Below are positions 1 through 64,000 of a stretch of DNA of 64,000 nucleotides, one piece after another. The position numbers and the translations under genes were made by a program. Source of the DNA: Minisyncoccia bacterium (GTDB lineage: Bacteria; Patescibacteriota; Minisyncoccia; Phycocordibacterales; PALSA-1337); the NCBI GenBank assembly GCA_049997795.1, contig JBEKVT010000002.1, forward strand, positions 65,664 through 129,663, in the 5' to 3' direction. Numbering within the stretch: the first letter of the stretch is position 1; every line of letters begins with the position of its first letter. The notes under the pieces are model-generated. The model did no database searches. It had not been told where the DNA came from and saw only the letters and a program-made list of their open reading frames with translations.

Positions 1-119
1 CTGACGGCGGCGAGCGCGGCGGCAAGCTCGTGGCTCACGGCACGCCGGAGAACGTGGCCGGGAACCCGAGATCTTACACGGGAAAGTATCTGAAGAGGGT
101 GTTAAAGGGCAATCTCTGA
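1..119 (+). CDS. uvrA: Excinuclease ABC subunit A, C-terminal end (partial, runs off the window start)
   Basis: The frame ending at TGA 117-119 translates ...[33 protein letters not shown], matching the conserved UvrA C-terminus (GGEIVA.GTPEEVA...SYTG.YLK). Confidence 0.8.
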
Positions 120-347
120 AAATAAAAGCTCGGCGATGGGCCAAGCTAGAAAGAGAGGGGGTTTAGAGACGGCGGGAACTTTATTTGACGCAAGCATAGA
201 CTAGCCAGCCCGCGATAGAGAAAAACGTTATCCAGAACAGTCCTCCCCACAGAAGAGCCTTGGTAATATGATCTTCGCGTTCATTGGTGGCTCGATTTTC
301 ATACGGAGCGTCCGGCGAAATGGCCAGACGCGGCGAGCGAGACAGGT

Positions 348-1658
348 TTGACATGGATAGGTCCTCCGGTTATCGGTTCCGAGTCTAAATTGATGAGCGG
401 CCGGTTTTACTATACGCTTACCGATATGATCGGTCAACGCCTGGCAAAGCTCAAGATACCAGACTCTCCTGGCGTCTACACATTCAAGGACGCCAAGGGA
501 CGGCCGCTATACATCGGTCGCGCCACCTCGCTCAAGGACCGGGTCAAAAGCTATTTCGGCGCCGACCTTATCGCGATGCGAGGCCCCAGGATCGTGAACA
601 TGGTCACCAAGGCCAGAACGGTCGTCTGGGAGAAGACCAGCTCGGTGCTCGAGGCCGTCTTGCTCGAAAGCGAGAGGATCAAAAAGTGTCAACCTCCTTA
701 CAACGTCGACGAGCGGGACAATAAAAGCTCGCAGTACGTTGTTATCACCGACGAGTTGTGGCCGCGGGTCTTCCTGGCGCGCTCACGGGATTTCGATCAA
801 GCCGCCAATGAGGGCCGCCTGTCTTACGCCGTCAAGCGCCGCTTCGGCCCGTATCCGGAGTCCGGCCTCATCAAAGAGGCGCTCAAGATCCTCCGCAAGA
901 TGTTCCCGTTCAAGGACAAGAAATCTTTCGACCCGCGGCACGACGCTTTTTATCGCGCTCTGGGCCGCTCTCCGGACGACAGCGACGCATCGGCTCGCCG
1001 CCGTTATCTGAGAACGATCGGCCATCTCATCCTTTTCTTCGAAGGGAAGAGGGGACAGCTCAAGACCAAGCTCAAAAGACAGATGGCGGCTTTTTCAAGA
1101 CAGCTCAAGTTCGAGGATGCCGGCGAGATCAAGAGGCTTTTGTACGCTCTTGAGCACATCAACGACATCGCCCTGGTCAAGGGCGAAACGGTCGGCCGTT
1201 TCAGGACCGGCCGACAATTCCGCTTGGAAGCTTATGACGTGGCGCATCTCGGCGGGATGGAAACGGTCGGAGCCATGGCCGTGTCGGAAAACGGCGAGCC
1301 GACGCCGGCCGGATACAGGAAGTTCAAGCTCTCAAGGAATCGGAACGATGACGTCGCCGGCCTGGCCGAGATCCTGTCACGGCGCCTCGATCATCCTGAA
1401 TGGCCTTATCCGGATGTCATCGTCGTAGACGGCAATGAGGTCCAGAAGAAGCGCGCCGAAGGGATATTGAGCGCCAGGCGCCTGGCGATCCCGGTCGTGG
1501 CCGTGACCAAGGACGAGAGGCACAAGGCGGACAGGCTCATCGGCCCCGTGGAGCTTCTCGGCCGTTATAAGCGCGACATCGTCGCGGTGAACGCCGAGGC
1601 GCATCGTTTCGCCATCAAGTACCATCGTAAGAGGAGAAGCAAGAGGGTGTTGTCTTGA
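348..1658 (+). CDS. uvrC: Excinuclease ABC subunit C, short form of 436 aa lacking the C-terminal HhH domain; the true start may be the ATG at 393 (MSGRFYYTL)
   Basis: GIY-YIG motif PGVYTFKDAKGRPLYIGRATSLKDRVKSYF, then the UvrBC-interaction region and the RNase-H-like endonuclease region (VIVVDGNEVQ...). The ORF ends before any helix-hairpin-helix domain. Confidence 0.85.
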   Translation: MTWIGPPVIGSESKLMSGRFYYTLTDMIGQRLAKLKIPDSPGVYTFKDAKGRPLYIGRATSLKDRVKSYFGADLIAMRGPRIVNMVTKARTVVWEKTSSVLEAVLLESERIKKCQPPYNVDERDNKSSQYVVITDELWPRVFLARSRDFDQAANEGRLSYAVKRRFGPYPESGLIKEALKILRKMFPFKDKKSFDPRHDAFYRALGRSPDDSDASARRRYLRTIGHLILFFEGKRGQLKTKLKRQMAAFSRQLKFEDAGEIKRLLYALEHINDIALVKGETVGRFRTGRQFRLEAYDVAHLGGMETVGAMAVSENGEPTPAGYRKFKLSRNRNDDVAGLAEILSRRLDHPEWPYPDVIVVDGNEVQKKRAEGILSARRLAIPVVAVTKDERHKADRLIGPVELLGRYKRDIVAVNAEAHRFAIKYHRKRRSKRVLS

Positions 1659-1785
1659 AGAACTCCACTTATACAAGATTACTGGCTAAAGAATGGAACA
1701 CTCGGACTGCTCCCGCTGGGAATGTTCTTCAAGACAACACCCTCCTAGCTCTCCTCCGTGATTTATGGCATGCTACAATTGATTC

Positions 1786-2766
1786 ATGGCAAATCGCATC
1801 AAAGTCGGCGTGCTCCGGGGCGGACCGAGCGCCGAATATGAGATCTCTTTGAAGACCGGCGCGGCCGTCCTTTCCGCCATCCGGTCATTCCTGGAAGATA
1901 AATACGAGCCGCGCGATGTCTTCGTCGATCGGAGCTGCATCTGGCACATCGACGGCCGGATGATACGGCCCGAAGACGCCAAGCTCTATTTCGACGTCGC
2001 TTTCAACGCCATGCACGGCGCGTACGGGGAGGACGGCAAGGTCCAAGCCATCCTCGAAGCGCACAATATACCTTTCACCGGTTCCGGTTCGCTGGCTTCG
2101 GCTCTCGGCATGAACAAGATCCTGGCGAAGAAAGTCCTGGCCATGCAGGGCATCAGATCGCCGCGTGGAAAAGAGGTCGCTTCCGAGGCCGTGGAGGCCG
2201 GCGCGGCCAAGGCGGCGGAAGGGCTTTTCAGGGCCTTTCCCGTGCCGATGGTCGTGAAGCCGGCCGGAAGCGGCTCGTCCGTCGGCGTCTCGATCGTCCG
2301 GATGCACCGGGAACTGGAACCGGCGCTCGTCGAAGCCGCAAAGCACGGCCACGCCATCCTGGTGGAAGAATATATCCCCGGCCGCGAGGCCACCTGCGCC
2401 GTCATCGAGGGCTTCAGGGGACAGGAGCTCTACGCCCTGCCGCCGATCGAGATCAGGCCGAGGAACGCCTTCTTCGACTATGAAGCCAAATACGAGGGGA
2501 AGTCCGACGAGATCGTGCCTTCGACCTTTCCGGAAGAGACCAAGAAGGAGCTTGAGGCGCTGGCCCGCAAGGTCCACGAGGCCTTGGGGCTGGTCCATTA
2601 TTCGCGGACGGATTTCATCGTCCACCCGCGTCGAGGCATCTACGTCCTGGAAACGAACACCTTGCCCGGCCTGACCGAGGGATCGCTCCTGCCGAAAGCC
2701 CTGCGCGCCGTCGGCAGCGACCTGCCGGAATTCGTCGACCATATCATCCGGCTGGCTCTGGATTGA
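1786..2766 (+). CDS. ddl: D-alanine--D-alanine ligase
   Basis: N-terminal VGVLRGGPSAEYEISLKTG, an ATP-grasp core and the EVN-TLPG motif are typical of Ddl. Confidence 0.9.
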   Translation: MANRIKVGVLRGGPSAEYEISLKTGAAVLSAIRSFLEDKYEPRDVFVDRSCIWHIDGRMIRPEDAKLYFDVAFNAMHGAYGEDGKVQAILEAHNIPFTGSGSLASALGMNKILAKKVLAMQGIRSPRGKEVASEAVEAGAAKAAEGLFRAFPVPMVVKPAGSGSSVGVSIVRMHRELEPALVEAAKHGHAILVEEYIPGREATCAVIEGFRGQELYALPPIEIRPRNAFFDYEAKYEGKSDEIVPSTFPEETKKELEALARKVHEALGLVHYSRTDFIVHPRRGIYVLETNTLPGLTEGSLLPKALRAVGSDLPEFVDHIIRLALD

Positions 2767-2782
2767 GCCGTCTTTCGCCTTG

Positions 2783-2856
2783 TGGACCCGAGCGGAATCG
2801 AACCGCTGACCTCCGCTTTGCAAAAGCGGCGCTCTAGCCGACTGAGCTACGGGCCC
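2783..2856 (-). tRNA. tRNA-Ala (anticodon TGC)
   Basis: The reverse complement GGGCCCGTAGCTCAGTCGGCTAGAGCGCCGCTTTTGCAAAGCGGAGGTCAGCGGTTCGATTCCGCTCGGGTCCA folds as a cloverleaf. It has a G3:U70 pair and anticodon loop TTTGCAA. CCA is not encoded. Confidence 0.85.
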
Positions 2857-2937
2857 TTGGTCTATGGACTTCGGAACGATTTGGATTATACTCAATCTCG
2901 GACAATAAAACCAACGACAGGATAGAAAGGAGAGCGC

Positions 2938-3429
2938 ATGAAAACGATTTGTTTGTGCCTGGTTTTCCTGTGTGCCCTCCCGGTTTTCGGCGAAGGGGCA
3001 CGGACGCCGACTAATTTTCTGGCGAATATCTACCATTGGGGCGACAAATCCACGGAAGTTCCGCCCGGAACCGTGGCCATGCAGCCGTTCAACGTCTCGG
3101 CGACCAAGATCGAGTCTGATGCCGTCTCTAAGGAAATGGACCAGTTGTTCGGTTATCACCCGGCCGACGATGAAGGAGAGGGGGGCTTGGCCAATCGATC
3201 GCTGCCGTCGTTCAGCCAGAATGAACCGGTGCTGGATGACATCGTCGACAGTTTGACGGTCCTTTCGAGGGACATCGCCCTGAAGTATCGCGGGGGAGTG
3301 AAGATCTCCCCGCGGGTCACCCTCTTTTTCAAGGGCGGCCTGTTCTGGAAGGTGAACGACAAGTATTCGATCGGCATCAGATCATTCGACTTCGGCGTCA
3401 AGGGCCTGGTCGTGAGGATCACCTGGTAG
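2938..3429 (+). CDS. Small secreted hypothetical protein (N-terminal signal peptide)
   Basis: An AAAGGAG Shine-Dalgarno lies 7 nt upstream. The N-terminus MKTICLCLVFLCALPVFGEGA is a hydrophobic signal peptide. It is the first gene of the surface-protein island. Confidence 0.6.
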   Translation: MKTICLCLVFLCALPVFGEGARTPTNFLANIYHWGDKSTEVPPGTVAMQPFNVSATKIESDAVSKEMDQLFGYHPADDEGEGGLANRSLPSFSQNEPVLDDIVDSLTVLSRDIALKYRGGVKISPRVTLFFKGGLFWKVNDKYSIGIRSFDFGVKGLVVRITW

Positions 3430-3534
3430 GTCAAGCTCCGGACAGTCGGAGCTTTTTTGTCGAAGCCGTCGTCTTCGTCGACATCATCTAGGCCTTCTTC
3501 GTCTTCGCCGCTTTCGCCATGCTATAATTTCCAC

Positions 3535-6500
3535 ATGGGAATCTTTAACCGCTTCTCTTTTCGTGGCTCCCAAAAAAATCTCATTCTGGCCGGCGCAGTC
3601 ATGGCGCTCGTGATCGCCGTATTTTTTGTTTTTCGCCCACAGCTTGGTGAGGCGAGTGTTGCGACTTCTTCTCAAGCCACGAATGGACAAGGCGCGACGG
3701 TGTCCGGAACCGTGGCTGGAGAAGGCGGCACGTCGCTCCGGATGCGATACAAAAACGCGTGGATCACTGAGCAGGCGACCAACACGCGCAGGGGAAGGCT
3801 GGTCACGATATCGGCCCAGAATGAGGACCGGGATCATCCTCTCGTCGATGTGATCGCTTCCACCACGATCCCGAAGATATTCAAAGTGGGGGACGAGAGC
3901 AAGATACGGGTCAGATGGAGGGATAACGGCGATCAGGATGTCTCTTTCCGCGCCTACGACACGGACCACGACGGCTACATCGACCGCCTAGAGTGGACGG
4001 TCCCTCATTTGTCGGACGAGACGTACGAGATCATATTCATCTCCAAGGCGTTTCAGCTCGACTCTAACCAGAATGTCATAGCCGACATATATCCCCAGGT
4101 CGAGGCCAAAGACGGCAACTGGGCGACGATCAATGACGGCCAATACGTGAGAGCCACCTTCAACCAGGTGCTGGACGATTCGAAGGATATCACCGTCTAC
4201 GCCAGACCGACGGATCAGAGCCAACCGGCAGGGATACAGGTCTATCCCGTGTACACTGACCAGAATGGCAACCAGACCGAAGGATCGCAGATCGCCGCCT
4301 TCCCGGCGATAGACCATGAGGGTACTTACAGGATCCTGCTCACCGGACTTCCGACGCCGACCGGCGTCTTCGACCTGAAGATCGCCGGCAGCGTCGCCAT
4401 CGATTGGATCGTCGACCCTCCGGGCTGGCTCTCCGGCTGGTCATACAGGAAGAAGGTAACGATATCGAACACCAATGTGGGCTCCTCTGATCTTCCGTAT
4501 TTCCCTCTGCTCGTGAATATAGCCGAGACCGGAGGCGGTTCGACCAACATCGGATATAACCTGAGCGACAAGACCAATGGCTACGACATCAGGTTCACGG
4601 ATTCGAGCGGAACGAGCCTGCTCCCATACGAAAGGGAAGCCTTGAGCGTCGCTTCGAATAACCTCACGGCCAAACTTTGGGTCCAAGTCCCGACCGTGAA
4701 CCACCTGACCACCACGGATATCTATATCTATTACGGCAATTCCGGCCAGTCAGGGAGCGACTGGACGGCCACGACTGGCTCCGGCAACTGCAGCACCATG
4801 ACAGAAGCCAAATGCACGTGGAAAGAAGGCTCTTCGCAGAACTACGACGCCGTCTGGCATTTCAAGGAAACGGGGACTAACCCGACGATCCACGACTCGA
4901 CCGCTAAAGCAAACGACAGCACGGTCCAGACATGGACGCCTACGAGTGGGCCGGTCGACGGAGCGGGAGGCGATGACGGCAGCAAATGGGTCGAATTCAA
5001 TGGGAGCACCGTATTTCTGACCGCCACAAACGCTCATACATCCTCCTTTTGGGTCAATGTCACGAGCTATGATACCGGAGGCCATACTTACCCGACCATA
5101 TTGAACCTCAAGACGGATATCGACTATTACGCGGTCTATCTGAGCGACGTATCCGGATACGAGGGTATCAGCGCGAGCACGGTCGGGATAAATGGGTGGA
5201 GAGCTTCGGGAACGAGCGCAGCCTTAATCGGCTCCTGGAATTATATAACCGTGGTCTTCGACGGGGTGGACAGGACTAATGTGAATTCCTGGAAGATCTA
5301 TGTTAACGGCGTCTCCAAATCGCTGACGACGGCGGGAGGATGGAACACTATATCGGACAACATAATCTACACCGACGACAAATCCACCGCGGACACGCTT
5401 TATGGCACCATCGACGAATTGCGAGTCGCGTCTATCGCTCGCTCTGTCGGCTGGATAAATTTCGAATATTGCAACATGATGTCGACCGCGAGCGGGACTT
5501 GCAGCGGGACGAACGAGCTCACCTTCGGCAGCCAAGACACGGGCGGCACGGACAGATACTGGATCGGCGGTACCGGCAACTGGTCGGATACCAGCCATTG
5601 GGCGAACGCGTCCGGCGGGGGAGGGGGATACAGCGTTCCAGACTCGACCACCAACGTGCACTTCGATTCCGCTTCCGGAGGAGGAACCGCGACTGTGGAT
5701 GTCGCGGCTTCCGCGGCGAATTTCACGATGGATACCGGGAACACGACCAACGTCACCCTAGGGAATACCTTGACCGCCTCGGGCAATTTTACGATAACGG
5801 CCGGCACCTTCGATGTCTCCTCCGGAAATTATGCCCTGAGCGTCGCAGGTAATTGGTCCAATGCCGGGACTTTCACGGCAAGATCAGGCACAACGACTTT
5901 TAGCGGCGCCGCTGCCGAGACGCTCGCCGGCTCGATGGTGGGTGGGAACGCGTTTAACAACATCGCTTTTAGCGGGGCCGGCACTAAATCCTTTTCGAAC
6001 AACGCCTCGACGACCAATGTGACCATCCAGGCCGGTTCGGGAGCGGTGACGGCTCCGTCCGGGCTCTGGTCCGTATCCGGCTACTGGAACAACGGCGCCA
6101 CCTTCTCGCAGACCGCCGGAACGGTCGATTTCAACTCATCGGGACCGCAATCGATCTCTGGCTCTAATACCTGGTTCGGCCTGTCGGTCTCCGGCACGAC
6201 CGCCCGCACTGTATCGTTCCAGAGCGGGGCCATCCAGACAATATCCGGGAACGGCTCACTGACGTTCATGGGAGCACCGAGCCAGACGCTCTTGCTCTCG
6301 CCGATCACTCCAGGGAGCGCCTGGAAATTGGCCGTGTCGACAACCAACGTGACCCAATCGGTCACTTACACCTCGCCGTCATACTCGGACGCGTCGGGCT
6401 CGTCGAACTACAACCAGACGGTGTACGCGACTGGCGCTGGAGACAGCGACGGCGGCAACAACACGAACTGGTCATTCGGCGTATATTCGGTCACGATAAC

Positions 6501-6873
6501 GAGCAGCGGGGTCATCTCGTACGGCTATGTGACCTTGAGCACCTCATCGACGACCCTGGGCAGCGCCTACACCCAGGTCGCGAAGAATGACGGTGCCGTG
6601 AACGAAAGATTGAACGTCAAATCGAGCGACGCCACCGGCGGAACAGGATGGACGCTCGCTTCAATCATAGGGACGAACCAGTACACCCACGAATTTTCCA
6701 CGACTACGGGATCGACCTGGACGCTCCTGCCGGACAGCTCGACCTATGTCACCGCCGACCCGGCCGTCGCGCCGAGCGGGACGACGAATTTCGATTTCCG
6801 GGTGACAGTGCCCAGCACGTCGGATTACCAGCAAAAATCCATCACTATCACCATCCAAGCGGCTGCGCCATGA
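3535..6873 (+). CDS. Giant cell-surface protein (about 1112 aa). It has an N-terminal signal anchor, a DUF2341-like region, a concanavalin/LamG-like region, a Gly/Thr/Ser/Asn-rich repetitive beta-rich region and a C-terminal WxL-type cell-wall-binding domain (CscC-like).
   Basis: The start ATG at 3535 lies 6 nt after TGCTATAAT (3520-3528), so the mRNA is leaderless; the ORF track extends it upstream to 3457. Motifs: DWIVDPPGWLSGWSYRKKVTI...PYFPLL (DUF2341-like). The C-terminus carries VKSSDATGGTGWTLAS...GSTWTLLPD...ITITIQAAAP (two W-T-L motifs). Confidence 0.7.
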   Translation: MGIFNRFSFRGSQKNLILAGAVMALVIAVFFVFRPQLGEASVATSSQATNGQGATVSGTVAGEGGTSLRMRYKNAWITEQATNTRRGRLVTISAQNEDRDHPLVDVIASTTIPKIFKVGDESKIRVRWRDNGDQDVSFRAYDTDHDGYIDRLEWTVPHLSDETYEIIFISKAFQLDSNQNVIADIYPQVEAKDGNWATINDGQYVRATFNQVLDDSKDITVYARPTDQSQPAGIQVYPVYTDQNGNQTEGSQIAAFPAIDHEGTYRILLTGLPTPTGVFDLKIAGSVAIDWIVDPPGWLSGWSYRKKVTISNTNVGSSDLPYFPLLVNIAETGGGSTNIGYNLSDKTNGYDIRFTDSSGTSLLPYEREALSVASNNLTAKLWVQVPTVNHLTTTDIYIYYGNSGQSGSDWTATTGSGNCSTMTEAKCTWKEGSSQNYDAVWHFKETGTNPTIHDSTAKANDSTVQTWTPTSGPVDGAGGDDGSKWVEFNGSTVFLTATNAHTSSFWVNVTSYDTGGHTYPTILNLKTDIDYYAVYLSDVSGYEGISASTVGINGWRASGTSAALIGSWNYITVVFDGVDRTNVNSWKIYVNGVSKSLTTAGGWNTISDNIIYTDDKSTADTLYGTIDELRVASIARSVGWINFEYCNMMSTASGTCSGTNELTFGSQDTGGTDRYWIGGTGNWSDTSHWANASGGGGGYSVPDSTTNVHFDSASGGGTATVDVAASAANFTMDTGNTTNVTLGNTLTASGNFTITAGTFDVSSGNYALSVAGNWSNAGTFTARSGTTTFSGAAAETLAGSMVGGNAFNNIAFSGAGTKSFSNNASTTNVTIQAGSGAVTAPSGLWSVSGYWNNGATFSQTAGTVDFNSSGPQSISGSNTWFGLSVSGTTARTVSFQSGAIQTISGNGSLTFMGAPSQTLLLSPITPGSAWKLAVSTTNVTQSVTYTSPSYSDASGSSNYNQTVYATGAGDSDGGNNTNWSFGVYSVTITSSGVISYGYVTLSTSSTTLGSAYTQVAKNDGAVNERLNVKSSDATGGTGWTLASIIGTNQYTHEFSTTTGSTWTLLPDSSTYVTADPAVAPSGTTNFDFRVTVPSTSDYQQKSITITIQAAAP

Positions 6874-6994
6874 TCGTCATGAGAACAGGTATGTGGATAT
6901 CTTCTCGTTATCATATGATCCCCGGATAAGCTATACTGTATGCGCGTTACAGGGATACTATATTTATTCGATCGATTAATACAAAACATAATAT

Positions 6995-7534
6995 ATGAAA
7001 CAGGATTCTCTTTTGTCTCATAAGACGTCCCAGTCTTGGCATTATGCCCTGGCGTCCCTCGTGGCCCTGGCTCTTCTCTCATGGAATATCGCCATGGCTG
7101 GTAGCACGGCCACCGTCGCGGCGACGGTCACCGCGCAGCTCTTAAACATCTCCGTCGCGCCCGGGACCATCGCTTATGGCTCGGTTCCGCTGAATACGGC
7201 TACCACCACGGTGAACCACGGCTATCAGCAGACAGTGACAAACAGCGGTTCGACTATCCAGCTCAACGTGAAGTCGAGCGACGCGACCAATGGAACGTCG
7301 TGGACGCTTGCTTCTTCCCCGGGATCCGACACATACGAGCATCAGGTCTCCACGACGACAGGATCGACCTATATGATAATGCCGAACAGCTCGACCTATA
7401 TCACCGCCTCATCGACCATGACGACCGGCGTGACCAATACGCAGAAGCTGGACTTCCAGCTGACTACGCCGACCGCCTCGACGGATTTCCTCCAAAAGTC
7501 GATCACTATCACGGTCCAAGCGGCCGCTATCTAG
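6995..7534 (+). CDS. Small secreted WxL-domain protein (CscB-like), paralogous to the C-terminal domain of the upstream giant protein
   Basis: Signal peptide WHYALASLVALALLSWNIAMA. Residues LNVKSSDATNGTSWTLASSPG...FLQKSITITVQAAAI align nearly position-for-position with the last ~110 aa of the 3535-6873 protein. Confidence 0.65.
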   Translation: MKQDSLLSHKTSQSWHYALASLVALALLSWNIAMAGSTATVAATVTAQLLNISVAPGTIAYGSVPLNTATTTVNHGYQQTVTNSGSTIQLNVKSSDATNGTSWTLASSPGSDTYEHQVSTTTGSTYMIMPNSSTYITASSTMTTGVTNTQKLDFQLTTPTASTDFLQKSITITVQAAAI

Positions 7535-7600
7535 GACATTCGTTTGGAGAATATCGCATGCTCCATATCGCGGCTGTCCGTATCGTAATGCCATAAAAAA

Positions 7601-8221
7601 ATGAAACCATCCAAGCGCGTCGCAATATTCTCTTTTGTTCTGTCGGCATTCCTCCTGCTCAGTGCTTTCTTGACAGCTTCCTATGCGGAGGCGAGGATCG
7701 GCGTGGGCATGGGCTCGAGCGAGATACGCATAACTGACTCGGTGAAACCCGGCGGCATATACAAGCTCCCGACCCTGCGCATCTTCAATACGGGCGACGA
7801 GACGACTACCTACGGCATGGACGTCAGCTATCACGAGGATTACAAACAGATCCGGCCGGCGCCGGGATGGTTCACTTTCAGTCCCACCACCTTCACTCTC
7901 GATGCCGGGAAAAGCCAGGACGTCTCGATCACCATGGTCGTTCCCGTCAAGGCGGTACCGGGCGATTATTTCGCTTTCCTCGAGGGCGGTCCGGTCTCGA
8001 GCAACAAGCCCGGCACCACCGTCGGCGTGGCCGTCGCGGCAAAATTGTTCTTCACCGTGGCGCCCGCGAACATCTTCCAGGCAGCCTTATATAGGATATC
8101 TTCGTTCTTCTCGGCATACTCGCCGTGGACATGGATAGTCTTGGGCCTCGTCCTGTGCGCCGTCGTCGTGTATCTATTCAGGAGATTCTTCTCGCTAAGC
8201 TTTGCCGTGCGGAAGAGATAG
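7601..8221 (+). CDS. CscA-like surface protein: signal peptide, beta-sandwich ectodomain, C-terminal TM anchor and a basic tail (DUF916/DUF3324-type architecture)
   Basis: N-terminal signal MKPSKRVAIFSFVLSAFLLLSAFLTASYA. Ectodomain motif FSPTTFTLDAGKSQDVSITMVVP...PGDYFAFLEG. C-terminal TM WIVLGLVLCAVVVYLF followed by RRFFSLSFAVRKR. Confidence 0.45.
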   Translation: MKPSKRVAIFSFVLSAFLLLSAFLTASYAEARIGVGMGSSEIRITDSVKPGGIYKLPTLRIFNTGDETTTYGMDVSYHEDYKQIRPAPGWFTFSPTTFTLDAGKSQDVSITMVVPVKAVPGDYFAFLEGGPVSSNKPGTTVGVAVAAKLFFTVAPANIFQAALYRISSFFSAYSPWTWIVLGLVLCAVVVYLFRRFFSLSFAVRKR

Positions 8222-8227
8222 AAAAAA

Positions 8228-9208
8228 GTGGCCAACAAGAACCTGCGCATCGCGCTAGTCTCTGCCTTAACGGTCAGTGCCGTACTTTTCGCGGGGAAGG
8301 CCCTTGCGGTCGACATCACTGCCACAGTAAGTCTGGGCGTTTTCGTCCCAGGCCAACCATCCAATCTGGCGGCGACCATCGGAGACAAGAGCGTCGAGCT
8401 GTCGTGGTCGCCGCCGTCGAACGGCGGATCGGCCATAACCGATTATATAGTCGAATACAGGCTCTCGTTGGGCGGCAGCTGGTCTTCGTTCGATGTCGGT
8501 TCCGGCGGTGATACGTCGGCGACCTTGACCGGCTTGTCCAACGATAATTCATACGACTTTCGCGTCTCCGCCGTAAACGCCATAGGCCAGGGTCCGCCAT
8601 CGCCTGTAGTGAGCGCCACGCCCGGACCGCCCGCTCAGGTCATCGTCCAGAGCTTCCTCGATCTCTATGTGCCGAGCATAGGGACGAATGTGCGCATAAC
8701 TAACGAAGGGCTGACAGCTTATGAATACAACTATACTTGGTGCGTGACCGACTCAGACACGAACCTGTGCGGCGGAGGCGACGATGTCTTCGACTCTACG
8801 GCCGCCAAATGGATCGATCCAGGACAGAACTACGATACGACGTTGAATTCCACCGTACCGTCTCCGGGGAACTATTGGTTCCATGTCGCCGTGCAGTACG
8901 GCTCTGACTCCTCGCAAGCAAGCCAGTCTTTTACAGCTGTTACGGAAACCACGCCTCCGCCGCCACCGCCACCACCGGGTGGTGGAGGGGGCGGCGGAAG
9001 TGGAGGAGCTCCGGCTTGCGTCGGCGCAGATTTCAACCATGACGGCAGGGTGGATTCGGTGGATTTCTCGATAATGCTCGCCTACTGGGGAACTTCCGGA
9101 CCGATCAATAATCCTTGCGTGGACATAAACGGCGACAAAAAGATCGATTCCGTGGACTTCTCGATCCTGCTCTACCAATGGGGCAGGAGCCCTATCCCTT
9201 TTAAATAG
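8228..9208 (+). CDS. Secreted protein with a fibronectin type III domain, a Pro/Gly linker and a C-terminal dockerin-like double calcium-binding repeat
   Basis: GTG start with a signal peptide. FN3 signature SVELSWSPPSNGGSAITDYIVEYR...YDFRVSAVNAIG. Linker PPPPPPPPGGGGGGGSGG. Dockerin repeats DFNHDGRVDSVDFSIMLAYWG and DINGDKKIDSVDFSILLYQWG. Confidence 0.6.
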   Translation: MANKNLRIALVSALTVSAVLFAGKALAVDITATVSLGVFVPGQPSNLAATIGDKSVELSWSPPSNGGSAITDYIVEYRLSLGGSWSSFDVGSGGDTSATLTGLSNDNSYDFRVSAVNAIGQGPPSPVVSATPGPPAQVIVQSFLDLYVPSIGTNVRITNEGLTAYEYNYTWCVTDSDTNLCGGGDDVFDSTAAKWIDPGQNYDTTLNSTVPSPGNYWFHVAVQYGSDSSQASQSFTAVTETTPPPPPPPPGGGGGGGSGGAPACVGADFNHDGRVDSVDFSIMLAYWGTSGPINNPCVDINGDKKIDSVDFSILLYQWGRSPIPFK

Positions 9209-9214
9209 AACGCC

Positions 9215-10099
9215 ATGCGCAGGATATCTTTATCGGATCTGATATTCGGGATAGCGATCGGATCTTTGGCGCTCTTGCCGCGCGGCGTATCTGCTGCAGA
9301 GTTGAGCTTCAAACTGATCTCTGATGATGCCGCCGGCAACGGAGCGGCCGTCGTCGAGGCCCGTATCGACTCACAAGAGAAGGACATAAACGCGATCGAC
9401 GGCATAATCAGCCTCGTGGGCACGGGAAAGACGGATATATCGTCGGTCGGGATAGAGACCGGAGGGTCGGTATTGACGTTCTGGCCGGTCCCGCCGCAGT
9501 ATTCTCCGACCGAAAAAGTCATCCGCTTCACCGGGGGAGTGCCGAACGGCTTCGATCGCGAGGGACCTCTCTTCCGCATGCATATCTTCACGTCCTCGCC
9601 TGGCGACGTGACCATCTCGTGGATCGGCGGCTCCGCCTATCTTAATGACGGCAAGGGCACTAGAGAGGGCATATACGCCAAATCCATCGTTGTGTCACTC
9701 GCCCCGCAAAACCAGAGCACATCTAACGGGTATTCTTACGACAAGACGCCGCCGAATTTCGATTCTGTCCTCGTCGGACGAGATCCGAACACGTACGGCG
9801 GAAGATATTTCGTGAGCTTCCACGCGATCGACGACATCTCCGGCGTAGCCCGATACGAAGTCAGGGAAGGACAGGCCGTGACGAGCGTCGCGAACGGAGT
9901 CTATGTGTTCAAAGACCAGACCATGGCGACGCCGGTCTTCATCACGGCGTATGATCAGGCGGGGAACAGCAAGACGGTGACCGTCGGATCGCCATCCAAC
10001 CGGCCGAAAGACATCATGATTACGGCATTATTCGCGGTCATCCTAATCATCCTTTTCGCCGTATTCAGATACGGACATAAAAGAGCCGCCAAGAGATAG
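9215..10099 (+). CDS. Membrane-anchored surface protein with an N-terminal cohesin-like beta-sandwich module (a putative anchoring scaffoldin)
   Basis: Signal peptide, then AVVEARIDSQEKDINAIDGIISLVGTGKTDISSVGIETGGSVLTFW...GPLFRMHIFTSSPGDVTISWIGGSAYLND, which resembles the cohesin fold pattern. C-terminal TM IMITALFAVILIILFAVF plus a basic tail. Confidence 0.4.
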   Translation: MRRISLSDLIFGIAIGSLALLPRGVSAAELSFKLISDDAAGNGAAVVEARIDSQEKDINAIDGIISLVGTGKTDISSVGIETGGSVLTFWPVPPQYSPTEKVIRFTGGVPNGFDREGPLFRMHIFTSSPGDVTISWIGGSAYLNDGKGTREGIYAKSIVVSLAPQNQSTSNGYSYDKTPPNFDSVLVGRDPNTYGGRYFVSFHAIDDISGVARYEVREGQAVTSVANGVYVFKDQTMATPVFITAYDQAGNSKTVTVGSPSNRPKDIMITALFAVILIILFAVFRYGHKRAAKR

Positions 10100-10182
10100 G
10101 ATAGCGGAGCTTTCGGTGGCGTCGTGATCGTAAACGATCACGACATCCTACCGAAATATAGTCACTTCGTTCCTTATTTCGG

Positions 10183-10253
10183 TGGACCTAGGGGGAGTCG
10201 AACCCCCGCCTCGGCAATGCGAATGCCGCGTAATACCACTTTACTATAGGCCC
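10183..10253 (-). tRNA. tRNA-Ala (anticodon CGC)
   Basis: The reverse complement GGGCCTATAGTAAAGTGGTATTACGCGGCATTCGCATTGCCGAGGCGGGGGTTCGACTCCCCCTAGGTCCA has a G3:U70 pair, anticodon loop TTCGCAT and T-loop TTCGACT. Confidence 0.75.
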
Positions 10254-10371
10254 CAGCGAGGTGCGAAATGAATATACCATGTCCATTCCGTCCGAGCGAC
10301 AGGCCTATATGAGCTAAGCGATCATAGGCCCGGCCGCCGCCTGCGGGTGCTTCTTGGCGGCTCTTTCAATG

Positions 10372-10442
10372 TCGGGGCGCCGAGAATCGAACTCGGACCT
10401 CACGCACCCGAAGCGTGTATACTACCACTATACTACGCCCCG
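10372..10442 (-). tRNA. tRNA-Pro (anticodon CGG)
   Basis: The reverse complement CGGGGCGTAGTATAGTGGTAGTATACACGCTTCGGGTGCGTGAGGTCCGAGTTCGATTCTCGGCGCCCCGA has C1:G72 (a Pro hallmark), anticodon loop TTCGGGT with G37, and T-loop TTCGATT. Confidence 0.75.
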
Positions 10443-10444
10443 TG

Positions 10445-10517
10445 TGGACCATACCGGACTCGAACCGGTCACCTCACCCATGCCATGGGTGCGCTCTACC
10501 AGATGAGCTAATGGCCC
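10445..10517 (-). tRNA. tRNA-Ala (anticodon GGC)
   Basis: The reverse complement GGGCCATTAGCTCATCTGGTAGAGCGCACCCATGGCATGGGTGAGGTGACCGGTTCGAGTCCGGTATGGTCCA has G3:U70 and anticodon loop ATGGCAT. Confidence 0.8.
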
Positions 10518-10608
10518 GTCATTCTGGCGCCTCCACTCTATCATAATTTGATGATTTTTCAAGAATGCCGTAAGCTTGGGGACGTGCCGACCGATCGGCT
10601 CGCGATTC

Positions 10609-10682
10609 CGGGCTGTAGTATAGTGGTAGTATACATCCATGGGGTGGATGCGGTCCGGGTTCGATTCCCGGCAGCCCGACCA
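10609..10682 (+). tRNA. tRNA-Pro (anticodon GGG), 3' CCA encoded
   Basis: CGGGCTGTAGTATAGTGGTAGTATACATCCATGGGGTGGATGCGGTCCGGGTTCGATTCCCGGCAGCCCGACCA has C1:G72 and anticodon loop ATGGGGT with G37. Confidence 0.8.
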
Positions 10683-10708
10683 GTGCGATTCGTTGGCGTG
10701 AATTATCA

Positions 10709-10782
10709 GCACCCTTAGCTCAGTCGGCTAGAGCGCGCCCTTCACACGGGCGAGGTCGCAGGTTCGAGCCCTGCAGGGTGCA
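10709..10782 (+). tRNA. tRNA-Val (anticodon CAC)
   Basis: GCACCCTTAGCTCAGTCGGCTAGAGCGCGCCCTTCACACGGGCGAGGTCGCAGGTTCGAGCCCTGCAGGGTGCA has anticodon loop TTCACAC. Confidence 0.85.
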
Positions 10783-10805
10783 CAACAAAAATAGGGGGAA
10801 ATAAA

Positions 10806-10823
10806 AAAGCGGCGCGGGCCGCT
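10806..10823. terminator. Bidirectional hairpin terminator between tRNA-Val and the convergent membrane-protein gene
   Basis: AAGCGGC GCGG GCCGCTT forms a 7-bp stem with a 4-nt loop, with an A-run upstream and T-containing sequence downstream. Confidence 0.5.
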
Positions 10824-10842
10824 TGGTTCCTTATAGGAAGAA

Positions 10843-11238
10843 TCAGAAGATCAAGAACAATATAAGCGAGAGGGTAGCTACAACGCCGACGAGGATGATG
10901 GTGGCGTTCCGCGACTTCCCGTACGCTTCGAGCTCCAGATCTCTGCCCGGCGACGGCATCTTGAGCATGGGGACTATCTCATCGAGCATCAGGCCGAAGC
11001 CGAGACCGACCAGGCCGATCGAGGCTGCGTTCCTCCAGCCGAAGACGAGCATGAATGCAGAGATCATGGCTAGCAGGAATCCCCAGTGGCCGTGATGGAT
11101 ATTGAGGCCGCTCTTCTCGCGAAGCGGCGTCCTGTCGAACGACGATCGCTTAATATTGAATTTGGTTCGCTGGTAGATCGTCGGCATGATCAACAACATC
11201 ACGAAGACCGCGAATTGCAAGTTTGTCAGAGTTTTCAT
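10843..11238 (-). CDS. Hypothetical polytopic membrane protein
   Basis: 131-aa ORF with several hydrophobic helices. It is convergent with the tRNA cluster and has no recognisable family motif. Confidence 0.5.
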   Translation of the reverse strand: MKTLTNLQFAVFVMLLIMPTIYQRTKFNIKRSSFDRTPLREKSGLNIHHGHWGFLLAMISAFMLVFGWRNAASIGLVGLGFGLMLDEIVPMLKMPSPGRDLELEAYGKSRNATIILVGVVATLSLILFLIF

Positions 11239-11347
11239 TGTTCAACATTCGGTTGTGTGTTCTAACAGTGATGTTAGCATAAGAAACCAGTTTGTCATCC
11301 CGTGATGAGCTTGCACCAACTGGGCTGTTTACGCTAGTATATCCGTC

Positions 11348-11539
11348 ATGGAAATGTTCGGCGACGCCATCGGGGCGCTTTTTAAGTTATGGGAAGAGAT
11401 GTTCCTCGTCATTCTTGCCGTCCTGCCGAAAGCCTTCAAACTCGTCCTGTGGGTTCTCCTCGCCGCCGTCATCCTGCCGTGCGTCTTCGTGGCCGGCAAC
11501 ATATACCCGAAGTGGGTGGAGTGGGGCGAAGATTTCTAG
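11348..11539 (+). CDS. Small hypothetical membrane protein (63 aa)
   Basis: Two predicted TM helices. It ends 13 nt before zwf. Presence only; weak support. Confidence 0.3.
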   Translation: MEMFGDAIGALFKLWEEMFLVILAVLPKAFKLVLWVLLAAVILPCVFVAGNIYPKWVEWGEDF

Positions 11540-11551
11540 TACAATGACCGT

Positions 11552-12970
11552 ATGAGCCAGACCCAAGGGAAAGCCGCCGCTTCGGCCGCTCTCCATCCGA
11601 CCATCTTCGTCATCTTCGGCGTGACGGGCGACCTTGCCGGCCGCAAGCTCATCCCGGCTCTCCTAGGCCTTTTCTCCAAAAGGATGCTGCCTCAGCGCTT
11701 CGCCGTCATCGGCTTCTCCCGCCGGCCGTTCTCGAGAGAGGAGTTCCGCGAACTCATCCGGGAGAAGATGGGCGTCAAGCCGGGCGAATTCAGGGAAGAG
11801 GACGTGAAGCATTTCCTGGATCACATGTCGTACGAGCAGGGCTTGTTCGACGAGCCGGCAGCTTATGAACGGCTGTCGGCCCACGTCAAGGCGATCGACG
11901 ACCGCTGGGGCCAATGCTCGAACAAGCTGTTCCATCTGGCCGTGCCGCCGAGCCTCTACGAAGGCATCCTGAGGCGCCTGTCAGAATCGGGCCTGACCGA
12001 GACGTGCGCCGACGAGACCGGCTGGACCAGGATACTCATCGAGAAGCCTTTCGGCCGCGACCTGCCGACGGCCCAGGCCCTGGACAAGCTCCTGGGCAAG
12101 CTCTTCGAAGAGGAGCAGATCTTCCGCATCGACCATTACCTCGCCAAGGAATCATTGCAGAACATCCTGGCCTTCCGCTTCAACAACTCGCTGTTCGAGC
12201 CTATCTGGCGCCGAGATTTCATCGACAAGATCCACATCAAGCTCTTCGACGGAAGCGGCGTGGAAGAGCGGGGCGACACCTACGACGCCATGGGCGCTCT
12301 TAAGGATGTCGGCCAGAACCACATGCTGATGATGCTCTCGGCCATGACCATGGACAAGCCGAAGTCGTTCTCCGGCGCCGACATCCGGGCCGAGCGCGCC
12401 CGCGTCCTAAGTAAGCTCAGGGTCGCCACAGACCGGTCGGCGAAAAAGTGTTCGGTGAGAGGGCAATATTCCGGCTACCAGGCCGAGCCGGGTGTCTCGA
12501 AGCAATCGGAGACGGAGACTTATTTCCGCGTCAAGTCTTACATCAGCTCCTTCCGCTGGAAAAAAGTGCCGCTCTATCTCGAGTCCGGCAAGGGCCTCTC
12601 GGAGACCAAGACCGAGATCGACGTCTATTTCAAGGGCGGCAAGAACGAGAACGAGCAGAACATCCTGACTTTCCGCATCCAGCCGGACGAGGGCATCAAG
12701 ATCAAGTTCTTCGTCAAGACGCCGGGCCATGAATTCAGGGTCGAGCCGAAGACCTTGAAGTTCAAGTACGCCGACGTGCCAGCCGCCAACTGGCAGTCCA
12801 TGCCCAACGACTATGAGCGCCTGATCCACGATGCTTTCATCGGCGACCAAACCTTGTTCGCCTCGACCGAAGAGATCCTGGCCTCATGGAAATTCATCGA
12901 AGCCGTCCTCACGAGCTGGGAGGGCCTGCCGCTAATCAAATACGGAAGGGGAGCGAGGGAAGTGGGGTAA
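11552..12970 (+). CDS. zwf: Glucose-6-phosphate 1-dehydrogenase
   Basis: IFGVTGDLAGRKLIPAL NADP-binding motif and the RIDHYLAKE active-site signature. TACAAT lies 6 nt upstream of the ATG (leaderless). Confidence 0.9.
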   Translation: MSQTQGKAAASAALHPTIFVIFGVTGDLAGRKLIPALLGLFSKRMLPQRFAVIGFSRRPFSREEFRELIREKMGVKPGEFREEDVKHFLDHMSYEQGLFDEPAAYERLSAHVKAIDDRWGQCSNKLFHLAVPPSLYEGILRRLSESGLTETCADETGWTRILIEKPFGRDLPTAQALDKLLGKLFEEEQIFRIDHYLAKESLQNILAFRFNNSLFEPIWRRDFIDKIHIKLFDGSGVEERGDTYDAMGALKDVGQNHMLMMLSAMTMDKPKSFSGADIRAERARVLSKLRVATDRSAKKCSVRGQYSGYQAEPGVSKQSETETYFRVKSYISSFRWKKVPLYLESGKGLSETKTEIDVYFKGGKNENEQNILTFRIQPDEGIKIKFFVKTPGHEFRVEPKTLKFKYADVPAANWQSMPNDYERLIHDAFIGDQTLFASTEEILASWKFIEAVLTSWEGLPLIKYGRGAREVG

Positions 12971-12976
12971 AGGAAA

Positions 12977-13005
12977 AGCCCGCTCCAGTGAAGGTGCGGG
13001 CTTGT
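12977..13005. terminator. Hairpin terminator shared by convergent zwf and the 13028-13363 gene
   Basis: AAGCCCGC tccagtgaaggt GCGGGCTT is an 8-bp perfect stem. Confidence 0.45.
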
Positions 13006-13027
13006 AAATGCTCGTCTCGTCAGTCGC

Positions 13028-13363
13028 TTACCTCATCATCTTCAGCGTTTCTTCAATGAGGAACGCTGCGATAAACGCGGTGAGCATGATCGCAGGCAAG
13101 TACCTGAGGGCCATGCTCGGCGGGCCCTTCCATTCGCCCGGGGGAGCCTTCAGCCCCTTGCTCACACTGACGAGGATGAACGCCACCCCGGCCACGAACG
13201 AGCAGAAGCTCAACAATTCGGTCAGACGGATGTAGGGCAGGGCTTTCGCTACCCCCAGCGGCTCACAGAGGATGTAGCCAAATCCCCAGAAAGAGAGGAT
13301 GACACCACCCACTCCGAGGAAGAGACAAATATCCGAGATGATGTTTTTGGTCTTGTTATTCAT
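13028..13363 (-). CDS. Hypothetical membrane protein (111 aa)
   Basis: Three hydrophobic segments. No family assignment possible by eye. Confidence 0.45.
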   Translation of the reverse strand: MNNKTKNIISDICLFLGVGGVILSFWGFGYILCEPLGVAKALPYIRLTELLSFCSFVAGVAFILVSVSKGLKAPPGEWKGPPSMALRYLPAIMLTAFIAAFLIEETLKMMR

Positions 13364-13548
13364 TGGTTAAGTCTGGTTTGAAAGGCGATAATCCGCTCGG
13401 CGCAATGCCGGCAAGTCGATTATTTCCTTTCTGCCAAACTCAACCTGAATACCTGATCTCAATGTGCTTTTACCCTTATATTATACACCATAATATACCT
13501 ACTTGTCAAGCTCTATTAAACGCCTCAAAATAATGCTAATTTAGCCGT

Positions 13549-14646
13549 ATGTCTCTCTCTATCGGCATAGTTGGCTTGCCGAATGTCGGAAAATCGACGC
13601 TATTCAACGCGCTCACGAAAAAGTCGGTGCCGGCGGAGAATTATCCTTTCTGCACCATAGACCCGTCGGTCGGTGTGGTGGCCGTGCCCGACGAGCGACT
13701 CGGCAAGCTCTCGGCATTCTCGAAGTCCGAAAAGACCATTCCGGCGGCGGTCGAATTCACGGACATCGCCGGCCTGGTCAAGGGCGCCTCGGAAGGCGAG
13801 GGCCTCGGCAACCAGTTCCTGTCGCACATCCGCGAGACCGATGCCATCGCCGAGGTCGTGCGCATCTTCGAGGACGAGAACGTCATCCATGTGCACGGCA
13901 AGATCGACCCCCTGAAAGACATAGAAGTCGTCAACCTGGAATTGATCATGGCTGATATGCAGACCATCGCCAAGAGGAAGAATTCCATCGGCAAAGAGGT
14001 CAAGGCCGGCAAGAAGGAGGCCGTCATTGAGGCCGGGCTATTGGAAAAACTCGAACCGGCCCTTCAGGCCGGCAAATTGGCTTCAATGGTCAAAACGACC
14101 GAGTTCGAAGCGCCTTTCTTGAAACAATTGTGTTTGATAACCGCCAAGCCGATCCTGTACGTCCTGAACAAGAAGGCCGGCGCGAAGAATCTGGACGAAT
14201 TGAAAGACGGAAGATGGAACAGGCTCATGGAGCTTTTAAAATCAACGAATGCCGGCTATGTGATAGTGGACGCCGGCATCGAACAGGAATTGAAAGACCT
14301 GGAAGAATCTGACAAGAAGGAGATGCGGGAAGGGCTTGGCTCGCATGACGACGGAGTCAACGACCTCATCCGCAAGGGTTATGACCTGCTTGGCCTCATC
14401 ACTTACTTCACGACTGGGACCGACGAGACGCGAGCCTGGACGATCAAGGGCGGCTGGACTGCCCCGGAAGCCGGCACCGCCATTCACACCGACTTCAAGG
14501 ATAAATTCGTGCGGGCCGAAGTCATTCAATGGCAAGAGCTCCTCAACGTAGGCTCTTACGCCGCTGCCCGCGAGAAGGGCCTGATCAGGACGGAAGGGAA
14601 AGAATACGTCGTCAAGGACGGCGACGTCATCGAATTCAAGATATAG
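13549..14646 (+). CDS. ychF: Ribosome-binding ATPase YchF (Obg-like GTPase family)
   Basis: P-loop [18 protein letters not shown] and a C-terminal TGS-like region ([12 protein letters not shown]). Confidence 0.9.
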
Positions 14647-14670
14647 CCGGCAAGTGCTATGATGATGCGT

Positions 14671-17091
14671 ATGAATAACAAGCTCCCGGCATACGACCCG
14701 GCCAAGATAGAGAAGAAGTGGCAGAAGAAGTGGGCCGCTTCGAAGCTGTACCGCTCCGAAGAGACGGCCGGCAAGAAGAAGGCTTATATCCTGGACATGT
14801 TCCCGTATCCGTCCGGCGAAGGCCTTCACGTCGGTCATCCCAAAGGCTACATCGCCACGGATATTGTCTCGCGCATGAGGCGCATGCAGGGCCTGAACGT
14901 CCTGCATCCCATGGGCTTCGACGCTTTCGGCCTGCCGGCGGAGAATTACGCCCTGAAGATGAAGACCAATCCCATGATCGGCGTAGCCAAGAACGTCGAG
15001 CGCTTCAAGGAACAGCTGGAGATCCTCGGCTTCGATTATGATTGGTCGCGGGAGATCAATACGACCGACCCGGAGTATTACAAGTGGACGCAATGGATCT
15101 TCTTGCGATTATTCAAGAAGGGCCTGGCCTACGAATCGTACGAGCCGATCAACTGGTGCCCGTCGTGCAAGACGGGACTCGCCAATGAGGACGTCGAGGG
15201 CAGCCGGTGCGAGCGCTGCGGCACGCCGGTCGAGAAGAAGCCGATGAGGCAGTGGGTGCTCAAGATCACCGACTACGCAGACAAGCTTCTGCGCGATCTC
15301 GACGCGAAAGGCCCGGACAGCAAGCCGCTCATCGAATGGCCGGAGTCCATCAAGGAATTACAGAGAAACTGGATAGGCCGGAGCGAGGGGGCGCTCCTCA
15401 CGTTCAAGGTGAAGGGCGGCGGACGGGCGATCGACGTCTTCACCACGAGGCCGGACACTTTGTTCGGCGTGACTTACATGGTCGTCGCCCCAGAACACAA
15501 GCTGGTGAAAGAGCTTTTGCCGTCCGTCGAGAACAAGAAGGAAGTAGAGAGTTATATCGCCAAGGCCGCGATCGCCACGGAGATCGAGCGGACGGACATG
15601 ACCAAGGATAAGACCGGCGTCGAATTGAGGGGCGTCAAGGCGGTGAATCCCGCCAACAATGAGGAAGTGCCGGTATGGATCGCCGACTACGTTCTGGCCG
15701 ATTACGGCACCGGCGCCGTCATGGCCGTGCCGGCACACGATGATAGGGATTACGCTTTCGCCAAGAAGTTCGGGCTGGCTATACGGGAAGTCATCGCGGG
15801 AGGGGATATCAACAAGACCGCGTACATCGAAGACGGTCGACTGGTCAATTCCGGCAAGTTCGACGGCAAGGATTCGCAAGCCGTGATGAAAGAGATCACG
15901 GGCTTCGCCCACGGCAAATGGGTGACGAAATACAAGCTCCGCGACTGGGTCTTCTCGCGCCAGAGGTATTGGGGCGAGCCGATCCCGATCATCCATTGCG
16001 AGAAGTGCGGCGCGGTGCCCGTGCCCGAAGAAGACCTGCCGGTCAAATTGCCTAAGGTGAAATACTATGAGCCTACGGGGACGGGGGAATCACCTCTGGC
16101 CGCTATCGATAAGTGGGTGAATGTGAAGTGCCCCAAGTGCGGCGGCAAAGGAAAGCGCGAGACCAACACCATGCCGCAATGGGCCGGCTCGAGCTGGTAC
16201 TATTTGCGATACGAGGACCCGAAGAATGACAAGGCGCTCGTCGACCTCGAAAAAGAGAAGTATTGGTCGCCTGTCGATTTGTATGTTGGTGGCGCCGAGC
16301 ACGCCACCCGCCATTTGATCTACGCCCGCTTCTGGCACAAATTCTTGTATGACATCGGCGCGGTCTCGACCATCGAGCCGTTCACCAGATTGCAGTCTGT
16401 CGGCCTCATCATGGGCGAGGACGGCCGGAAGATGTCCAAGCGCTTCGGCAACATCGTCAACCCGGACGACATCGTCAAGACTTACGGCGCCGACACCATG
16501 CGCCTCTATGAGATGTTCATGGGGCCGTTCGATCAGCAGATCTCTTGGAACACCTCGAGCATGGTCGGAGCGCGGCGGTTCATCGAGCGGGTGTGGAAAT
16601 TAAGAGAGAAAGCCGCCGAAGTTGGAGCTTCCGACCGGATCATTCACAAGACCGTCAAGAAGGTCACTGAGGACATAGAGAACCTCCGTTTCAACACTGC
16701 CATCAGCGCTCTGATGATAGCCCTGAACGAACTGGATAAAGGCAAGTCGATCGCCAGAAAAGACTTTGAATCATATTTGAAGCTACTGGCTCCGTTCGCT
16801 CCTCACGTCGCCGAAGAGCTGTGGATATCTCTCGGCAACAAGAAGTCGATCCATGTATCCGAATGGCCGAAATTCGATCCTGCCATGGTCAAGGACTCGA
16901 ATGCGTCGATAGTCGTCCAGATAAACGGCAGAGTCCGCGGATCCTTCGAGTCGGAGCGCGGGAAGGGGAAGGAATGGCTGGAGAACACGGCAAAAACCCT
17001 TCCGGAGGCCAAAAAATGGCTCGAGGGCAAGAAGATCAAGCGGATCGTGGTCGTGCCGGACAAATTGGTCAATGTCGTGACGGAATCTTGA
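14671..17091 (+). CDS. leuS: Leucyl-tRNA synthetase (short, about 807 aa)
   Basis: N-terminal YDPAKIEKKWQKKW, HIGH-region PYPSGEGLHVGHPKGY and a KMSKRFGN KMSKS motif. The ATG at 14671 lies 7 nt after TGCTATGAT; the ORF track starts it at 14659. Confidence 0.9.
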   Translation: MNNKLPAYDPAKIEKKWQKKWAASKLYRSEETAGKKKAYILDMFPYPSGEGLHVGHPKGYIATDIVSRMRRMQGLNVLHPMGFDAFGLPAENYALKMKTNPMIGVAKNVERFKEQLEILGFDYDWSREINTTDPEYYKWTQWIFLRLFKKGLAYESYEPINWCPSCKTGLANEDVEGSRCERCGTPVEKKPMRQWVLKITDYADKLLRDLDAKGPDSKPLIEWPESIKELQRNWIGRSEGALLTFKVKGGGRAIDVFTTRPDTLFGVTYMVVAPEHKLVKELLPSVENKKEVESYIAKAAIATEIERTDMTKDKTGVELRGVKAVNPANNEEVPVWIADYVLADYGTGAVMAVPAHDDRDYAFAKKFGLAIREVIAGGDINKTAYIEDGRLVNSGKFDGKDSQAVMKEITGFAHGKWVTKYKLRDWVFSRQRYWGEPIPIIHCEKCGAVPVPEEDLPVKLPKVKYYEPTGTGESPLAAIDKWVNVKCPKCGGKGKRETNTMPQWAGSSWYYLRYEDPKNDKALVDLEKEKYWSPVDLYVGGAEHATRHLIYARFWHKFLYDIGAVSTIEPFTRLQSVGLIMGEDGRKMSKRFGNIVNPDDIVKTYGADTMRLYEMFMGPFDQQISWNTSSMVGARRFIERVWKLREKAAEVGASDRIIHKTVKKVTEDIENLRFNTAISALMIALNELDKGKSIARKDFESYLKLLAPFAPHVAEELWISLGNKKSIHVSEWPKFDPAMVKDSNASIVVQINGRVRGSFESERGKGKEWLENTAKTLPEAKKWLEGKKIKRIVVVPDKLVNVVTES

Positions 17092-17206
17092 CAAATCATA
17101 GATATGAAGGTAATATGAAAAAACCCTGATTTTGACCGATTTTCAGCAAATCCACACATAATTGACTTTATTACAAGCAGGTGATAGAAATAACATAACA
17201 ACACCC

Positions 17207-18247
17207 ACCATGGCCACCGCCGTCGTCTCATTCAAACCAAAACAAGTCGTCAAGCGCCTGCTTTCGAGCCTGCCTGATCGCGCCCGCGAGATCATCGTCT
17301 ATCGCTACGGCCTCGGCTCGGACGACAAACGCATGACCCTGGACGCCATCGGCAAAAAATACGGCATCACCAGGGAACGCGTCAGGCAAGTCGAGAATTA
17401 CGCTCTCGGCGTCGTCCGCAAATCGCAGGAATATGCCCGCGAGAAAGCGGCCTTCGCGGAGATGGAGACTCTGCTGCACTCGCTCGGCGGGGTAGTGGTG
17501 GAAGAAGACTTCCTCGGCCACGTCTCCAAAGACAAGAGCCTGCAGAATCACGTCCACTTCCTCTTGGTCGTGGGCGAGCCTTTCAAGAAGCGCAAGGAAG
17601 ACGAGGATTTCCGCCACCGCTGGCACGTCAACGAGGAGCTCGCCAAGAAGGTCGAAGAGGCTCTGAAGAAGCTGTACGCCGGCCTCTCCACCGAAGCCCT
17701 TCTACCGGAGTCGGAGATGGTCAACCGGCTCCTCACTCACCTCGAAGACGTCTCCGAGCGCTACAAGAACCAGGAGATCATCAAGCGCTGGCTTTCCATC
17801 TCCAAGAAGGTCGGCCGTAACAGCCTGGGCGATTGGGGTCTCACCCATTCCTCGAACATCCGCACCAAGGGCGTGCGCGACTACGCATTCCTGGCTATCC
17901 GGAAGCACGGTTCGCCGATCCATTTTCGCGACGTGGCCAAGCAGATCGAGAAGCTTTTCAACAAGAAAGCCCACGTGGCCACCACCCATAACGAGCTCAT
18001 CAAGGACAAGCGCTTCGTCCTGGTCGGCCGCGGCCTCTACGCCCTGGCCGAGTGGGGCTATGCGCCCGGCGTCGTCCGTGACGTCATCAAGAATATCCTG
18101 GAGAAGAACGGGCCGCTTTCGAAGGAGGACGTCATCGCCAAGGTCCTGAAAGAGCGCTACGTCAAAGAGAACACCATCGCCGTCAATCTGCAGAACCCGA
18201 AATATTTCAAGCACGACAAGGACGGCAGATACGCCATCGCGGCATAG
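17207..18247 (+). CDS. DNA-binding protein with a sigma-70 region-4-like HTH and a C-terminal HARE-HTH/winged-helix domain
   Basis: REIIVYRYGLGSDDKRMTLDAIGKKYGITRERVRQVENYAL resembles sigma-70 region 4. FLAIRKHGSPIHFRDVAKQIE...VLVGRGLYALAEWGY resembles HARE-HTH. The ORF track begins at a TTG (17162); the ATG at 17207 is preferred. Confidence 0.6.
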   Translation, partial: TMATAVVSFKPKQVVKRLLSSLPDRAREIIVYRYGLGSDDKRMTLDAIGKKYGITRERVRQVENYALGVVRKSQEYAREKAAFAEMETLLHSLGGVVVEEDFLGHVSKDKSLQNHVHFLLVVGEPFKKRKEDEDFRHRWHVNEELAKKVEEALKKLYAGLSTEALLPESEMVNRLLTHLEDVSERYKNQEIIKRWLSISKKVGRNSLGDWGLTHSSNIRTKGVRDYAFLAIRKHGSPIHFRDVAKQIEKLFNKKAHVATTHNELIKDKRFVLVGRGLYALAEWGYAPGVVRDVIKNILEKNGPLSKEDVIAKVLKERYVKENTIAVNLQNPKYFKHDKDGRYAIAA

Positions 18248-18269
18248 GAAACTTTGTTATAATAGGGCC

Positions 18270-19550
18270 ATGACATACGCCGATATCGTCCGGCTCCTCG
18301 TTGGGAGCTTCCGATCTTCGCTCTGGCCGTCTACCCTGAATCATCTTATCTACGTCTCGCCGATCGTCCTGGCTATATGCCTGGGCGCGATCTTCTGGCA
18401 CGTCTGGGTCCGTTATGTCCGGCTCAAGCGATTCCTCGGCTCGAAATACACGGTGCTGGAGCTTCGGCTGCCGAAAGACACCTACAAGTCGCCGCTCGCC
18501 ATGGAGACCGTCCTGCACGCTATCCACAGCACTTCCGACGGCACCGCATACGACCAATACTGGAAGGGCAAGGTGAGAACTTGGTATTCGCTGGAGATCG
18601 TGTCCTTCGAGGGCCAGGTTAAATTCATGATATGGACCGAGGACGGCCGCAAGGCCAATCTGATGTCGGCCTTGTACGCGCAATATCCTGGCGTGGAGAT
18701 ATACGAACGGGATGATTACGCCAAGGCGGTCCAATTCGATCCAGAGAAGATAAAGATCTGGGCCGCTGAGTTCGAATTCACTAAGCCAGACCCGTATCCC
18801 ATCAAGACGTACGTGGATTTCGGCCTCGGCGACGATCCCAAGGAGGAATTTAAGGTGGATCCGCTGACGCACATAATCGAATGGATGGGGAGCCTAGGCC
18901 CGAACGAGGAAGTCTGGTTCCAATTCATCATCCGGGCCCACAAGAAGGACGCCCGGAAGCCCGGCCACATCTTCAAGAAGACCGACCGCTGGAAAGACCA
19001 GGCGGAGGAGGAAGTGAACACGATCTTGATGCGCAAAAAGGGCACCAAGACGGCCGCAGGAGAGCCGGATCCTGATACCGGCTATACCAAGATGCCCATC
19101 ATATCCAAGGGCGAGCAGGAGATCGTGGCGGCCCTGGAACGTAGCGTGACCAAGCTCCCGTTCGACGTCTGCGTGCGCACCTTGTACATCGCCGAAAAGG
19201 AAGCTTTTGACACGGCTTTCGGCGCCGGCGGGTGCATCTCCTGCATGAAGCAATTCAATACCGAGCACCTGAACGGCTTCAGGCCGAACGGCAAGATATA
19301 CCACAACAGGCTATCCGGCGTGCCGTGGGAAGACTACAAAGGCCTCCGGGAGAACCGCTTCAGCCGGCAGGCGCTCATGGCTTACCGCCGGCGTTCGGCT
19401 TTCTATCCGCCGTACAAGACGAGAACCTTGGTCTTGAATACCGAGGAGCTCGCGACTATATACCACCTGCCCGGCTCCGTGTCCGCCACACCGGGCCTCG
19501 AGCGCGTGCCTTCGAAGAAGGCCCAGGCACCGACCAATCTGCCGGTGTAA
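18270..19550 (+). CDS. Hypothetical protein with an N-terminal TM helix (426 aa), conserved-looking but unassignable
   Basis: TTGTTATAAT lies 6 nt upstream of the ATG (leaderless). One TM helix (IYVSPIVLAICLGAIFWHVWV). No recognisable catalytic motif. Confidence 0.55.
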   Translation: MTYADIVRLLVGSFRSSLWPSTLNHLIYVSPIVLAICLGAIFWHVWVRYVRLKRFLGSKYTVLELRLPKDTYKSPLAMETVLHAIHSTSDGTAYDQYWKGKVRTWYSLEIVSFEGQVKFMIWTEDGRKANLMSALYAQYPGVEIYERDDYAKAVQFDPEKIKIWAAEFEFTKPDPYPIKTYVDFGLGDDPKEEFKVDPLTHIIEWMGSLGPNEEVWFQFIIRAHKKDARKPGHIFKKTDRWKDQAEEEVNTILMRKKGTKTAAGEPDPDTGYTKMPIISKGEQEIVAALERSVTKLPFDVCVRTLYIAEKEAFDTAFGAGGCISCMKQFNTEHLNGFRPNGKIYHNRLSGVPWEDYKGLRENRFSRQALMAYRRRSAFYPPYKTRTLVLNTEELATIYHLPGSVSATPGLERVPSKKAQAPTNLPV

Positions 19551-19551
19551 C

Positions 19552-20562
19552 ATGGAACAGCATTTCATCGATCCGTCGCGCCCGATCGCCGCGCCATCTT
19601 CGGGCTTTTCCCGCACGGCCTGGGCCGTCTGCCTCGTCGTCGCGTTCGCCGCCGTCTCGGGCGGCATCATCGTCCTGGATTCGGCCGCTCCGGCCGATTT
19701 TCCGAGCGGCACGGTCGTATCCATAGAGAACGGCCTCACCCTCGACCAGACCGCCGGCCTCTTAGCGGCCAAGGGGATCATCCGTTCCGCCTTCCTGTAC
19801 AAGGTCTATTCGGTCTTCCTCGAGGGGGGCACCACCGGCGTCAAGACCGGCGATTATCTCTTCGACGCTCCCCAGTCCGCTCTACGCGTGGCATATCGGA
19901 CGGCGCGTGGTCTTGAAGGGTTTCCGACGGTGAAAGTGACCATACCGGAGGGCAGCGATTCGACGGACATGGCTGGGGTGATATCCAAAGCCATCCCCGG
20001 TTTCGACGCCGCCGGCTGGAAGAAGCTGGCCGCGCCCGAAGAAGGATACCTCTTTCCGGATACGTACCTTTGGGCCGTCAATATCAAACCTGACCAGGCC
20101 GTCGCCGACATGAGGGGGGTCTTCGACACCAAAATCCGATCTATCGGCAATGACCTGTCCGCCTTCGGCAAGCCATTGAAAGACGTCGTGGCCATGGCCT
20201 CGATCATCGAAAAAGAAGCGACTTCGAGCGCCGACCGGCGCATCGTCGCCGGCATCCTCTGGAAGCGCCTCTCGATCGGCATGGCTCTACAGGTCGACCC
20301 GCCGTTCTATTATTTCCTGGATAAGCGTCCGGACCAGTTGACGCTCGACGATCTGAAGATCGAATCGCCTTATAATCTCTATCTGCATACGGGGTTGCCG
20401 CCGACGCCGATAGACAGCCCGGGCCTGGATGCCATCATCGATACTATCCATTCTTCTACGACGACCCCATACTGGTTCTATCTCTCCGGTAAAGACGGCT
20501 CTATGCATTACGCCACTGATCTGGACGGACACAACGCCAATAAAGCAAAATATCTGAATTGA
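19552..20562 (+). CDS. mltG: Endolytic murein transglycosylase MltG (YceG-like)
   Basis: N-terminal TM anchor, then the YceG-like signature (IIEKEA...RIVAGILWKRL...LQVDPPFYY). Confidence 0.8.
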   Translation: MEQHFIDPSRPIAAPSSGFSRTAWAVCLVVAFAAVSGGIIVLDSAAPADFPSGTVVSIENGLTLDQTAGLLAAKGIIRSAFLYKVYSVFLEGGTTGVKTGDYLFDAPQSALRVAYRTARGLEGFPTVKVTIPEGSDSTDMAGVISKAIPGFDAAGWKKLAAPEEGYLFPDTYLWAVNIKPDQAVADMRGVFDTKIRSIGNDLSAFGKPLKDVVAMASIIEKEATSSADRRIVAGILWKRLSIGMALQVDPPFYYFLDKRPDQLTLDDLKIESPYNLYLHTGLPPTPIDSPGLDAIIDTIHSSTTTPYWFYLSGKDGSMHYATDLDGHNANKAKYLN

Positions 20563-21635
20563 GAGCTTCCCCGGGAAAAACCAATAAAAACGTATTCGTC
20601 GGCATGTCCGGCGGAGTGGATTCATCCGTCTCGGCGGCCCTGCTCAAAAAGGCCGGCAACGATGTTACCGGCGTCTTCATGAAGGTCTGGCAGCCGGATT
20701 GGCTCGAGTGCGATTGGAAAGAAGAACGGCTGGACGCCATGCGCGCGGCGGCTCACATCGGCATCCCGTTCGTGACGCTCGACCTCCAAAAAGAATACAA
20801 GGAAGGCGTCATCGATTACATGATCTCAGAATACAAGGCCGGCCGGACGCCGAATCCTGACGTCGCGTGCAACAGGGAAGTGAAGTTCGGCGCTTTCTGG
20901 AAGTGGGCCAAAGGACAAGGCGCCGATCTTATCGCCACAGGGCATTATGCCAGGAATAAGGATGATCGCCTGTTCGTCTCAAAAGACACGAACAAGGACC
21001 AGACTTATTTTCTCTGGACGCTGACTAAGGATGATCTGAAACATATCCTATTCCCGATCGGCGGCATGACCAAGCCGGAGGTGCGTAAGCTCGCCAAAGA
21101 TCTCAAATTGCCTAACGCCGACAAGAAAGACAGCCAGGGCCTCTGCTTCATCGGTAAGGTCGATCTGAAGGGATTCCTAAGACATTACATCAGGGCCGAA
21201 CCGGGCGAAGTATTGAGTGAAAACGGAGAGGTCATCGGCAAGCATCCCGGCGCTTTGCTGTTCACGATAGGCGAGCGCCGCGGCTTCACCATCACCAAGA
21301 AGACGCCGGCCGACGCGCCGTATTTTGTAATCGGAAAAGATGTCGAGCACAACATCATCACGGTCTCGAATAAGAGCGCGGACAATTCATTATCCGGCGC
21401 AAAGAAGGTCGTTGAGATTTCCAGGATTAATTGGATATCGGGCGCGCCGGAGCCTGGCAGGCCGCTTAAGGCCAGGAGCCGCTATCGCGAGACTCTTCAG
21501 GGCGCAAAAGCCTCTTCGACGAGCGGCGATAAGGCTACGATAGAATTCGACGAGCCGCAGAGCACTTTGACGCCCGGCCAGTCGCTGGTCATATACGACG
21601 GCGGCGAATGCCTGGGCGGCGGAATCATTGTATAA
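20559..21635 (+). CDS. mnmA: tRNA-specific 2-thiouridylase MnmA
   Basis: PP-loop VFVGMSGGVDSSVSAALL plus a conserved Cys pair. The start overlaps the mltG stop (ATGA). Confidence 0.9.
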   Translation: MRASPGKTNKNVFVGMSGGVDSSVSAALLKKAGNDVTGVFMKVWQPDWLECDWKEERLDAMRAAAHIGIPFVTLDLQKEYKEGVIDYMISEYKAGRTPNPDVACNREVKFGAFWKWAKGQGADLIATGHYARNKDDRLFVSKDTNKDQTYFLWTLTKDDLKHILFPIGGMTKPEVRKLAKDLKLPNADKKDSQGLCFIGKVDLKGFLRHYIRAEPGEVLSENGEVIGKHPGALLFTIGERRGFTITKKTPADAPYFVIGKDVEHNIITVSNKSADNSLSGAKKVVEISRINWISGAPEPGRPLKARSRYRETLQGAKASSTSGDKATIEFDEPQSTLTPGQSLVIYDGGECLGGGIIV

Positions 21636-21643
21636 TCCTTCGC

Positions 21644-22495
21644 ATGGACCGCCCCATCTCCGTCACCAAGTCCGACGGCACCAAACAGCTCTTCGACGAG
21701 GAGAAGCTCGTCAATTCTCTGAGGCGCGTCGGGGCTTCGGCCGGAGCCATCGATGAGATCACGGATGAGATAGAGAAGGAGATGTGGGACGGCATGCCGA
21801 CCACCGACATCTACAGCCGAGCCTTCAACCTCCTCAAGAAGCACCATCATCCGACGGCGGTCAAATATTCGGTCCGCCGGGCCCTGTTCGAGCTCGGGCC
21901 GGACGGCTTCCCGTTCGAGAAGTTCGTGGCGCGCATCTTCAGGCTCTGGGGCTACGAGGCGGTGACCGATCAGACGCTCACGGGCACGTGCGTCGAGCAT
22001 GAGGTCGACGTGGTGGCCTGGAAAGGGGACGAGCTTGCCATGGCCGAAGCCAAGTTCCACAATGTTTTCGGCCTGAAATCCGATCTGAAAGTGGCCCTCT
22101 ACGTCAAGGCCAGGTTCGACGATCTCACCGAGACGATCTTCGATTTCGGCGGCCGGGAGCGCAAACTCTCGCCAACCGGGCATTATCTTGTGACCAATAC
22201 CAAGTTCACCGACTCGGCCGTGAAGTACGGCGAATGCAAGGATTTGAAGATGATCGGCTGGAACTATCCGGCGAAAGGCAGCCTACACAAGATCATCGAG
22301 GAGAACGGCTTGCATCCCGTCACCTGCCTGACCTCGCTCTCGCATCAGGAGAAAAGGGACGTCATCGGCCGCGGCGTCCTGACTTGCGTCGATCTCATAG
22401 GGACCCCCGCCGTTCTGAAAGACGCTGGCGTGAAGGGCGAAGCGGCTGAAAAAGTCCTGACCGAAGCCGAGCTTATCGTCGAACAGGCGAAGTAA
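21644..22495 (+). CDS. ATP-cone domain fused to an Mrr-like PD-(D/E)xK restriction-endonuclease-fold domain
   Basis: ATP-cone: ISVTKSDGTKQLFDEEKLVNSLRRVGAS. Nuclease core: FEKFVARIFRLWGYEAV...CVEHEVDVVAWKGDELAMAEAKF (D...EAK). TGTATAAT lies 7 nt upstream of the ATG at 21644 (leaderless); the ORF track starts at 21608. Confidence 0.6.
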   Translation: MDRPISVTKSDGTKQLFDEEKLVNSLRRVGASAGAIDEITDEIEKEMWDGMPTTDIYSRAFNLLKKHHHPTAVKYSVRRALFELGPDGFPFEKFVARIFRLWGYEAVTDQTLTGTCVEHEVDVVAWKGDELAMAEAKFHNVFGLKSDLKVALYVKARFDDLTETIFDFGGRERKLSPTGHYLVTNTKFTDSAVKYGECKDLKMIGWNYPAKGSLHKIIEENGLHPVTCLTSLSHQEKRDVIGRGVLTCVDLIGTPAVLKDAGVKGEAAEKVLTEAELIVEQAK

Positions 22496-22502
22496 TCCCA
22501 TC

Positions 22503-23096
22503 ATGGCCAAATACGACGAGATGAAGAAGATCCGCGACGAGCTTCTCAACTTCAAGGATTCGCCGCTTTACGAGTACCGCACGGGGAGCGGGTTCTTCCC
22601 GGTCATCGGCGAAGGCAGCCACGACGCCAAGATCATGTTCGTCGGCGAAGCCCCCGGCCTGAACGAGGCCAGGACGGGCCGGCCTTTCTGCGGAGCGGCG
22701 GGCAAGCTCCTGGACGAGCTCATCGCCGGCATCGGCCTGAAGCGGGGAGAGGTCTACATCACCAACGTCGTCAAGGATCGGCCGCCGGAGAACCGCGATC
22801 CGACGCCGGAAGAGATAGAGCTGTACGCCCCGTTCCTGGACCGGCAGATCGAGATTATCCAGCCGAGGGTCGTCGCCACCCTGGGGCGTTATTCGATGAA
22901 TTACGTCATGAGGAAGTTCGGCCTCGACTTCGAGCTCGAGCCGATCGGCAAGATCCACGGTAAGTCGTTCGATGCCACGGCTTCATATGGCCCGCTATCG
23001 ATAGTCACCCTGTACCATCCGGCTGCCGCGCTATACAACGGCTCCATGCGCGAGATCATGAAGAACGATTTCGAGATTTTGAAGAAGTTCGAGTGA
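22503..23096 (+). CDS. udg: Uracil-DNA glycosylase, family 4
   Basis: The GEAPG.NE...G.PFCGAAGKLLD motif of UDG family 4. It lies 8 nt after the preceding gene. Confidence 0.85.
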   Translation: MAKYDEMKKIRDELLNFKDSPLYEYRTGSGFFPVIGEGSHDAKIMFVGEAPGLNEARTGRPFCGAAGKLLDELIAGIGLKRGEVYITNVVKDRPPENRDPTPEEIELYAPFLDRQIEIIQPRVVATLGRYSMNYVMRKFGLDFELEPIGKIHGKSFDATASYGPLSIVTLYHPAAALYNGSMREIMKNDFEILKKFE

Positions 23097-23101
23097 GACG
23101 C

Positions 23102-23333
23102 TTGACAGAATTACATTATATATGCTACACTTTAAGCAAGCTTAAATGTGGGGAAGGTAACTAATAAGGTTGCCAGGTGGGAAGGTAAACCCACTGTCCA
23201 TAAAAAAGCGAAAGGGGGGTCCTAAAGGCTTTCCCCATAGAATTCCCCCCGGCAGGCGCGTCTGTCGGGGTTTTCTTTTAAAAAATCGGATTAAATCGTG
23301 GCTGAATGATTGATTATCTGCTATATTTCTCGC
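23102..23333 (+). promoter_or_regulatory. Promoter plus a structured ~190-nt leader with an intrinsic terminator/anti-terminator pair upstream of alaS (candidate attenuator/riboswitch or small RNA)
   Basis: TTGACA (23102-23107), an 18-nt spacer and TACACT. There are direct repeats GTGGGGAAGGTAAC / GGTGGGAAGGTAAAC. A G6 run (about 23213-23218) is complementary to the 5' half of the terminator stem CCCCGGCAG-gcgcgt-CTGTCGGGG, which is followed by TTTTCTTTT (about 23245-23280). Confidence 0.5.
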
Positions 23334-25139
23334 ATGAATTCAGCTGAGATCCGCAGGCGATTCCTGGCCTTCTTCGAAAAGCGCGGCCATGCGGTCATCC
23401 CGTCGGCCTCATTGGTAACTTCCGACGAGAAGGGGGTAACGAACCCGACTCTTTTCAACACGGCCGGCATGCAGCCCTTGATCCCGTTCCTTTTGGGCAA
23501 ACCGCATCCCCTTGGTAATCGCCTTGTCGACATCCAGAAATGCTTGCGTACCGTCGATCTCGACGACGTCGGCGACGCCATCCACGCCACGTTCTTCGAG
23601 ATGCTCGGCAACTGGTCGCTCGGCGATTATTTCAAGAAAGAAGCCATAAATTGGAGCTATGAATTCTTGACCGACAAGAATGAGGGCCTGGGTCTCGATC
23701 CGAAGCGGCTTTACATAACCGTCTTCGAGGGCGACGCCAATGCGCCCAAGGACGACGAGGCCGCGGACATCTGGCGCGAGGTCTTCAAGAAGAACGGGGT
23801 GGATGCCGACGGCCGGATCTTCTTCATGGGAGCGGACAAGAATTGGTGGGAGGCCGGCGAGAACGGCCCATGCGGACCGGACACGGAGATGTACTACGAC
23901 ATCAAAGGCAAGCATGGCGGCAATGGCATCACCAAAGAACAATTCCTCGCCGGCGACGAAGCTCGCGAAATCGTCGAGGTCTGGAACGACGTCTTCATGC
24001 AGTACGAGAAGAAAGACGACAAAGTCGTCGGCAAGCTGGCCAAGCCGTCCGTCGACACCGGCGCCGGCTTGGAGCGCATGGCCATGACTATGCAGAACGT
24101 GGACAGCATCTATGACATCGATTCGTTGAGGCTGGTGATGGAGAGAATCAAAGAATTTTCCAAGAATTGGGATCTGAGATCCGCTAGGATCATGGTAGAT
24201 CACACGCGAGCATCGATTTTTCTAATAGCCGACGGGATAACTCCATCAAATGTTGATAGAGGGTATGTATTGCGCAAACTTATTCGGAGGGCAGTTCGAT
24301 ATTCGGACAAACTCGGCATCGAGTGGATAGAACAGGCGGGAGAAAAAGATTTAATCAAACCGATCGTAAGCGCATATAAAGATATATATCCGGAGATGCG
24401 GAATGAGGCCAACATACGTTCAGTTCTCCTTAAAGAAGAGACCAGATTTCGAGAGACCATCAAACTTGGCCTGAAAGAATTCGAAAAAGGCGTCGACGCT
24501 TTCACTCTCTTCTCGAGCTACGGCTTCCCGCTGGAGCTGACGCTCGAGCTCGCAAAAGAAAAGGGGGTAAAAGTGGACATCGAAGATTTCGAGAAAAAAT
24601 TTAAGGCTCACCAGGAGCTCTCCCGCGCCGGCGCCGAGCAGAGATTCAAGGGCGGTTTGGCGGACGCGAGCGACGAAATGGTGGTCAGGTACCACACGGC
24701 CACGCACCTTTTGCATCAGGCTCTGCACGACGTCCTGGGCGAGAGCGTCGGCCAGAAAGGCTCGAATATAACGCCGGAAAGGCTGCGGTTCGACTTCTCG
24801 CACGGCACCAAGATGACGGACGAGGAGAAAAAGCGGGTCGAAGACATCGTCAATGGGAAGATCGCCGCGGCGATACCGGTCAACCAAGCCATAATGCCGC
24901 GCGCAGAGGCGGAAAAAACAGGGGCAAGGCATTTCTTCGGGGAGAAATACGGCGACCAGATATCCATCTATTTCATCGGTGACGACCTTCGGTCCGCGTA
25001 TTCGAAAGAATTCTGCGGCGGACCGCACGTCAAGAACACGCGGGAATTGGCCGGCCCGGAAGGGAAGTGGCGGTTCAAGATCCAAAAAGAAGAGGCGGTG
25101 GCCCAGGGCGTCCGGAGGATAAGGGCGGTCTTAGGATGA
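23334..25139 (+). CDS. alaS: Alanyl-tRNA synthetase, short form (about 601 aa) with a catalytic core and an AlaX-like editing domain but no C-Ala domain
   Basis: N-terminal SAEIRRRFLAFFEKRGH and class II motifs. Editing-domain signatures HTATHLLHQALHDVLG and CGGPH near the C-terminus. The ORF ends right after the editing domain. Confidence 0.85.
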   Translation: MNSAEIRRRFLAFFEKRGHAVIPSASLVTSDEKGVTNPTLFNTAGMQPLIPFLLGKPHPLGNRLVDIQKCLRTVDLDDVGDAIHATFFEMLGNWSLGDYFKKEAINWSYEFLTDKNEGLGLDPKRLYITVFEGDANAPKDDEAADIWREVFKKNGVDADGRIFFMGADKNWWEAGENGPCGPDTEMYYDIKGKHGGNGITKEQFLAGDEAREIVEVWNDVFMQYEKKDDKVVGKLAKPSVDTGAGLERMAMTMQNVDSIYDIDSLRLVMERIKEFSKNWDLRSARIMVDHTRASIFLIADGITPSNVDRGYVLRKLIRRAVRYSDKLGIEWIEQAGEKDLIKPIVSAYKDIYPEMRNEANIRSVLLKEETRFRETIKLGLKEFEKGVDAFTLFSSYGFPLELTLELAKEKGVKVDIEDFEKKFKAHQELSRAGAEQRFKGGLADASDEMVVRYHTATHLLHQALHDVLGESVGQKGSNITPERLRFDFSHGTKMTDEEKKRVEDIVNGKIAAAIPVNQAIMPRAEAEKTGARHFFGEKYGDQISIYFIGDDLRSAYSKEFCGGPHVKNTRELAGPEGKWRFKIQKEEAVAQGVRRIRAVLG

Positions 25140-25160
25140 GGCCTGTGCTATAATTCGGTC

Positions 25161-26324
25161 ATGCTCTTCTCTCATAAAAAGGAGGGAAAGATCGTTCTGA
25201 TGCTCGAGATCCAGAGCTCGCTTACGCGCGGCTCGCTCGTCTGGTTCCGTTCCGGAAGGCCTCCCATGGTCCTTTCGACCGACAGCCGCGCCGTCCCGTA
25301 CAAATCGGACGTCGACACCTCTTATTTCATCAAGACGACCATGCAGGTCCTCGCCGAGACGATCGACGATGCCCTCCGGCGCCTTGCCAGCCTCAAGACG
25401 GAAGAGAACAGGAGGATGGGGATGCCACGGGCCGTCAAAGAGGCTCATTACGTCCTTTCTTCGCCCTGGATAGCTTCCCAAGCCAGGTCTCTCTCCTTGT
25501 CGTTCCACAAGGATACCGCCATAACCGGAGACAAGGTGGCTGGGATCCTGGACGCCGAGAGGGCCGCCCTAGCGCCGGAAGGCAGCGCCATCCTGGAAGC
25601 CATAGAGGAAAAGATATTCGACGTGCGCCTGAACGGCTATTCGGTCTCGGCCTGGCGCGGCAAACAGGCCCGCGAGCTCGGGATCTCATACGCCGTCTCC
25701 GTCTGCGGCGCCGACACGACCAGGCGCCTCCGGAGGGCCTGCGAACGGGCCGTGAAGCCGGCCGACGTGCATTTCCATTCGTCGCTCCTCCTGCAATACG
25801 TCGGCTTGTGCAAGGCCATGCCGGCACGCGACTCTTATATCTTGATCCACGTCCACGGCGAGCTGACCGACGCAGTGGTTGTGAAAGACGGCTCTTGCGT
25901 CTTCTTCGGCTCTTATCCGATGGGGACCAACACGGTCGTGAGGAAAATCGCTAAGGCAGCCAAGACGGACGTGGAGATAGCCGATTCGCTCCTTACGCTC
26001 TATTTGAGCGACAAGTTTGACAGAGAGCACGGAAAGCAAGCCGAGAAGATCATGGAAGAGATGTCCGCCGGCTGGAGCGGGGAATTCAAGAAGCTCTTCA
26101 AAGACAGCCCCCTCGCGGAGTCCATGCCGACGGAGGCGATCATGGCCGCCCGCGCCCACGAGGATTTCTTCCTGAGAAGCTTCAGCGCCGCGTATCCGGG
26201 GATCCGCTTGCAGACCCTGTCGATCGAAGACATCTCGCCGCTCATCGAATTCGACGCCCCGGCCGAGCTGAAACGCGTCGTCGGCCTTTACGCCCTGGCT
26301 ATTAACAGCCTGAAAAAGGACTGA
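25161..26324 (+). CDS. Actin-fold ATPase-like protein (PilM/FtsA-like), hypothetical
   Basis: TGCTATAAT lies 6 nt upstream of the ATG. IVLMLEIQSSLTRGSLV resembles the phosphate-1 region of PilM/FtsA. A second glycine-rich segment is HVHGELTDAVVVKDG...GTNTV. Confidence 0.35.
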   Translation: MLFSHKKEGKIVLMLEIQSSLTRGSLVWFRSGRPPMVLSTDSRAVPYKSDVDTSYFIKTTMQVLAETIDDALRRLASLKTEENRRMGMPRAVKEAHYVLSSPWIASQARSLSLSFHKDTAITGDKVAGILDAERAALAPEGSAILEAIEEKIFDVRLNGYSVSAWRGKQARELGISYAVSVCGADTTRRLRRACERAVKPADVHFHSSLLLQYVGLCKAMPARDSYILIHVHGELTDAVVVKDGSCVFFGSYPMGTNTVVRKIAKAAKTDVEIADSLLTLYLSDKFDREHGKQAEKIMEEMSAGWSGEFKKLFKDSPLAESMPTEAIMAARAHEDFFLRSFSAAYPGIRLQTLSIEDISPLIEFDAPAELKRVVGLYALAINSLKKD

Positions 26325-26358
26325 TGACCGGGGCGTTATGTGATATCATGTAAGGAAC

Positions 26359-27735
26359 ATGCCTCGCCGCGTAGTAGAAGACATCGTCCTGAACGACCGG
26401 CGCTCGATCCGGGACATACCGATCGAGCGGGAACGGGAAAAACACAAGGCCGGACAGGCTGAAAAGGCTAAAGGGCAGCACCATCAGCCGGAAGGAACCG
26501 AGGAGATCCCCATCCATCGCATGCACGTGACGCCGCCCATGCCTCCGAAGCCGCGGCCTTTCCGGAAAAGCGGCTGGATGCTGGCTCTCGCGGCGCTTTC
26601 AGTCGTGATCCTGGCCGCCATAGCGGCTTATTCCTCTTCCATCTACTTCTCGCGAGCCATCTTCAACATCGTGGCCGTCTCGATGGACGTGCCGGTAGAC
26701 AATGTCACCATCGTGGCCGTAGGGACAACCACTCCCGGATATCTAACGTACAAGACCGAGGAGTTCAAGGGCTCGGCTTCGGCGGTCGTGCCGGCTTCAG
26801 ACGGTCCCTACGTCTCGACCAAAGCGACGGGCAGCGTCGCTCTGTACAATGCCTATTCGTCTCTACCGCAGAGGTTCATCGCCGGCACGCGCCTGGCTAA
26901 CGATTCGGGCCTCATATACCGTCTCGCCGGATCGGTCGTCATACCGGGATACACGGTCGCAAATGGCGTGACGATCCCGGGGAAGGCCGGCGCGGCCATC
27001 GTGGCCGATGCTGCCGGAGCATCCTACAACATCTCAGGGAGCGATGCCCTCTCCGACTTCAAGATCGTCGCTTACAAGGGCACGCCGCGCTACAGCAGCT
27101 TCTATGGGAGGCTTGTCTCCGACGTCTCAGGCGGGTTCGTCGGCCGGAAGAAGATAGTGAGCCAAGACGCGATCTCGACCACCACCGCGGAGCTCCGGAC
27201 AGCCATCACGACCAGGCTTCTCGCGGAAGCCAAGGCGGTGGTGCCGGCCGGATACATCATGTACGACACCGGCTATACGGCCTCATTCTCGGCACCGGTC
27301 GTAAGCGGCGAGGCGACAGGGACGGCCTCGATCGCCATCAACGGGACGCTTTACGGCGTTATTTTCCGGCAGACCGACCTCGTGGCCAAGCTCGACAAGG
27401 AACAAAAGCGGCTGGCCTTCGGAGGCCTGGCCTACGCGACCCTCGGTCTGGAATCGCTGTCTTTCTCTATCTCCAATCCAAAAGATTTCTCCCCGATGAA
27501 AGGCAATACTCTCATCGCCCGTCTGAACGGCAACGTCCGGCTCGTCGGCACAGTGCCGGTCCAAGAATTGAAGAAGAGGCTAGCCGGCCTGCCGCTTTCC
27601 GAGACGCAGAGCGTCTTGCAGTCCTACAGCCGGGTCATAGACGTCGCCAGAAGCTCCGGGGAGCTGTCCCCGTCATGGGCTGCTTCGGTGCCGAGGGATT
27701 TGAGCCGCATCTCGGTCACCCTGAACGGCCAGTGA
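26359..27735 (+). CDS. Hypothetical bitopic membrane protein (458 aa): a basic cytoplasmic N-terminus, one TM helix and a large extracytoplasmic Gly/Ala/Ser-rich domain
   Basis: TM helix MLALAALSVVILAAIAAY. No catalytic motifs. Its position downstream of the PilM-like gene suggests a pilus/divisome accessory role (inference only). Confidence 0.45.
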   Translation: MPRRVVEDIVLNDRRSIRDIPIEREREKHKAGQAEKAKGQHHQPEGTEEIPIHRMHVTPPMPPKPRPFRKSGWMLALAALSVVILAAIAAYSSSIYFSRAIFNIVAVSMDVPVDNVTIVAVGTTTPGYLTYKTEEFKGSASAVVPASDGPYVSTKATGSVALYNAYSSLPQRFIAGTRLANDSGLIYRLAGSVVIPGYTVANGVTIPGKAGAAIVADAAGASYNISGSDALSDFKIVAYKGTPRYSSFYGRLVSDVSGGFVGRKKIVSQDAISTTTAELRTAITTRLLAEAKAVVPAGYIMYDTGYTASFSAPVVSGEATGTASIAINGTLYGVIFRQTDLVAKLDKEQKRLAFGGLAYATLGLESLSFSISNPKDFSPMKGNTLIARLNGNVRLVGTVPVQELKKRLAGLPLSETQSVLQSYSRVIDVARSSGELSPSWAASVPRDLSRISVTLNGQ

Positions 27736-27810
27736 TAAAAACGCCTATATTCAGGCGCTATTGACTAGATAAGGCCTTATTTGCTAGGATTCAAAAACGC
27801 GTTCATACGC

Positions 27811-28032
27811 ATGGATACCGCCCCAGAGCCGAAGAATACAGCCACCGGCACCGTTACAGAAGCGTTGCCGGATACGCTATTCCGTGTGACGCTTGAAGGA
27901 ACGGATTCGGTCCTTCTGGCATATCTCTCCGGCAAGATGAGGATGAACCGGATCCGGGTGCTTGTCGGAGACCGGGTGGAGCTCACGCAAGATCCGTACG
28001 GCGGCAGAGCGCGCATCATAAGACGTTTATAA
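27811..28032 (+). CDS. infA: Translation initiation factor IF-1
   Basis: [60 protein letters not shown] matches the IF-1 S1-like fold. An upstream promoter is TTGACT-N18-TAGGAT. Confidence 0.85.
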
Positions 28033-28034
28033 CC

Positions 28035-28151
28035 ATGAAAGTCAGAGCCGCGGTCAAGCGAATATGCCCGAAATGCAAGATCGTCCGCCGACGGGGCTAT
28101 GTTTACGTGGTCTGCAAGGCTAACCCGCGCCATAAGCAACGGCAAGGATAA
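28035..28151 (+). CDS. rpmJ: Ribosomal protein L36
   Basis: Translates [38 protein letters not shown], the L36 zinc-ribbon C..C...C..H pattern. It is too short to appear in the ORF track. Confidence 0.9.
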
Positions 28152-28155
28152 TCTT

Positions 28156-28536
28156 ATGCGCATCCTAGGAGTAACACTGCCGGAGAACAAGCGGATGGAG
28201 ATCGCGTTGACCGCCATATACGGCGTCGGCCGTTCCAGGGCCCGCCAGATCCTTTTGAAGACCCGAGTCGACGGCGGCCTTTCTCCCAAGGATCTTTCGG
28301 TCGACCAGGAGAACGCCGTCCGCAAGGAGATCGAGGGTTTCAAGATCGAAGGCGACCTGAAGCGGGAAGTGGCCGGTAACATCAAGCGCCTGAAGGACAT
28401 CAAGACCTATCGCGGCCTCCGCCATTCCCGGCATCTCCCCGCGCGCGGCCAGCGGACCAAGACCAATTCCAGGACCGTCCGAGGCAACACCAGAAAGACC
28501 ATGGGCTCCGGCCGGCGCAAGGAAGAGAAGACATAA
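28156..28536 (+). CDS. rpsM: Ribosomal protein S13
   Basis: MRILGVTLPENKRMEIALTAIYGVGRSRA... matches S13. An AAGGA sequence lies upstream. The ORF track extends it to 28099. Confidence 0.9.
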   Translation: MRILGVTLPENKRMEIALTAIYGVGRSRARQILLKTRVDGGLSPKDLSVDQENAVRKEIEGFKIEGDLKREVAGNIKRLKDIKTYRGLRHSRHLPARGQRTKTNSRTVRGNTRKTMGSGRRKEEKT

Positions 28537-28546
28537 TCATCCATAT

Positions 28547-28984
28547 ATGGGAAAGAAACGCATAGTCACAAGCGAGACGGGAGAAGGAGCCGCGGCCGAG
28601 AACAAGCCGAAGGCTTCTCCCGCATCCGGGAAGAAGCACTTGGAATCTGGCGTCTTGTACGTCCAATCAACATACAACAACACCAAGCTGTCCTTGGCAG
28701 ACAGGGAAGGCAACGTCCTCTTGTGGGGATCGAGCGGCGGCGCCGGCTTCAGGGGCGCCAAGAAGGGCACGCCATTCGCCGCCGCCAAGGTCGGCGAAGC
28801 CCTGGCTGCCCGGGCCCAGAGCCTCGGCCTGAAAGAAGTCAGTATCGTAGTGAAGGGCGTCGGCTCCGGCCGCGAGTCCGCCATCCGCGGCTTCGTGAGC
28901 AAAGGCCTTGGCATCGTCTCCATCAAGGACGAGACGCCGGTGCCGTTCAACGGCCCGTCGCCGAAGAAGCCCCGCCGCGTCTAA
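28547..28984 (+). CDS. rpsK: Ribosomal protein S11
   Basis: GVLYVQSTYNNTKLSLADREGNVLLWGSSGGAGFRGAKKGTPFAA matches S11. Confidence 0.9.
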   Translation: MGKKRIVTSETGEGAAAENKPKASPASGKKHLESGVLYVQSTYNNTKLSLADREGNVLLWGSSGGAGFRGAKKGTPFAAAKVGEALAARAQSLGLKEVSIVVKGVGSGRESAIRGFVSKGLGIVSIKDETPVPFNGPSPKKPRRV

Positions 28985-28993
28985 TCAATCATC

Positions 28994-29599
28994 ATGCGAA
29001 TCGGCCCACGCTACAAGAAAGCCCGCTATCTCGGCACTCCCGTCTTCAGGAAGACCCAGACCCAGAAGTACGCCATGCGCGCCCAGCGCAAGCAGAAGAC
29101 GCCGCGGAGGCGCGGAGGCAAGAGCGAGTACGGCCGGCAGCTCCTGGAGAAGCAGAAGGCCCGCTACAGCTACGGCGTCTCCGGCGGCCAGTTCACCAAC
29201 TACGTGAGGAAGGCCCTCCGGGCCGAAGGCGACAACGCCAAGAACCTGATTTGCCTCCTCGAGAGCCGGCTCGACAATGTGGTGGTCAGGGCTGGCTTCG
29301 CTCCGACCCGTGCGGCCGCCCGGCAGATGGTCTCGCACGGCCACATCACCGTCGGCGGCAAGATCGTCACCGTGCCGTCTTACGGGGTCGAGGTCGGCGA
29401 CGTCATAGCCATCCGCGAAGGCAGCCGGAAGAAAGCCTTGTTCGCCAAATTGGACGAGGAGCTCGCGGACGTGAAGACGCCGGCTTGGCTCGTTGTCGAC
29501 CCTTCGAAGAGGGAGATCCGGATCAACGGAGAGCCCGCGGCCGAGGCAAGCGACCTTTTGTTCGACGTGCGTTCGGTCCTGGAATTCTACACCCGCTAG
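28994..29599 (+). CDS. rpsD: Ribosomal protein S4
   Basis: YGRQLLEKQKARYSYGVSGGQF...RLDNVVVRAGFAPTRAAARQMVSHGHITVGGK (S4 domain). Confidence 0.9.
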   Translation: MRIGPRYKKARYLGTPVFRKTQTQKYAMRAQRKQKTPRRRGGKSEYGRQLLEKQKARYSYGVSGGQFTNYVRKALRAEGDNAKNLICLLESRLDNVVVRAGFAPTRAAARQMVSHGHITVGGKIVTVPSYGVEVGDVIAIREGSRKKALFAKLDEELADVKTPAWLVVDPSKREIRINGEPAAEASDLLFDVRSVLEFYTR

Positions 29600-29648
29600 A
29601 CTTCCGGGCTTTTTGAAGTATAATTACTCATTTATCCAATAAATCATC

Positions 29649-30623
29649 ATGACGTACGACATCGTCCTTCCTTCGAAGCCCAAGATCGTCCGCGAGGACG
29701 GCCCGAGCGGCGTGTATGAGATAGACGGCCTTTATCCGGGCTACGGTCACACTTTGGGCAATTCTCTGCGTCGCATCATCCTCTCGTCCCTGCCCGGCGC
29801 GGCCGTGACCCGGGTCAAGATCGCCGGCGTCGAGCATGAATTCTCGACCATAAGCGGCGTCAAAGAGGACGTCATCCTCATCATCCTTAACCTGAAGAAG
29901 CTCCGCATCCGCTTGAACACCGATGAGCCCCAGATCCTGAAGCTCAAAGGGAAAGGAGCCAAGGAATTGACTGGTAAGGACGTCGAGATCCCCGGCCAAG
30001 CCGAAATCCTGAATCCCGAACTGCACATCGCCACTCTCTCCGAAAAGTCGGCCGAGCTCGACATCGAGATGACCGTCGAGAAGGGCCTGGGCTACGTGCC
30101 GAAGGAGAGCCTTCAGAAAGAACGCGTGGAGATCGGCTCGATCACCCTGGACGCCGCCTTCACTCCCATCCGCAAGGCCAACTACGAAGTGGAGAACATG
30201 CGCGTCGGCGACCGCACCGATTTCAACCGCCTGCGCCTCTTCATCGAGACGGACGGCACCATAAGCCCGCGCGAAGCCATGGAGAAATCCATCATTTTGA
30301 TGATAGAACAGCTGAAGGCCATCGTAGGCTTCGTCGAGAAAGAGCCGGCAGCCCCGGCGGAAACGAAAGCTGAGGAGGGCGCGCCGACTCCGGCGACAAG
30401 GCCTGAAAGGGAGATCGATACCGAGCTTCTGAAGACTAGGATAGACGCTCTTAACCTGTCGTCCAGGACCGTTAAGGCCCTGACCAACGCCAATATCCGC
30501 ACTCTCGGGGGACTGGCCCGCAAGAAGGAGTCCGACATCATGGACGTCGACGGCCTGGGCGCCAAGGGCATGCAGGAGATCAAAAAATTACTGGCCCAAC
30601 AGGGCATCATCCTGAAACAATAA
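29649..30623 (+). CDS. rpoA: DNA-directed RNA polymerase alpha subunit
   Basis: N-terminal dimerisation domain ([32 protein letters not shown]) and a C-terminal alpha-CTD ([22 protein letters not shown]). Confidence 0.9.
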   Translation: [324 protein letters not shown]

Positions 30624-30632
30624 CCGTCTATC

Positions 30633-30983
30633 ATGCGCCACCATTCGAACGTCAGGAAATTCGGCCGAGAGAAGAACCAGAGAAAAGCTCTGGTGCGTTC
30701 TTTGGCGCGCAACCTCATACGGGACAGCCGGATTCGGACCACCGTGGCCAAAGCCAAAGAGCTCAGGCCTTTTATCGAGAAGCTCGTGACCCGCGCCAAG
30801 ACCACCACTGTGGCTTCGCGCCGCCTGGTGAACTCCAGGATAATGGGCGCCACGGAGACCAAGAAGCTCTTCGACGAGATAGCCCCCAAGTACAAGGACC
30901 GCCATGGCGGCTATACGAGGATCGTCCGCCTGCCCTCGCGCGAATTAGACGGCAGCCCTATGGCCCTGATCGAATTCGTCTAA
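30633..30983 (+). CDS. rplQ: Ribosomal protein L17
   Basis: MRHHSNVRKFGREKNQRKALVRSLARNLI... matches L17. Confidence 0.9.
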   Translation: MRHHSNVRKFGREKNQRKALVRSLARNLIRDSRIRTTVAKAKELRPFIEKLVTRAKTTTVASRRLVNSRIMGATETKKLFDEIAPKYKDRHGGYTRIVRLPSRELDGSPMALIEFV

Positions 30984-30987
30984 AGCC

Positions 30988-31332
30988 ATGAAGCACGTAA
31001 TCGACGCGCAAGGCAAGAAGATCGGCAGGGTCGCGAGCCAAGCGGCGGCCGTCCTTCTCGGCAAGGATTCGCCGAGCTTCGCCAAGAATAAGGTGGCGGA
31101 GAGGCAAGTGGAGATCGTGAACGCCGGGAAAGCCGATGTGCCGCCCAGGAAGAAGCGGGACGACGTCTACGTGACCTATACCGGCCACCGGGGCGGCCTG
31201 AATAAGGAAACTCTCGGAAATCTGATCGCTCGCCGCGGCATGAAGGAAGTCTTCCGCCGGGCCGTCTATAGAATGCTGCCGTCGAACAAGCTGCGCGACA
31301 TCCGCATGAAGAATCTCACCATTAAAGAATAA
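30988..31332 (+). CDS. rplM: Ribosomal protein L13
   Basis: HVIDAQGKKIGRVASQAAAVLLGKD matches the L13 N-terminus. Confidence 0.85.
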   Translation: MKHVIDAQGKKIGRVASQAAAVLLGKDSPSFAKNKVAERQVEIVNAGKADVPPRKKRDDVYVTYTGHRGGLNKETLGNLIARRGMKEVFRRAVYRMLPSNKLRDIRMKNLTIKE

Positions 31333-31335
31333 AAC

Positions 31336-31749
31336 ATGACGCCGACCGCCAAACCAGTGAGCAAATATTTCGAAGCCGTCGGGCGGCGCAAGACCGCCGT
31401 GGCCCGCGTCCGGCTCTTTCCGGGGAAGGAAACGCGCTATGAAGTGAACGGCAAGGCCTTGGAGGCATATTTTCCGGTCAAGGAGATGCAGATCACGGCT
31501 TCGGAATCCATGAAGAACGCCAAGGCCGCCGAGAAATTCATGGTCTCCGCCAAGATCAGGGGCGGCGGCATTGCCGCCCAATCGGAAGCTCTGCGCCTCG
31601 GCATCGCCCGCGCCCTCACAGTCTACGACCAGAATCTCCGCGGCCCTCTGAAGAAGGCCGGCTACCTGAAGCGCGACGCCCGGGCCAAGGAGCGCCGCAA
31701 GTTCGGCCTGAAGAAGGCCCGCAAGGCCCCGCAGTGGTCCAAGCGCTAA
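31336..31749 (+). CDS. rpsI: Ribosomal protein S9
   Basis: GRRKTAVARVRLFPG...GGGIAAQSEALRLGIARAL...KKARKAPQWSKR matches S9. Confidence 0.9.
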   Translation: MTPTAKPVSKYFEAVGRRKTAVARVRLFPGKETRYEVNGKALEAYFPVKEMQITASESMKNAKAAEKFMVSAKIRGGGIAAQSEALRLGIARALTVYDQNLRGPLKKAGYLKRDARAKERRKFGLKKARKAPQWSKR

Positions 31750-31756
31750 ATCCCCC

Positions 31757-32326
31757 ATGAAGGATAAGAAGCACGACGACATCTCGATTGGAACGGACGA
31801 GAGTCTGGATGATTCGGTCGTGGCCGAGGAAGCCGCCGCGGAGACCATCAAAAAGCTCCGGGAGAAGCTGAAGGCTTCCGAGAAGGAAAGGCATGAATAC
31901 CTGACCGGCTGGCAAAGGGCTAAGGCAGATCTCATCAACGCCAGGAAGCGCGACGAGGCCGATCGCGTCGAATTCATGAAGTTCGCCAACGAGCGGCTCG
32001 TCGACGGCCTGATCCCGGTCCTTGAGAGCTTCGATCTGGCCGTGGCGAACAAGGAGGCCTGGGAGAAGGCCGACAAGAGCTGGCGCACTGGCGTGGAATA
32101 CATCCATTCGCAATTGAAAAAGGCCCTGAATGACGCCGGACTCGAAGAAATAAATCCTGTCGGCAAGCTCTTCGATCACAACCGCGACGAAGCGGCCGAA
32201 TACGTGCCTGTCGAGAAAGAGGCCGACCATCACAAGATCATTTCCGTGGTACAAAAAGGATATTCGCTCCACGGCAAGATCATGCGTCCGCCGAAGGTCA
32301 GGGTAGGGGAATTCAAGAAGCCGTAA
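31757..32326 (+). CDS. grpE: Nucleotide exchange factor GrpE
   Basis: Coiled-coil N-terminus, then EYLTGWQRAKADLINARKR...LIPVLESFDLA...KIMRPPKVRV (GrpE fold). Confidence 0.85.
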   Translation: MKDKKHDDISIGTDESLDDSVVAEEAAAETIKKLREKLKASEKERHEYLTGWQRAKADLINARKRDEADRVEFMKFANERLVDGLIPVLESFDLAVANKEAWEKADKSWRTGVEYIHSQLKKALNDAGLEEINPVGKLFDHNRDEAAEYVPVEKEADHHKIISVVQKGYSLHGKIMRPPKVRVGEFKKP

Positions 32327-32335
32327 AATAAAAAA

Positions 32336-32358
32336 CCGCGGACTAGATGCCCGCGGCT
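32336..32358 (-). terminator. Intrinsic terminator of the pilin gene (also the hairpin after grpE)
   Basis: CCGCGG actagatgc CCGCGG, preceded on the + strand by AAAATAAAAAA, which gives a T-run after the hairpin on the minus strand. Confidence 0.55.
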
Positions 32359-32376
32359 GTCGAACGTGCCGTTCCT

Positions 32377-32748
32377 TTACGGCTTTTTCCTGAAGACCAC
32401 GGTATAGCCGACGGCTTCCCCGTAAGCGGAGTCAAAGCGGCCTTGCTTCACGACATCCGGAGCGATGGCCGACACTTCCAGCCCGGGATGCGAGTCGAGG
32501 AACGACTTCAGGGTCTGCGGGAAATCCAGGTGGACTTGGGGAAAATAATAGATGATCTCCGAGAATCGGAGCGGCTGATGGCACTGTTTCGCTTCTTCCA
32601 GCGCCTCATCTGGCGTCGGCCTCTGCTTCTGCTGTCGTTGCACCTCATTATAGATTTTCTGATAAGCCGGGACAGCTATAGCGACAAGGAGGCCGATGAT
32701 GCAGACGATTATCATGCCCTCGATGAGCGTAAAAGCCCTGTTCTTCAT
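32377..32748 (-). CDS. Type IV pilin / pseudopilin with a class III (prepilin) signal peptide
   Basis: MKNRAFTLIEGMIIVCIIGLLVAIAVPAY: a G/F cleavage-methylation site, E at +5 and a hydrophobic alpha1 helix. An own promoter TTGACA-N17-TACATT lies upstream on the minus strand (around 32800-32830). Confidence 0.8.
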   Translation of the reverse strand: MKNRAFTLIEGMIIVCIIGLLVAIAVPAYQKIYNEVQRQQKQRPTPDEALEEAKQCHQPLRFSEIIYYFPQVHLDFPQTLKSFLDSHPGLEVSAIAPDVVKQGRFDSAYGEAVGYTVVFRKKP

Positions 32749-32852
32749 AAGTGGGTTCCTTTCCGATATGTGGTTTTAAAACAACTAGTGGATATTGGAG
32801 GCGTTTAATGTAACATTTATGGGTAAATATGTCAATACCAATCGGATTAAAA

Positions 32853-32877
32853 AGCCGCGGGCAAGATGTCCGCGGCC
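32853..32877 (-). terminator. Intrinsic terminator of the small membrane-protein gene 32896-33093
   Basis: GCCGCGG gcaagatgt CCGCGGC; on the minus strand the hairpin is followed by TTTTTAATCC. Confidence 0.55.
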
Positions 32878-32895
32878 CTCAACTTGGCAATGGCC

Positions 32896-33093
32896 TTATG
32901 AAGTCGGGCGCTTCTTCAGTTTGTTCAGGAGATCGGGGATACCGAACTCCTTGAGATCACAGAGGTTGCCCCAGAGACTGCCGAGCAGGGCCAATACGAC
33001 AAGCACCACAATCCCCACGCACCCCACGAGCGTGACCATGACATCACAGAGAAAGTGGCCGATTTTCCCAAGACAGAAAGAGACTATCTTCAT
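32896..33093 (-). CDS. Small hydrophobic membrane protein (65 aa)
   Basis: GGAGATAGTC-ATG ribosome-binding site, two TM helices and its own terminator. Function unknown. Confidence 0.5.
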   Translation of the reverse strand: MKIVSFCLGKIGHFLCDVMVTLVGCVGIVVLVVLALLGSLWGNLCDLKEFGIPDLLNKLKKRPTS

Positions 33094-33193
33094 GACTATC
33101 TCCAGGTTAAAGGTTTAGAGATCAACTAAGCTGTCTAAATCTTAACATATAATAATTCAATTTGTCAAGCAACCCTTGACCTGTGCATAAATA

Positions 33194-33202
33194 TGCTATA
33201 AT
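33194..33202 (+). promoter_or_regulatory. Extended -10 promoter TGCTATAAT heading the dnaK upstream region
   Basis: TGCTATAAT with TTGACC 15-16 nt upstream. The ATG at 33212 lies 9 nt downstream. Confidence 0.5.
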
Positions 33203-33211
33203 GGCCCCGTA

Positions 33212-33517
33212 ATGCTCACGCCGTATATACAGCCAAGATTCGTAGAAAAGGTCATTTCTGACCGCTCTGGCCGCCGATTCCGGATGATATTCCTGGTGGC
33301 GCTCGTGGACGGGGAAGTGAAAGGACGCCTGATCTCCGTAGAGCTGATCGTCGAATCTTTCCGCTCCGCTGAATGCGTCGCTTGTTTGCCGGGCGCCAGC
33401 ATCAAAAAGGTCCCCGCAACCGAATATATTCCTACTTTCGCTCCGGCCGTTTCTCCATATTTTTCTCTGGAATTTCTCATAAACAGCCAACCCACTCGGG
33501 CGCCCGCTTATAGATAA
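33212..33517 (+). CDS. Candidate leaderless ORF (101 aa) in the dnaK leader region; function unknown
   Basis: It starts 9 nt after the TGCTATAAT -10, the same arrangement used by many confirmed genes in this window. No family motif; weak. Confidence 0.25.
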   Translation: MLTPYIQPRFVEKVISDRSGRRFRMIFLVALVDGEVKGRLISVELIVESFRSAECVACLPGASIKKVPATEYIPTFAPAVSPYFSLEFLINSQPTRAPAYR

Positions 33518-33608
33518 GCGTAATGCCCCTTAATCGGGGTGTTACGGGAACGCAGAATAGATTTTTGCGTGTTTATGTTATTCGTTATCACTTAATCAAA
33601 CAATAATC

Positions 33609-35501
33609 ATGTCCAAAATCATCGGAATAGACCTAGGCACGACATTCTCGGCAGTAGCCGTCGTGGAAGCCGGCGTGCCGAAAGTGCTCGAGAACGCCGA
33701 GGGCGCCAGGACCACGCCGTCGATCGTCGCCCAATCAAGAACGGGCGAGCGGATGGTCGGCCTTCTGGCCAGACGCCAAGCTGTCACCAACCCCAAGAAC
33801 ACCATCTTCCAGATCAAGCGCTTCATGGGCCATACTTTCGACGAGCCGGGCGTCCAAAAGGACATCAAGAACGTCTCGTTCGATGTCCACAAGGCCGCGA
33901 ATGGCGGCGTCGAGGTCAAGATGGCCGACAAATGGTACCGGCCGGAAGAGATCTCGGCCATGATCCTCACCAAACTGAAGACCGACGCCGAGACTAGGCT
34001 CGGTGAGAAGATCACCGACGCCGTCATCACCGTGCCGGCCTACTTCAACGACTCCCAGCGCCAGGCCACCAAGGACGCAGGTAAGATCGCCGGCCTCGAC
34101 GTCAAGCGCATCATCAACGAACCCACGGCCGCAGCTCTGGCTTACGGCTTCAACAAGAAGAAGAACGAGAAGATCGCTGTCTTCGACTTCGGCGGCGGCA
34201 CCTTCGACATCTCCGTTCTGGAAGTCGGCGACGACGTCGTAGAGGTCAAATCCGTCGACGGTGACAGCCATCTCGGTGGCCGCGACATCGACGCCAAGAT
34301 CGTCAATTGGCTGGCCGATACCTTCAATAAGGAGAACGGTATCGATCTGCGCAAGGATCCTTTGGCATTGCAGAGGCTAGATGAGTCCGCGGAGAAAGCC
34401 AAGATCGAGCTCTCGACCGCCATGCAGACTGAGATCAATGTCCCCTTCGTCTCGTCCGGCGCCGACGGGCCGAAACACCTTCTGGTGACCATGACTCGCG
34501 CCAAGCTCGAGGAGATCTGCCAGGAATTCATCGACCGGGCCATGATGATCACCAAGCGCGCCATGGAGGCCTCGCCTTTCAAGATCGGCGAGATCAACGA
34601 AGTGGTCCTGGTCGGCGGCCAGACGCGCATGCCGGCCCTGCAGGAGGCAGTCAAGAAATTCTTCGGCAAAGACCCTCACATGGGCGTCAACCCGGACGAA
34701 GTCGTAGCAGTAGGCGCCGCAATAGAAGGCGGCATCCTCGGGGGCGAGGTCCGCGACGTCCTTCTCTTGGACGTCATCCCGTTGTCCCTCGGCATCGAGA
34801 CTTTGGGCGGCGTGGCCACGAAACTCATCGAAAAGAACACGACCGTGCCGACCCAGCGCTCGCAGATATTCTCTACGGCCGCGGATAATCAGACTTCCGT
34901 GGAAATCCACATAACCCAGGGCGAACGCGCCATGTCGGCGGACAATAAATCGCTAGGTAGGTTCATCCTGGACGGCATACCCCCGGCTCCGCGCGGCATG
35001 CCTCAGGTCGAAGTGACCTTCGACATCGACGCCAACGGCATCCTGAACGTCACCGCCAAGGATAAAGCTACGGGCAAGGCCAACAGCATCAAAATCACCG
35101 CCTCGTCCGGCTTGTCCAAGGAAGAGGTCGAGAAAATGAAGAAAGAGGCCGCGGCTCACGAAGCCGAAGACGCCAAGAAGAAAGAGGCCATCGAGGCCAA
35201 GAATATCGCCGAACAGCTTGTCTACACCTCGGAGAAGGCCTTGAAGGACGCCGGCGAGAAAGTCCCGGCTGAATTAAGGAAAACGATCGAAGACAAGATC
35301 TCCGACCTGAAGCGCGTCAAAGACGCGTCGACGCCGGATATGGCGGCCATCAGGACGGCCACGGAAGCGCTTTCGACCGAGATCCAGAAGATTGGCCAGT
35401 ACATGAGCCAGCAGGGAAGTCAGCCCGGCTCGAATGACGGCAAAGGCCCCGAAGGCGGCGACGGCAACGTCAAAGACGCCGAGTTCAAGGAGAAGAAGTA
35501 G
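33609..35501 (+). CDS. dnaK: Chaperone DnaK (Hsp70)
   Basis: [22 protein letters not shown], the Hsp70 signatures and a C-terminal lid ending EFKEKK. Confidence 0.95.
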
Positions 35502-35581
35502 TTCATCAAAACAAAAAAGACCTCCGCCGTTTCCCCGAGCGCAAGCTCCAGGAAAACGTACGGGGATCTTGGGGATGAAGT

Positions 35582-35887
35582 TCAGAACGGGGAAAAATCG
35601 TCGACCGAGATCGGGGGGAGCTTCTTCATCCACCTGCCGAGATTAATCAGCAGAAGGATGACGAAGACAAGGAGCGAGAAGTAAAGCGACGATTCGTATA
35701 GACCCGCGACCACCTTGCTCGGCGCATCCATCAACGGGATGCCGCCGAATCCCACCAGGCCGGAGAAGACGGTGATCATTACGAGCAGGGGAAAATTGAG
35801 AAATCCCCAAAACGACTTGAGTGACGCTGGCATGCTGGAGGTTCGGTTTTGGATTCGGGAATAACCATGGCTTCCTTTCAGAGCCAA
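35582..35887 (-). CDS. Small hypothetical membrane protein encoded antisense within the dnaK-dnaJ spacer
   Basis: 101-aa ORF with two hydrophobic helices (LNFPLLVMITVFSGLVGFGGI; SLLVFVILLLINLG). It fills a 458-nt gap between two normally adjacent genes. Confidence 0.35.
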   Translation of the reverse strand: MALKGSHGYSRIQNRTSSMPASLKSFWGFLNFPLLVMITVFSGLVGFGGIPLMDAPSKVVAGLYESSLYFSLLVFVILLLINLGRWMKKLPPISVDDFSPF

Positions 35888-35959
35888 CCCGTTGTTGATG
35901 TAAGAGGACCAAATTCAATTGGAGATTAAGACAAAACGTGTTACAAGTCAAGCCATTAA

Positions 35960-36874
35960 ATGAAAGACTACTACAAAACCTTGGGCATTGATAAGAGCGC
36001 TTCGAAAGAGGACGTCAAGAAGGCGTTCCGAAGGCTCGCGCACGAATTCCACCCGGACAAGACCAAGAATGACCCGGCGGCTTCGCAGAAATTCAAGGAA
36101 GCCAGCGAGGCGTACGCGATCCTGTCCGATGACCAGAAGCGCAAGCAGTACGACATGTTCGGCCAGGCCGGCCCGGGCTTCAATCCCGGCGCCGGCGGCT
36201 TCCAGGGCGGATTCAATCCGGGCCAAGGCTTCGGCGGCTTCGACTTCTCGGGCTTCGCCCAGAATGGCGGCTTCAATTTCACCCAGAACGGCGTGGAGTT
36301 CGACCTGGGCGACATCTTCGGCGAATTCTTCGGCGGTGGCCGGCGGCCGAGGAGAGGCCGGAACATCACGATCGACGTGGAGCTCCCGTTCAAGGAATCG
36401 ATCTTCGGAACGGAAAAGGAAGTGACGATCAACAACGAGCGCCTTACCGTGACCATCCCGCCGGGGGTGGAGAGCAATCAGGGCCTGCGGGTCAAGGAGA
36501 AGGGCGAGGAAGGCCCGGGCGGCCGGGGCGATCTCATCGTGCGCCTCTGGGTCAAGGAGCATCCCGTCTTCCGCAAGGAAGGTTTTAATCTCATCATGGA
36601 GCTCCAGATCAAGCTCACCGTGGCCCTTTTGGGCGGCACCGTCAATCTGGAGACCCTCGACGGCCCGATCGAGCTCAAGATCCCCGCCGGCACTTCCCAC
36701 GGCGAGATTCTGCGCCTAAAAGGCAAGGGCGTGCCGTACGAAAGCTCCGGCGGCATGTTCAGCGGTCACGGCAAGCGCGGCGACCTCCTCATCGTCACCA
36801 AAGTCGTCATGCCCAAGAAGCTGTCAAAGGAGGCGCAGAGACTGATTGACGAGCTCAAAAAAGAGGGTATTTGA
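35960..36874 (+). CDS. dnaJ: DnaJ-family co-chaperone, type II (J domain, G/F region and C-terminal substrate-binding domains; no CxxCxGxG zinc finger)
   Basis: DYYKTLGIDKSASKEDVKKAFRRLAHEFHPDK (HPD motif) and a G/F-rich region GFNPGAGGFQGGFNPGQGFGGFDFSGF. No cysteine repeats. Confidence 0.8.
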   Translation: MKDYYKTLGIDKSASKEDVKKAFRRLAHEFHPDKTKNDPAASQKFKEASEAYAILSDDQKRKQYDMFGQAGPGFNPGAGGFQGGFNPGQGFGGFDFSGFAQNGGFNFTQNGVEFDLGDIFGEFFGGGRRPRRGRNITIDVELPFKESIFGTEKEVTINNERLTVTIPPGVESNQGLRVKEKGEEGPGGRGDLIVRLWVKEHPVFRKEGFNLIMELQIKLTVALLGGTVNLETLDGPIELKIPAGTSHGEILRLKGKGVPYESSGGMFSGHGKRGDLLIVTKVVMPKKLSKEAQRLIDELKKEGI

Positions 36875-36950
36875 TATAAAAACACCCTCGCCGCCGGAGC
36901 GGGGAGGGTGCAGTGGTTTGCGGGTGTTGGCAGCAGGGCCGTATTATTGG

Positions 36951-37415
36951 CTAGGAACTCGGTGGATTCACATCACTCCTGTATTCATCCGCCGTTTTGA
37001 TGTTGCCGACAAAGTAAACTGATGTTCCTTGCGTCCTCGGATAGAGCAGGTAGGCCTTGTCGCCCTTGTCCAAGAACTTCATCTTGAGACAGACATTGTT
37101 ATCGGGCGAACAAATTGCCAGGACCACCGGCAACTCCATGCGCTTTACGTAAGCTTGATCTACGGGTGTTTCGGCCGCAGGCGTTCTGGAGAGATAACAC
37201 GTCACTTCCCACAATTGAGCTTTCTCGTTCCAGATCGGCTTGCTGGCGATGGTGCACCAGCCAACCTCGTCCGCAGGGATCGTTGATGCCTGAGTCGTTG
37301 CTGGGGCCTGGGCTGTTGAGGGGAGGATAACCTTAAACCAGAAGAAGGTGAAGGCTATAAGCAGGACAAACAATGCAGCAACAAGGAAATCTTTAGTTCC
37401 ATCTTTAATTTTCAT
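36951..37415 (-). CDS. Hypothetical membrane-anchored protein with an extracytoplasmic Cys-containing domain
   Basis: AGGAGA lies 6 nt upstream of the ATG at 37415 (MKIKDGTKDF...). One TM helix. The ORF track extends it to 37442. Confidence 0.5.
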   Translation of the reverse strand: MKIKDGTKDFLVAALFVLLIAFTFFWFKVILPSTAQAPATTQASTIPADEVGWCTIASKPIWNEKAQLWEVTCYLSRTPAAETPVDQAYVKRMELPVVLAICSPDNNVCLKMKFLDKGDKAYLLYPRTQGTSVYFVGNIKTADEYRSDVNPPSS

Positions 37416-37555
37416 AAAGTCTCCTGAAAGCTCAAACCTCATCGCGTGATTGCGATTACAAAGAGCAGTGTTAAGGTTTAGCTAGCTAAATAATACATTG
37501 ATTTAATATTTTGTCAATGGTATAGAAAACCCTGAATTCTTGGTATTATTTACCC

Positions 37556-38506
37556 ATGCCAAAGAAAATCCTTCTTTCCGGCGTCAAACCGACCGGACGC
37601 CCTCATATAGGCAATTACTTCGGGGCCATGAAGCAATTCGTGGATCTTTTGAATAAGGGCGAATACGAGTGCTTCTTCTTCATCGCCGATTATCACGGGC
37701 TCAATTTCATCCAGAATAGGGAGGAGATGCGCCGGCTGTCCATGGACCTGGCCATCGATTATCTCGCTATCGGCATAGACCCAGACAAGGCCGTTCTCTT
37801 CAAGCAAAGCGACGTTTCGGCCCATACCGAGCTCGCTTGGATCTTCGACACCATCGTCACCGTGCCGTATCTCCAGAGGGCTCACGCCTACAAGGACGCC
37901 ATCGCTAGGAAGGAAGAGGCGAGCGTCGGCACCTTCAATTATCCAGTGCTCATGGCCGCCGACATCCTGCTCTACGGCACCGACCTGGTGCCCGTGGGTC
38001 AAGATCAGAAACAGCATGTGGAATACGCCCGCGACATCGCCCAGAAGTTCAACAATGCCTTTGGCGAGACTTTCAAGCTGCCGGATGCGCTCATCCTGGA
38101 GCATGTCGCCGTCGTGCCCGGCACGGACGGCCAGAAGATGTCCAAGAGCTACAATAACGACATTCCGCTTTTTGCTACTCGTGCCGAAATTGAAAAAGCC
38201 GTTATGGGCATCGTCACAGATTCGAGCGGCGACAGGCCGGCTAATGTCTACAATATCCACAAGCTGTTTAGATCCGAGAAAGAGCTGAAGCCGCTTTATG
38301 ATTCGAATAAGGGCAAATACAAGGTCCTTAAAGAAGCTCTGATCGAAGATATAGACGCTTTCGCCAAACCTTTGAGGGAACGCCGGGCGGAATTGGCTAA
38401 AGACAAGAAGAAGGTCCTAGAGATATTGAAGAAGGGCGCCGAGAAGGCTAATGCGGCGGCTTCTGCCAAGCTGCGCGAGGTGAAAGAGAGAATCGGTGTC
38501 ATTTAA
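37556..38506 (+). CDS. trpS: Tryptophanyl-tRNA synthetase
   Basis: SGVKPTGRPHIGNYFGA (HIGH region) and KMSKS. TGGTATTAT lies 6 nt upstream of the ATG (leaderless). Confidence 0.9.
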   Translation: MPKKILLSGVKPTGRPHIGNYFGAMKQFVDLLNKGEYECFFFIADYHGLNFIQNREEMRRLSMDLAIDYLAIGIDPDKAVLFKQSDVSAHTELAWIFDTIVTVPYLQRAHAYKDAIARKEEASVGTFNYPVLMAADILLYGTDLVPVGQDQKQHVEYARDIAQKFNNAFGETFKLPDALILEHVAVVPGTDGQKMSKSYNNDIPLFATRAEIEKAVMGIVTDSSGDRPANVYNIHKLFRSEKELKPLYDSNKGKYKVLKEALIEDIDAFAKPLRERRAELAKDKKKVLEILKKGAEKANAAASAKLREVKERIGVI

Positions 38507-39229
38507 ATGCCTTTCACTGTCAAAACCGAGGCGTTCAGCGGGCCTTTAGACCTTCTGCTCGAACTCATCGAGAACAGGAAGCTCTTCATCAATGACATCG
38601 CCCTGGCCAAGGTCACCGACGACTTCATCGAGCACGTTAAACAGTTCGAGGATCTGCCGATGGGGGAGTCGGCTCATTTTATTTTGATCGCTTCAACGCT
38701 CCTCCTCATCAAGTCTAAATCGCTCCTGCCCGGTTTGAATCTCACCGAGGAAGAACAAGGCGACATCCGCGACCTCGAGATCCGCCTGAAGATATACCAG
38801 CGCATCAAGGCCGCCGGGAAGCACGTTCAGGCGCTCTGGGACGGCGACATGATATTCCCGCAATCCGACAGGCGGGTCATAAACCCCGTATTCGTGCCGG
38901 ATCCTGAATTCACGCTGAATAAGGCGCTCGATTCGTTGAAAGACCTCATCAGCCGCCTACCCAAGAAAGAGACTTTGCCGAAGGCTGTGGTGGAGAAAGT
39001 CATCAGCTTGGAGGACATGATAACCGACCTGACCAAGCGCATCACCGGACAACTCAAGATGAGCTTCAGCCAGTTCACCGCCGACCACAAGGAGAACCGC
39101 CTGAACGTCATCGTGAGCTTCCTGGCCATGCTCGAACTCGTGAAGCAAGGAGTCCTCCAGGTCTCCCAGAAGCGCGAATATGCCGACATCGAGATGGAGA
39201 CTAAGGAAGTCGGCCTGCCGAAGTACTGA
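38507..39229 (+). CDS. scpA: Segregation and condensation protein A
   Basis: FSGPLDLLLELIENRKLFINDIALAKVTDDF matches the ScpA N-terminus. Confidence 0.85.
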   Translation: MPFTVKTEAFSGPLDLLLELIENRKLFINDIALAKVTDDFIEHVKQFEDLPMGESAHFILIASTLLLIKSKSLLPGLNLTEEEQGDIRDLEIRLKIYQRIKAAGKHVQALWDGDMIFPQSDRRVINPVFVPDPEFTLNKALDSLKDLISRLPKKETLPKAVVEKVISLEDMITDLTKRITGQLKMSFSQFTADHKENRLNVIVSFLAMLELVKQGVLQVSQKREYADIEMETKEVGLPKY

Positions 39230-39248
39230 TTCTGCTATAATCAACATC

Positions 39249-39821
39249 ATGGATTTGCCGCAAAAGATCGAAGCCGTGCTGTTCTGGAAAGCCGAACCGG
39301 TGGCCGTGAAGAAGCTCGCTTCGCTCCTCGATACGGACGTGAAGTCGGTGAGAGACAGTCTAGCCGAATTGGAGAAATCCTTGCAGGGCAGGGGATTGAC
39401 ATTGGTCCAGACCGACGACGATGTCATGCTCGGCACGGCCAAGGAGCTTTCGCCTTTGATAGAGAAGCTTACGAAAGACGAGCTCAGCAGAGACCTGGGA
39501 CGGGCAGGCCTGGAAACGCTCTCCATTGTCCTTTACCAGGGCCCTATCTCGCGCTCAAACATCGATTACATCCGCGGCGTCAATTCGCAGTTCATCCTGC
39601 GGTCGCTCATGATCCGCGGCTTGATCGAGAGGATAGACAATCCGGATGACGCCAGGAGCTATCTTTACAAGCCGACTTTGGACCTCCTGTCCCATCTCGG
39701 CATCTCCAAGATAGCCGACCTGCCGGAATACGGAGAGGTGAAGAAGGACATAGAATCGTTCAAACAGAGCGCCGCCCCCGCTTCGGCCGAGGCCAGAGAC
39801 AGTGCTACAATAGGGGAGTGA
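39249..39821 (+). CDS. scpB: Segregation and condensation protein B
   Basis: IEAVLFWKAEPVAVKKLASLL... winged-helix tandem. TGCTATAAT lies 7 nt upstream of the ATG at 39249; the ORF track begins at 39180 inside scpA. Confidence 0.8.
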   Translation: MDLPQKIEAVLFWKAEPVAVKKLASLLDTDVKSVRDSLAELEKSLQGRGLTLVQTDDDVMLGTAKELSPLIEKLTKDELSRDLGRAGLETLSIVLYQGPISRSNIDYIRGVNSQFILRSLMIRGLIERIDNPDDARSYLYKPTLDLLSHLGISKIADLPEYGEVKKDIESFKQSAAPASAEARDSATIGE

Positions 39822-40921
39822 TGTCTTCCGGCGCTCGTATCGATCGTTTCTTCTTGTATTCGACCGCTCTCCTCACGACGGCCGGTTTTTTCATCTTCCT
39901 GTCCGCCTCGCTCGGTCTCCTCGCCCAGAACGGCGCCAGCTTCGGGACCGTGGCCGCGAAACAAGCTGTGAGCCTTCTCATGGGCGCCGGGGCATTCTAT
40001 CTGTTCTCCAGGATAGATCATGCCTATCTGAGGAAGCTCGCCCTGCCGATCCTCTTCGGCGCCGTCTGCCTCAACCTGCTCATCTTCGTCCCCTGGCTCG
40101 CCATCCACTACAACGGCGCTTCCAGGTGGATTAACATCGGCCAGGTATCCGTCCAGCCATCGGAGTTCCTTAAGCTCGGCTTCATCATATACCTTTCGGC
40201 CTGGATATATTTCGCCAAGGACCGCGTCAAGCGCATGAAGTACGGCCTCGTCCCGTACGTCGCCATCATGGCCATCTTAGGCATCCTGCTCCTCGTCCAG
40301 TCCGACACCGATACCCTGGTCATCATCGGCGCAACGGGCATCATCATGCTCTGGGTCGCCGGCATGCCCATCCGGCACGTCTTCCTGGCCTTCCTTCTCA
40401 TGGCGGCGGTCGTCGCCGGCGTGGTCTTCATGCGCCCGTACGCCTGGGAGCGCGTCAAGGTTTTCCTTGATCCGGGAGCGAGCTCCCAGAGCTCGAGCTA
40501 TCAGATCAACCAGGCCAAGATCGCCATCGGCTCCGGCGGCCTCCTCGGCCGGGGCTTCGGCAAGAGCATCCAGAAATTCGGCTATCTGCCGCAGCCGACC
40601 GATGACTCGATATTCGCCGTGGCGGCCGAAGAGTTCGGCTTCGCCGGCATCATGGTCCTTCTCGCCTTATACTGCTCGTTCGCCGCGAGCGCCCTCCGAG
40701 TCGGCACCCGGGCGCCGGACGCTTTCGGCGGCTTCCTGTCGATAGGCATCGCCGTCCTCGTCATCATCGAATCGTTCCTGAACATGGCAGCCATGCTCGG
40801 CCTGGTGCCTCTCTCCGGCGTGCCGCTCCTCTTCGTCTCGCACGGCGGCACGGCTCTCATCATCACTCTCATGGCGGCCGGCATGGTGGCGAACATCTCC
40901 AGGCATCCCCGCGGCTCGTGA
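39818..40921 (+). CDS. ftsW: SEDS-family peptidoglycan glycosyltransferase (FtsW/RodA)
   Basis: Ten predicted TM helices. Conserved QPSEFLK and PLLFVSHGGTAL motifs. It lies next to murG. Confidence 0.85.
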   Translation: MMSSGARIDRFFLYSTALLTTAGFFIFLSASLGLLAQNGASFGTVAAKQAVSLLMGAGAFYLFSRIDHAYLRKLALPILFGAVCLNLLIFVPWLAIHYNGASRWINIGQVSVQPSEFLKLGFIIYLSAWIYFAKDRVKRMKYGLVPYVAIMAILGILLLVQSDTDTLVIIGATGIIMLWVAGMPIRHVFLAFLLMAAVVAGVVFMRPYAWERVKVFLDPGASSQSSSYQINQAKIAIGSGGLLGRGFGKSIQKFGYLPQPTDDSIFAVAAEEFGFAGIMVLLALYCSFAASALRVGTRAPDAFGGFLSIGIAVLVIIESFLNMAAMLGLVPLSGVPLLFVSHGGTALIITLMAAGMVANISRHPRGS

Positions 40922-40940
40922 TTATGATAAGATTAGATCT

Positions 40941-42077
40941 ATGAAGATAGCGTTCACGGGAGGGGGGACCGGCGGCCATTTCTACCCGATAATCGCCGTA
41001 GTCGAGGCTCTCCGGGAGCGGGTCAAAGAGCGCAAGCTCATCGCGCCGGAGCTGTATTACCTAGCCCCGACGCCCTATAACCCCGGCATATTGTTCGACA
41101 ATGAGATAAGATTCGTGTCCATGCCGGCCGGCAAGGTCCGGCGGTATTTCTCGCTGCTCAACCTGACCGACATCCTGAAGACCGTCTCCGGCTGCTTCAT
41201 GGCCATTTTCAAGCTCTATTCCATATATCCGGACGTCGTCTTCTCGAAGGGCGGCTATGGGAGCTTCCCGGCCCTATTCGCCGCCCGCCTGCTCCGGATC
41301 CCGGTCATCATCCATGAATCCGATTCCAAGCCCGGCAGAGTGAACAGGTGGTCGGCTAACTTCGCCCGCAATATCGCCTTGTCATATCCGGCGGCGGCTC
41401 CGTTCTTCGGCGCCCGGAACCAGGCCAAGATCGCCTATACGGGCAACCCCATCCGCCACGACATCGAGAAGCCCTTGAAGAGCGGCGCCCATGAATTCCT
41501 GAAGCTCGAGCAGGGGACGCCCATGGTCCTCATCCTCGGCGGCTCGCAGGGCGCGGCTTCCATAAACGAGGTCCTTATGGAGGCCCTGCCGGATCTCTTG
41601 AACCGCTACCAGATCGTCCATCAGACCGGCCAAGCCAACTTCGATGAGATCAAGGGGACGTCGGCGGTCATCTTGAAGGATCATCCTTACGCTTACCGCT
41701 ACCATCCTTTCGGCTATCTGAACGAGCTTTCCATGCGCATGGCTTCCGGCGTGGCCGACATCGTCGTCTCGCGCGCCGGTTCCACCATATTCGAGATCGC
41801 CGCCTGGGGCCTGCCGTCCATCATCATCCCTCTGCCGCCGTCGGTCTCGCACGACCAGACGGGGAATGCCTATGCCTACGCCGGGACCGGGGCCGCCTCG
41901 GTCATCGAAGAGAACAATCTCCACGCCCACATCCTCTCGGAAGAGATAGATCGGATCTATTCGTCCCCGGCCATAAGACAGACCATGAAGGAACGGGCCG
42001 CGGCTTTCGCCCGCCTGGACAGCGCCCGGGTGATCGCCGATGCCATCTTGAACATTGCTCTGGAGCACGAAAAGTAG
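40941..42077 (+). CDS. murG: UDP-N-acetylglucosamine--N-acetylmuramyl-(pentapeptide) pyrophosphoryl-undecaprenol N-acetylglucosamine transferase
   Basis: FTGGGTGGHFYPIIAV and a GT-B fold with LGGSQGA. Confidence 0.9.
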   Translation: MKIAFTGGGTGGHFYPIIAVVEALRERVKERKLIAPELYYLAPTPYNPGILFDNEIRFVSMPAGKVRRYFSLLNLTDILKTVSGCFMAIFKLYSIYPDVVFSKGGYGSFPALFAARLLRIPVIIHESDSKPGRVNRWSANFARNIALSYPAAAPFFGARNQAKIAYTGNPIRHDIEKPLKSGAHEFLKLEQGTPMVLILGGSQGAASINEVLMEALPDLLNRYQIVHQTGQANFDEIKGTSAVILKDHPYAYRYHPFGYLNELSMRMASGVADIVVSRAGSTIFEIAAWGLPSIIIPLPPSVSHDQTGNAYAYAGTGAASVIEENNLHAHILSEEIDRIYSSPAIRQTMKERAAAFARLDSARVIADAILNIALEHEK

Positions 42078-42151
42078 TATGATAGGCCCTTAAATAAGGT
42101 CGTAGATTTAGCAGCCCCTAACGTCTATTACAAGGTCTAACCGACAAAATC

Positions 42152-42664
42152 ATGGAACCAGAAACAGCAAGCGGCATCAGGACTTGGCAGTGGGTCGTCA
42201 CGGTCATTGTCGTCATCGTCCTCATTGTGATCGGTGTCATGGTCTTCGGCAATAAGGGAGCTCAGGCGCCGACCGTCGCGCCCGCGGAAACGGCCAACAA
42301 CAGCCAGACCGGCGCTCCGAGCGCGTCCGGCATCGTCATGTCCGATCAGTATCCGGGGAACGTCGTCTATCTTTCGTCAGTCCAGATGTCGGCCCCGGGC
42401 TGGGTCGTCATACACAAGGACAACGCCGGGCAGCCCGGCGACGCGATCGGCGAGACATATTTCAACGCCGGCATCAATCCCGGCAAGGTCACCCTGACCG
42501 AGCCCATGATCGACGGCGGCACGTATTACGCCGTGCTCAACTCAGATGACGGCAACAAGAAGTTCGACGCGACCACGGACTTGCCGATGAAGGACGGCAA
42601 CGGGAACGTGATCATGCATGTCTTTCACGCCTCGTCTTCCGCCGGCGCCAACCTGAAAGGCTAA
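42152..42664 (+). CDS. Hypothetical membrane-anchored extracytoplasmic protein (170 aa)
   Basis: N-terminal TM helix WQWVVTVIVVIVLIVIGVMVF. The exported domain is rich in G/N/D. It is followed by a textbook terminator. Confidence 0.5.
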   Translation: MEPETASGIRTWQWVVTVIVVIVLIVIGVMVFGNKGAQAPTVAPAETANNSQTGAPSASGIVMSDQYPGNVVYLSSVQMSAPGWVVIHKDNAGQPGDAIGETYFNAGINPGKVTLTEPMIDGGTYYAVLNSDDGNKKFDATTDLPMKDGNGNVIMHVFHASSSAGANLKG

Positions 42665-42691
42665 AGATTATCTCTTCCAGTCGTGAATAAA

Positions 42692-42724
42692 AGACCGGCT
42701 CTCCCGAGCCGGTCTTTTATTTCC
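42692..42724 (+). terminator. Rho-independent terminator
   Basis: AGACCGGCTC tccc GAGCCGGTCT followed by TTTTATTT. Confidence 0.8.
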
Positions 42725-42776
42725 TCTCCGAGCCAGACATTCCTGACAAATCCGCGGAATGCGCTATAATGCCTTC

Positions 42777-44111
42777 ATGAACGGGAAAGTCGTCACCCGC
42801 TTCGCCCCTTCGCCGACCGGCTATTTGCACGCCGGCAGCTATCGCACGGCTCTTTACTCCTCGATCTTCGCCAGGCAGAACGGCGGCAAATTCATCCTGC
42901 GCATCGAAGACACCGACAGGGAGCGCTCCAAGAAAGAATACGAAGACGACATCATAGACAGCTTGAGGTGGCTCGGCTTGAAGTACGACGGGCTCTTCCG
43001 CCAGTCGGAGCGCCAAGGCATATATAAGAAACATCTGGAGAGCCTGCTCGCTTCCGGCTTGGCTTACGTCTCGAAAGAGACGCCAAAAGAGCCAGGTGAC
43101 AGGGAAGAGGTCATCCGTTTCAAGAATCCGAACAGGCGGGTCGCTTTCGAAGACTTAATCCGCGGCCGCATAGAGTTCGACACCGCCGAGCTGGGAGATT
43201 TCGTCGTAGCGAAGAGCATGGACGAGCCGACCTTCCATCTGGCGAACGTCATCGACGACTACGAGATGGGCGTCTCCCACGTCATCCGCGGCGAAGACCA
43301 CATCTCGAACACTCCGAGGCACATCCTCATATACGAAGCCCTGAAAGCGCCGGTCCCGAGGTTCGCTCACATCCCGCTTCTCCTCGCGGCCGATCGGTCC
43401 AAGCTGTCCAAGAGGAACGGCGCCGTGCCGGTCTCCGAGTACAGGGCCCGCGGCTTCCTGCCCGAGGCCGTGGTGAATTATCTCTCTCTCCTCGGCTGGC
43501 ATCCGGAAGACGACAGGGAGATCCTGTCGTGGGGCGAGATCGTCAAGGAATTCTCCTTGGAGCGCGTCCAAAAAGCCGGCGCCGTCTTCGACGAAGACAA
43601 GCTCAGATGGTTCAACCGGCAATACTCGATGAAACTATCCGATGCCGATTTCGTCGCGCATGCCGCGGCATTCCTGCCAAAATGGCTCCAGGTGAAAAGC
43701 CCGGTCTTCAAGCGCTTGTTGCCGCTCGTAAGGAACAAGGTCTCGACGTTCGGGGATATCGCCGGCTTGTTCGGTCCAGAAGGGGAGCTTGGCTTCGTCC
43801 GGGCTCTGCCCGACTATCCGGCCGAGCTCATCCTCTGGAAGAAGGAACCGGATCGCAAGGCGGCGCTCGGACACCTCAAGGAATGCCGCGACCTCATGGG
43901 AAGATCACCAGACGGGGGATGGACAGCCGAGGCCCTGAAGCAGGCCGTCTGGCCTTACGCCGAGAAAGAAGGCAGGGGGAACGTCCTCTGGCCCCTGCGT
44001 GTCGCCTTGACTGGCCAAGAGAGATCCCCGGACCCGTTCGCCTCGGCCGCCCTCCTCGGCAGGGAAGAGTCTTTGCGCCGCATAGACGCGGCGATAAAGG
44101 GATGCGCCTGA
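42777..44111 (+). CDS. gltX: Glutamyl-tRNA synthetase
   Basis: RFAPSPTGYLHAGSYRTALYS (HIGH region) and KLSKR. The ATG at 42777 lies 6 nt after GCGCTATAAT; the ORF track starts at 42759. Confidence 0.9.
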   Translation: MNGKVVTRFAPSPTGYLHAGSYRTALYSSIFARQNGGKFILRIEDTDRERSKKEYEDDIIDSLRWLGLKYDGLFRQSERQGIYKKHLESLLASGLAYVSKETPKEPGDREEVIRFKNPNRRVAFEDLIRGRIEFDTAELGDFVVAKSMDEPTFHLANVIDDYEMGVSHVIRGEDHISNTPRHILIYEALKAPVPRFAHIPLLLAADRSKLSKRNGAVPVSEYRARGFLPEAVVNYLSLLGWHPEDDREILSWGEIVKEFSLERVQKAGAVFDEDKLRWFNRQYSMKLSDADFVAHAAAFLPKWLQVKSPVFKRLLPLVRNKVSTFGDIAGLFGPEGELGFVRALPDYPAELILWKKEPDRKAALGHLKECRDLMGRSPDGGWTAEALKQAVWPYAEKEGRGNVLWPLRVALTGQERSPDPFASAALLGREESLRRIDAAIKGCA

Positions 44112-45391
44112 GATATGCCCTAGTGCCGCTCGTAATGGCCGCAACGACATTCGCGCCCGGCCTTGCGCGTGGAGAGCAGGGCTTCATGGATCTGGAGACG
44201 AAGATCGATCAGCGCGCCGCCGACATCCAGGCCCTGGAAAAGGAGATCACGGGGTACCAAGACCAGATCGACGCTCTCGACAACCAGAAATCGTCGCTCT
44301 CCGCCGCTCTCCAATCGCTCGATCTGACCCAGAAGAAATTGCAGGCCAATATCAAAGTGACGCAGGACAAGATCGACTCCACCGCCCTGCAAATAGAACA
44401 ATTGGCCTCGAAGATAGACACGACCGGGAATACGATAGCCGACGACGCTCGTTATGTGGCCGGGTCTTTCAGGGACATGGGCGAGCTTTCCAGCCGATCG
44501 CCTTTAGAGATATTCCTGGAGAGCCAATCCTTATCGGGCGCCTGGAATGCCGTGGCCGAGCTCTCCGCCCTAGAGAGCGGCTTGAACGACCGCATCGCCG
44601 GACTCTCGAAAGCCAAAGCGGACCTGGAAACCAACAAACGGGCCACCGAAAGGGCCAAGGCCGATCTGGTGACGCTTCAGGATCAGCTCAAAGACCAGCG
44701 CCGGGTCGTCCTTTCCACCCAGACGGAGAAGAGCCAGCTCCTGTCGCAAACCAAAGACTCCGAGGCGTCATATCAGACCCTTCTTGCCCAGAAAAAGGCC
44801 ATGAAGGACGCCTTCGAGCGGGAGATGCTCGCGTACGAATCAGAGCTCCGGCTCGTCGTAGACCGCTCAAAACTGCCGCCGTCCGGTTCGGCTCCTTTGT
44901 CATGGCCCTTGGACAGCGTCTTCATCACCCAATATTTCGGCAACACTCCCTTCGCCACGGCCAATCCGCAGATCTACAACGGCTTCGGCCACGATGGCAT
45001 AGACCTGCGGGCCTCGATCGGCACGCCGGTTCGAGCGGCTCTTTCCGGCACGGTCTCCGGGGCAGGGAACACGGACCTCGTCCCCGGCTGCTATTCCTTC
45101 GGCAAATGGATCATGGTCGAGCATCCGGACGGCCTGTCCACCCTGTACGCCCATCTTTCCTTGCAGACGGCCTCGGTCGGACAGGATGTGTATACGGGAG
45201 AGACGATAGGCTATAGCGGCAATACCGGCTACACCACCGGACCACATCTTCACCTCGGCGTCTATGCCACGGACGGCGTGGAGATAAAGCAGTTCACGGG
45301 GAGCAAGAATTGCCAGGGAGCGATCGTCCCGCTCGCCGTCCTGTCGGCTTATCTCAATCCACTTTCGTATTTGCCACCGGCGCCAAATTGA
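44102..45391 (+). CDS. M23-family metallopeptidase with an N-terminal signal peptide and a long coiled-coil (EnvC/NlpD-like)
   Basis: It starts at MRLRYALVPLVMAATTFAPGLA and overlaps the gltX stop by 10 nt. The C-terminus carries HDGIDL...YAHLS...GNTGYTTGPHLHLGV (the LytM HxxxD/HxH motifs). The ORF track's 43529 start is an in-frame artefact through gltX. Confidence 0.8.
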   Translation: MRLRYALVPLVMAATTFAPGLARGEQGFMDLETKIDQRAADIQALEKEITGYQDQIDALDNQKSSLSAALQSLDLTQKKLQANIKVTQDKIDSTALQIEQLASKIDTTGNTIADDARYVAGSFRDMGELSSRSPLEIFLESQSLSGAWNAVAELSALESGLNDRIAGLSKAKADLETNKRATERAKADLVTLQDQLKDQRRVVLSTQTEKSQLLSQTKDSEASYQTLLAQKKAMKDAFEREMLAYESELRLVVDRSKLPPSGSAPLSWPLDSVFITQYFGNTPFATANPQIYNGFGHDGIDLRASIGTPVRAALSGTVSGAGNTDLVPGCYSFGKWIMVEHPDGLSTLYAHLSLQTASVGQDVYTGETIGYSGNTGYTTGPHLHLGVYATDGVEIKQFTGSKNCQGAIVPLAVLSAYLNPLSYLPPAPN

Positions 45392-45405
45392 GGTATGATG
45401 TCGCC

Positions 45406-45735
45406 ATGAAAAAATATGCGGCGGGGAACAGGGGGCTCATCAAGATGATCCTGATCGTAGTCATAGCCCTGCTCATCTTGAGCTACTTCAACATCAATCT
45501 CCGCCAATTGGTCAATGCTCCGACCACCCAGGACAACGTCTCCTACGTGGCTTCCAGCACCGTCACCATCTGGGACAGCTACCTCAAGGTCCCGGCTACT
45601 TATCTTTGGAACAACGTATTCATCGACCTCATCTGGAACCCGGCCATAACCAATCTGACGAACATGAAGAACGGGGAGCCGACGAACATAAGCACTTCGT
45701 CGCCGACTCTGCCGTCTATACCGCTGGTGCAGTAA
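45406..45735 (+). CDS. Small membrane protein (109 aa)
   Basis: GGTATGAT lies 6 nt upstream of the ATG. TM helix LIKMILIVVIALLILSYF. Confidence 0.5.
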   Translation: MKKYAAGNRGLIKMILIVVIALLILSYFNINLRQLVNAPTTQDNVSYVASSTVTIWDSYLKVPATYLWNNVFIDLIWNPAITNLTNMKNGEPTNISTSSPTLPSIPLVQ

Positions 45736-45814
45736 GAATAAGGGGTTAGTGGATTAAAGTGCCAACAAGGTATATTGTACGACGTGGCATGTTTCAGTAA
45801 ATTAACTGGTTTGT

Positions 45815-46498
45815 TTATCCCCTGTCCTGTTTGTTTGGTTCAGCAGCTAATTCAAGCAGCACCGTCTTCTTGAAAAATTTCTCCGTCATCACACTGATGT
45901 TTTGTGGTAGTTTCTTATCCTTCCTTCTTATAAGCTCATCAATCTCCTTTTGATCTATCTTCTCATTATTTACAAGAACAAAGTAGATCTTTGAGTGGAT
46001 ACTAGAATATCGCTTCATTTTAATACTAACCACTCCCCCGAGAGACTTGATATCCTGAGCATAGAATAGGTCTATTACGATACCCTCGTTATCTGATTTA
46101 TAAATAAAGAAATCGCAACAAATATAGCCGGGCCGAAGAATTTTGTGTTCGTGTACCCTTACCTCCGGGATATTTGATATAAGATACCTATAAAAGCTTT
46201 CCTCATAATTTACAGCCTGTGAATGCGTTCTGCGCGCCACTGCAGCTCGATGTTCTCCCATGGTTAAATTAAGACCTGTGTTTAATGACAGTGCTTTTCT
46301 GACATTTGAAATGCCCTCGAAATTTCTTTGAATCAGCCTGGCTGACGGAAGATATTCAAAAGTATCAAAATCTTGGATTCTGGGATAATTACCATTCAAA
46401 GATTTGAAATACTCCATACCCTGCCTGATTTCCTCAAGAGTCCACTTTTGTTGGTGTCCGATTTTCTTTTTCTTATCTGGAATTATCATTGAATACAC
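45815..46498 (-). CDS. Homing-endonuclease-like protein: an N-terminal homing-endonuclease-associated repeat-type DNA-binding module plus a C-terminal PD-(D/E)xK-like nuclease core. It is encoded in an AT-rich islet.
   Basis: WTLEEIRQGMEYFKSLNGNYPRIQDFDTFEYLPSARLIQRNFEGISNVRKAL resembles the W.EEI...F....GR.P...DF...LPS...I.R.FGSW motif. Candidate nuclease residues are GYICCDFFIY...GIVIDLFYAQDIK. Codon usage and base composition are visibly AT-rich compared with the flanks. Confidence 0.5.
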   Translation of the reverse strand: MYSMIIPDKKKKIGHQQKWTLEEIRQGMEYFKSLNGNYPRIQDFDTFEYLPSARLIQRNFEGISNVRKALSLNTGLNLTMGEHRAAVARRTHSQAVNYEESFYRYLISNIPEVRVHEHKILRPGYICCDFFIYKSDNEGIVIDLFYAQDIKSLGGVVSIKMKRYSSIHSKIYFVLVNNEKIDQKEIDELIRRKDKKLPQNISVMTEKFFKKTVLLELAAEPNKQDRG

Positions 46499-46623
46499 TT
46501 TAACACATAATAATATAGACGTGATCGTTTCCCCTTCCTATAGGAAAAAACCTTATAGCCTTGAGTCCAATATCACAAAAAGCCCTACCCTTCCGGACAG
46601 GACCTTCCGCGGTTTATGATAAT

Positions 46624-47121
46624 TCACTTCCTGGCGAGATCTCCCGAACTTGACCAGCATTTTTCCGACGAGATCCACGGTTCTATCCCGTATTTCTCGT
46701 AAAGATGCTTGGCGAAAGCCACGTTCCCTTTGGTCTCGTATATGTCGTACCCCAGCTTGGCCGCCTCGGCGGCGTGATACTTCTCGTTGATCTGCATCAC
46801 GCCCACGTCGGCCGGGTTGGCCTCGCCGCGGATGGCCTTGCCGCCGCTTCCGTACTGGCGGAAGGCCGACTCGCAACGGGCGATGTCGACCAAGATCGGC
46901 TCGTCCGCGTATTGCTCGCGGACGTACGCTTCTATGTCTTTGGAGACGTCCAGGGGCTGGGCTTCGGCGGCCGTCGCCTGCTCCGCCTGCGGAGGAGCGA
47001 TGTCGGGAGCCGCCGCATTCGCCTGCCCCGCGCCGTAGAGCGAGGACATGAGGAATGCCGCACCTGTAGCTATTTCTATCATTTTCCAATTAAAAAACGA
47101 GCTTGCGAGCATGACGCTCAT
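46624..47121 (-). CDS. Secreted transglycosylase-like (Rpf/lysozyme-like) protein
   Basis: The signal peptide likely starts at the internal MIEIATGAAFLMSSLYGAGQANA. The motif DIARCESAFRQYG...NPADVGVMQINEKYH resembles the Rpf/transglycosylase-like CES...GhhQ core. Confidence 0.45.
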   Translation of the reverse strand: MSVMLASSFFNWKMIEIATGAAFLMSSLYGAGQANAAAPDIAPPQAEQATAAEAQPLDVSKDIEAYVREQYADEPILVDIARCESAFRQYGSGGKAIRGEANPADVGVMQINEKYHAAEAAKLGYDIYETKGNVAFAKHLYEKYGIEPWISSEKCWSSSGDLARK

Positions 47122-47288
47122 TAGCTCATTTTTGTGAGTCCAGTCTAGCAGATCAAGTCCATGAAGTCAATGCTGTCTGTGTCATAATATGGCTCAACGG
47201 AGGCATATTTTGTGACTAAAATAGCCTTATTTTGAGCCATTCTATCGAACTTGCGCCGAAAATAGCCTCGTGTTAAGCTCTATCCGCT

Positions 47289-47561
47289 ATGGCGCATCGC
47301 AAAGCCGAAGGAACGACTAAGAACGGCCGGGATTCCAACCCGAAATATCTCGGCGTGAAGATAAACCACGGCCAGAGCGCCCTGACCGGCCAGATCATCG
47401 TGCGCCAGCGCGGCACGACTGTGCTTCCGGGCAAGAACGTCGGGGTCGGCAAGGACTATACCCTGTTCGCCCTGAAAGACGGCACGGTCCATTTCTCCTC
47501 GAAACGCAAGATCGGCTTCAACAGCGACATCGACCGCAGGAAGATAGTGAGCGTGGTGTAG
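47289..47561 (+). CDS. rpmA: Ribosomal protein L27
   Basis: [62 protein letters not shown] matches L27. Confidence 0.9.
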
Positions 47562-47569
47562 ACAATAAG

Positions 47570-47687
47570 GGAGACACGAAAACCTCTCTCTAAGAAACAT
47601 TCCCAGCGGGAGCCCGTCTGGGACGTTTTTCTTCAGCCTTGAATCTTGAATAAGTAGAGTTTCTTAGGGAGAGGTTTTCGCGTCTCC
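47570..47687. repeat. Long imperfect inverted repeat (29-nt arms, 2 mismatches) enclosing an intrinsic terminator; a convergent-gene terminator structure or MITE-like element
   Basis: Arm 1 is GGAGACACGAAAACCTCTCTCTAAGAAAC (47570-47598). Arm 2 is GTTTCTTAGGGAGAGGTTTTCGCGTCTCC (47659-47687). The inner hairpin is CCCAGCGGG-agc-CCGTCTGGG plus ACGTTTTTCTTC (47603-47634). Confidence 0.6.
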
Positions 47688-47700
47688 TTACCTAAGCCTT

Positions 47701-48147
47701 TCACTGCGCCTCTATGACTATCTTGAACTTGGCCGACTCTCCCGTCGCCGTCTTGACTTCGATCTCGTGCTCGCCGGCCTCCTTGATAGGATGCTCCAGC
47801 TGGATGAACGACGGGTCCACTTGTAGCTGAGTCTGCTTCAAGATCTCCGCGGCGATCGCCTCGCGGTGCAGGCCGGCGAAGAGATGGCCTTTGTCGCTCG
47901 CCTTACCGGAGACCGAGAGGACGAGGCCATCGAGGCCTTTCAAATTCTTGGCGATCAAGTCTTCCTGGAGCTTCCTCTCTCCTTCCGCTTTCGCTCTTTC
48001 GGCCTTCAGGCGCTTCATGGCCTCTGGGACGGCGGCGACGGCCGCGCCGGTCGGGATGAGAAGGTTCAGAGCGTAGCCGGCCGGCACGTCTTTGACGTCG
48101 TATTTCTTGCCGAGCTTCGGCACGTCTTTCAAAAGGATGATCCTCAT
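47701..48147 (-). CDS. rplI: Ribosomal protein L9
   Basis: MRIILLKDVPKLGKKYDVKDVPAGYALNLLIP matches the L9 N-domain. Confidence 0.85.
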   Translation of the reverse strand: MRIILLKDVPKLGKKYDVKDVPAGYALNLLIPTGAAVAAVPEAMKRLKAERAKAEGERKLQEDLIAKNLKGLDGLVLSVSGKASDKGHLFAGLHREAIAAEILKQTQLQVDPSFIQLEHPIKEAGEHEIEVKTATGESAKFKIVIEAQ

Positions 48148-48169
48148 GGCGTTCGTATGATATCGGGGC

Positions 48170-49390
48170 TTAAGGTTTGGCCAGAAGAAGCTCGACGGCC
48201 TTGTCCATCTGCGGGTCTTTGCCGGCCTTGGCGTCGGCGTCCGTCAGGGGCACGTTATAATCTGGATCGAGGCCGTCATGGGAGAGATTGTGGCCGTTCG
48301 GCGTGAGCCAGCGGGCGATGGTCACTTTGAGCGAGGTGTCATCGGTGACCGGTATGAGCTCCTGGACGGAACCCTTGCCGAAGGTCTTCACGCCCACCAG
48401 CTCGGCCACACCCTGCTCTTCCAGGGCGCCAGCCAGGATCTCCGAGGCGGAAGCCGTGCCATTGTCCACCAGGATGACCATCTCCAGGCTGCTGCTGAAG
48501 ACATTGTATCCTTTGCTCCGATATATCTGCGGCAAGCCGTTGTGGCCGAAGTCTTCCGTCACCACCACCTTGCCGATAGGCAGGAACCAGGACGCCATGT
48601 CCCAGGCGGCGTCTAGATAGCCCCCGGGATTGCCGCGCAAGTCGAGGACGAGCTTATGGTCGCCGGAGAGGACGAATTCCCGGAGAGCGTTCCTGAAGAG
48701 GTCCGGGGAATCCGAGGTGAAGCTGTATAGCTTGATGACGAAGATATGATCCGGCCTTTGGACGGTATCGAGAGTCGGGATATTGATGACCTCCCGGACG
48801 ATGGTCCGATCGACCGGTTTGGACGCTCCTTGAGAAAGGAAGGATATCTTGACCTTGCTGCCTTCCGGCCCGCGGATAAGCCCCACCGCCTCGTCCACGC
48901 TCATGTCGGCCGTGGAAGTGCCGTTTATGGAAAGGACGGCGTCGCCGGCCTTGACGCCGGCTCTCTCGGCCGGGCCGCCCTTCAAGGGCGCCACCACCAC
49001 GACTTGGCCGTCCTTCATGCCTATCTCCATGCCGACGCCGCCGAAATTGCCGGAGATGTTCTCCAGGAACATCTTCGACTGTTGCGGCGGGAAGAAGACG
49101 GTGTAGGGATCGCCGTAAGACGAGGCCAGGCCCTTGATCGAGCCCCAGACCTTATCCGCGGCCGTGGTCGAGGCGGCGTTCAGGGCTTTGTCATCCAGGA
49201 TCTGCCAGGCCTTCCAGAACGGGTCGAATTGATCGGCGGTCGTGAACGAGCCGTTGGTCAGAGCGGAGGTGTCGAGGGGCGGCGCTTTCGTGCCGCCGGA
49301 ACGGTAGCCGGCAAGGAAGGCGACCACCAGGGCCAGGAGGCCGATCGCGACATAGGCGGCTTTTCTGTTCTTTTCGCTTGGATGGTCCAT
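48170..49390 (-). CDS. ctpA: Carboxyl-terminal processing protease (S41 family) with a PDZ domain
   Basis: N-terminal TM anchor. PDZ region: GVGMEIGMKDGQVVVVAPLKGGPAERAGVKAGDAVLSING. S41 motifs: LVLDLRGNPGGYL and TASASEILAGAL. Confidence 0.85.
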   Translation of the reverse strand: MDHPSEKNRKAAYVAIGLLALVVAFLAGYRSGGTKAPPLDTSALTNGSFTTADQFDPFWKAWQILDDKALNAASTTAADKVWGSIKGLASSYGDPYTVFFPPQQSKMFLENISGNFGGVGMEIGMKDGQVVVVAPLKGGPAERAGVKAGDAVLSINGTSTADMSVDEAVGLIRGPEGSKVKISFLSQGASKPVDRTIVREVINIPTLDTVQRPDHIFVIKLYSFTSDSPDLFRNALREFVLSGDHKLVLDLRGNPGGYLDAAWDMASWFLPIGKVVVTEDFGHNGLPQIYRSKGYNVFSSSLEMVILVDNGTASASEILAGALEEQGVAELVGVKTFGKGSVQELIPVTDDTSLKVTIARWLTPNGHNLSHDGLDPDYNVPLTDADAKAGKDPQMDKAVELLLAKP

Positions 49391-49466
49391 GATGGAAGTC
49401 CGCCCATTATCGCATAGAACCGTTGTGGAGCAAAGCGGGAGCGGCCGATGTGCTATAATTCACGGC

Positions 49467-50393
49467 ATGATAATCACTCACGCCGCGCGGGGATTGGTGT
49501 GGCTCGATCTCGTTTCGCCGACGGAAGAAGAAATCGGCGGACTGGTCAAGCGCTACAACCTGCACCCCTTGGTCGGCGAGGAGTTGAAGAGCTCCCCTTC
49601 CCTGGCCAAGATCGACTTCTACAAGGATTATGTCCTGGTGGTGCTCACCCTGCCGTCGCGAGAGAAGCGCGAGGAGGGGGGCTACACCATAACCGACCGC
49701 GAGGTGGATTTCGTCATCGGCCGGGACTTCCTGATAACTTCGCGCTCCGACACCGTCGAACAGCTAGAGTACTTCGCCAAGATCTTCGAGACCAACACCA
49801 TCCTGAACAGGGACGAGAAGATCGAGCGCACCGCCCACCTGTTCTATTACATGGTCATGCGCCTCTACGCCGGCATGTGCGAGGACCTGGAGAACATCAA
49901 GGACGCCTTGATCGACGCAGAAAGCCGCATCTTCAAGGGCGACGAGCGCAGAATGGTCGAGGTCCTTTCCGGCCTGTCCCGGGAGCTCATCGACTTCCGC
50001 CAGACGGCCAGGGTCCATCGCGACATCTGGGAAGACATGGCCGTCCTCGCAGACAGGGATTTCTTCGGCAAGGACTTCAGGCCCTACGCCCATGACCTCT
50101 CCGAAGAGTTCGACCGGGTGAATGAGCTCGTCGACAACGCCCGCGAGCTTCTGGCCGATCTGCGCGAGACCAACGATTCTCTTTTGAACACCAAGCAGAA
50201 CGAGATCATCAAGACTCTGACCATCGTCACTTTCATATTCTACCCGGCTACCTTCATCGCTTCCCTCTTCACCATCCCGGCGTCCTTCGTGCCTCTGGTC
50301 GGCGCCAAGAACGGCTGGACGATCATCCTCGTCTTCATGATCGCCGTGACCGCGCTCATCTGGTGGTACATCAAGCGCCAGAAGTGGCTCTAG
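49467..50393 (+). CDS. CorA-family divalent-cation transporter-like protein with a non-canonical pore motif (no GMN)
   Basis: Cytoplasmic alpha/beta domain plus two C-terminal TM helices. NEIIKTLTIVTFIFYPATFIASLFTIPASF stands where CorA has ...LT..T.IF.P.TFI.G.YGMNF. TGCTATAAT lies 7 nt upstream of the ATG at 49467; the ORF track starts at 49389. Confidence 0.6.
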   Translation: MIITHAARGLVWLDLVSPTEEEIGGLVKRYNLHPLVGEELKSSPSLAKIDFYKDYVLVVLTLPSREKREEGGYTITDREVDFVIGRDFLITSRSDTVEQLEYFAKIFETNTILNRDEKIERTAHLFYYMVMRLYAGMCEDLENIKDALIDAESRIFKGDERRMVEVLSGLSRELIDFRQTARVHRDIWEDMAVLADRDFFGKDFRPYAHDLSEEFDRVNELVDNARELLADLRETNDSLLNTKQNEIIKTLTIVTFIFYPATFIASLFTIPASFVPLVGAKNGWTIILVFMIAVTALIWWYIKRQKWL

Positions 50394-50411
50394 GCGGCAT
50401 CGAGGCCAGTC

Positions 50412-51800
50412 ATGGACATCCAGCTCTACAACACCCTTTCCCGAGGCAAGGAGGCATTCAAACCCATAAAGAAGGGCCTAGTCGGCATGTACAACTGCGG
50501 GCCGACGGTCCACGATTACGCCCACATCGGCAATCTGCGGTCGTACGTCTTCGCCGATTCTCTGCGCCGGATGTTCGAATACAACGGCTATGAAGTCGCC
50601 CAGGTCGTAAATATCACCGACGTCGGCCATCTCGTGAGCGATGCCGACGAGGGCGAGGACAAGATGACCAAGGCCCTGAAGCGCGAGGGCAAGCCTCTCT
50701 CCCTGGAAGCGATGCGCGAGGTCGCTACTTTCTACTACGAGCGGTTCGTCGAAGACTTGAAGGCCTTGAATGTCGAGCTGCCGAAGGCGTTCCCGCGGGC
50801 GAGCGACCACATCAAAGAGGACATCGAGCTCATCGGCGCCCTGGAAAAGAAGGGGTTCGTCTACAAGGCGAGCGACGGGATCTATTTCGACACCAGGAGG
50901 TTCCCCGCTTACGGCAAGCTCGGCGGGCGCGCCGATAAGACCGCAGGGACCGGCTCGCGCATCGGCGCCAATCCGGAGAAGCGCGATCCCGCCGATTTCG
51001 CCTTGTGGAAATTCAATCCGAAGCTCGGCTGGCCGAGCCCGTGGGGCCAGGGCTTCCCGGGTTGGCACATTGAGTGCTCGGCCATGTCGGCGAAGTATCT
51101 CGGCCAGCCGTTCGACATCCACACCGGCGGCATCGACCACATCCCCGTGCACCACACGAACGAGATCGCCCAATCGGAAGCGGCGTACGGCAAGCCTCTC
51201 GCCCATTACTGGCTGCACAACGAATTCCTGACCGTCGGCGGAGACGGCAAGATGGCGAAATCGGCCGGCAACTTCATCACCTTGAAGACGCTCGCCGACG
51301 AGTCCATCTCTCCCCTCGCCTACCGGTATTGGCTCCTCTCCGCCCATTACCGTTCGCCAGTCAGATTCACCTATGATGCCGTCAGGGCGGCTCAAAACGC
51401 CCTTATAAGGCTCCTGGCGGCCGTGGGAAGCTATCCGGACGGCGGCAAGGCTGTTCCGGCCTATAAAGAGCGCTTTTTGGCTTTTGTAAACGATGACTTG
51501 GACATGCCCGAGGCCGTGGCTTTAGCTTGGGAACTGGTCAAGGACCCGAAGGTAAACGACGCTGACAAGCGCGCCACTCTCCTCGATTTTGATCGGGTCT
51601 TCGGCCTGAAGCTAGATTCCGCGCCCCGAGTCGAAGAAGAAACGGTTCCGGAAGAGATCAAGGCCCTCTCGGATGCTCGCGAAGGAGCCAGAAAAGCCAA
51701 AGACTGGAAGAAGGCCGACGCTATCCGCGTCGAGATAGAGGCCCGTGGCTTTGAAGTGAGCGACACCCCGGAGGGCGCCCGCGTCAGGCCGAAACGCTAG
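50412..51800 (+). CDS. cysS: Cysteinyl-tRNA synthetase
   Basis: MYNCGPTVHDYAHIGNLRSYV (HIGH region), KMAKSAGN (KMSKS) and Zn-binding Cys/His residues. Confidence 0.9.
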   Translation: MDIQLYNTLSRGKEAFKPIKKGLVGMYNCGPTVHDYAHIGNLRSYVFADSLRRMFEYNGYEVAQVVNITDVGHLVSDADEGEDKMTKALKREGKPLSLEAMREVATFYYERFVEDLKALNVELPKAFPRASDHIKEDIELIGALEKKGFVYKASDGIYFDTRRFPAYGKLGGRADKTAGTGSRIGANPEKRDPADFALWKFNPKLGWPSPWGQGFPGWHIECSAMSAKYLGQPFDIHTGGIDHIPVHHTNEIAQSEAAYGKPLAHYWLHNEFLTVGGDGKMAKSAGNFITLKTLADESISPLAYRYWLLSAHYRSPVRFTYDAVRAAQNALIRLLAAVGSYPDGGKAVPAYKERFLAFVNDDLDMPEAVALAWELVKDPKVNDADKRATLLDFDRVFGLKLDSAPRVEEETVPEEIKALSDAREGARKAKDWKKADAIRVEIEARGFEVSDTPEGARVRPKR

Positions 51801-51972
51801 ATAATCCGATCTTGTCTTCTACATCCGATAGTCTCGAATATATCCGCGACTCGGCGGCGTCGATGCGCTCTTCCAGGCGCTCGAAGCTCCTTGCGAGCGA
51901 AACGGCGATGTCGTCCCCATTCTTGTATATGACCCGTTCCAGCAATTCCACATCTTTTTGATCCAATGACAT
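51784..51972 (-). CDS. Candidate small coiled-coil protein (62 aa), tail-overlapping cysS
   Basis: MSLDQKDVELLERVIYKNGDDIAVSLARSFERLEERIDAAESRIYSRLSDVEDKI is a heptad-like acidic helix. No RBS or promoter is obvious. Low confidence. Confidence 0.2.
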   Translation of the reverse strand: MSLDQKDVELLERVIYKNGDDIAVSLARSFERLEERIDAAESRIYSRLSDVEDKIGLSSVSA

Positions 51973-52052
51973 TTGAGTGCGCGGCGCTTCGGCAGCGCCG
52001 CAGCGGCTAGCTTTTAATGTGTAAAAGATACCAGACGCTTGCTAAAATGGGC

Positions 52053-52213
52053 CTCAAAAAAGGTTCAAATTCCGGTGAAAAAAGATTAAAATCCTGGTGA
52101 AGAAAATCTCAAATCCGCCTGAATTTCCTTTCCACACCTTTTCCACTTTTCCCTAAAACGCCGAAAAATCCCCGGCGGGACCGTGCTACAATCATCCGTG
52201 CTACAATGCTTCC
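52053..52213 (+). promoter_or_regulatory. dnaB upstream control region: three ~21-nt tandem direct repeats, two DnaA-box-like TTTCCAC motifs and tandem duplicated extended -10 promoters
   Basis: Repeats are TCAAATTCCGGTGAAAAAAG / TAAAATCCTGGTGAAGAAAA / TCAAATCCGCCTGAATTTCC. They are followed by TTTCCACAC and TTTTCCACT. CCGTGCTACAAT occurs twice (52181-52192 and 52196-52207), the second 6 nt before the dnaB ATG. Confidence 0.5.
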
Positions 52214-53611
52214 ATGAGCCCCGTATCCCCATACGTCAAAGCCAAAGACCTGAAGATCCCGCCCCAGAGCCTGGAAGCGGAAAAGGCCCTGCTCGGCTCG
52301 ATCATGACCCGCGGCGAAGCCATGAACGACGTCGTGGACCTCGTGAACGAGCAGTCTTTCTATTCGAACCAGCACCGCATGATCTGGTCGGCGCTCCTGG
52401 AACTCCACACCAAGAGCAACCCGATAGACATCCTGTCCGTCTCGGCGCGCCTCAAGGACAAGGGCCAGTTGGACGAGATCGGCGGCATGTCATATCTCTC
52501 CGAGCTCATCAACACCGTCCCCTCTTCCACCAACGCCGCTCACTACGCCGAGATCGTCGAGAAGAAGCACGTCATGCGCGAGCTCCTGCGCGCCGCAGAA
52601 GTCATAAGCGGCCTCGGCTACGACGAAGAGGCCGACCTGCACGAGCTCCTGGAAAAGGCGGAGAAGGAGCTGTACGCCGTGACCTCGAAGACCGGCTCGC
52701 ACAAGTTCGTGGCTCTGAAGGACATCCTGGACACGGCCTTCGAGCGGATCGACCATCTGCACAATACCAAGAACGAGCTGCGCGGCGTGCCTACCGGCTT
52801 CCCGGAGCTCGATAACAGGCTAGCCGGCTTCCAGAAATCTGACCTGATAATCTTGGCCGCCCGCCCCTCGATGGGCAAGACTTCGCTCGCCCTCGACATC
52901 GCCAGGAAGACGGCGGTCAACCACAAGATACCAGTGGCTATCTTCTCTCTCGAGATGAGCTCGCAGCAGCTCGTCGATCGCATGCTGGCCGCCGAATCGC
53001 ACGTCGATTCCTGGAAGCTCCGGACCGGCCGCAATCTCTCGGTGGAGCACGACTTCAAAGCCATAGGCGACGCCATCAGCCGGCTGTCTGAAGCGCCGAT
53101 ATTCATCGACGACACCGCCGGCAACAACATCCTGAAGATCCGCGCCGTAGCCAGGCGCCTGAAGAGCGAGAAGAATCTGGGGCTCATCGTCGTCGATTAC
53201 CTTCAGCTCATGGTGCCGACTCAGGCCGGCCGCTATAACGACAACCTCGTCCAGCAGGTCACGGAGATCTCAAGGTCGCTTAAGACCCTGGCCCGCGAGC
53301 TCGAGATACCCGTCTTGGCCCTTTCCCAGCTTTCCCGCGCCGTGGAACAGCGCGGCGGCAAGCCTCGCTTGTCCGACCTCCGCGATTCCGGCTCGATCGA
53401 GCAGGACGCCGACGTGGTCATGTTCATCCATCGCGAGATAGACCAGGAGCGGGGCGGCCACAAGGAGGAAGCCGATATCCTGATCGAGAAGCACCGGAAC
53501 GGCCCGACCGGCTCGGTCAAGCTCTTCTTCGACCAGAGGAAGACGACTTTCTTGTCGATCGACAAGGCGGACTTCGGAGAAGCCGAGAAACCGGCCGAGC
53601 CGACGTTCTGA
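52214..53611 (+). CDS. dnaB: Replicative DNA helicase DnaB
   Basis: PQSLEAEKALLGSIM N-terminal domain, Walker A GKTSLALD and an RecA-like core. Confidence 0.9.
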   Translation: MSPVSPYVKAKDLKIPPQSLEAEKALLGSIMTRGEAMNDVVDLVNEQSFYSNQHRMIWSALLELHTKSNPIDILSVSARLKDKGQLDEIGGMSYLSELINTVPSSTNAAHYAEIVEKKHVMRELLRAAEVISGLGYDEEADLHELLEKAEKELYAVTSKTGSHKFVALKDILDTAFERIDHLHNTKNELRGVPTGFPELDNRLAGFQKSDLIILAARPSMGKTSLALDIARKTAVNHKIPVAIFSLEMSSQQLVDRMLAAESHVDSWKLRTGRNLSVEHDFKAIGDAISRLSEAPIFIDDTAGNNILKIRAVARRLKSEKNLGLIVVDYLQLMVPTQAGRYNDNLVQQVTEISRSLKTLARELEIPVLALSQLSRAVEQRGGKPRLSDLRDSGSIEQDADVVMFIHREIDQERGGHKEEADILIEKHRNGPTGSVKLFFDQRKTTFLSIDKADFGEAEKPAEPTF

Positions 53612-53613
53612 AC

Positions 53614-54189
53614 ATGAAGCGGGCAGTCATCGTCCATTGTTGGAGCGGCACCCCGGGATACTGCTGGTATCCGTACGCAAGGAGAGAGCTGGAAGGGCGC
53701 GGCTTCGAAGTGGAAGTGCCCGCCATGCCGGACACGGACGCGCCGGATCTCGCCAAGTGGCTGCCGAAGCTCCGGGAAGCCGTCGGAACGCCCGATGAAG
53801 ACACGTATCTCGTGGGCCACAGCGTCGGTTGCATCACCATATTGCGCTATTTGGAGTCGCTGCCGGCCGGCCAAAGGGTCGGCGGCGCGGTCTTGGTCGC
53901 CGGTCCCGCTGACGACATCGGCTATGAAGAGATCGAAAGCTTTTTCAAGACGCCAGTCGATTTCAATAAAGCAAAGGCGAGCGTCAAGAACGGTTTCGTG
54001 GCCATACATTCCGATAATGATCCGTACGTCGGCCTCAAGCACGGCGAGACGCTCAAAAAAGAATTGGGCGCGGAATTGATCGTCAAGCACGACGCCAATC
54101 ACTTCGCCGGGATGGAAAACTACGGCGAGAAGGACTGCCTTGAATTACCGGACGTTGTCGATGCCGTAGTCAGGCTTTCGTCGAGATAA
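53614..54189 (+). CDS. Alpha/beta-hydrolase of the YdeN/RBBP9 serine-hydrolase family
   Basis: VIVHCWSGTP...LVGHSVGC (GxSxG nucleophile elbow)...IHSDNDPYV...H (catalytic triad pattern). Confidence 0.6.
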   Translation: MKRAVIVHCWSGTPGYCWYPYARRELEGRGFEVEVPAMPDTDAPDLAKWLPKLREAVGTPDEDTYLVGHSVGCITILRYLESLPAGQRVGGAVLVAGPADDIGYEEIESFFKTPVDFNKAKASVKNGFVAIHSDNDPYVGLKHGETLKKELGAELIVKHDANHFAGMENYGEKDCLELPDVVDAVVRLSSR

Positions 54190-54204
54190 CGATCATTCCC
54201 TACC

Positions 54205-54819
54205 ATGGATTCATTGCGGAAACTAGAAGAGATCTTCGCCCGCTTCCCCGGCATCGGGCCGCGGCAGGCCAGGCGCTTCGTCTATTACCTGTTGAATAAA
54301 TCGCCGGCATCCATAAAAGAGCTGGCGGACTTGATAGAAGAGGTCAAAAAGACCACGGCCGAATGCAGCAGATGCCACAGGTTCTTCGTCGGCACGGATT
54401 CGAAAATCGTCGCGTGCCCCATCTGTTTGGACCAAACGCGCGACGCTTCGTCGCTCATGGTGGTCGCTCGTGACTCGGATTTCGAATCCATCGAGAAGAG
54501 CGGCGCCTACAAGGGCCTTTATTTCATCCTCGGCGGCACGGTGCCGATCCTAGATAAAGAGGCCGAGAAGCGCGTCCGCCTGAAGCCCTTGCTCGAAAGG
54601 ATAGCCGGCAAGGCCTCCGGGATAAAAGAGGTCATCCTGTCCTTGAATGCCACGCCGGACGGCGAGAATACGGCGGAAATCGTCAAGGAGGCTATTTTAA
54701 AGACGGCCACCGGCAAGAGGATCAAGGTCACGATACTCGGCCGCGGTCTCTCGACTGGCGCCGAGCTCGAATACGCGGACACCGACACGATCAAAAGCGC
54801 CCTGAAGAATAGGCACTGA
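54205..54819 (+). CDS. recR: Recombination protein RecR
   Basis: RFPGIGPRQARRFVYYLL (HhH), a C4 zinc finger CSRC...CPIC and a Toprim domain. Confidence 0.9.
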   Translation: MDSLRKLEEIFARFPGIGPRQARRFVYYLLNKSPASIKELADLIEEVKKTTAECSRCHRFFVGTDSKIVACPICLDQTRDASSLMVVARDSDFESIEKSGAYKGLYFILGGTVPILDKEAEKRVRLKPLLERIAGKASGIKEVILSLNATPDGENTAEIVKEAILKTATGKRIKVTILGRGLSTGAELEYADTDTIKSALKNRH

Positions 54820-54931
54820 AACACATTCGTCTCTCGATACCCGGAAAAGCCCCTGCAGGGGCTTTTCCTTATCCTCGGAGATTTCTTGCTAGAAATCTCC
54901 TGCGGAGGTATTTCGAGACGAATGTGTTTCA
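54817..54931. repeat. Nested inverted-repeat element: perfect 17-bp terminal inverted repeats enclosing two strong hairpins (a bidirectional terminator) between convergent recR and rplU
   Basis: TIR TGAAACACATTCGTCTC (54817-54833) and GAGACGAATGTGTTTCA (54915-54931). Inner hairpin 1: AAAAGCCCCTG/CAGGGGCTTTT (54845-54866). Inner hairpin 2: GGAGATTTCT-tgct-AGAAATCTCC (54877-54900). Confidence 0.6.
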
Positions 54932-54935
54932 GTGC

Positions 54936-55256
54936 TTATTTGAGCGAGTTTATCTTGACCTTGAAGAAGGGCTGGCGATGGCCGTTCCGCTTCCAGCCCG
55001 AGCGGCTCTTCTGCTTGTACCGGACGACCAGGACCTTCGGGGCGCGGCCGATCTTCGCGATGGTGCCGGTCACTTTGGCTTTGGGAATGTAAGGGGTGCC
55101 GATGGTTGTGTCCTTGCCGTCGTCGACCAGAAGGACTTTGTCAAAGGCAACAGAATCGCCCTCTTTGTGGGCGCCGGCGAGCTTCTCGATGGTGATGGTG
55201 TCACCTTTCGAGACCGTGTACTGCTTGCCTCCCGTTTGGATGACGGCGAATTCCAT
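54936..55256 (-). CDS. rplU: Ribosomal protein L21
   Basis: MEFAVIQTGGKQYTVSKGDTITIEKL matches L21. Confidence 0.85.
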   Translation of the reverse strand: MEFAVIQTGGKQYTVSKGDTITIEKLAGAHKEGDSVAFDKVLLVDDGKDTTIGTPYIPKAKVTGTIAKIGRAPKVLVVRYKQKSRSGWKRNGHRQPFFKVKINSLK

Positions 55257-55315
55257 AGGCGGATACTATACAGGAATCCGCTAAGGAACGCAAACAGCAG
55301 CTTATAATATCGAGA

Positions 55316-56371
55316 TCACTCGGTGTCGGGCTTCTCCAGCGCCGGCACTTCGATCCCAGGCGCTTCTCCGGTGATGCGCAGGACATCCTTGTCAACCTTC
55401 TTGAGCTCCTTGCCGGAATTATTGTAATGGTTGATGACCGTCGATAGCGACATGCCAAGCTTGCTGTGATAATCGGCGTATTTATTCAGATGCGTGCCGA
55501 GCTCTCCTACCCGCTTGATGATGTCTTTGGCAGTCTCTTCGATCTGCATAGCCTTCAAGCCCTGAAGAACGGTCTGCAGATAAGCCAGGAATGAGGTCGG
55601 CGAAACGATGATGACCTTGTATTTGCCGGCGGCGCGCTGGATCAAGTTGTCGGTCTCCTCGGTAACTTCCCCGATCTTATTCACCAAGAGGTCGTAATAG
55701 ATGGCTTCGTGCGGGATGAACATGAAGGCGAAGTCCATGGTGCCTTCGGCCGGCCGGACGTATTTGGCGGTCTCCTGGATGCGGATCTTCAAGTCGCCGA
55801 CGAAGGCCTTCTCCAGTTTCTCGCGCTCCGCCGGATTGTGCTCCTCGGCCAGCTTGTTGTAATTCTCGAGCGAGAACTTCGAATCGACCGGGATTATCTT
55901 GTCTTTGACGAAGATGGCGGCGTCCACCACTTCCCCGTTCTTGAAAGCGTACTGCATCTGATACTGGCCCGGCGCCAGGACGTTCTTCAGGAGCGTCTCC
56001 AGATAGTACTCGCCGAGGACGCCGCGGTGCTTCGGGTTTTTCAAGATGTCTTGGAGATCCTGCAGCTGCGTGGTGAACGAAACCGTCTGCTTGCCTATCT
56101 CCTTGACCTGGGCCAATTCATTGGTGATATCCTTGATCAACCGTTGCGACTCGCTGAATTGCCGGTGCAAGGCCGCGGCCATCTCTTTGGTATTTTCCCC
56201 GAGCTTGGCGTCGACGGAGCGGCGCAAATCGCTGACCTGATCGGCCACGAGCTTCAGGCCGGCCCCGTCCTCCTGTTTGTCCGGCTTGCGGCGCGAAAGC
56301 ATCGTAGCCAGAACAATGTTGGCAATAACCGCCAAAACGATTAGAATGATGAGCACAGTCTCCATAACCAT
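55316..56371 (-). CDS. rmuC: DNA recombination protein RmuC
   Basis: N-terminal TM helix, long coiled-coil and the RmuC core (FAFMFIPHEAIYYDLL). The start is MVMETVL at 56371; the ORF track extends in-frame to 56929. Confidence 0.8.
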   Translation of the reverse strand: MVMETVLIILIVLAVIANIVLATMLSRRKPDKQEDGAGLKLVADQVSDLRRSVDAKLGENTKEMAAALHRQFSESQRLIKDITNELAQVKEIGKQTVSFTTQLQDLQDILKNPKHRGVLGEYYLETLLKNVLAPGQYQMQYAFKNGEVVDAAIFVKDKIIPVDSKFSLENYNKLAEEHNPAEREKLEKAFVGDLKIRIQETAKYVRPAEGTMDFAFMFIPHEAIYYDLLVNKIGEVTEETDNLIQRAAGKYKVIIVSPTSFLAYLQTVLQGLKAMQIEETAKDIIKRVGELGTHLNKYADYHSKLGMSLSTVINHYNNSGKELKKVDKDVLRITGEAPGIEVPALEKPDTE

Positions 56372-56389
56372 AAGTATATAGAAACTATC

Positions 56390-56860
56390 ATGATTCACCA
56401 AACCATAAAAGAGCAGATCAAGGATGCCCTGCGCGCTAAGGACACGATCCGCCTGGAGACGTTGCGTGGCTTGAACGCCCTTTGTCAGAACGAGCTCCTG
56501 TCTGCCAAGGTGCCGGCCGGCCAGGCATTCCTGCCTGATGAAGCGGTCCTCGCCCTCATAAAGCGCAGCGTCAAGCAGAGGAAGGATTCCATCGAGCAAT
56601 TCGGGAAGGGCGGCCGCGACGATCTGGTCGAGAAGGAGAAGGCCGAGCTCAAGATCCTGGAATCGTATCTGCCGCAGATGATGACCCGGGCCGAGATCGC
56701 GGTCGTAGCCAAGGCGCGCGTCGAAAAGCTCAAATCGGAAGGCACCTTCGACCCCAAGGCCGGCGGCAAGATGACGGGCATGATCATGAAGGAACTCGCC
56801 GGCAGGGCCGACGGCGCCGACGTGAAGGCGGTAGTAGACGAGCTCATGGAAGCCAAATAA
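56390..56860 (+). CDS. yqeY: GatB/YqeY-domain protein
   Basis: IKEQIKDALRAKDTIRLETLRGL...IKRSVKQRKDS matches the YqeY family. Confidence 0.8.
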   Translation: MIHQTIKEQIKDALRAKDTIRLETLRGLNALCQNELLSAKVPAGQAFLPDEAVLALIKRSVKQRKDSIEQFGKGGRDDLVEKEKAELKILESYLPQMMTRAEIAVVAKARVEKLKSEGTFDPKAGGKMTGMIMKELAGRADGADVKAVVDELMEAK

Positions 56861-56891
56861 AAACAGGCACCTCGGTGGAGACGCCTGTCCG

Positions 56892-57404
56892 TCAGTGGAG
56901 TTTGCCACTGGCTCTGCGTTTGACGGCAAGATCCCTGAACCATTCCCTTCCCCCGAGTTTATCGATGATAGGAAACAGAAGGGTCAGGAAGATGTCAGTA
57001 AGCGCATTTGTTGGTATCGGCATCCCCCACGTCGTGATGTGAGTCGCTTTCAAACCCCTGGCAAGCCTTTGGACCCTCCAGTGATGGAGAAAGCTTGAGA
57101 TCAGGATCAATTCGACACCAGGTATTTTTTCGGCCAATGCTCCGGCCGCTTTCCTGATGAAATCGATTTGTCCCATGGTCTCTTTCCCTTTCCTGATTAC
57201 CTTGAGGTTCTGACAGCCGAGCTCCTTGAGAGTCTCGGCATATGTGTCTGCCTCATGGCGCCCTCCTTTGATTTGTACGTCGGAGAGCACCAGGACCATC
57301 GAGTCTTTACTCGCCTTCGCGAGCTCGACGGCTCTTACCAGTCCCCGATACCAATCCTGCCATTTCCTTGGCCCGATCCGGAATCCGTAGGGCCATTTTG
57401 TCAA
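56892..57404 (-). CDS. Hypothetical protein, possibly DUF218/YdcF-like
   Basis: 170-aa ORF. VLVLSDVQIKGGRHEADTYAETLKELGCQNLKVIRKGKETMGQIDFI weakly resembles the DUF218 core. Low confidence. Confidence 0.3.
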   Translation of the reverse strand: MTKWPYGFRIGPRKWQDWYRGLVRAVELAKASKDSMVLVLSDVQIKGGRHEADTYAETLKELGCQNLKVIRKGKETMGQIDFIRKAAGALAEKIPGVELILISSFLHHWRVQRLARGLKATHITTWGMPIPTNALTDIFLTLLFPIIDKLGGREWFRDLAVKRRASGKLH

Positions 57405-57496
57405 TGGAACTATGAGTTTTATGGGTATTCACCCCCTTTCGGCTGACAGGATAACATAATAAATGGCTTCTGTCAATAAGTGTATAATAATATGGC

Positions 57497-58135
57497 ATGG
57501 GGCCGCTCAAAAAAGAACCGCTCATCCTAGTCCTCACGGCGTTGGCCGTCTTTTCGATCGGCTGGCTCATTTGGAATACCTACCGCCCGACGGCCATCGT
57601 GAATCTCGACTCCAAGGGCACGGCCATCGTGGCCTTCGGGGACAGCCTGATCCAAGGCGTCGGCGCCTCGGAGGGGCATGACTTCGTTTCCCTGCTTGCG
57701 GCGCGCCTGGGTCAATCCATAGTCAATCTCGGCAAAAGCGGCGACACCGCGGCCGACGGCTTGGCGCGGCTCGACGACGTCTTCCGATACGATCCGCGGA
57801 TCGTCATCGTCCTTCTGGGCGGCAACGACCTCCTGCACGGGGTGCCGATAGACAAGACCTTCGCCGATCTGGACAAGATCGTGACGACCATTGAATCCCG
57901 CGGCGCCGCGGTGCTCCTTCTCGGCGTGCGCGGCGGCCTCCTGTACGACAGCTACGACAGCCGGTTCGAGGCTCTCGCCAAGGCGCGCGGGACCGGCTTC
58001 GTGCCGAACGTCCTCGCGGGCCTCATCGGGGACCAGGAATACATGTCGGACGAGGTCCACCCCAACGACGCCGGCTACGCGAAGATCGCCGACAAGGTGG
58101 AACCGGTGTTAAAAGAGATGCTCGCCGGACGGTGA
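57497..58135 (+). CDS. SGNH/GDSL-family hydrolase (lipase/acylhydrolase-like) with an N-terminal TM anchor
   Basis: Block I IVAFGDSLIQG, block III LLGGNDL and block V DEVHPNDAGY. Confidence 0.8.
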   Translation: MGPLKKEPLILVLTALAVFSIGWLIWNTYRPTAIVNLDSKGTAIVAFGDSLIQGVGASEGHDFVSLLAARLGQSIVNLGKSGDTAADGLARLDDVFRYDPRIVIVLLGGNDLLHGVPIDKTFADLDKIVTTIESRGAAVLLLGVRGGLLYDSYDSRFEALAKARGTGFVPNVLAGLIGDQEYMSDEVHPNDAGYAKIADKVEPVLKEMLAGR

Positions 58136-58241
58136 GGGACGGATTGACATAAGATCAACTACTGCTACTATTCCATTGGAAGGCCGTGGCGAAGAGTCCG
58201 GCAAAACCAAACAAAATCGAATATAGCTAAGGAGCGCCCAC

Positions 58242-58490
58242 ATGCTACTGCTAGCAATCTTGCTGCCATTCGTATACTTCTTTGTCAGAGGACGGATCCT
58301 GGCAGGGATCGTGACGGTTATCGTTCTCCTCATGTCCTTGGGATTCCTGTGGCCGGTCTTCTCGATCTGGGCGATTATCGACTGGAGCGCACAGCGCAGG
58401 GACAAGGCCTTGCACAAGCACGCCGAAGACATCGGCCGCCAAGTCGCCGCCAATATGGCCTCCGGCAAACAGACGCCGCCAATGCTCTGA
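58242..58490 (+). CDS. Small membrane protein, possibly of the YqaE/Pmp3 (UPF0057) proteolipid family
   Basis: AAGGAG Shine-Dalgarno 8 nt upstream. LLLAILLPFVYFFVRGRILAGIVTVIVLLMSLGFLWPVFSIWAII is a two-helix hairpin resembling UPF0057. Confidence 0.45.
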   Translation: MLLLAILLPFVYFFVRGRILAGIVTVIVLLMSLGFLWPVFSIWAIIDWSAQRRDKALHKHAEDIGRQVAANMASGKQTPPML

Positions 58491-58595
58491 GGATCCGCAG
58501 GATCCGCCGGCGGTCATCCCCCAAATGCCCTCTCGGATCGTCTTAAGAAGATGATCCACGAGGGCTTTTATTTTGTGCGGAGGAGGGATAGAAAA

Positions 58596-58620
58596 AGGGC
58601 CCGTCTGTGACGACGGGGCC
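58596..58620 (-). terminator. Intrinsic terminator of the 58628-58891 gene
   Basis: GGGCCCGTC tgtgac GACGGGGCCC, followed on the minus strand by a T-run (AAAAA on the plus strand at 58591-58595). Confidence 0.6.
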
Positions 58621-58627
58621 CTGAAGG

Positions 58628-58891
58628 TCAACCTCTGTGGCTATTCACCACCTCGTTGATGTGCTTGTTCAGCAGCCTCTCCCGGCGGATCGCGAAGTAG
58701 ATCGCAAGCGAGACACAGACTGCCCAGATGGGAAGAAATTCCATCTTCCAGAATTCATCCTGGTGGGACTTGAGCCAGTCGCTCGCAACGATGAGAGTGA
58801 TGGCGAGAGCGAGGAATGACAGCGCGGCGGGGACGATGGAGAAAAAAACGGAAAGCCGTCCCAGCTTGTCCAACTCTTTGTCGATGTTCAT
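58628..58891 (-). CDS. Small hypothetical membrane protein (87 aa)
   Basis: AAGGGG Shine-Dalgarno upstream on the minus strand. Two TM helices. Confidence 0.45.
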   Translation of the reverse strand: MNIDKELDKLGRLSVFFSIVPAALSFLALAITLIVASDWLKSHQDEFWKMEFLPIWAVCVSLAIYFAIRRERLLNKHINEVVNSHRG

Positions 58892-59018
58892 GATAAACCC
58901 CTTCTAAATGATTTCTGTCTCTTCTTTCGCGGCCGGAGGTGGCGCTTCAGATTCGACAGGATAGCTTCTTATCTTCTTACATTATACTACTTTAGTGGTT
59001 ATTTGTCAATAGCCCAAC

Positions 59019-60623
59019 CTATACCTTCCCGAACGGTTCGATCTCGACGATGAAGGTGGCGCCCTTCCCTTCCCCGGCCGACTCGGCGCGGATCGTGCCG
59101 TGGTGGGCCTCCACCAGCTGTTTGGCCACGAAAAGGCCGAGGCCGGTGCCTTTGATGTTGACCTTCGAGGCGTTCTCGGCCCGGGAGAATTTCTGGAAGA
59201 GGTGCGGCAGGACTTTCGGGTCGATGCCGACGCCGGTGTCCTTGACGGCGAAGACGAAGAGGTGCCGCGGCCGGTCGAAGGCGAGAGTCACGGCGACCGA
59301 GCCGGACGGCGTGTATTTCATGGAATTGTCGATCAGGTTGGCGATGACCTGTTTGAATTTATCGCGGTCGGCGGTGATGCGGTAATCGATGTTGCTGTCC
59401 TCGGCGGTGAAGGAGAACTTGAGGCCGGCCTTCTCGATGTTCGGCTGGAGCTCGGCGATGACGTCTTCGATCAAGGTCTTCAGGTCAATGGTCTCGAAGT
59501 TGTACTTCATGGTGCCGAGTTCGATCCTGGAGACGTTCAGATAGTCATCGACGATGCTGACCAGGGTGTTGGTCGAATCGAAGATGTGCCGGATGCCGTC
59601 AAGGGCTTGCCGGCCGAGCTCCCCCATGTCGCCCTCAAGAAGGAGCGAGGCGTAGCCTTTCATGGCCGAGAGAGGGGCCCGCAGCTGATGCGTGGCGAAG
59701 GATATGAACTCCGACTTCTGCCGGTCCAGCTCCGTCAGCCGCTCGTTCGCCTTCTCCAGGTCATCCGCCAGCTTTTGGATGCGCTCGCGTTGAAGAACTT
59801 CTTTAATAACACTTCGAATTAAGAAAACACCCGTAATTATGACTAAAACAAAAAGAATCCCGTTTATAATAATATCTTCGAATGAAATCGAAAGCAGTGT
59901 CCTGACAAAGATAAAAATGGAAAGTGCAAAGACCAACAATTCGGTTGCGATAACCTTTATGTTCAAAAAGTGTAGTTTCAATATTGCATAAGCCGTGAAG
60001 CCGACAAATAAAATCAAGCTTGGCGCATCAAGGAGGGTAAAGTCAAAAACATTAAAATATACAGGCAATATAACGCTGAATGATAGAGCTGCAAGGCTAT
60101 AAGATGAAACCCCAAGAAGGATGAACCTTAATTGTAATTTTGATATTCCTGTAGCCTTCTTTTGGGCTTGATATATAAGATAAATAAACGAACAGATGTA
60201 AAGCAGAAAATACAGCGCGTATATTGTGAAGAATGGCCCTAAATGACCTTGATAACCTAGCACGGTCAGACGATCAATTCCACTGACAACATATCCGTCT
60301 AAATAACAAATAGCGAAGAGGAAAATGCTGGGTATAAAAATGCCTATTTTTTGCCACAGTGGAATTCTTTTTAAATCAATGTTACATATTTCAAGAATCC
60401 AGATTAGGCCGGTTAGTGGTACAAGTGTCGTAAACGCATAACTGCTTCGTAGAATAATCAGGGTTGGGTAGAATCTGAACAAATAATCAAATATGATGGA
60501 AATGACTGTGCTAAGACTAAATACAGCAAAACCATAATTTAATCTTTCATTCGGTTTTCGTAACCAGACTATCAACCCAAGAAAAAGGTTGAGTATCCCG
60601 GATAATAAGATAATGACAGACAT
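59019..60623 (-). CDS. Sensor histidine kinase with an N-terminal polytopic (7TM-receptor-type, HisKA_7TM-like) sensor domain. The sensor part is AT-rich and the kinase core GC-rich.
   Basis: About 8 TM helices over the first ~270 aa, then a coiled-coil linker (QRERIQKLADDLEKANERL), an H-box FATHQLRAPLSAMKGY, an N-box LIDNSMKYT, G1 VKDTGVGID and G2 GTGLGLFVAKQLV. The nucleotide composition switches near 59800. Confidence 0.85.
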   Translation of the reverse strand: MSVIILLSGILNLFLGLIVWLRKPNERLNYGFAVFSLSTVISIIFDYLFRFYPTLIILRSSYAFTTLVPLTGLIWILEICNIDLKRIPLWQKIGIFIPSIFLFAICYLDGYVVSGIDRLTVLGYQGHLGPFFTIYALYFLLYICSFIYLIYQAQKKATGISKLQLRFILLGVSSYSLAALSFSVILPVYFNVFDFTLLDAPSLILFVGFTAYAILKLHFLNIKVIATELLVFALSIFIFVRTLLSISFEDIIINGILFVLVIITGVFLIRSVIKEVLQRERIQKLADDLEKANERLTELDRQKSEFISFATHQLRAPLSAMKGYASLLLEGDMGELGRQALDGIRHIFDSTNTLVSIVDDYLNVSRIELGTMKYNFETIDLKTLIEDVIAELQPNIEKAGLKFSFTAEDSNIDYRITADRDKFKQVIANLIDNSMKYTPSGSVAVTLAFDRPRHLFVFAVKDTGVGIDPKVLPHLFQKFSRAENASKVNIKGTGLGLFVAKQLVEAHHGTIRAESAGEGKGATFIVEIEPFGKV

Positions 60624-60626
60624 GAT

Positions 60627-61697
60627 TTATACAGATATAAATTTATTAACAAAATTCCTTCCTAGTATATTCCCCATAATATCCCCAGACGTCTCTCCGT
60701 TATTGCATTTCTTCGCGGCCAGATATACACATCCTATGTTGTAAGCAATTCTATTGTACAGGGCATCCGATCCAAAGATAAGTTTTGAGCTTGGTATTAT
60801 ATTAAGAGTTCTTGAAATGACTGACGTGGACACGCCTGAGGTATCGAAAAACAGATTGCTGTATTTATCACTCAGTTTCTTTATCAAACGATAATCAATG
60901 TTAACCATACCGTAATGACCTATGTGGGCAATAATGACCTTTATGTCATAAGCGCTCAGAAGTTCACTGGCTCCATCTTTATCACAGAAATTTTCTAGTA
61001 AACCATTTGTCCTACTTCGTTCGATATAACCGTATTTCCTGTTTATCTTAAGGGTATAATTTGAAATGCCGCCGTGGAACAAAACATAAAGTTTGTATTT
61101 GGCGGCAGTCTCGTATATCTTGCGGAGTTTTTTTGCAATCTCATCGCCGTTTTTATATGGTTCTGGTTTGAAATTCTGAAGATTGGGGTGAAATTTAAGT
61201 CCAACAATATGGTAATTATCTACATACGACTTTATGGTGGATTCGATTTCTGAAAGATTGATGTTGTGGATGTCGACGGAACCAAGAAGCATAAATCTAG
61301 TATCCTGAGAATATTTTTTACCGACGTTTTCTGTCGGCGCCCATGGGTCGAGAGACAAAAGAATGCTTTTATCGGCTAGTGATGCTTCCATTTCTTCAAG
61401 GATTCGATCAGCATTAGTTTTTTTGTAAGTATGCTCAATCATAGAGAACACACTCCTAGGAAAAAGTTTAAAGTACAATCGTGATCCTATCTTTTCAAGT
61501 TTACTGTAATTAAATTTTTCTAAAATTCCTGGGCTCAAATAATCTTCGTGGCAGCATTCATCGACAATTTCTTCATAATGGACAACGCCCATAACGTCAA
61601 TCGGGTGAATGTGAGTGTCAATGATCCGAAAACTTAAATCATTTTTTAGTTTTCGTACATCTTTTAGGACCTCTATAATTTGTCTTTTGTACATCAA
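60627..61697 (-). CDS. Metal-dependent amidohydrolase-2-family (TIM-barrel) hydrolase
   Basis: IIDTHIHP (HxH metal ligands), FHGG, AHIGH and FGSDA. It lies 3 nt from the sensor-kinase gene and overlaps the upstream gene by 4 nt. Confidence 0.65.
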   Translation of the reverse strand: MMYKRQIIEVLKDVRKLKNDLSFRIIDTHIHPIDVMGVVHYEEIVDECCHEDYLSPGILEKFNYSKLEKIGSRLYFKLFPRSVFSMIEHTYKKTNADRILEEMEASLADKSILLSLDPWAPTENVGKKYSQDTRFMLLGSVDIHNINLSEIESTIKSYVDNYHIVGLKFHPNLQNFKPEPYKNGDEIAKKLRKIYETAAKYKLYVLFHGGISNYTLKINRKYGYIERSRTNGLLENFCDKDGASELLSAYDIKVIIAHIGHYGMVNIDYRLIKKLSDKYSNLFFDTSGVSTSVISRTLNIIPSSKLIFGSDALYNRIAYNIGCVYLAAKKCNNGETSGDIMGNILGRNFVNKFISV

Positions 61698-62908
61698 AAT
61701 CCTATTTCGCTTTTAATTTCTTTTAGATTTTCAATCAGGACGTTAATCTGTTCCTTTGTGTGTGCGGTTGACACGGTCGTGCGCAGGCGAGCCTTGCCTT
61801 TCGGTACGGCCGGCCAACGAGCTGCAGGAATGAAGATGCCGCGCTCCAGGAGCTTGACGCTGGCATCCATAGCCTTTTTCTCATTTCCTATAAAAATGGG
61901 TATTATCTGCGTTCTAGAATTGAGGAAATTGATTCCGATATTCGCTAATTGGTCTTTCATATATAGCGCATTGGCAAGTACTTTCTCTCTCCTCCAGGTC
62001 TCCTCGGTTGCGATCTCGATCGACTTAATCAGACCACAGACCACCGGGGGCGCGATCGGCGCCGTGAAGATGAATGAGTCAGAAGTTATTTTGAGATAAT
62101 CGACCAAATCTTTTGAACCAACCACGAAACCACCGACCCCGCCAAAACATTTGGTGAATGTCCCCATAATCACATCGACTTGCCCTTCAACGTTGTAGTA
62201 GTCTTCGACTCCTCGGCCGTGCGGGCCAAGGATGCCAGTGCCGTGAGCATCATCGAGATAAACGATCGCTTTGTATTGTCTCGCTTGTTCAAGTATCTGG
62301 GGTAGCGGAGCGATGTCGCCATCCATACTAAAAACTCCGTCCGTCACAATCATCTTTCTTTGGGATACGGGATAATTCTTCAGTTTTTCCAGTAAGTCAT
62401 TAATGTCCAAATGCTTGTAGATCTCTTTCTTCGCACCGCTCAATCGTATACCGGCGATGGCACTCGCGTGATTGTACTCATCGCTGAAGATAATTGTGTC
62501 TTTATCTTTCGCGATTTTTTCGCTGAAGAGCGACGCCAGAGAAAATTTCGGGACATTGACTAATGCCGGGATGGTGCCGGAGTTTGCCATGTATCCAGAG
62601 ACGAACGACACTGCCGCTTCCCTGTGTTTGAACGCAGCGATTTTTTCTTCCAACTGATTATGAATCTCAAGATTGCCGGTCAGGAGACGGGCGCTGCCAT
62701 TACCGATACCCCATTTCCTTGCTCCTTGAACAGCCGCCTCGATAACACGTGGATCTGTCATCAAATCCAAATAATTATTAGTCGCGAACATTAAGACCTT
62801 TTTTCCGTTGACTACAACTTCTGGAGCATGCGGCGAAGATACTACGGGCGGGTACGGGTAAAAACCATGTTTCTTAATGAAATTTACCGCTTGAGAAAGA
62901 CTTTTCAT
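61694..62908 (-). CDS. PLP-dependent alpha-oxoamine synthase family enzyme (BioF / Kbl / serine palmitoyltransferase / CqsA-type)
   Basis: Fold-type I PLP enzyme. DDAHGTGILGPHGRG and GTFTKCFGGVGGFVVG (PLP lysine in TFTK). The length of about 404 aa is typical for this family. Confidence 0.8.
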   Translation of the reverse strand: MKSLSQAVNFIKKHGFYPYPPVVSSPHAPEVVVNGKKVLMFATNNYLDLMTDPRVIEAAVQGARKWGIGNGSARLLTGNLEIHNQLEEKIAAFKHREAAVSFVSGYMANSGTIPALVNVPKFSLASLFSEKIAKDKDTIIFSDEYNHASAIAGIRLSGAKKEIYKHLDINDLLEKLKNYPVSQRKMIVTDGVFSMDGDIAPLPQILEQARQYKAIVYLDDAHGTGILGPHGRGVEDYYNVEGQVDVIMGTFTKCFGGVGGFVVGSKDLVDYLKITSDSFIFTAPIAPPVVCGLIKSIEIATEETWRREKVLANALYMKDQLANIGINFLNSRTQIIPIFIGNEKKAMDASVKLLERGIFIPAARWPAVPKGKARLRTTVSTAHTKEQINVLIENLKEIKSEIGF

Positions 62909-63022
62909 GACTTCATTTTAACATTATCTGGTAATTTTTGCGTGTTGGATATGTGGGTAGAAATCTTATAGATGACGCGCGTAACAGATTTCTGAATTAC
63001 CTTGGTACCTTATCTTGATATA

Positions 63023-64000
63023 ATGAACGGCGTGGTTATATCAGCATATGTTGTAATCATCTGGACTGCTGCTGTACTTATTGGCAGTCTAGCTCTAGTT
63101 ATATTTCTAGGTAACAACAAACCTTCTTCGAGGGCTTTCGCCTTTACTATATCCATAGTCACCTTGTGGACAATGAGTGTTGGGCTTTTTACAGCTTCAA
63201 GGGATCCGAATCTTGCTGAATTTTGTATAAAGATGAATTTTTTCCTTGGGAGCGCTATAGCCTCATCATTTTTATATTTTTTCTTCACATTTCCTTACGA
63301 CAAAAGGCCTAACCATAAACTTGCCTTGTCTCTTGTAATGCTCCAACTTATTTTCTTATATTTATATTTTTTTACGAATATCATTGTATATGGACCAGTC
63401 CCATTAACAAATCCTTCTTCTGCTATTTGGTGGGGATGGGGATTGGGTCCAGGATATTTTGTATATAACCTATTCTTTTTCGGTTTTTTCTTGACCGGAA
63501 TCGTACTCTTATATCATAGATACCGTTTAACCAAAGATTATTCTCAAAAGAATAATCTAAAATACATGTTGTCAACAGTGATTATAGGCCTAATCCCGCC
63601 AACGCTTTTTAATCTAATTTTACCTCCATTAGGATATTTTGGTCTTAATTGGGTTGGACCAGCCAGTGGTATGTTCTGGGTACCGATTATGGCCTATTCC
63701 ATCATCCGTTATCATCAAATGAATGTACGGGTGGTGGTTACAGAGGTGCTGGCCATCGGTATGGCGTTCATTTTCTTCATGGACATCTTTATCACGATGT
63801 CGTTCGGTATTTGGGGGCGTATCGGTACCTTCGGGGCTTTCCTTGTTTTGAGCGCATATTTGATTCGCGGTGTTCTCCGGGAAGCTAAGCAGAGAGAACA
63901 GCTCGACGATCTAAACCGAAATCTCGAGCAGAAAGTCGCCGATCAGACGGTGGAGATCAGGAAGTCGTACGAAGCAGAGAAACATGCCCGCGCGGAATTG
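63023..64000 (+). CDS. Second sensor histidine kinase-like protein, 5' part only (runs off the window). It has a polytopic 7TM-type sensor domain paralogous to that of 59019-60623.
   Basis: An open frame from ATG 63023 with no stop before the window end. The start codon is uncertain because the -10-like TATAAT (63019-63024) overlaps this ATG. LVIFLGNNKPSSRAFAFTISIV resembles LIVWLRKPNERLNYGFAVFSLS of the first kinase. After the last TM helix the sequence becomes GC-rich and enters a coiled-coil linker (REAKQREQLDDLNRNLEQKVADQ). Confidence 0.6.
   Translation, partial: MNGVVISAYVVIIWTAAVLIGSLALVIFLGNNKPSSRAFAFTISIVTLWTMSVGLFTASRDPNLAEFCIKMNFFLGSAIASSFLYFFFTFPYDKRPNHKLALSLVMLQLIFLYLYFFTNIIVYGPVPLTNPSSAIWWGWGLGPGYFVYNLFFFGFFLTGIVLLYHRYRLTKDYSQKNNLKYMLSTVIIGLIPPTLFNLILPPLGYFGLNWVGPASGMFWVPIMAYSIIRYHQMNVRVVVTEVLAIGMAFIFFMDIFITMSFGIWGRIGTFGAFLVLSAYLIRGVLREAKQREQLDDLNRNLEQKVADQTVEIRKSYEAEKHARAEL

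Follow-up and report, generated by a model that had tools for sequence, protein, structure and literature searches.

In the Cqs system of Vibrio and the Lqs system of Legionella, the gene for a synthase of the α-oxoamine synthase (AOS) superfamily adjoins that of a polytopic sensor kinase without a large periplasmic domain, and a lipophilic, aminoketone-derived product is sensed in the membrane. The sensors have six transmembrane (TM) helices, and the systems include a hybrid receiver or the regulator LqsR. Another arrangement is found in the pherotypes of staphylococcal agrBDC and Bacillus comQXP, where the signal is a ribosomal peptide; the variable block consists of the enzyme that modifies the signal and of the kinase's N-terminal membrane sensor, and the core is conserved.

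For CPR genomes, Bernard et al. 2020 (PMC7567580) described 51 syntenies of a 'CqsA homolog' with a kinase and read them as a possible complete quorum-sensing system, so the general idea of AOS-kinase synteny in CPR is already published as an in-silico prediction. That study pooled all AOS that are 25-28% identical to LqsA/JqsA, including Kbl enzymes encoded next to Tdh. The available parts of its text and supplements make no mention of an amidohydrolase, a methyltransferase or 7TM, and they do not describe a separate clade, a co-variation of sensor and tailoring enzyme or an intragenic mosaic in third-codon-position GC content (GC3). We came across no earlier account of the evidence from cassettes and mosaic presented here.

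The window, i.e., the 64 kb stretch of patescibacterial DNA analysed here, has an AOS gene at positions 61694-62908 on the minus strand. An earlier note on this DNA had assigned its 404 aa product to the PLP-dependent AOS family and had placed it outside any biotin or threonine-degradation context, and both statements are borne out. The protein matches PF00155 (E=6.9e-56) and has the PLP lysine and the His/Asp/His/Arg set of the AOS superfamily (PLP fold type I): K253, in the motif GTFTKCFGG, occupies in alignments the position of the PLP lysine in AOS enzymes of known structure, and the catalytic residues are all intact (N44, N45, Y46, H147, D219, H222, T250, K253, R374 and R376). No homologues of Tdh, BioA, BioB or BioD were found in the window (tblastn, E<=1e-8), and every locus of the AOS clade described below lacks Tdh and BioA/B/D genes. 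Among the nearest relatives outside the clade, 53 loci have Tdh adjacent (housekeeping Kbl) and six have BioA/B adjacent (BioF).

The window protein reaches none of the NCBIfam equivalog cut-offs. The top NCBIfam scores are with BioF/Kbl-type models (TIGR01825, 407.6; bioF, TIGR00858, 406.8); the latter is just short of its cut-off of 426.45, which three deeper members of the clade do pass (L023, 445.5; P0094, 436.3; P0115, 458.1). The Kbl models NF005394 and TIGR01822 give 381.9 (cut-off 460) and 311.9 (493), and there is no Tdh gene nearby. The serine palmitoyltransferase (SPT) models NF047600, NF047599 and NF047603 are far under cut-off, at 343.6/640, 284.7/500 and 228.2/670, and the CqsA model NF005526 gives 174.1 bits against a cut-off of 428, with 177-211 bits for the relatives in the clade. 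The best PDB match is the broad-specificity Thermus thermophilus BioF/KBL enzyme (7POA/8S1Y; 296 bits), which, with Tdh-linked Kbl, is the closest relative and has the same catalytic residues. Sphingobacterium SPT is the second-best group (262 bits), and V. cholerae CqsA ranks last among the 54 PDB AOS matches, with a partial alignment of 63 bits. Several members of the clade are annotated publicly as 8-amino-7-oxononanoate synthase.

A firm position within BioF, which the earlier note had considered, is not what the trees show. In neighbour-joining trees of 12-69 sequences, from which CqsA and ALAS were left out, the AOS sits in a monophyletic patescibacterial clade, apart from both the Tdh-adjacent Kbl and the BioA/B-adjacent BioF enzymes. 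The clade has an insertion of 11-20 aa at residues ~117-133 of the window protein (16 aa after 'IPAL' in the window), and this insertion is missing from the Thermus AOS and from every Kbl, BioF and SPT sequence sampled. Two Zoogloea AOS are extended there too, by a similar number of residues. Judged from these sequence comparisons, the enzyme is a member of a separate, Patescibacteria-specific clade and not a CqsA, BioF, Kbl or SPT.

The AOS gene is coupled to that of an amidohydrolase, as the earlier note had stated; the ATG of the latter overlaps the TGA of the former by 1 nt (TGATG). The amidohydrolase (60627-61694/61697, minus strand; 355/356 aa) is a TIM-barrel protein and the putative tailoring enzyme of what we refer to as type A loci. 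It belongs to the amidohydrolase superfamily PF04909, with 41.9 bits against a gathering threshold of 26.4, a (β/α)8 barrel, HxH at β1 and Asp at β8. From the alignment and the secondary structure, an invariant Lys at the end of β4 and His residues at β5 and β6 appear to resemble the signature of a binuclear centre. Its family is very small and hardly occurs outside this module. In fold, the protein comes closest to uncharacterised proteins, lactonases and decarboxylases, and identity to PF04909/COG2159-COG3618 members (LigW, IDCase, γ-resorcylate decarboxylase, LigI, fuconolactonase and CAC3332) is only 11-25%. The gene of the first kinase, HK1, begins 3 nt past the amidohydrolase stop and therefore shares the operon rather than merely flanking it; the AOS, the amidohydrolase and HK1 form one tightly packed minus-strand operon.

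The two enzymes are bracketed by two polytopic kinases, also in agreement with the earlier note, and the second, HK2, is divergent. The gap between AOS and HK2 (62909-63022) is 114 nt, where about 115 had been given. It is AT-rich and presumably holds the promoters of both genes; because a consensus scan of these 114 nt found no σ70 site, we infer this assignment from position. With HK1 in the same operon and HK2 this close by, the synthase adjoins its sensor kinases as in the Cqs and Lqs loci.

HK1 (59019-60623, minus strand) consists of a polytopic sensor domain (aa 1-~280; 59784-60623) and a kinase core (59019-59783) with the DHp H-box FATHQLRAPL and HATPase_c (PF00512, PF02518). HK2 (63023-64000, plus strand) starts with an ATG at 63023 and extends beyond the window; in the longer contig L001 the full-length protein has 559 aa and the H-box ITQHHLRTPV. 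Public gene calls give shortened versions of both kinases. The sensor of HK2 matches HisKA_7TM (PF16927; aa 14-235, E=3.5e-13, 50.4 bits against a cut-off of 28.6). Pfam does not report this match for HK1 at E<=0.01; however, the HK1 and HK2 sensors are related by BLAST (E=8e-14) and the HK1 homologues P0177 and P0179 bear PF16927, and therefore HK1 is a divergent member of the same family. The earlier note had looked to the 6 TM topology of CqsS/LqsS, which did not hold: hydropathy gives ~9 hydrophobic segments in HK1 and ~7 in HK2, and an AlphaFold (AF2) model of HK1 residues 1-285 has nine membrane helices and a β-hairpin loop (pLDDT 80). Neither hydropathy nor the HK1 model indicates a sizeable extracytoplasmic domain, which would fit ligand detection inside the membrane. 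None of the NCBIfam sensor models matches the sensors (the best is LuxN, E=0.026). A cognate response regulator, which the note had thought worth looking for, did not turn up as a receiver domain or an LqsR-like protein in the window. Most of the related loci also lack a response regulator; in two relatives, a stand-alone receiver gene is directly downstream, in one case within a type IV pilus gene cluster.

The arrangement is found across the Patescibacteria. In 16 of about 19 related loci the clade AOS is linked to a polytopic kinase (the window/L001, L007, L008, L009, L010, L017, L023, L089, L090, L092, L171, L173, L174, L175, L177 and the P0008 locus), and an adjacent kinase is missing at three clade loci (L013, L176 and L011). 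AOS identity across the related loci is 42-84% and the outer flanks differ; recurrence in such differing surroundings means that the arrangement is not chance. Two types of cassette occupy the same slot: type A has the amidohydrolase, and type B has an ADC-like protein and an ICMT/PEMT-like membrane methyltransferase. A PlsC-family (PF01553) acyltransferase gene is a recurrent neighbour, immediately upstream of AOS in L092 and L023 and within ~6 kb in eight other loci (L001, L007, L008, L090, L174, L175, L177 and the P0008 locus).

The sensor and the cassette type vary together. A tree of the HK1-type sensor domains splits into A and B according to cassette type in all 200 bootstrap replicates, and the sensor of the window's HK1 clusters with those of the other amidohydrolase-type loci. 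Trees of the kinase core and of the AOS give this split in 0 of 200 replicates and have the window sequences nested among type B relatives. Sensors of type A share an identity of 0.37 among themselves and those of type B one of 0.55, against 0.21 between the types. For example, the window's HK1 and its counterparts in the type B loci L089 and L175 share 75-77% identity in the core but only 30-36% in the sensor. L175 is also the locus with the AOS closest to that of the window; between the two, the AOS (84%), the HK1 core (77%), HK2 from aa 231 to the end (60%) and PlsC (57%) are conserved, and the HK1 sensor (36%) and HK2 sensor (44%) have diverged. The HK2 sensor represents a third class that is found in loci of both cassette types.

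Base composition displays the same pattern. A low-GC island of ~3.9 kb (59785-63705) has a GC content of 0.33-0.50, compared with 0.50-0.61 elsewhere in the window, and both of its borders lie inside kinase genes. GC3 in HK1 is 0.20-0.48 to aa ~278 and 0.80-0.96, i.e., host-like, from aa ~281, so that the step falls at the junction of sensor and kinase. In HK2 it is ~0.3 to aa ~225 and climbs across aa ~225-235 to 0.7-0.96. The amidohydrolase has a GC3 of 0.36, the AOS has an intermediate value of 0.52, and the flanking genes have 0.77-0.85; PlsC, at 0.78, is host-like and outside the exchanged cassette. This mosaic is repeated in L175, L089, L007, L008, L092 and L023. These observations suggest that the sensing halves of the kinases were swapped in together with the tailoring enzyme, which may hint at a signal or lipid of the cell's own making and a matching receptor. 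A synthase/receptor pair would be expected to leave evidence of this kind, although the co-variation could also come from the co-transfer of adjacent DNA alone, without a functional link.

Our best reading is that the module is Cqs/Lqs-like in logic and not by family membership. We give about an even chance to its being a biosynthesis-plus-sensing module specific to Patescibacteria, which makes a tailored aminoketone-type molecule and has co-inherited 7TM sensors. To judge from the chemistry of its family, the AOS would form an α-amino-ketone or an α-amino-β-keto acid by condensing an acyl-thioester and an amino acid. The product would then be modified by the tailoring enzyme, here of the metal-dependent amidohydrolase fold and in the sister loci the ADC-like protein and the ICMT/PEMT-like membrane methyltransferase. 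A small, probably lipophilic molecule would be detected within the membrane by the HisKA_7TM-type sensor of HK1, HK2 possibly being a second detector, and the signal would pass to a distal response regulator. The gene order and its conservation, the clade of the AOS, the co-variation of domains and the mosaic composition are observed; we infer that the sensor binds the pathway product, be it a signal or a membrane constituent. The tailoring enzyme and sensor domain would be inherited as one exchangeable cassette and the AOS and kinase core would stay put; in the window lineage, an amidohydrolase/sensor-A cassette of a donor with low GC content would have taken the place of an ancestral ADC/methyltransferase/sensor-B cassette.

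As in the agr and comQXP pherotypes, the variable block comprises an enzyme and a sensor, the core is conserved and the junction is at the boundary of sensor and kinase; the proposed precursor differs in being an enzyme-made small molecule, and no peptide precursor gene is evident in the module. By analogy, the cassettes would be 'dialects', the small-molecule counterpart of peptide pherotypes. It is tempting, if tentative, to regard the modules as a signalling family of the Patescibacteria's own, with an aminoketone scaffold from the AOS, with dialects of tailoring enzyme and 7TM sensor exchanged at the sensor/kinase junction, and possibly with control over type IV pili and host attachment.

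The earlier note had offered a sphingoid or aminolipid pathway as its alternative, and this is the strongest competitor, if a rather doubtful one. An SPT-like or sulfonolipid-synthase-like AOS would act on scavenged long-chain acyls, PlsC and the PEMT-like enzyme would finish a structural membrane lipid, and the kinases would monitor the state of the membrane instead of a diffusible signal. The recurrent PlsC-family neighbour suits this role at least as well as signalling, and the membrane methyltransferase of type B loci and the second rank of Sphingobacterium SPT among the PDB groups agree with it. However, the SPT equivalog models are far under their cut-offs, the loci showed no reductase or ceramide-synthase-like gene, PlsC is not part of the exchanged cassette, and a housekeeping pathway is not expected to swap its tailoring chemistry together with a kinase sensor domain. 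Ordinary metabolism, with the AOS a Kbl (glycine C-acetyltransferase) or BioF and the kinases unrelated to it, is improbable. The best NCBIfam scores, the clade members above the bioF cut-off, the public annotations and catalytic residues identical to those of Kbl would speak for it, but the separate clade with its own insertion, the lack of Tdh and BioA/B/D partners and the conserved operonic linkage to kinases and a module-specific amidohydrolase argue otherwise; in addition, the supplement of PMC7567580 contains AOS genes of other CPR genomes that adjoin Tdh and carry a glycine C-acetyltransferase annotation.

The Cqs/Lqs-like module proposed in the earlier note stands as regards the conserved adjacency of synthase and kinase and the co-variation of sensor and tailoring enzyme, but not as regards homology. 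True α-hydroxyketone quorum sensing by orthologues of CqsA/LqsA and CqsS/LqsS, as proposed for CPR in PMC7567580, has the cqsA-cqsS layout in its favour and the 51 'CqsA homologs' beside kinases that match a custom CqsS N-terminal HMM. It is nevertheless very improbable: the synthase is outside the CqsA/LqsA clade by score, the sensors are set apart by profile match and, in the model of HK1, by helix count, a receiver or LqsR is missing nearby, and the obligatory tailoring enzymes, the two kinases and the exchange of sensor and tailoring genes as a cassette are not known features of such loci. The sharp drop in GC could in principle reflect an assembly chimera with another organism's DNA, which we consider scarcely credible, as both junctions are in frame within intact kinase genes, the mosaic recurs in six other genomes, and six contigs (one of 657 kb) from as many separately assembled samples carry the 5.1 kb module with an identity of at least 99.98%. 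Alternative cassettes within a species were not seen among these six population contigs, and the variation is between lineages only.

The CPR/Patescibacteria are mostly uncultured episymbionts with a minimal metabolism, and they are generally thought to scavenge lipids. How they sense partners or kin is a question for which this module offers a definite candidate that lends itself to experiment: its three or four genes are amenable to heterologous expression, and its two natural variants should give different products, with sensor specificity following the variant. The AOS of this clade, variously labelled BioF, Kbl or 'CqsA homolog', can now be annotated correctly. If the link between product and sensor is true, it would provide the first ligand class for the orphan HisKA_7TM sensor domain and would demonstrate that signal and receptor are exchanged as a cassette where an enzyme makes the signal. 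The stand-alone receivers beside the module in two relatives, one of them in a type IV pilus cluster, would link it to host attachment. Should the product turn out to be a lipid instead, these presumed lipid scavengers would have an unexpected capacity for lipid tailoring.

The gene for the α-oxoamine synthase (AOS; 61694-62908, minus strand, 404 aa, Pfam PF00155) forms a head-to-tail minus-strand gene pack with an amidohydrolase gene (60627-61694, minus strand, PF04909) and the gene for a histidine kinase, HK1 (59019-60623, minus strand, HisKA and HATPase_c in Pfam). The AOS stop codon is overlapped by the amidohydrolase start codon (TGATG), and 3 nt separate the amidohydrolase stop from the HK1 start. 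The other kinase, HK2, is encoded on the plus strand from 63023, with 114 nt between its start and that of AOS, and continues past the end of the window; its N-terminus matches HisKA_7TM (PF16927), and the gene is intact (559 aa) in L001, a 657 kb contig of the same organism. Hydropathy indicates about nine hydrophobic segments in HK1, about seven in HK2 and no large external domain. An AlphaFold model (pLDDT 80) places nine membrane helices in HK1 residues 1-285, which departs from the six of CqsS and LqsS with which the earlier note had suggested comparing the kinases. Gene order, Pfam and hydropathy bear out its description of a synthase and an amidohydrolase accompanied by two polytopic kinases; both kinases do adjoin this pair, but HK1 is a member of the operon and not a mere flanking gene.

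A consensus scan found no σ70 promoter in the AOS-HK2 spacer, and Rfam searches over the window returned tRNAs only and no further RNA elements. Five tRNA genes are clustered divergently at 10181-10783, with Ala-CGC, Pro-CGG and Ala-GGC on the minus strand and Pro-GGG and Val-CAC on the plus strand. Directly after the HK1 stop is a perfect 12/12 σ70 consensus (TTGACA-17 nt-TATAAT; 58981-59009, minus strand), which precedes a conserved 87-aa ORF with two TM segments (58628-58891). Public gene sets call both kinases short (343 and 349 aa versus full ORFs of 559 and 534 aa, located at 8207-9886 and 12286-13890 of L001) and contain a spurious antisense 92-aa ORF (63010-63288, minus strand), apparently a consequence of AT-rich sensor halves in a genome that is GC-rich. 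A seeming truncation of the amidohydrolase in another contig of this population, L005, was rejected as a gene-calling artefact; the DNA is intact.

AOS missed all of the curated NCBIfam equivalog cut-offs, namely those of the models for bioF (406.8 bits, cut-off 426.45), Kbl (381.9, cut-off 460), ALAS (310.1, cut-off 338.55), CqsA (174.1, cut-off 428) and three serine palmitoyltransferases (SPT; 343.6 or less, cut-offs 500-670). Of its 54 matches to solved structures, the promiscuous Thermus BioF/KBL enzyme scores highest (296 bits) and V. cholerae CqsA lowest (63 bits). Many of the matches listed share at least 52% identity, almost all of these that have a named source come from Patescibacteria, and identity then falls sharply to 44% or less; scans of genomes and metagenomes with the AOS alignment gave about eight further loci of this clade among the matches listed. 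The whole clade is marked by an 11-20 residue insertion after 'IPAL', and its catalytic residues are all conserved.

Two other roles were considered for the enzyme. One is that AOS is a housekeeping Kbl or BioF. Distant relatives include true Kbl enzymes, with threonine dehydrogenase adjoining AOS in 53 loci, and true BioF enzymes, with BioA/BioB adjoining it in six. Neither threonine dehydrogenase nor BioA/BioB is present in the window, which agrees with the earlier note, or beside AOS in any clade locus. We consider the housekeeping role very improbable. The other is that the module makes a structural lipid, in line with the proposal of an SPT-like enzyme. The SPT scores are far below their cut-offs, and a neighbour-joining tree, which had been suggested as a check, separates the clade from Sphingobacterium SPT as well as from Kbl, BioF and the Thermus enzyme. 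We retain the structural-lipid role, as an unlikely one.

Some further AOS genes are found in related settings. An unassigned AOS of Zoogloea (L072 4579-9212, and L083) carries an insertion where the clade has its own, is sister to the clade in the neighbour-joining tree and is below the CqsA cut-off (177 of 428 bits, NCBIfam). A gene for a dCache-PAS hybrid kinase-receiver precedes it by 78 nt, and genes for an ABC exporter and an AI-2E-family transporter adjoin it; this AOS and the kinase may be another AOS-kinase signalling pair. L172 (4452-8033 of a 1.58 Mb contig, probably non-CPR) encodes an AOS of 48% identity and a shorter amidohydrolase of 26% identity, preceded by an overlapping 520-aa ORF that by eye resembles a PaaK/F390-synthetase-like adenylating enzyme and has no Pfam match; a hybrid kinase-receiver and a patatin are encoded upstream.

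A polytopic kinase is in the operon or directly beside AOS in 16 of the approximately 19 clade loci with usable context. The module exists in two main versions. Type A has the order AOS-amidohydrolase-kinase (the window and L001, L009, L092, L171 and the P0008 locus; rearranged in L174 and L010), and type B has the order AOS, ADC-like protein, ICMT/PEMT-like methyltransferase and kinase (L007, L008, L089, L090, L173 and L175). Other loci are without the tailoring gene or have a 7TM-only protein upstream (L023, L017 and L177), or are without a nearby kinase (L013, L176 and L011). The amidohydrolase family consists of only 55 clusters among 5.8 billion, and at least 16 of the 55 come from contigs equal in length to that of a clade AOS match, which implies a common contig. 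Genes for PlsC-family acyltransferases often lie near the module. PADLOC, searched for defence systems, yielded no more than generic HATPase hits. Kinase-less polytopic proteins stand directly upstream of AOS, where HK2 stands in the window, in L009 (6987-7997) and L173 (4664-6004), which match HisKA_7TM, in L017 (5392-6066), recognized by BLAST only, and in L177 (5266-5979), which has no Pfam match.

The sensor domain displays a different pattern from the rest of its kinase. In trees of 12 loci, the N-terminal sensors of the downstream kinases fall into two groups that coincide exactly with the cassette types (bootstrap 200/200), and the same split is found in 0/200 replicates for the kinase core and AOS. 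Sensor identity is 0.37 within type A, 0.55 within type B and 0.21 between them. The window AOS and kinase core are surrounded by type-B relatives. Compared with L175, a type-B locus and the one with the closest AOS of all, identity is 84% for AOS, 77% for the HK1 core, 60% for the C-terminal part of HK2 (residue 231 to the end), 57% for PlsC, 44% for the HK2 sensor and 36% for the HK1 sensor. A word-based search for wider homologues of the type-A sensor yielded 11 proteins only. Nothing in the PDB matched the sensor fold at E<=0.001, the sole likeness being that of a generic 7TM bundle to GPCRs and the adiponectin receptor, and no NCBIfam model was significant on the isolated sensor domains.

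Base composition follows the same boundary. The window is about 57% GC, and from about 59.8 to 63.7 kb this drops to 33-50%. Third-position GC (GC3) in HK1 stays at 0.20-0.48 as far as about residue 278, and from residue 281 onwards it is 0.80-0.96; in HK2 the switch is at about residues 225-235, where the Pfam 7TM domain ends. GC3 is 0.36 for the amidohydrolase, 0.52 for AOS and 0.77-0.85 for the neighbouring genes. The intragenic step is also present in L175, L089, L007, L008, L092 and L023 and is lost in low-GC hosts. Across six contigs, each from a separately assembled sample, the 5.1 kb module keeps at least 99.98% identity, and an assembly chimera can accordingly be rejected. A bias from transmembrane amino-acid composition was also rejected, because the soluble amidohydrolase is equally low and because PlsC and the last two HK2 membrane helices are GC-rich. 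At HK1 codon ~473 the window differs by one nucleotide from each of L001 and L005, which in L001 changes Leu to Pro (KVLPHLF versus KVPPHLF); the module is otherwise identical in the six assemblies. Most simply, an amidohydrolase/sensor-A block acquired from a low-GC donor would have taken the place of an ancestral ADC/methyltransferase/sensor-B block, and its right-hand junction would lie where the sensor meets the kinase core.

Beside the gene order, clade identity, conservation, co-variation and mosaicism that we observe, a pathway can be proposed. Judging from family chemistry, AOS would convert an amino acid and an acyl-thioester to an α-aminoketone or α-amino-β-keto acid; the genomic context suggests that the tailoring enzyme would modify this product and that the kinase inherited with that enzyme would detect the result through its membrane sensor. 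We give even chances to the sensor detecting the pathway product. The amidohydrolase has a confident structure model (pLDDT 95) and is closest in fold, at 11-25% identity, to uncharacterised proteins, COG3618/LigI-type lactonases and ACMSD-type decarboxylases. Its invariant pattern (HxH, Lys-β4, His-β5, His-β6, Asp-β8) resembles a binuclear hydrolase centre, as judged from alignment and secondary structure alone. Type-B loci have a decarboxylase-family protein and a membrane carboxyl/lipid methyltransferase in the amidohydrolase slot, and the product may be either a diffusible signal or a lipid of the membrane.

The output of the module may be visible in its relatives. No receiver domains were found in the window or in eight loci by tblastn with approximate CheY, PhoB and Spo0F queries. 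A stand-alone CheY-like receiver directly follows the module kinase in the P0008 locus and in L177 (9256-9711), and the P0008 module lies within a type IV pilus gene cluster (PilM/PilO/PilB...PilT/PilC/pilin), an arrangement that points tentatively to type IV pili as one output.

The agr and comQXP systems are pherotype loci with cassette behaviour. The module resembles them in this respect; it differs in that its signal would be made by enzymes and in that its variation is so far between lineages only. The Cqs/Lqs-like signalling proposed in the earlier note is partly supported, in that the synthase-kinase layout and logic are alike and the linkage is conserved, but, judged by model scores and predicted topology, the synthase and the sensor both fall outside the Cqs/Lqs families. 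Bernard et al. 2020 (PMC7567580) reported 362 CPR 'CqsA homologs', with 51 of the 362 beside kinases matching a custom CqsS N-terminal HMM; the set includes Tdh-linked Kbl. Term searches of the text and of the supplements consulted gave no mention of amidohydrolase, methyltransferase or 7TM, and the parts read are silent on a separate clade, on co-variation of the sensor and on a GC3 mosaic. The literature searched gave no other account of this AOS-kinase module.

In conclusion, the module is best described as a conserved CPR biosynthesis-plus-sensing unit, a variant of the synthase/sensor-kinase theme, with the unusual trait that the tailoring enzyme and the sensor domain are exchanged together.
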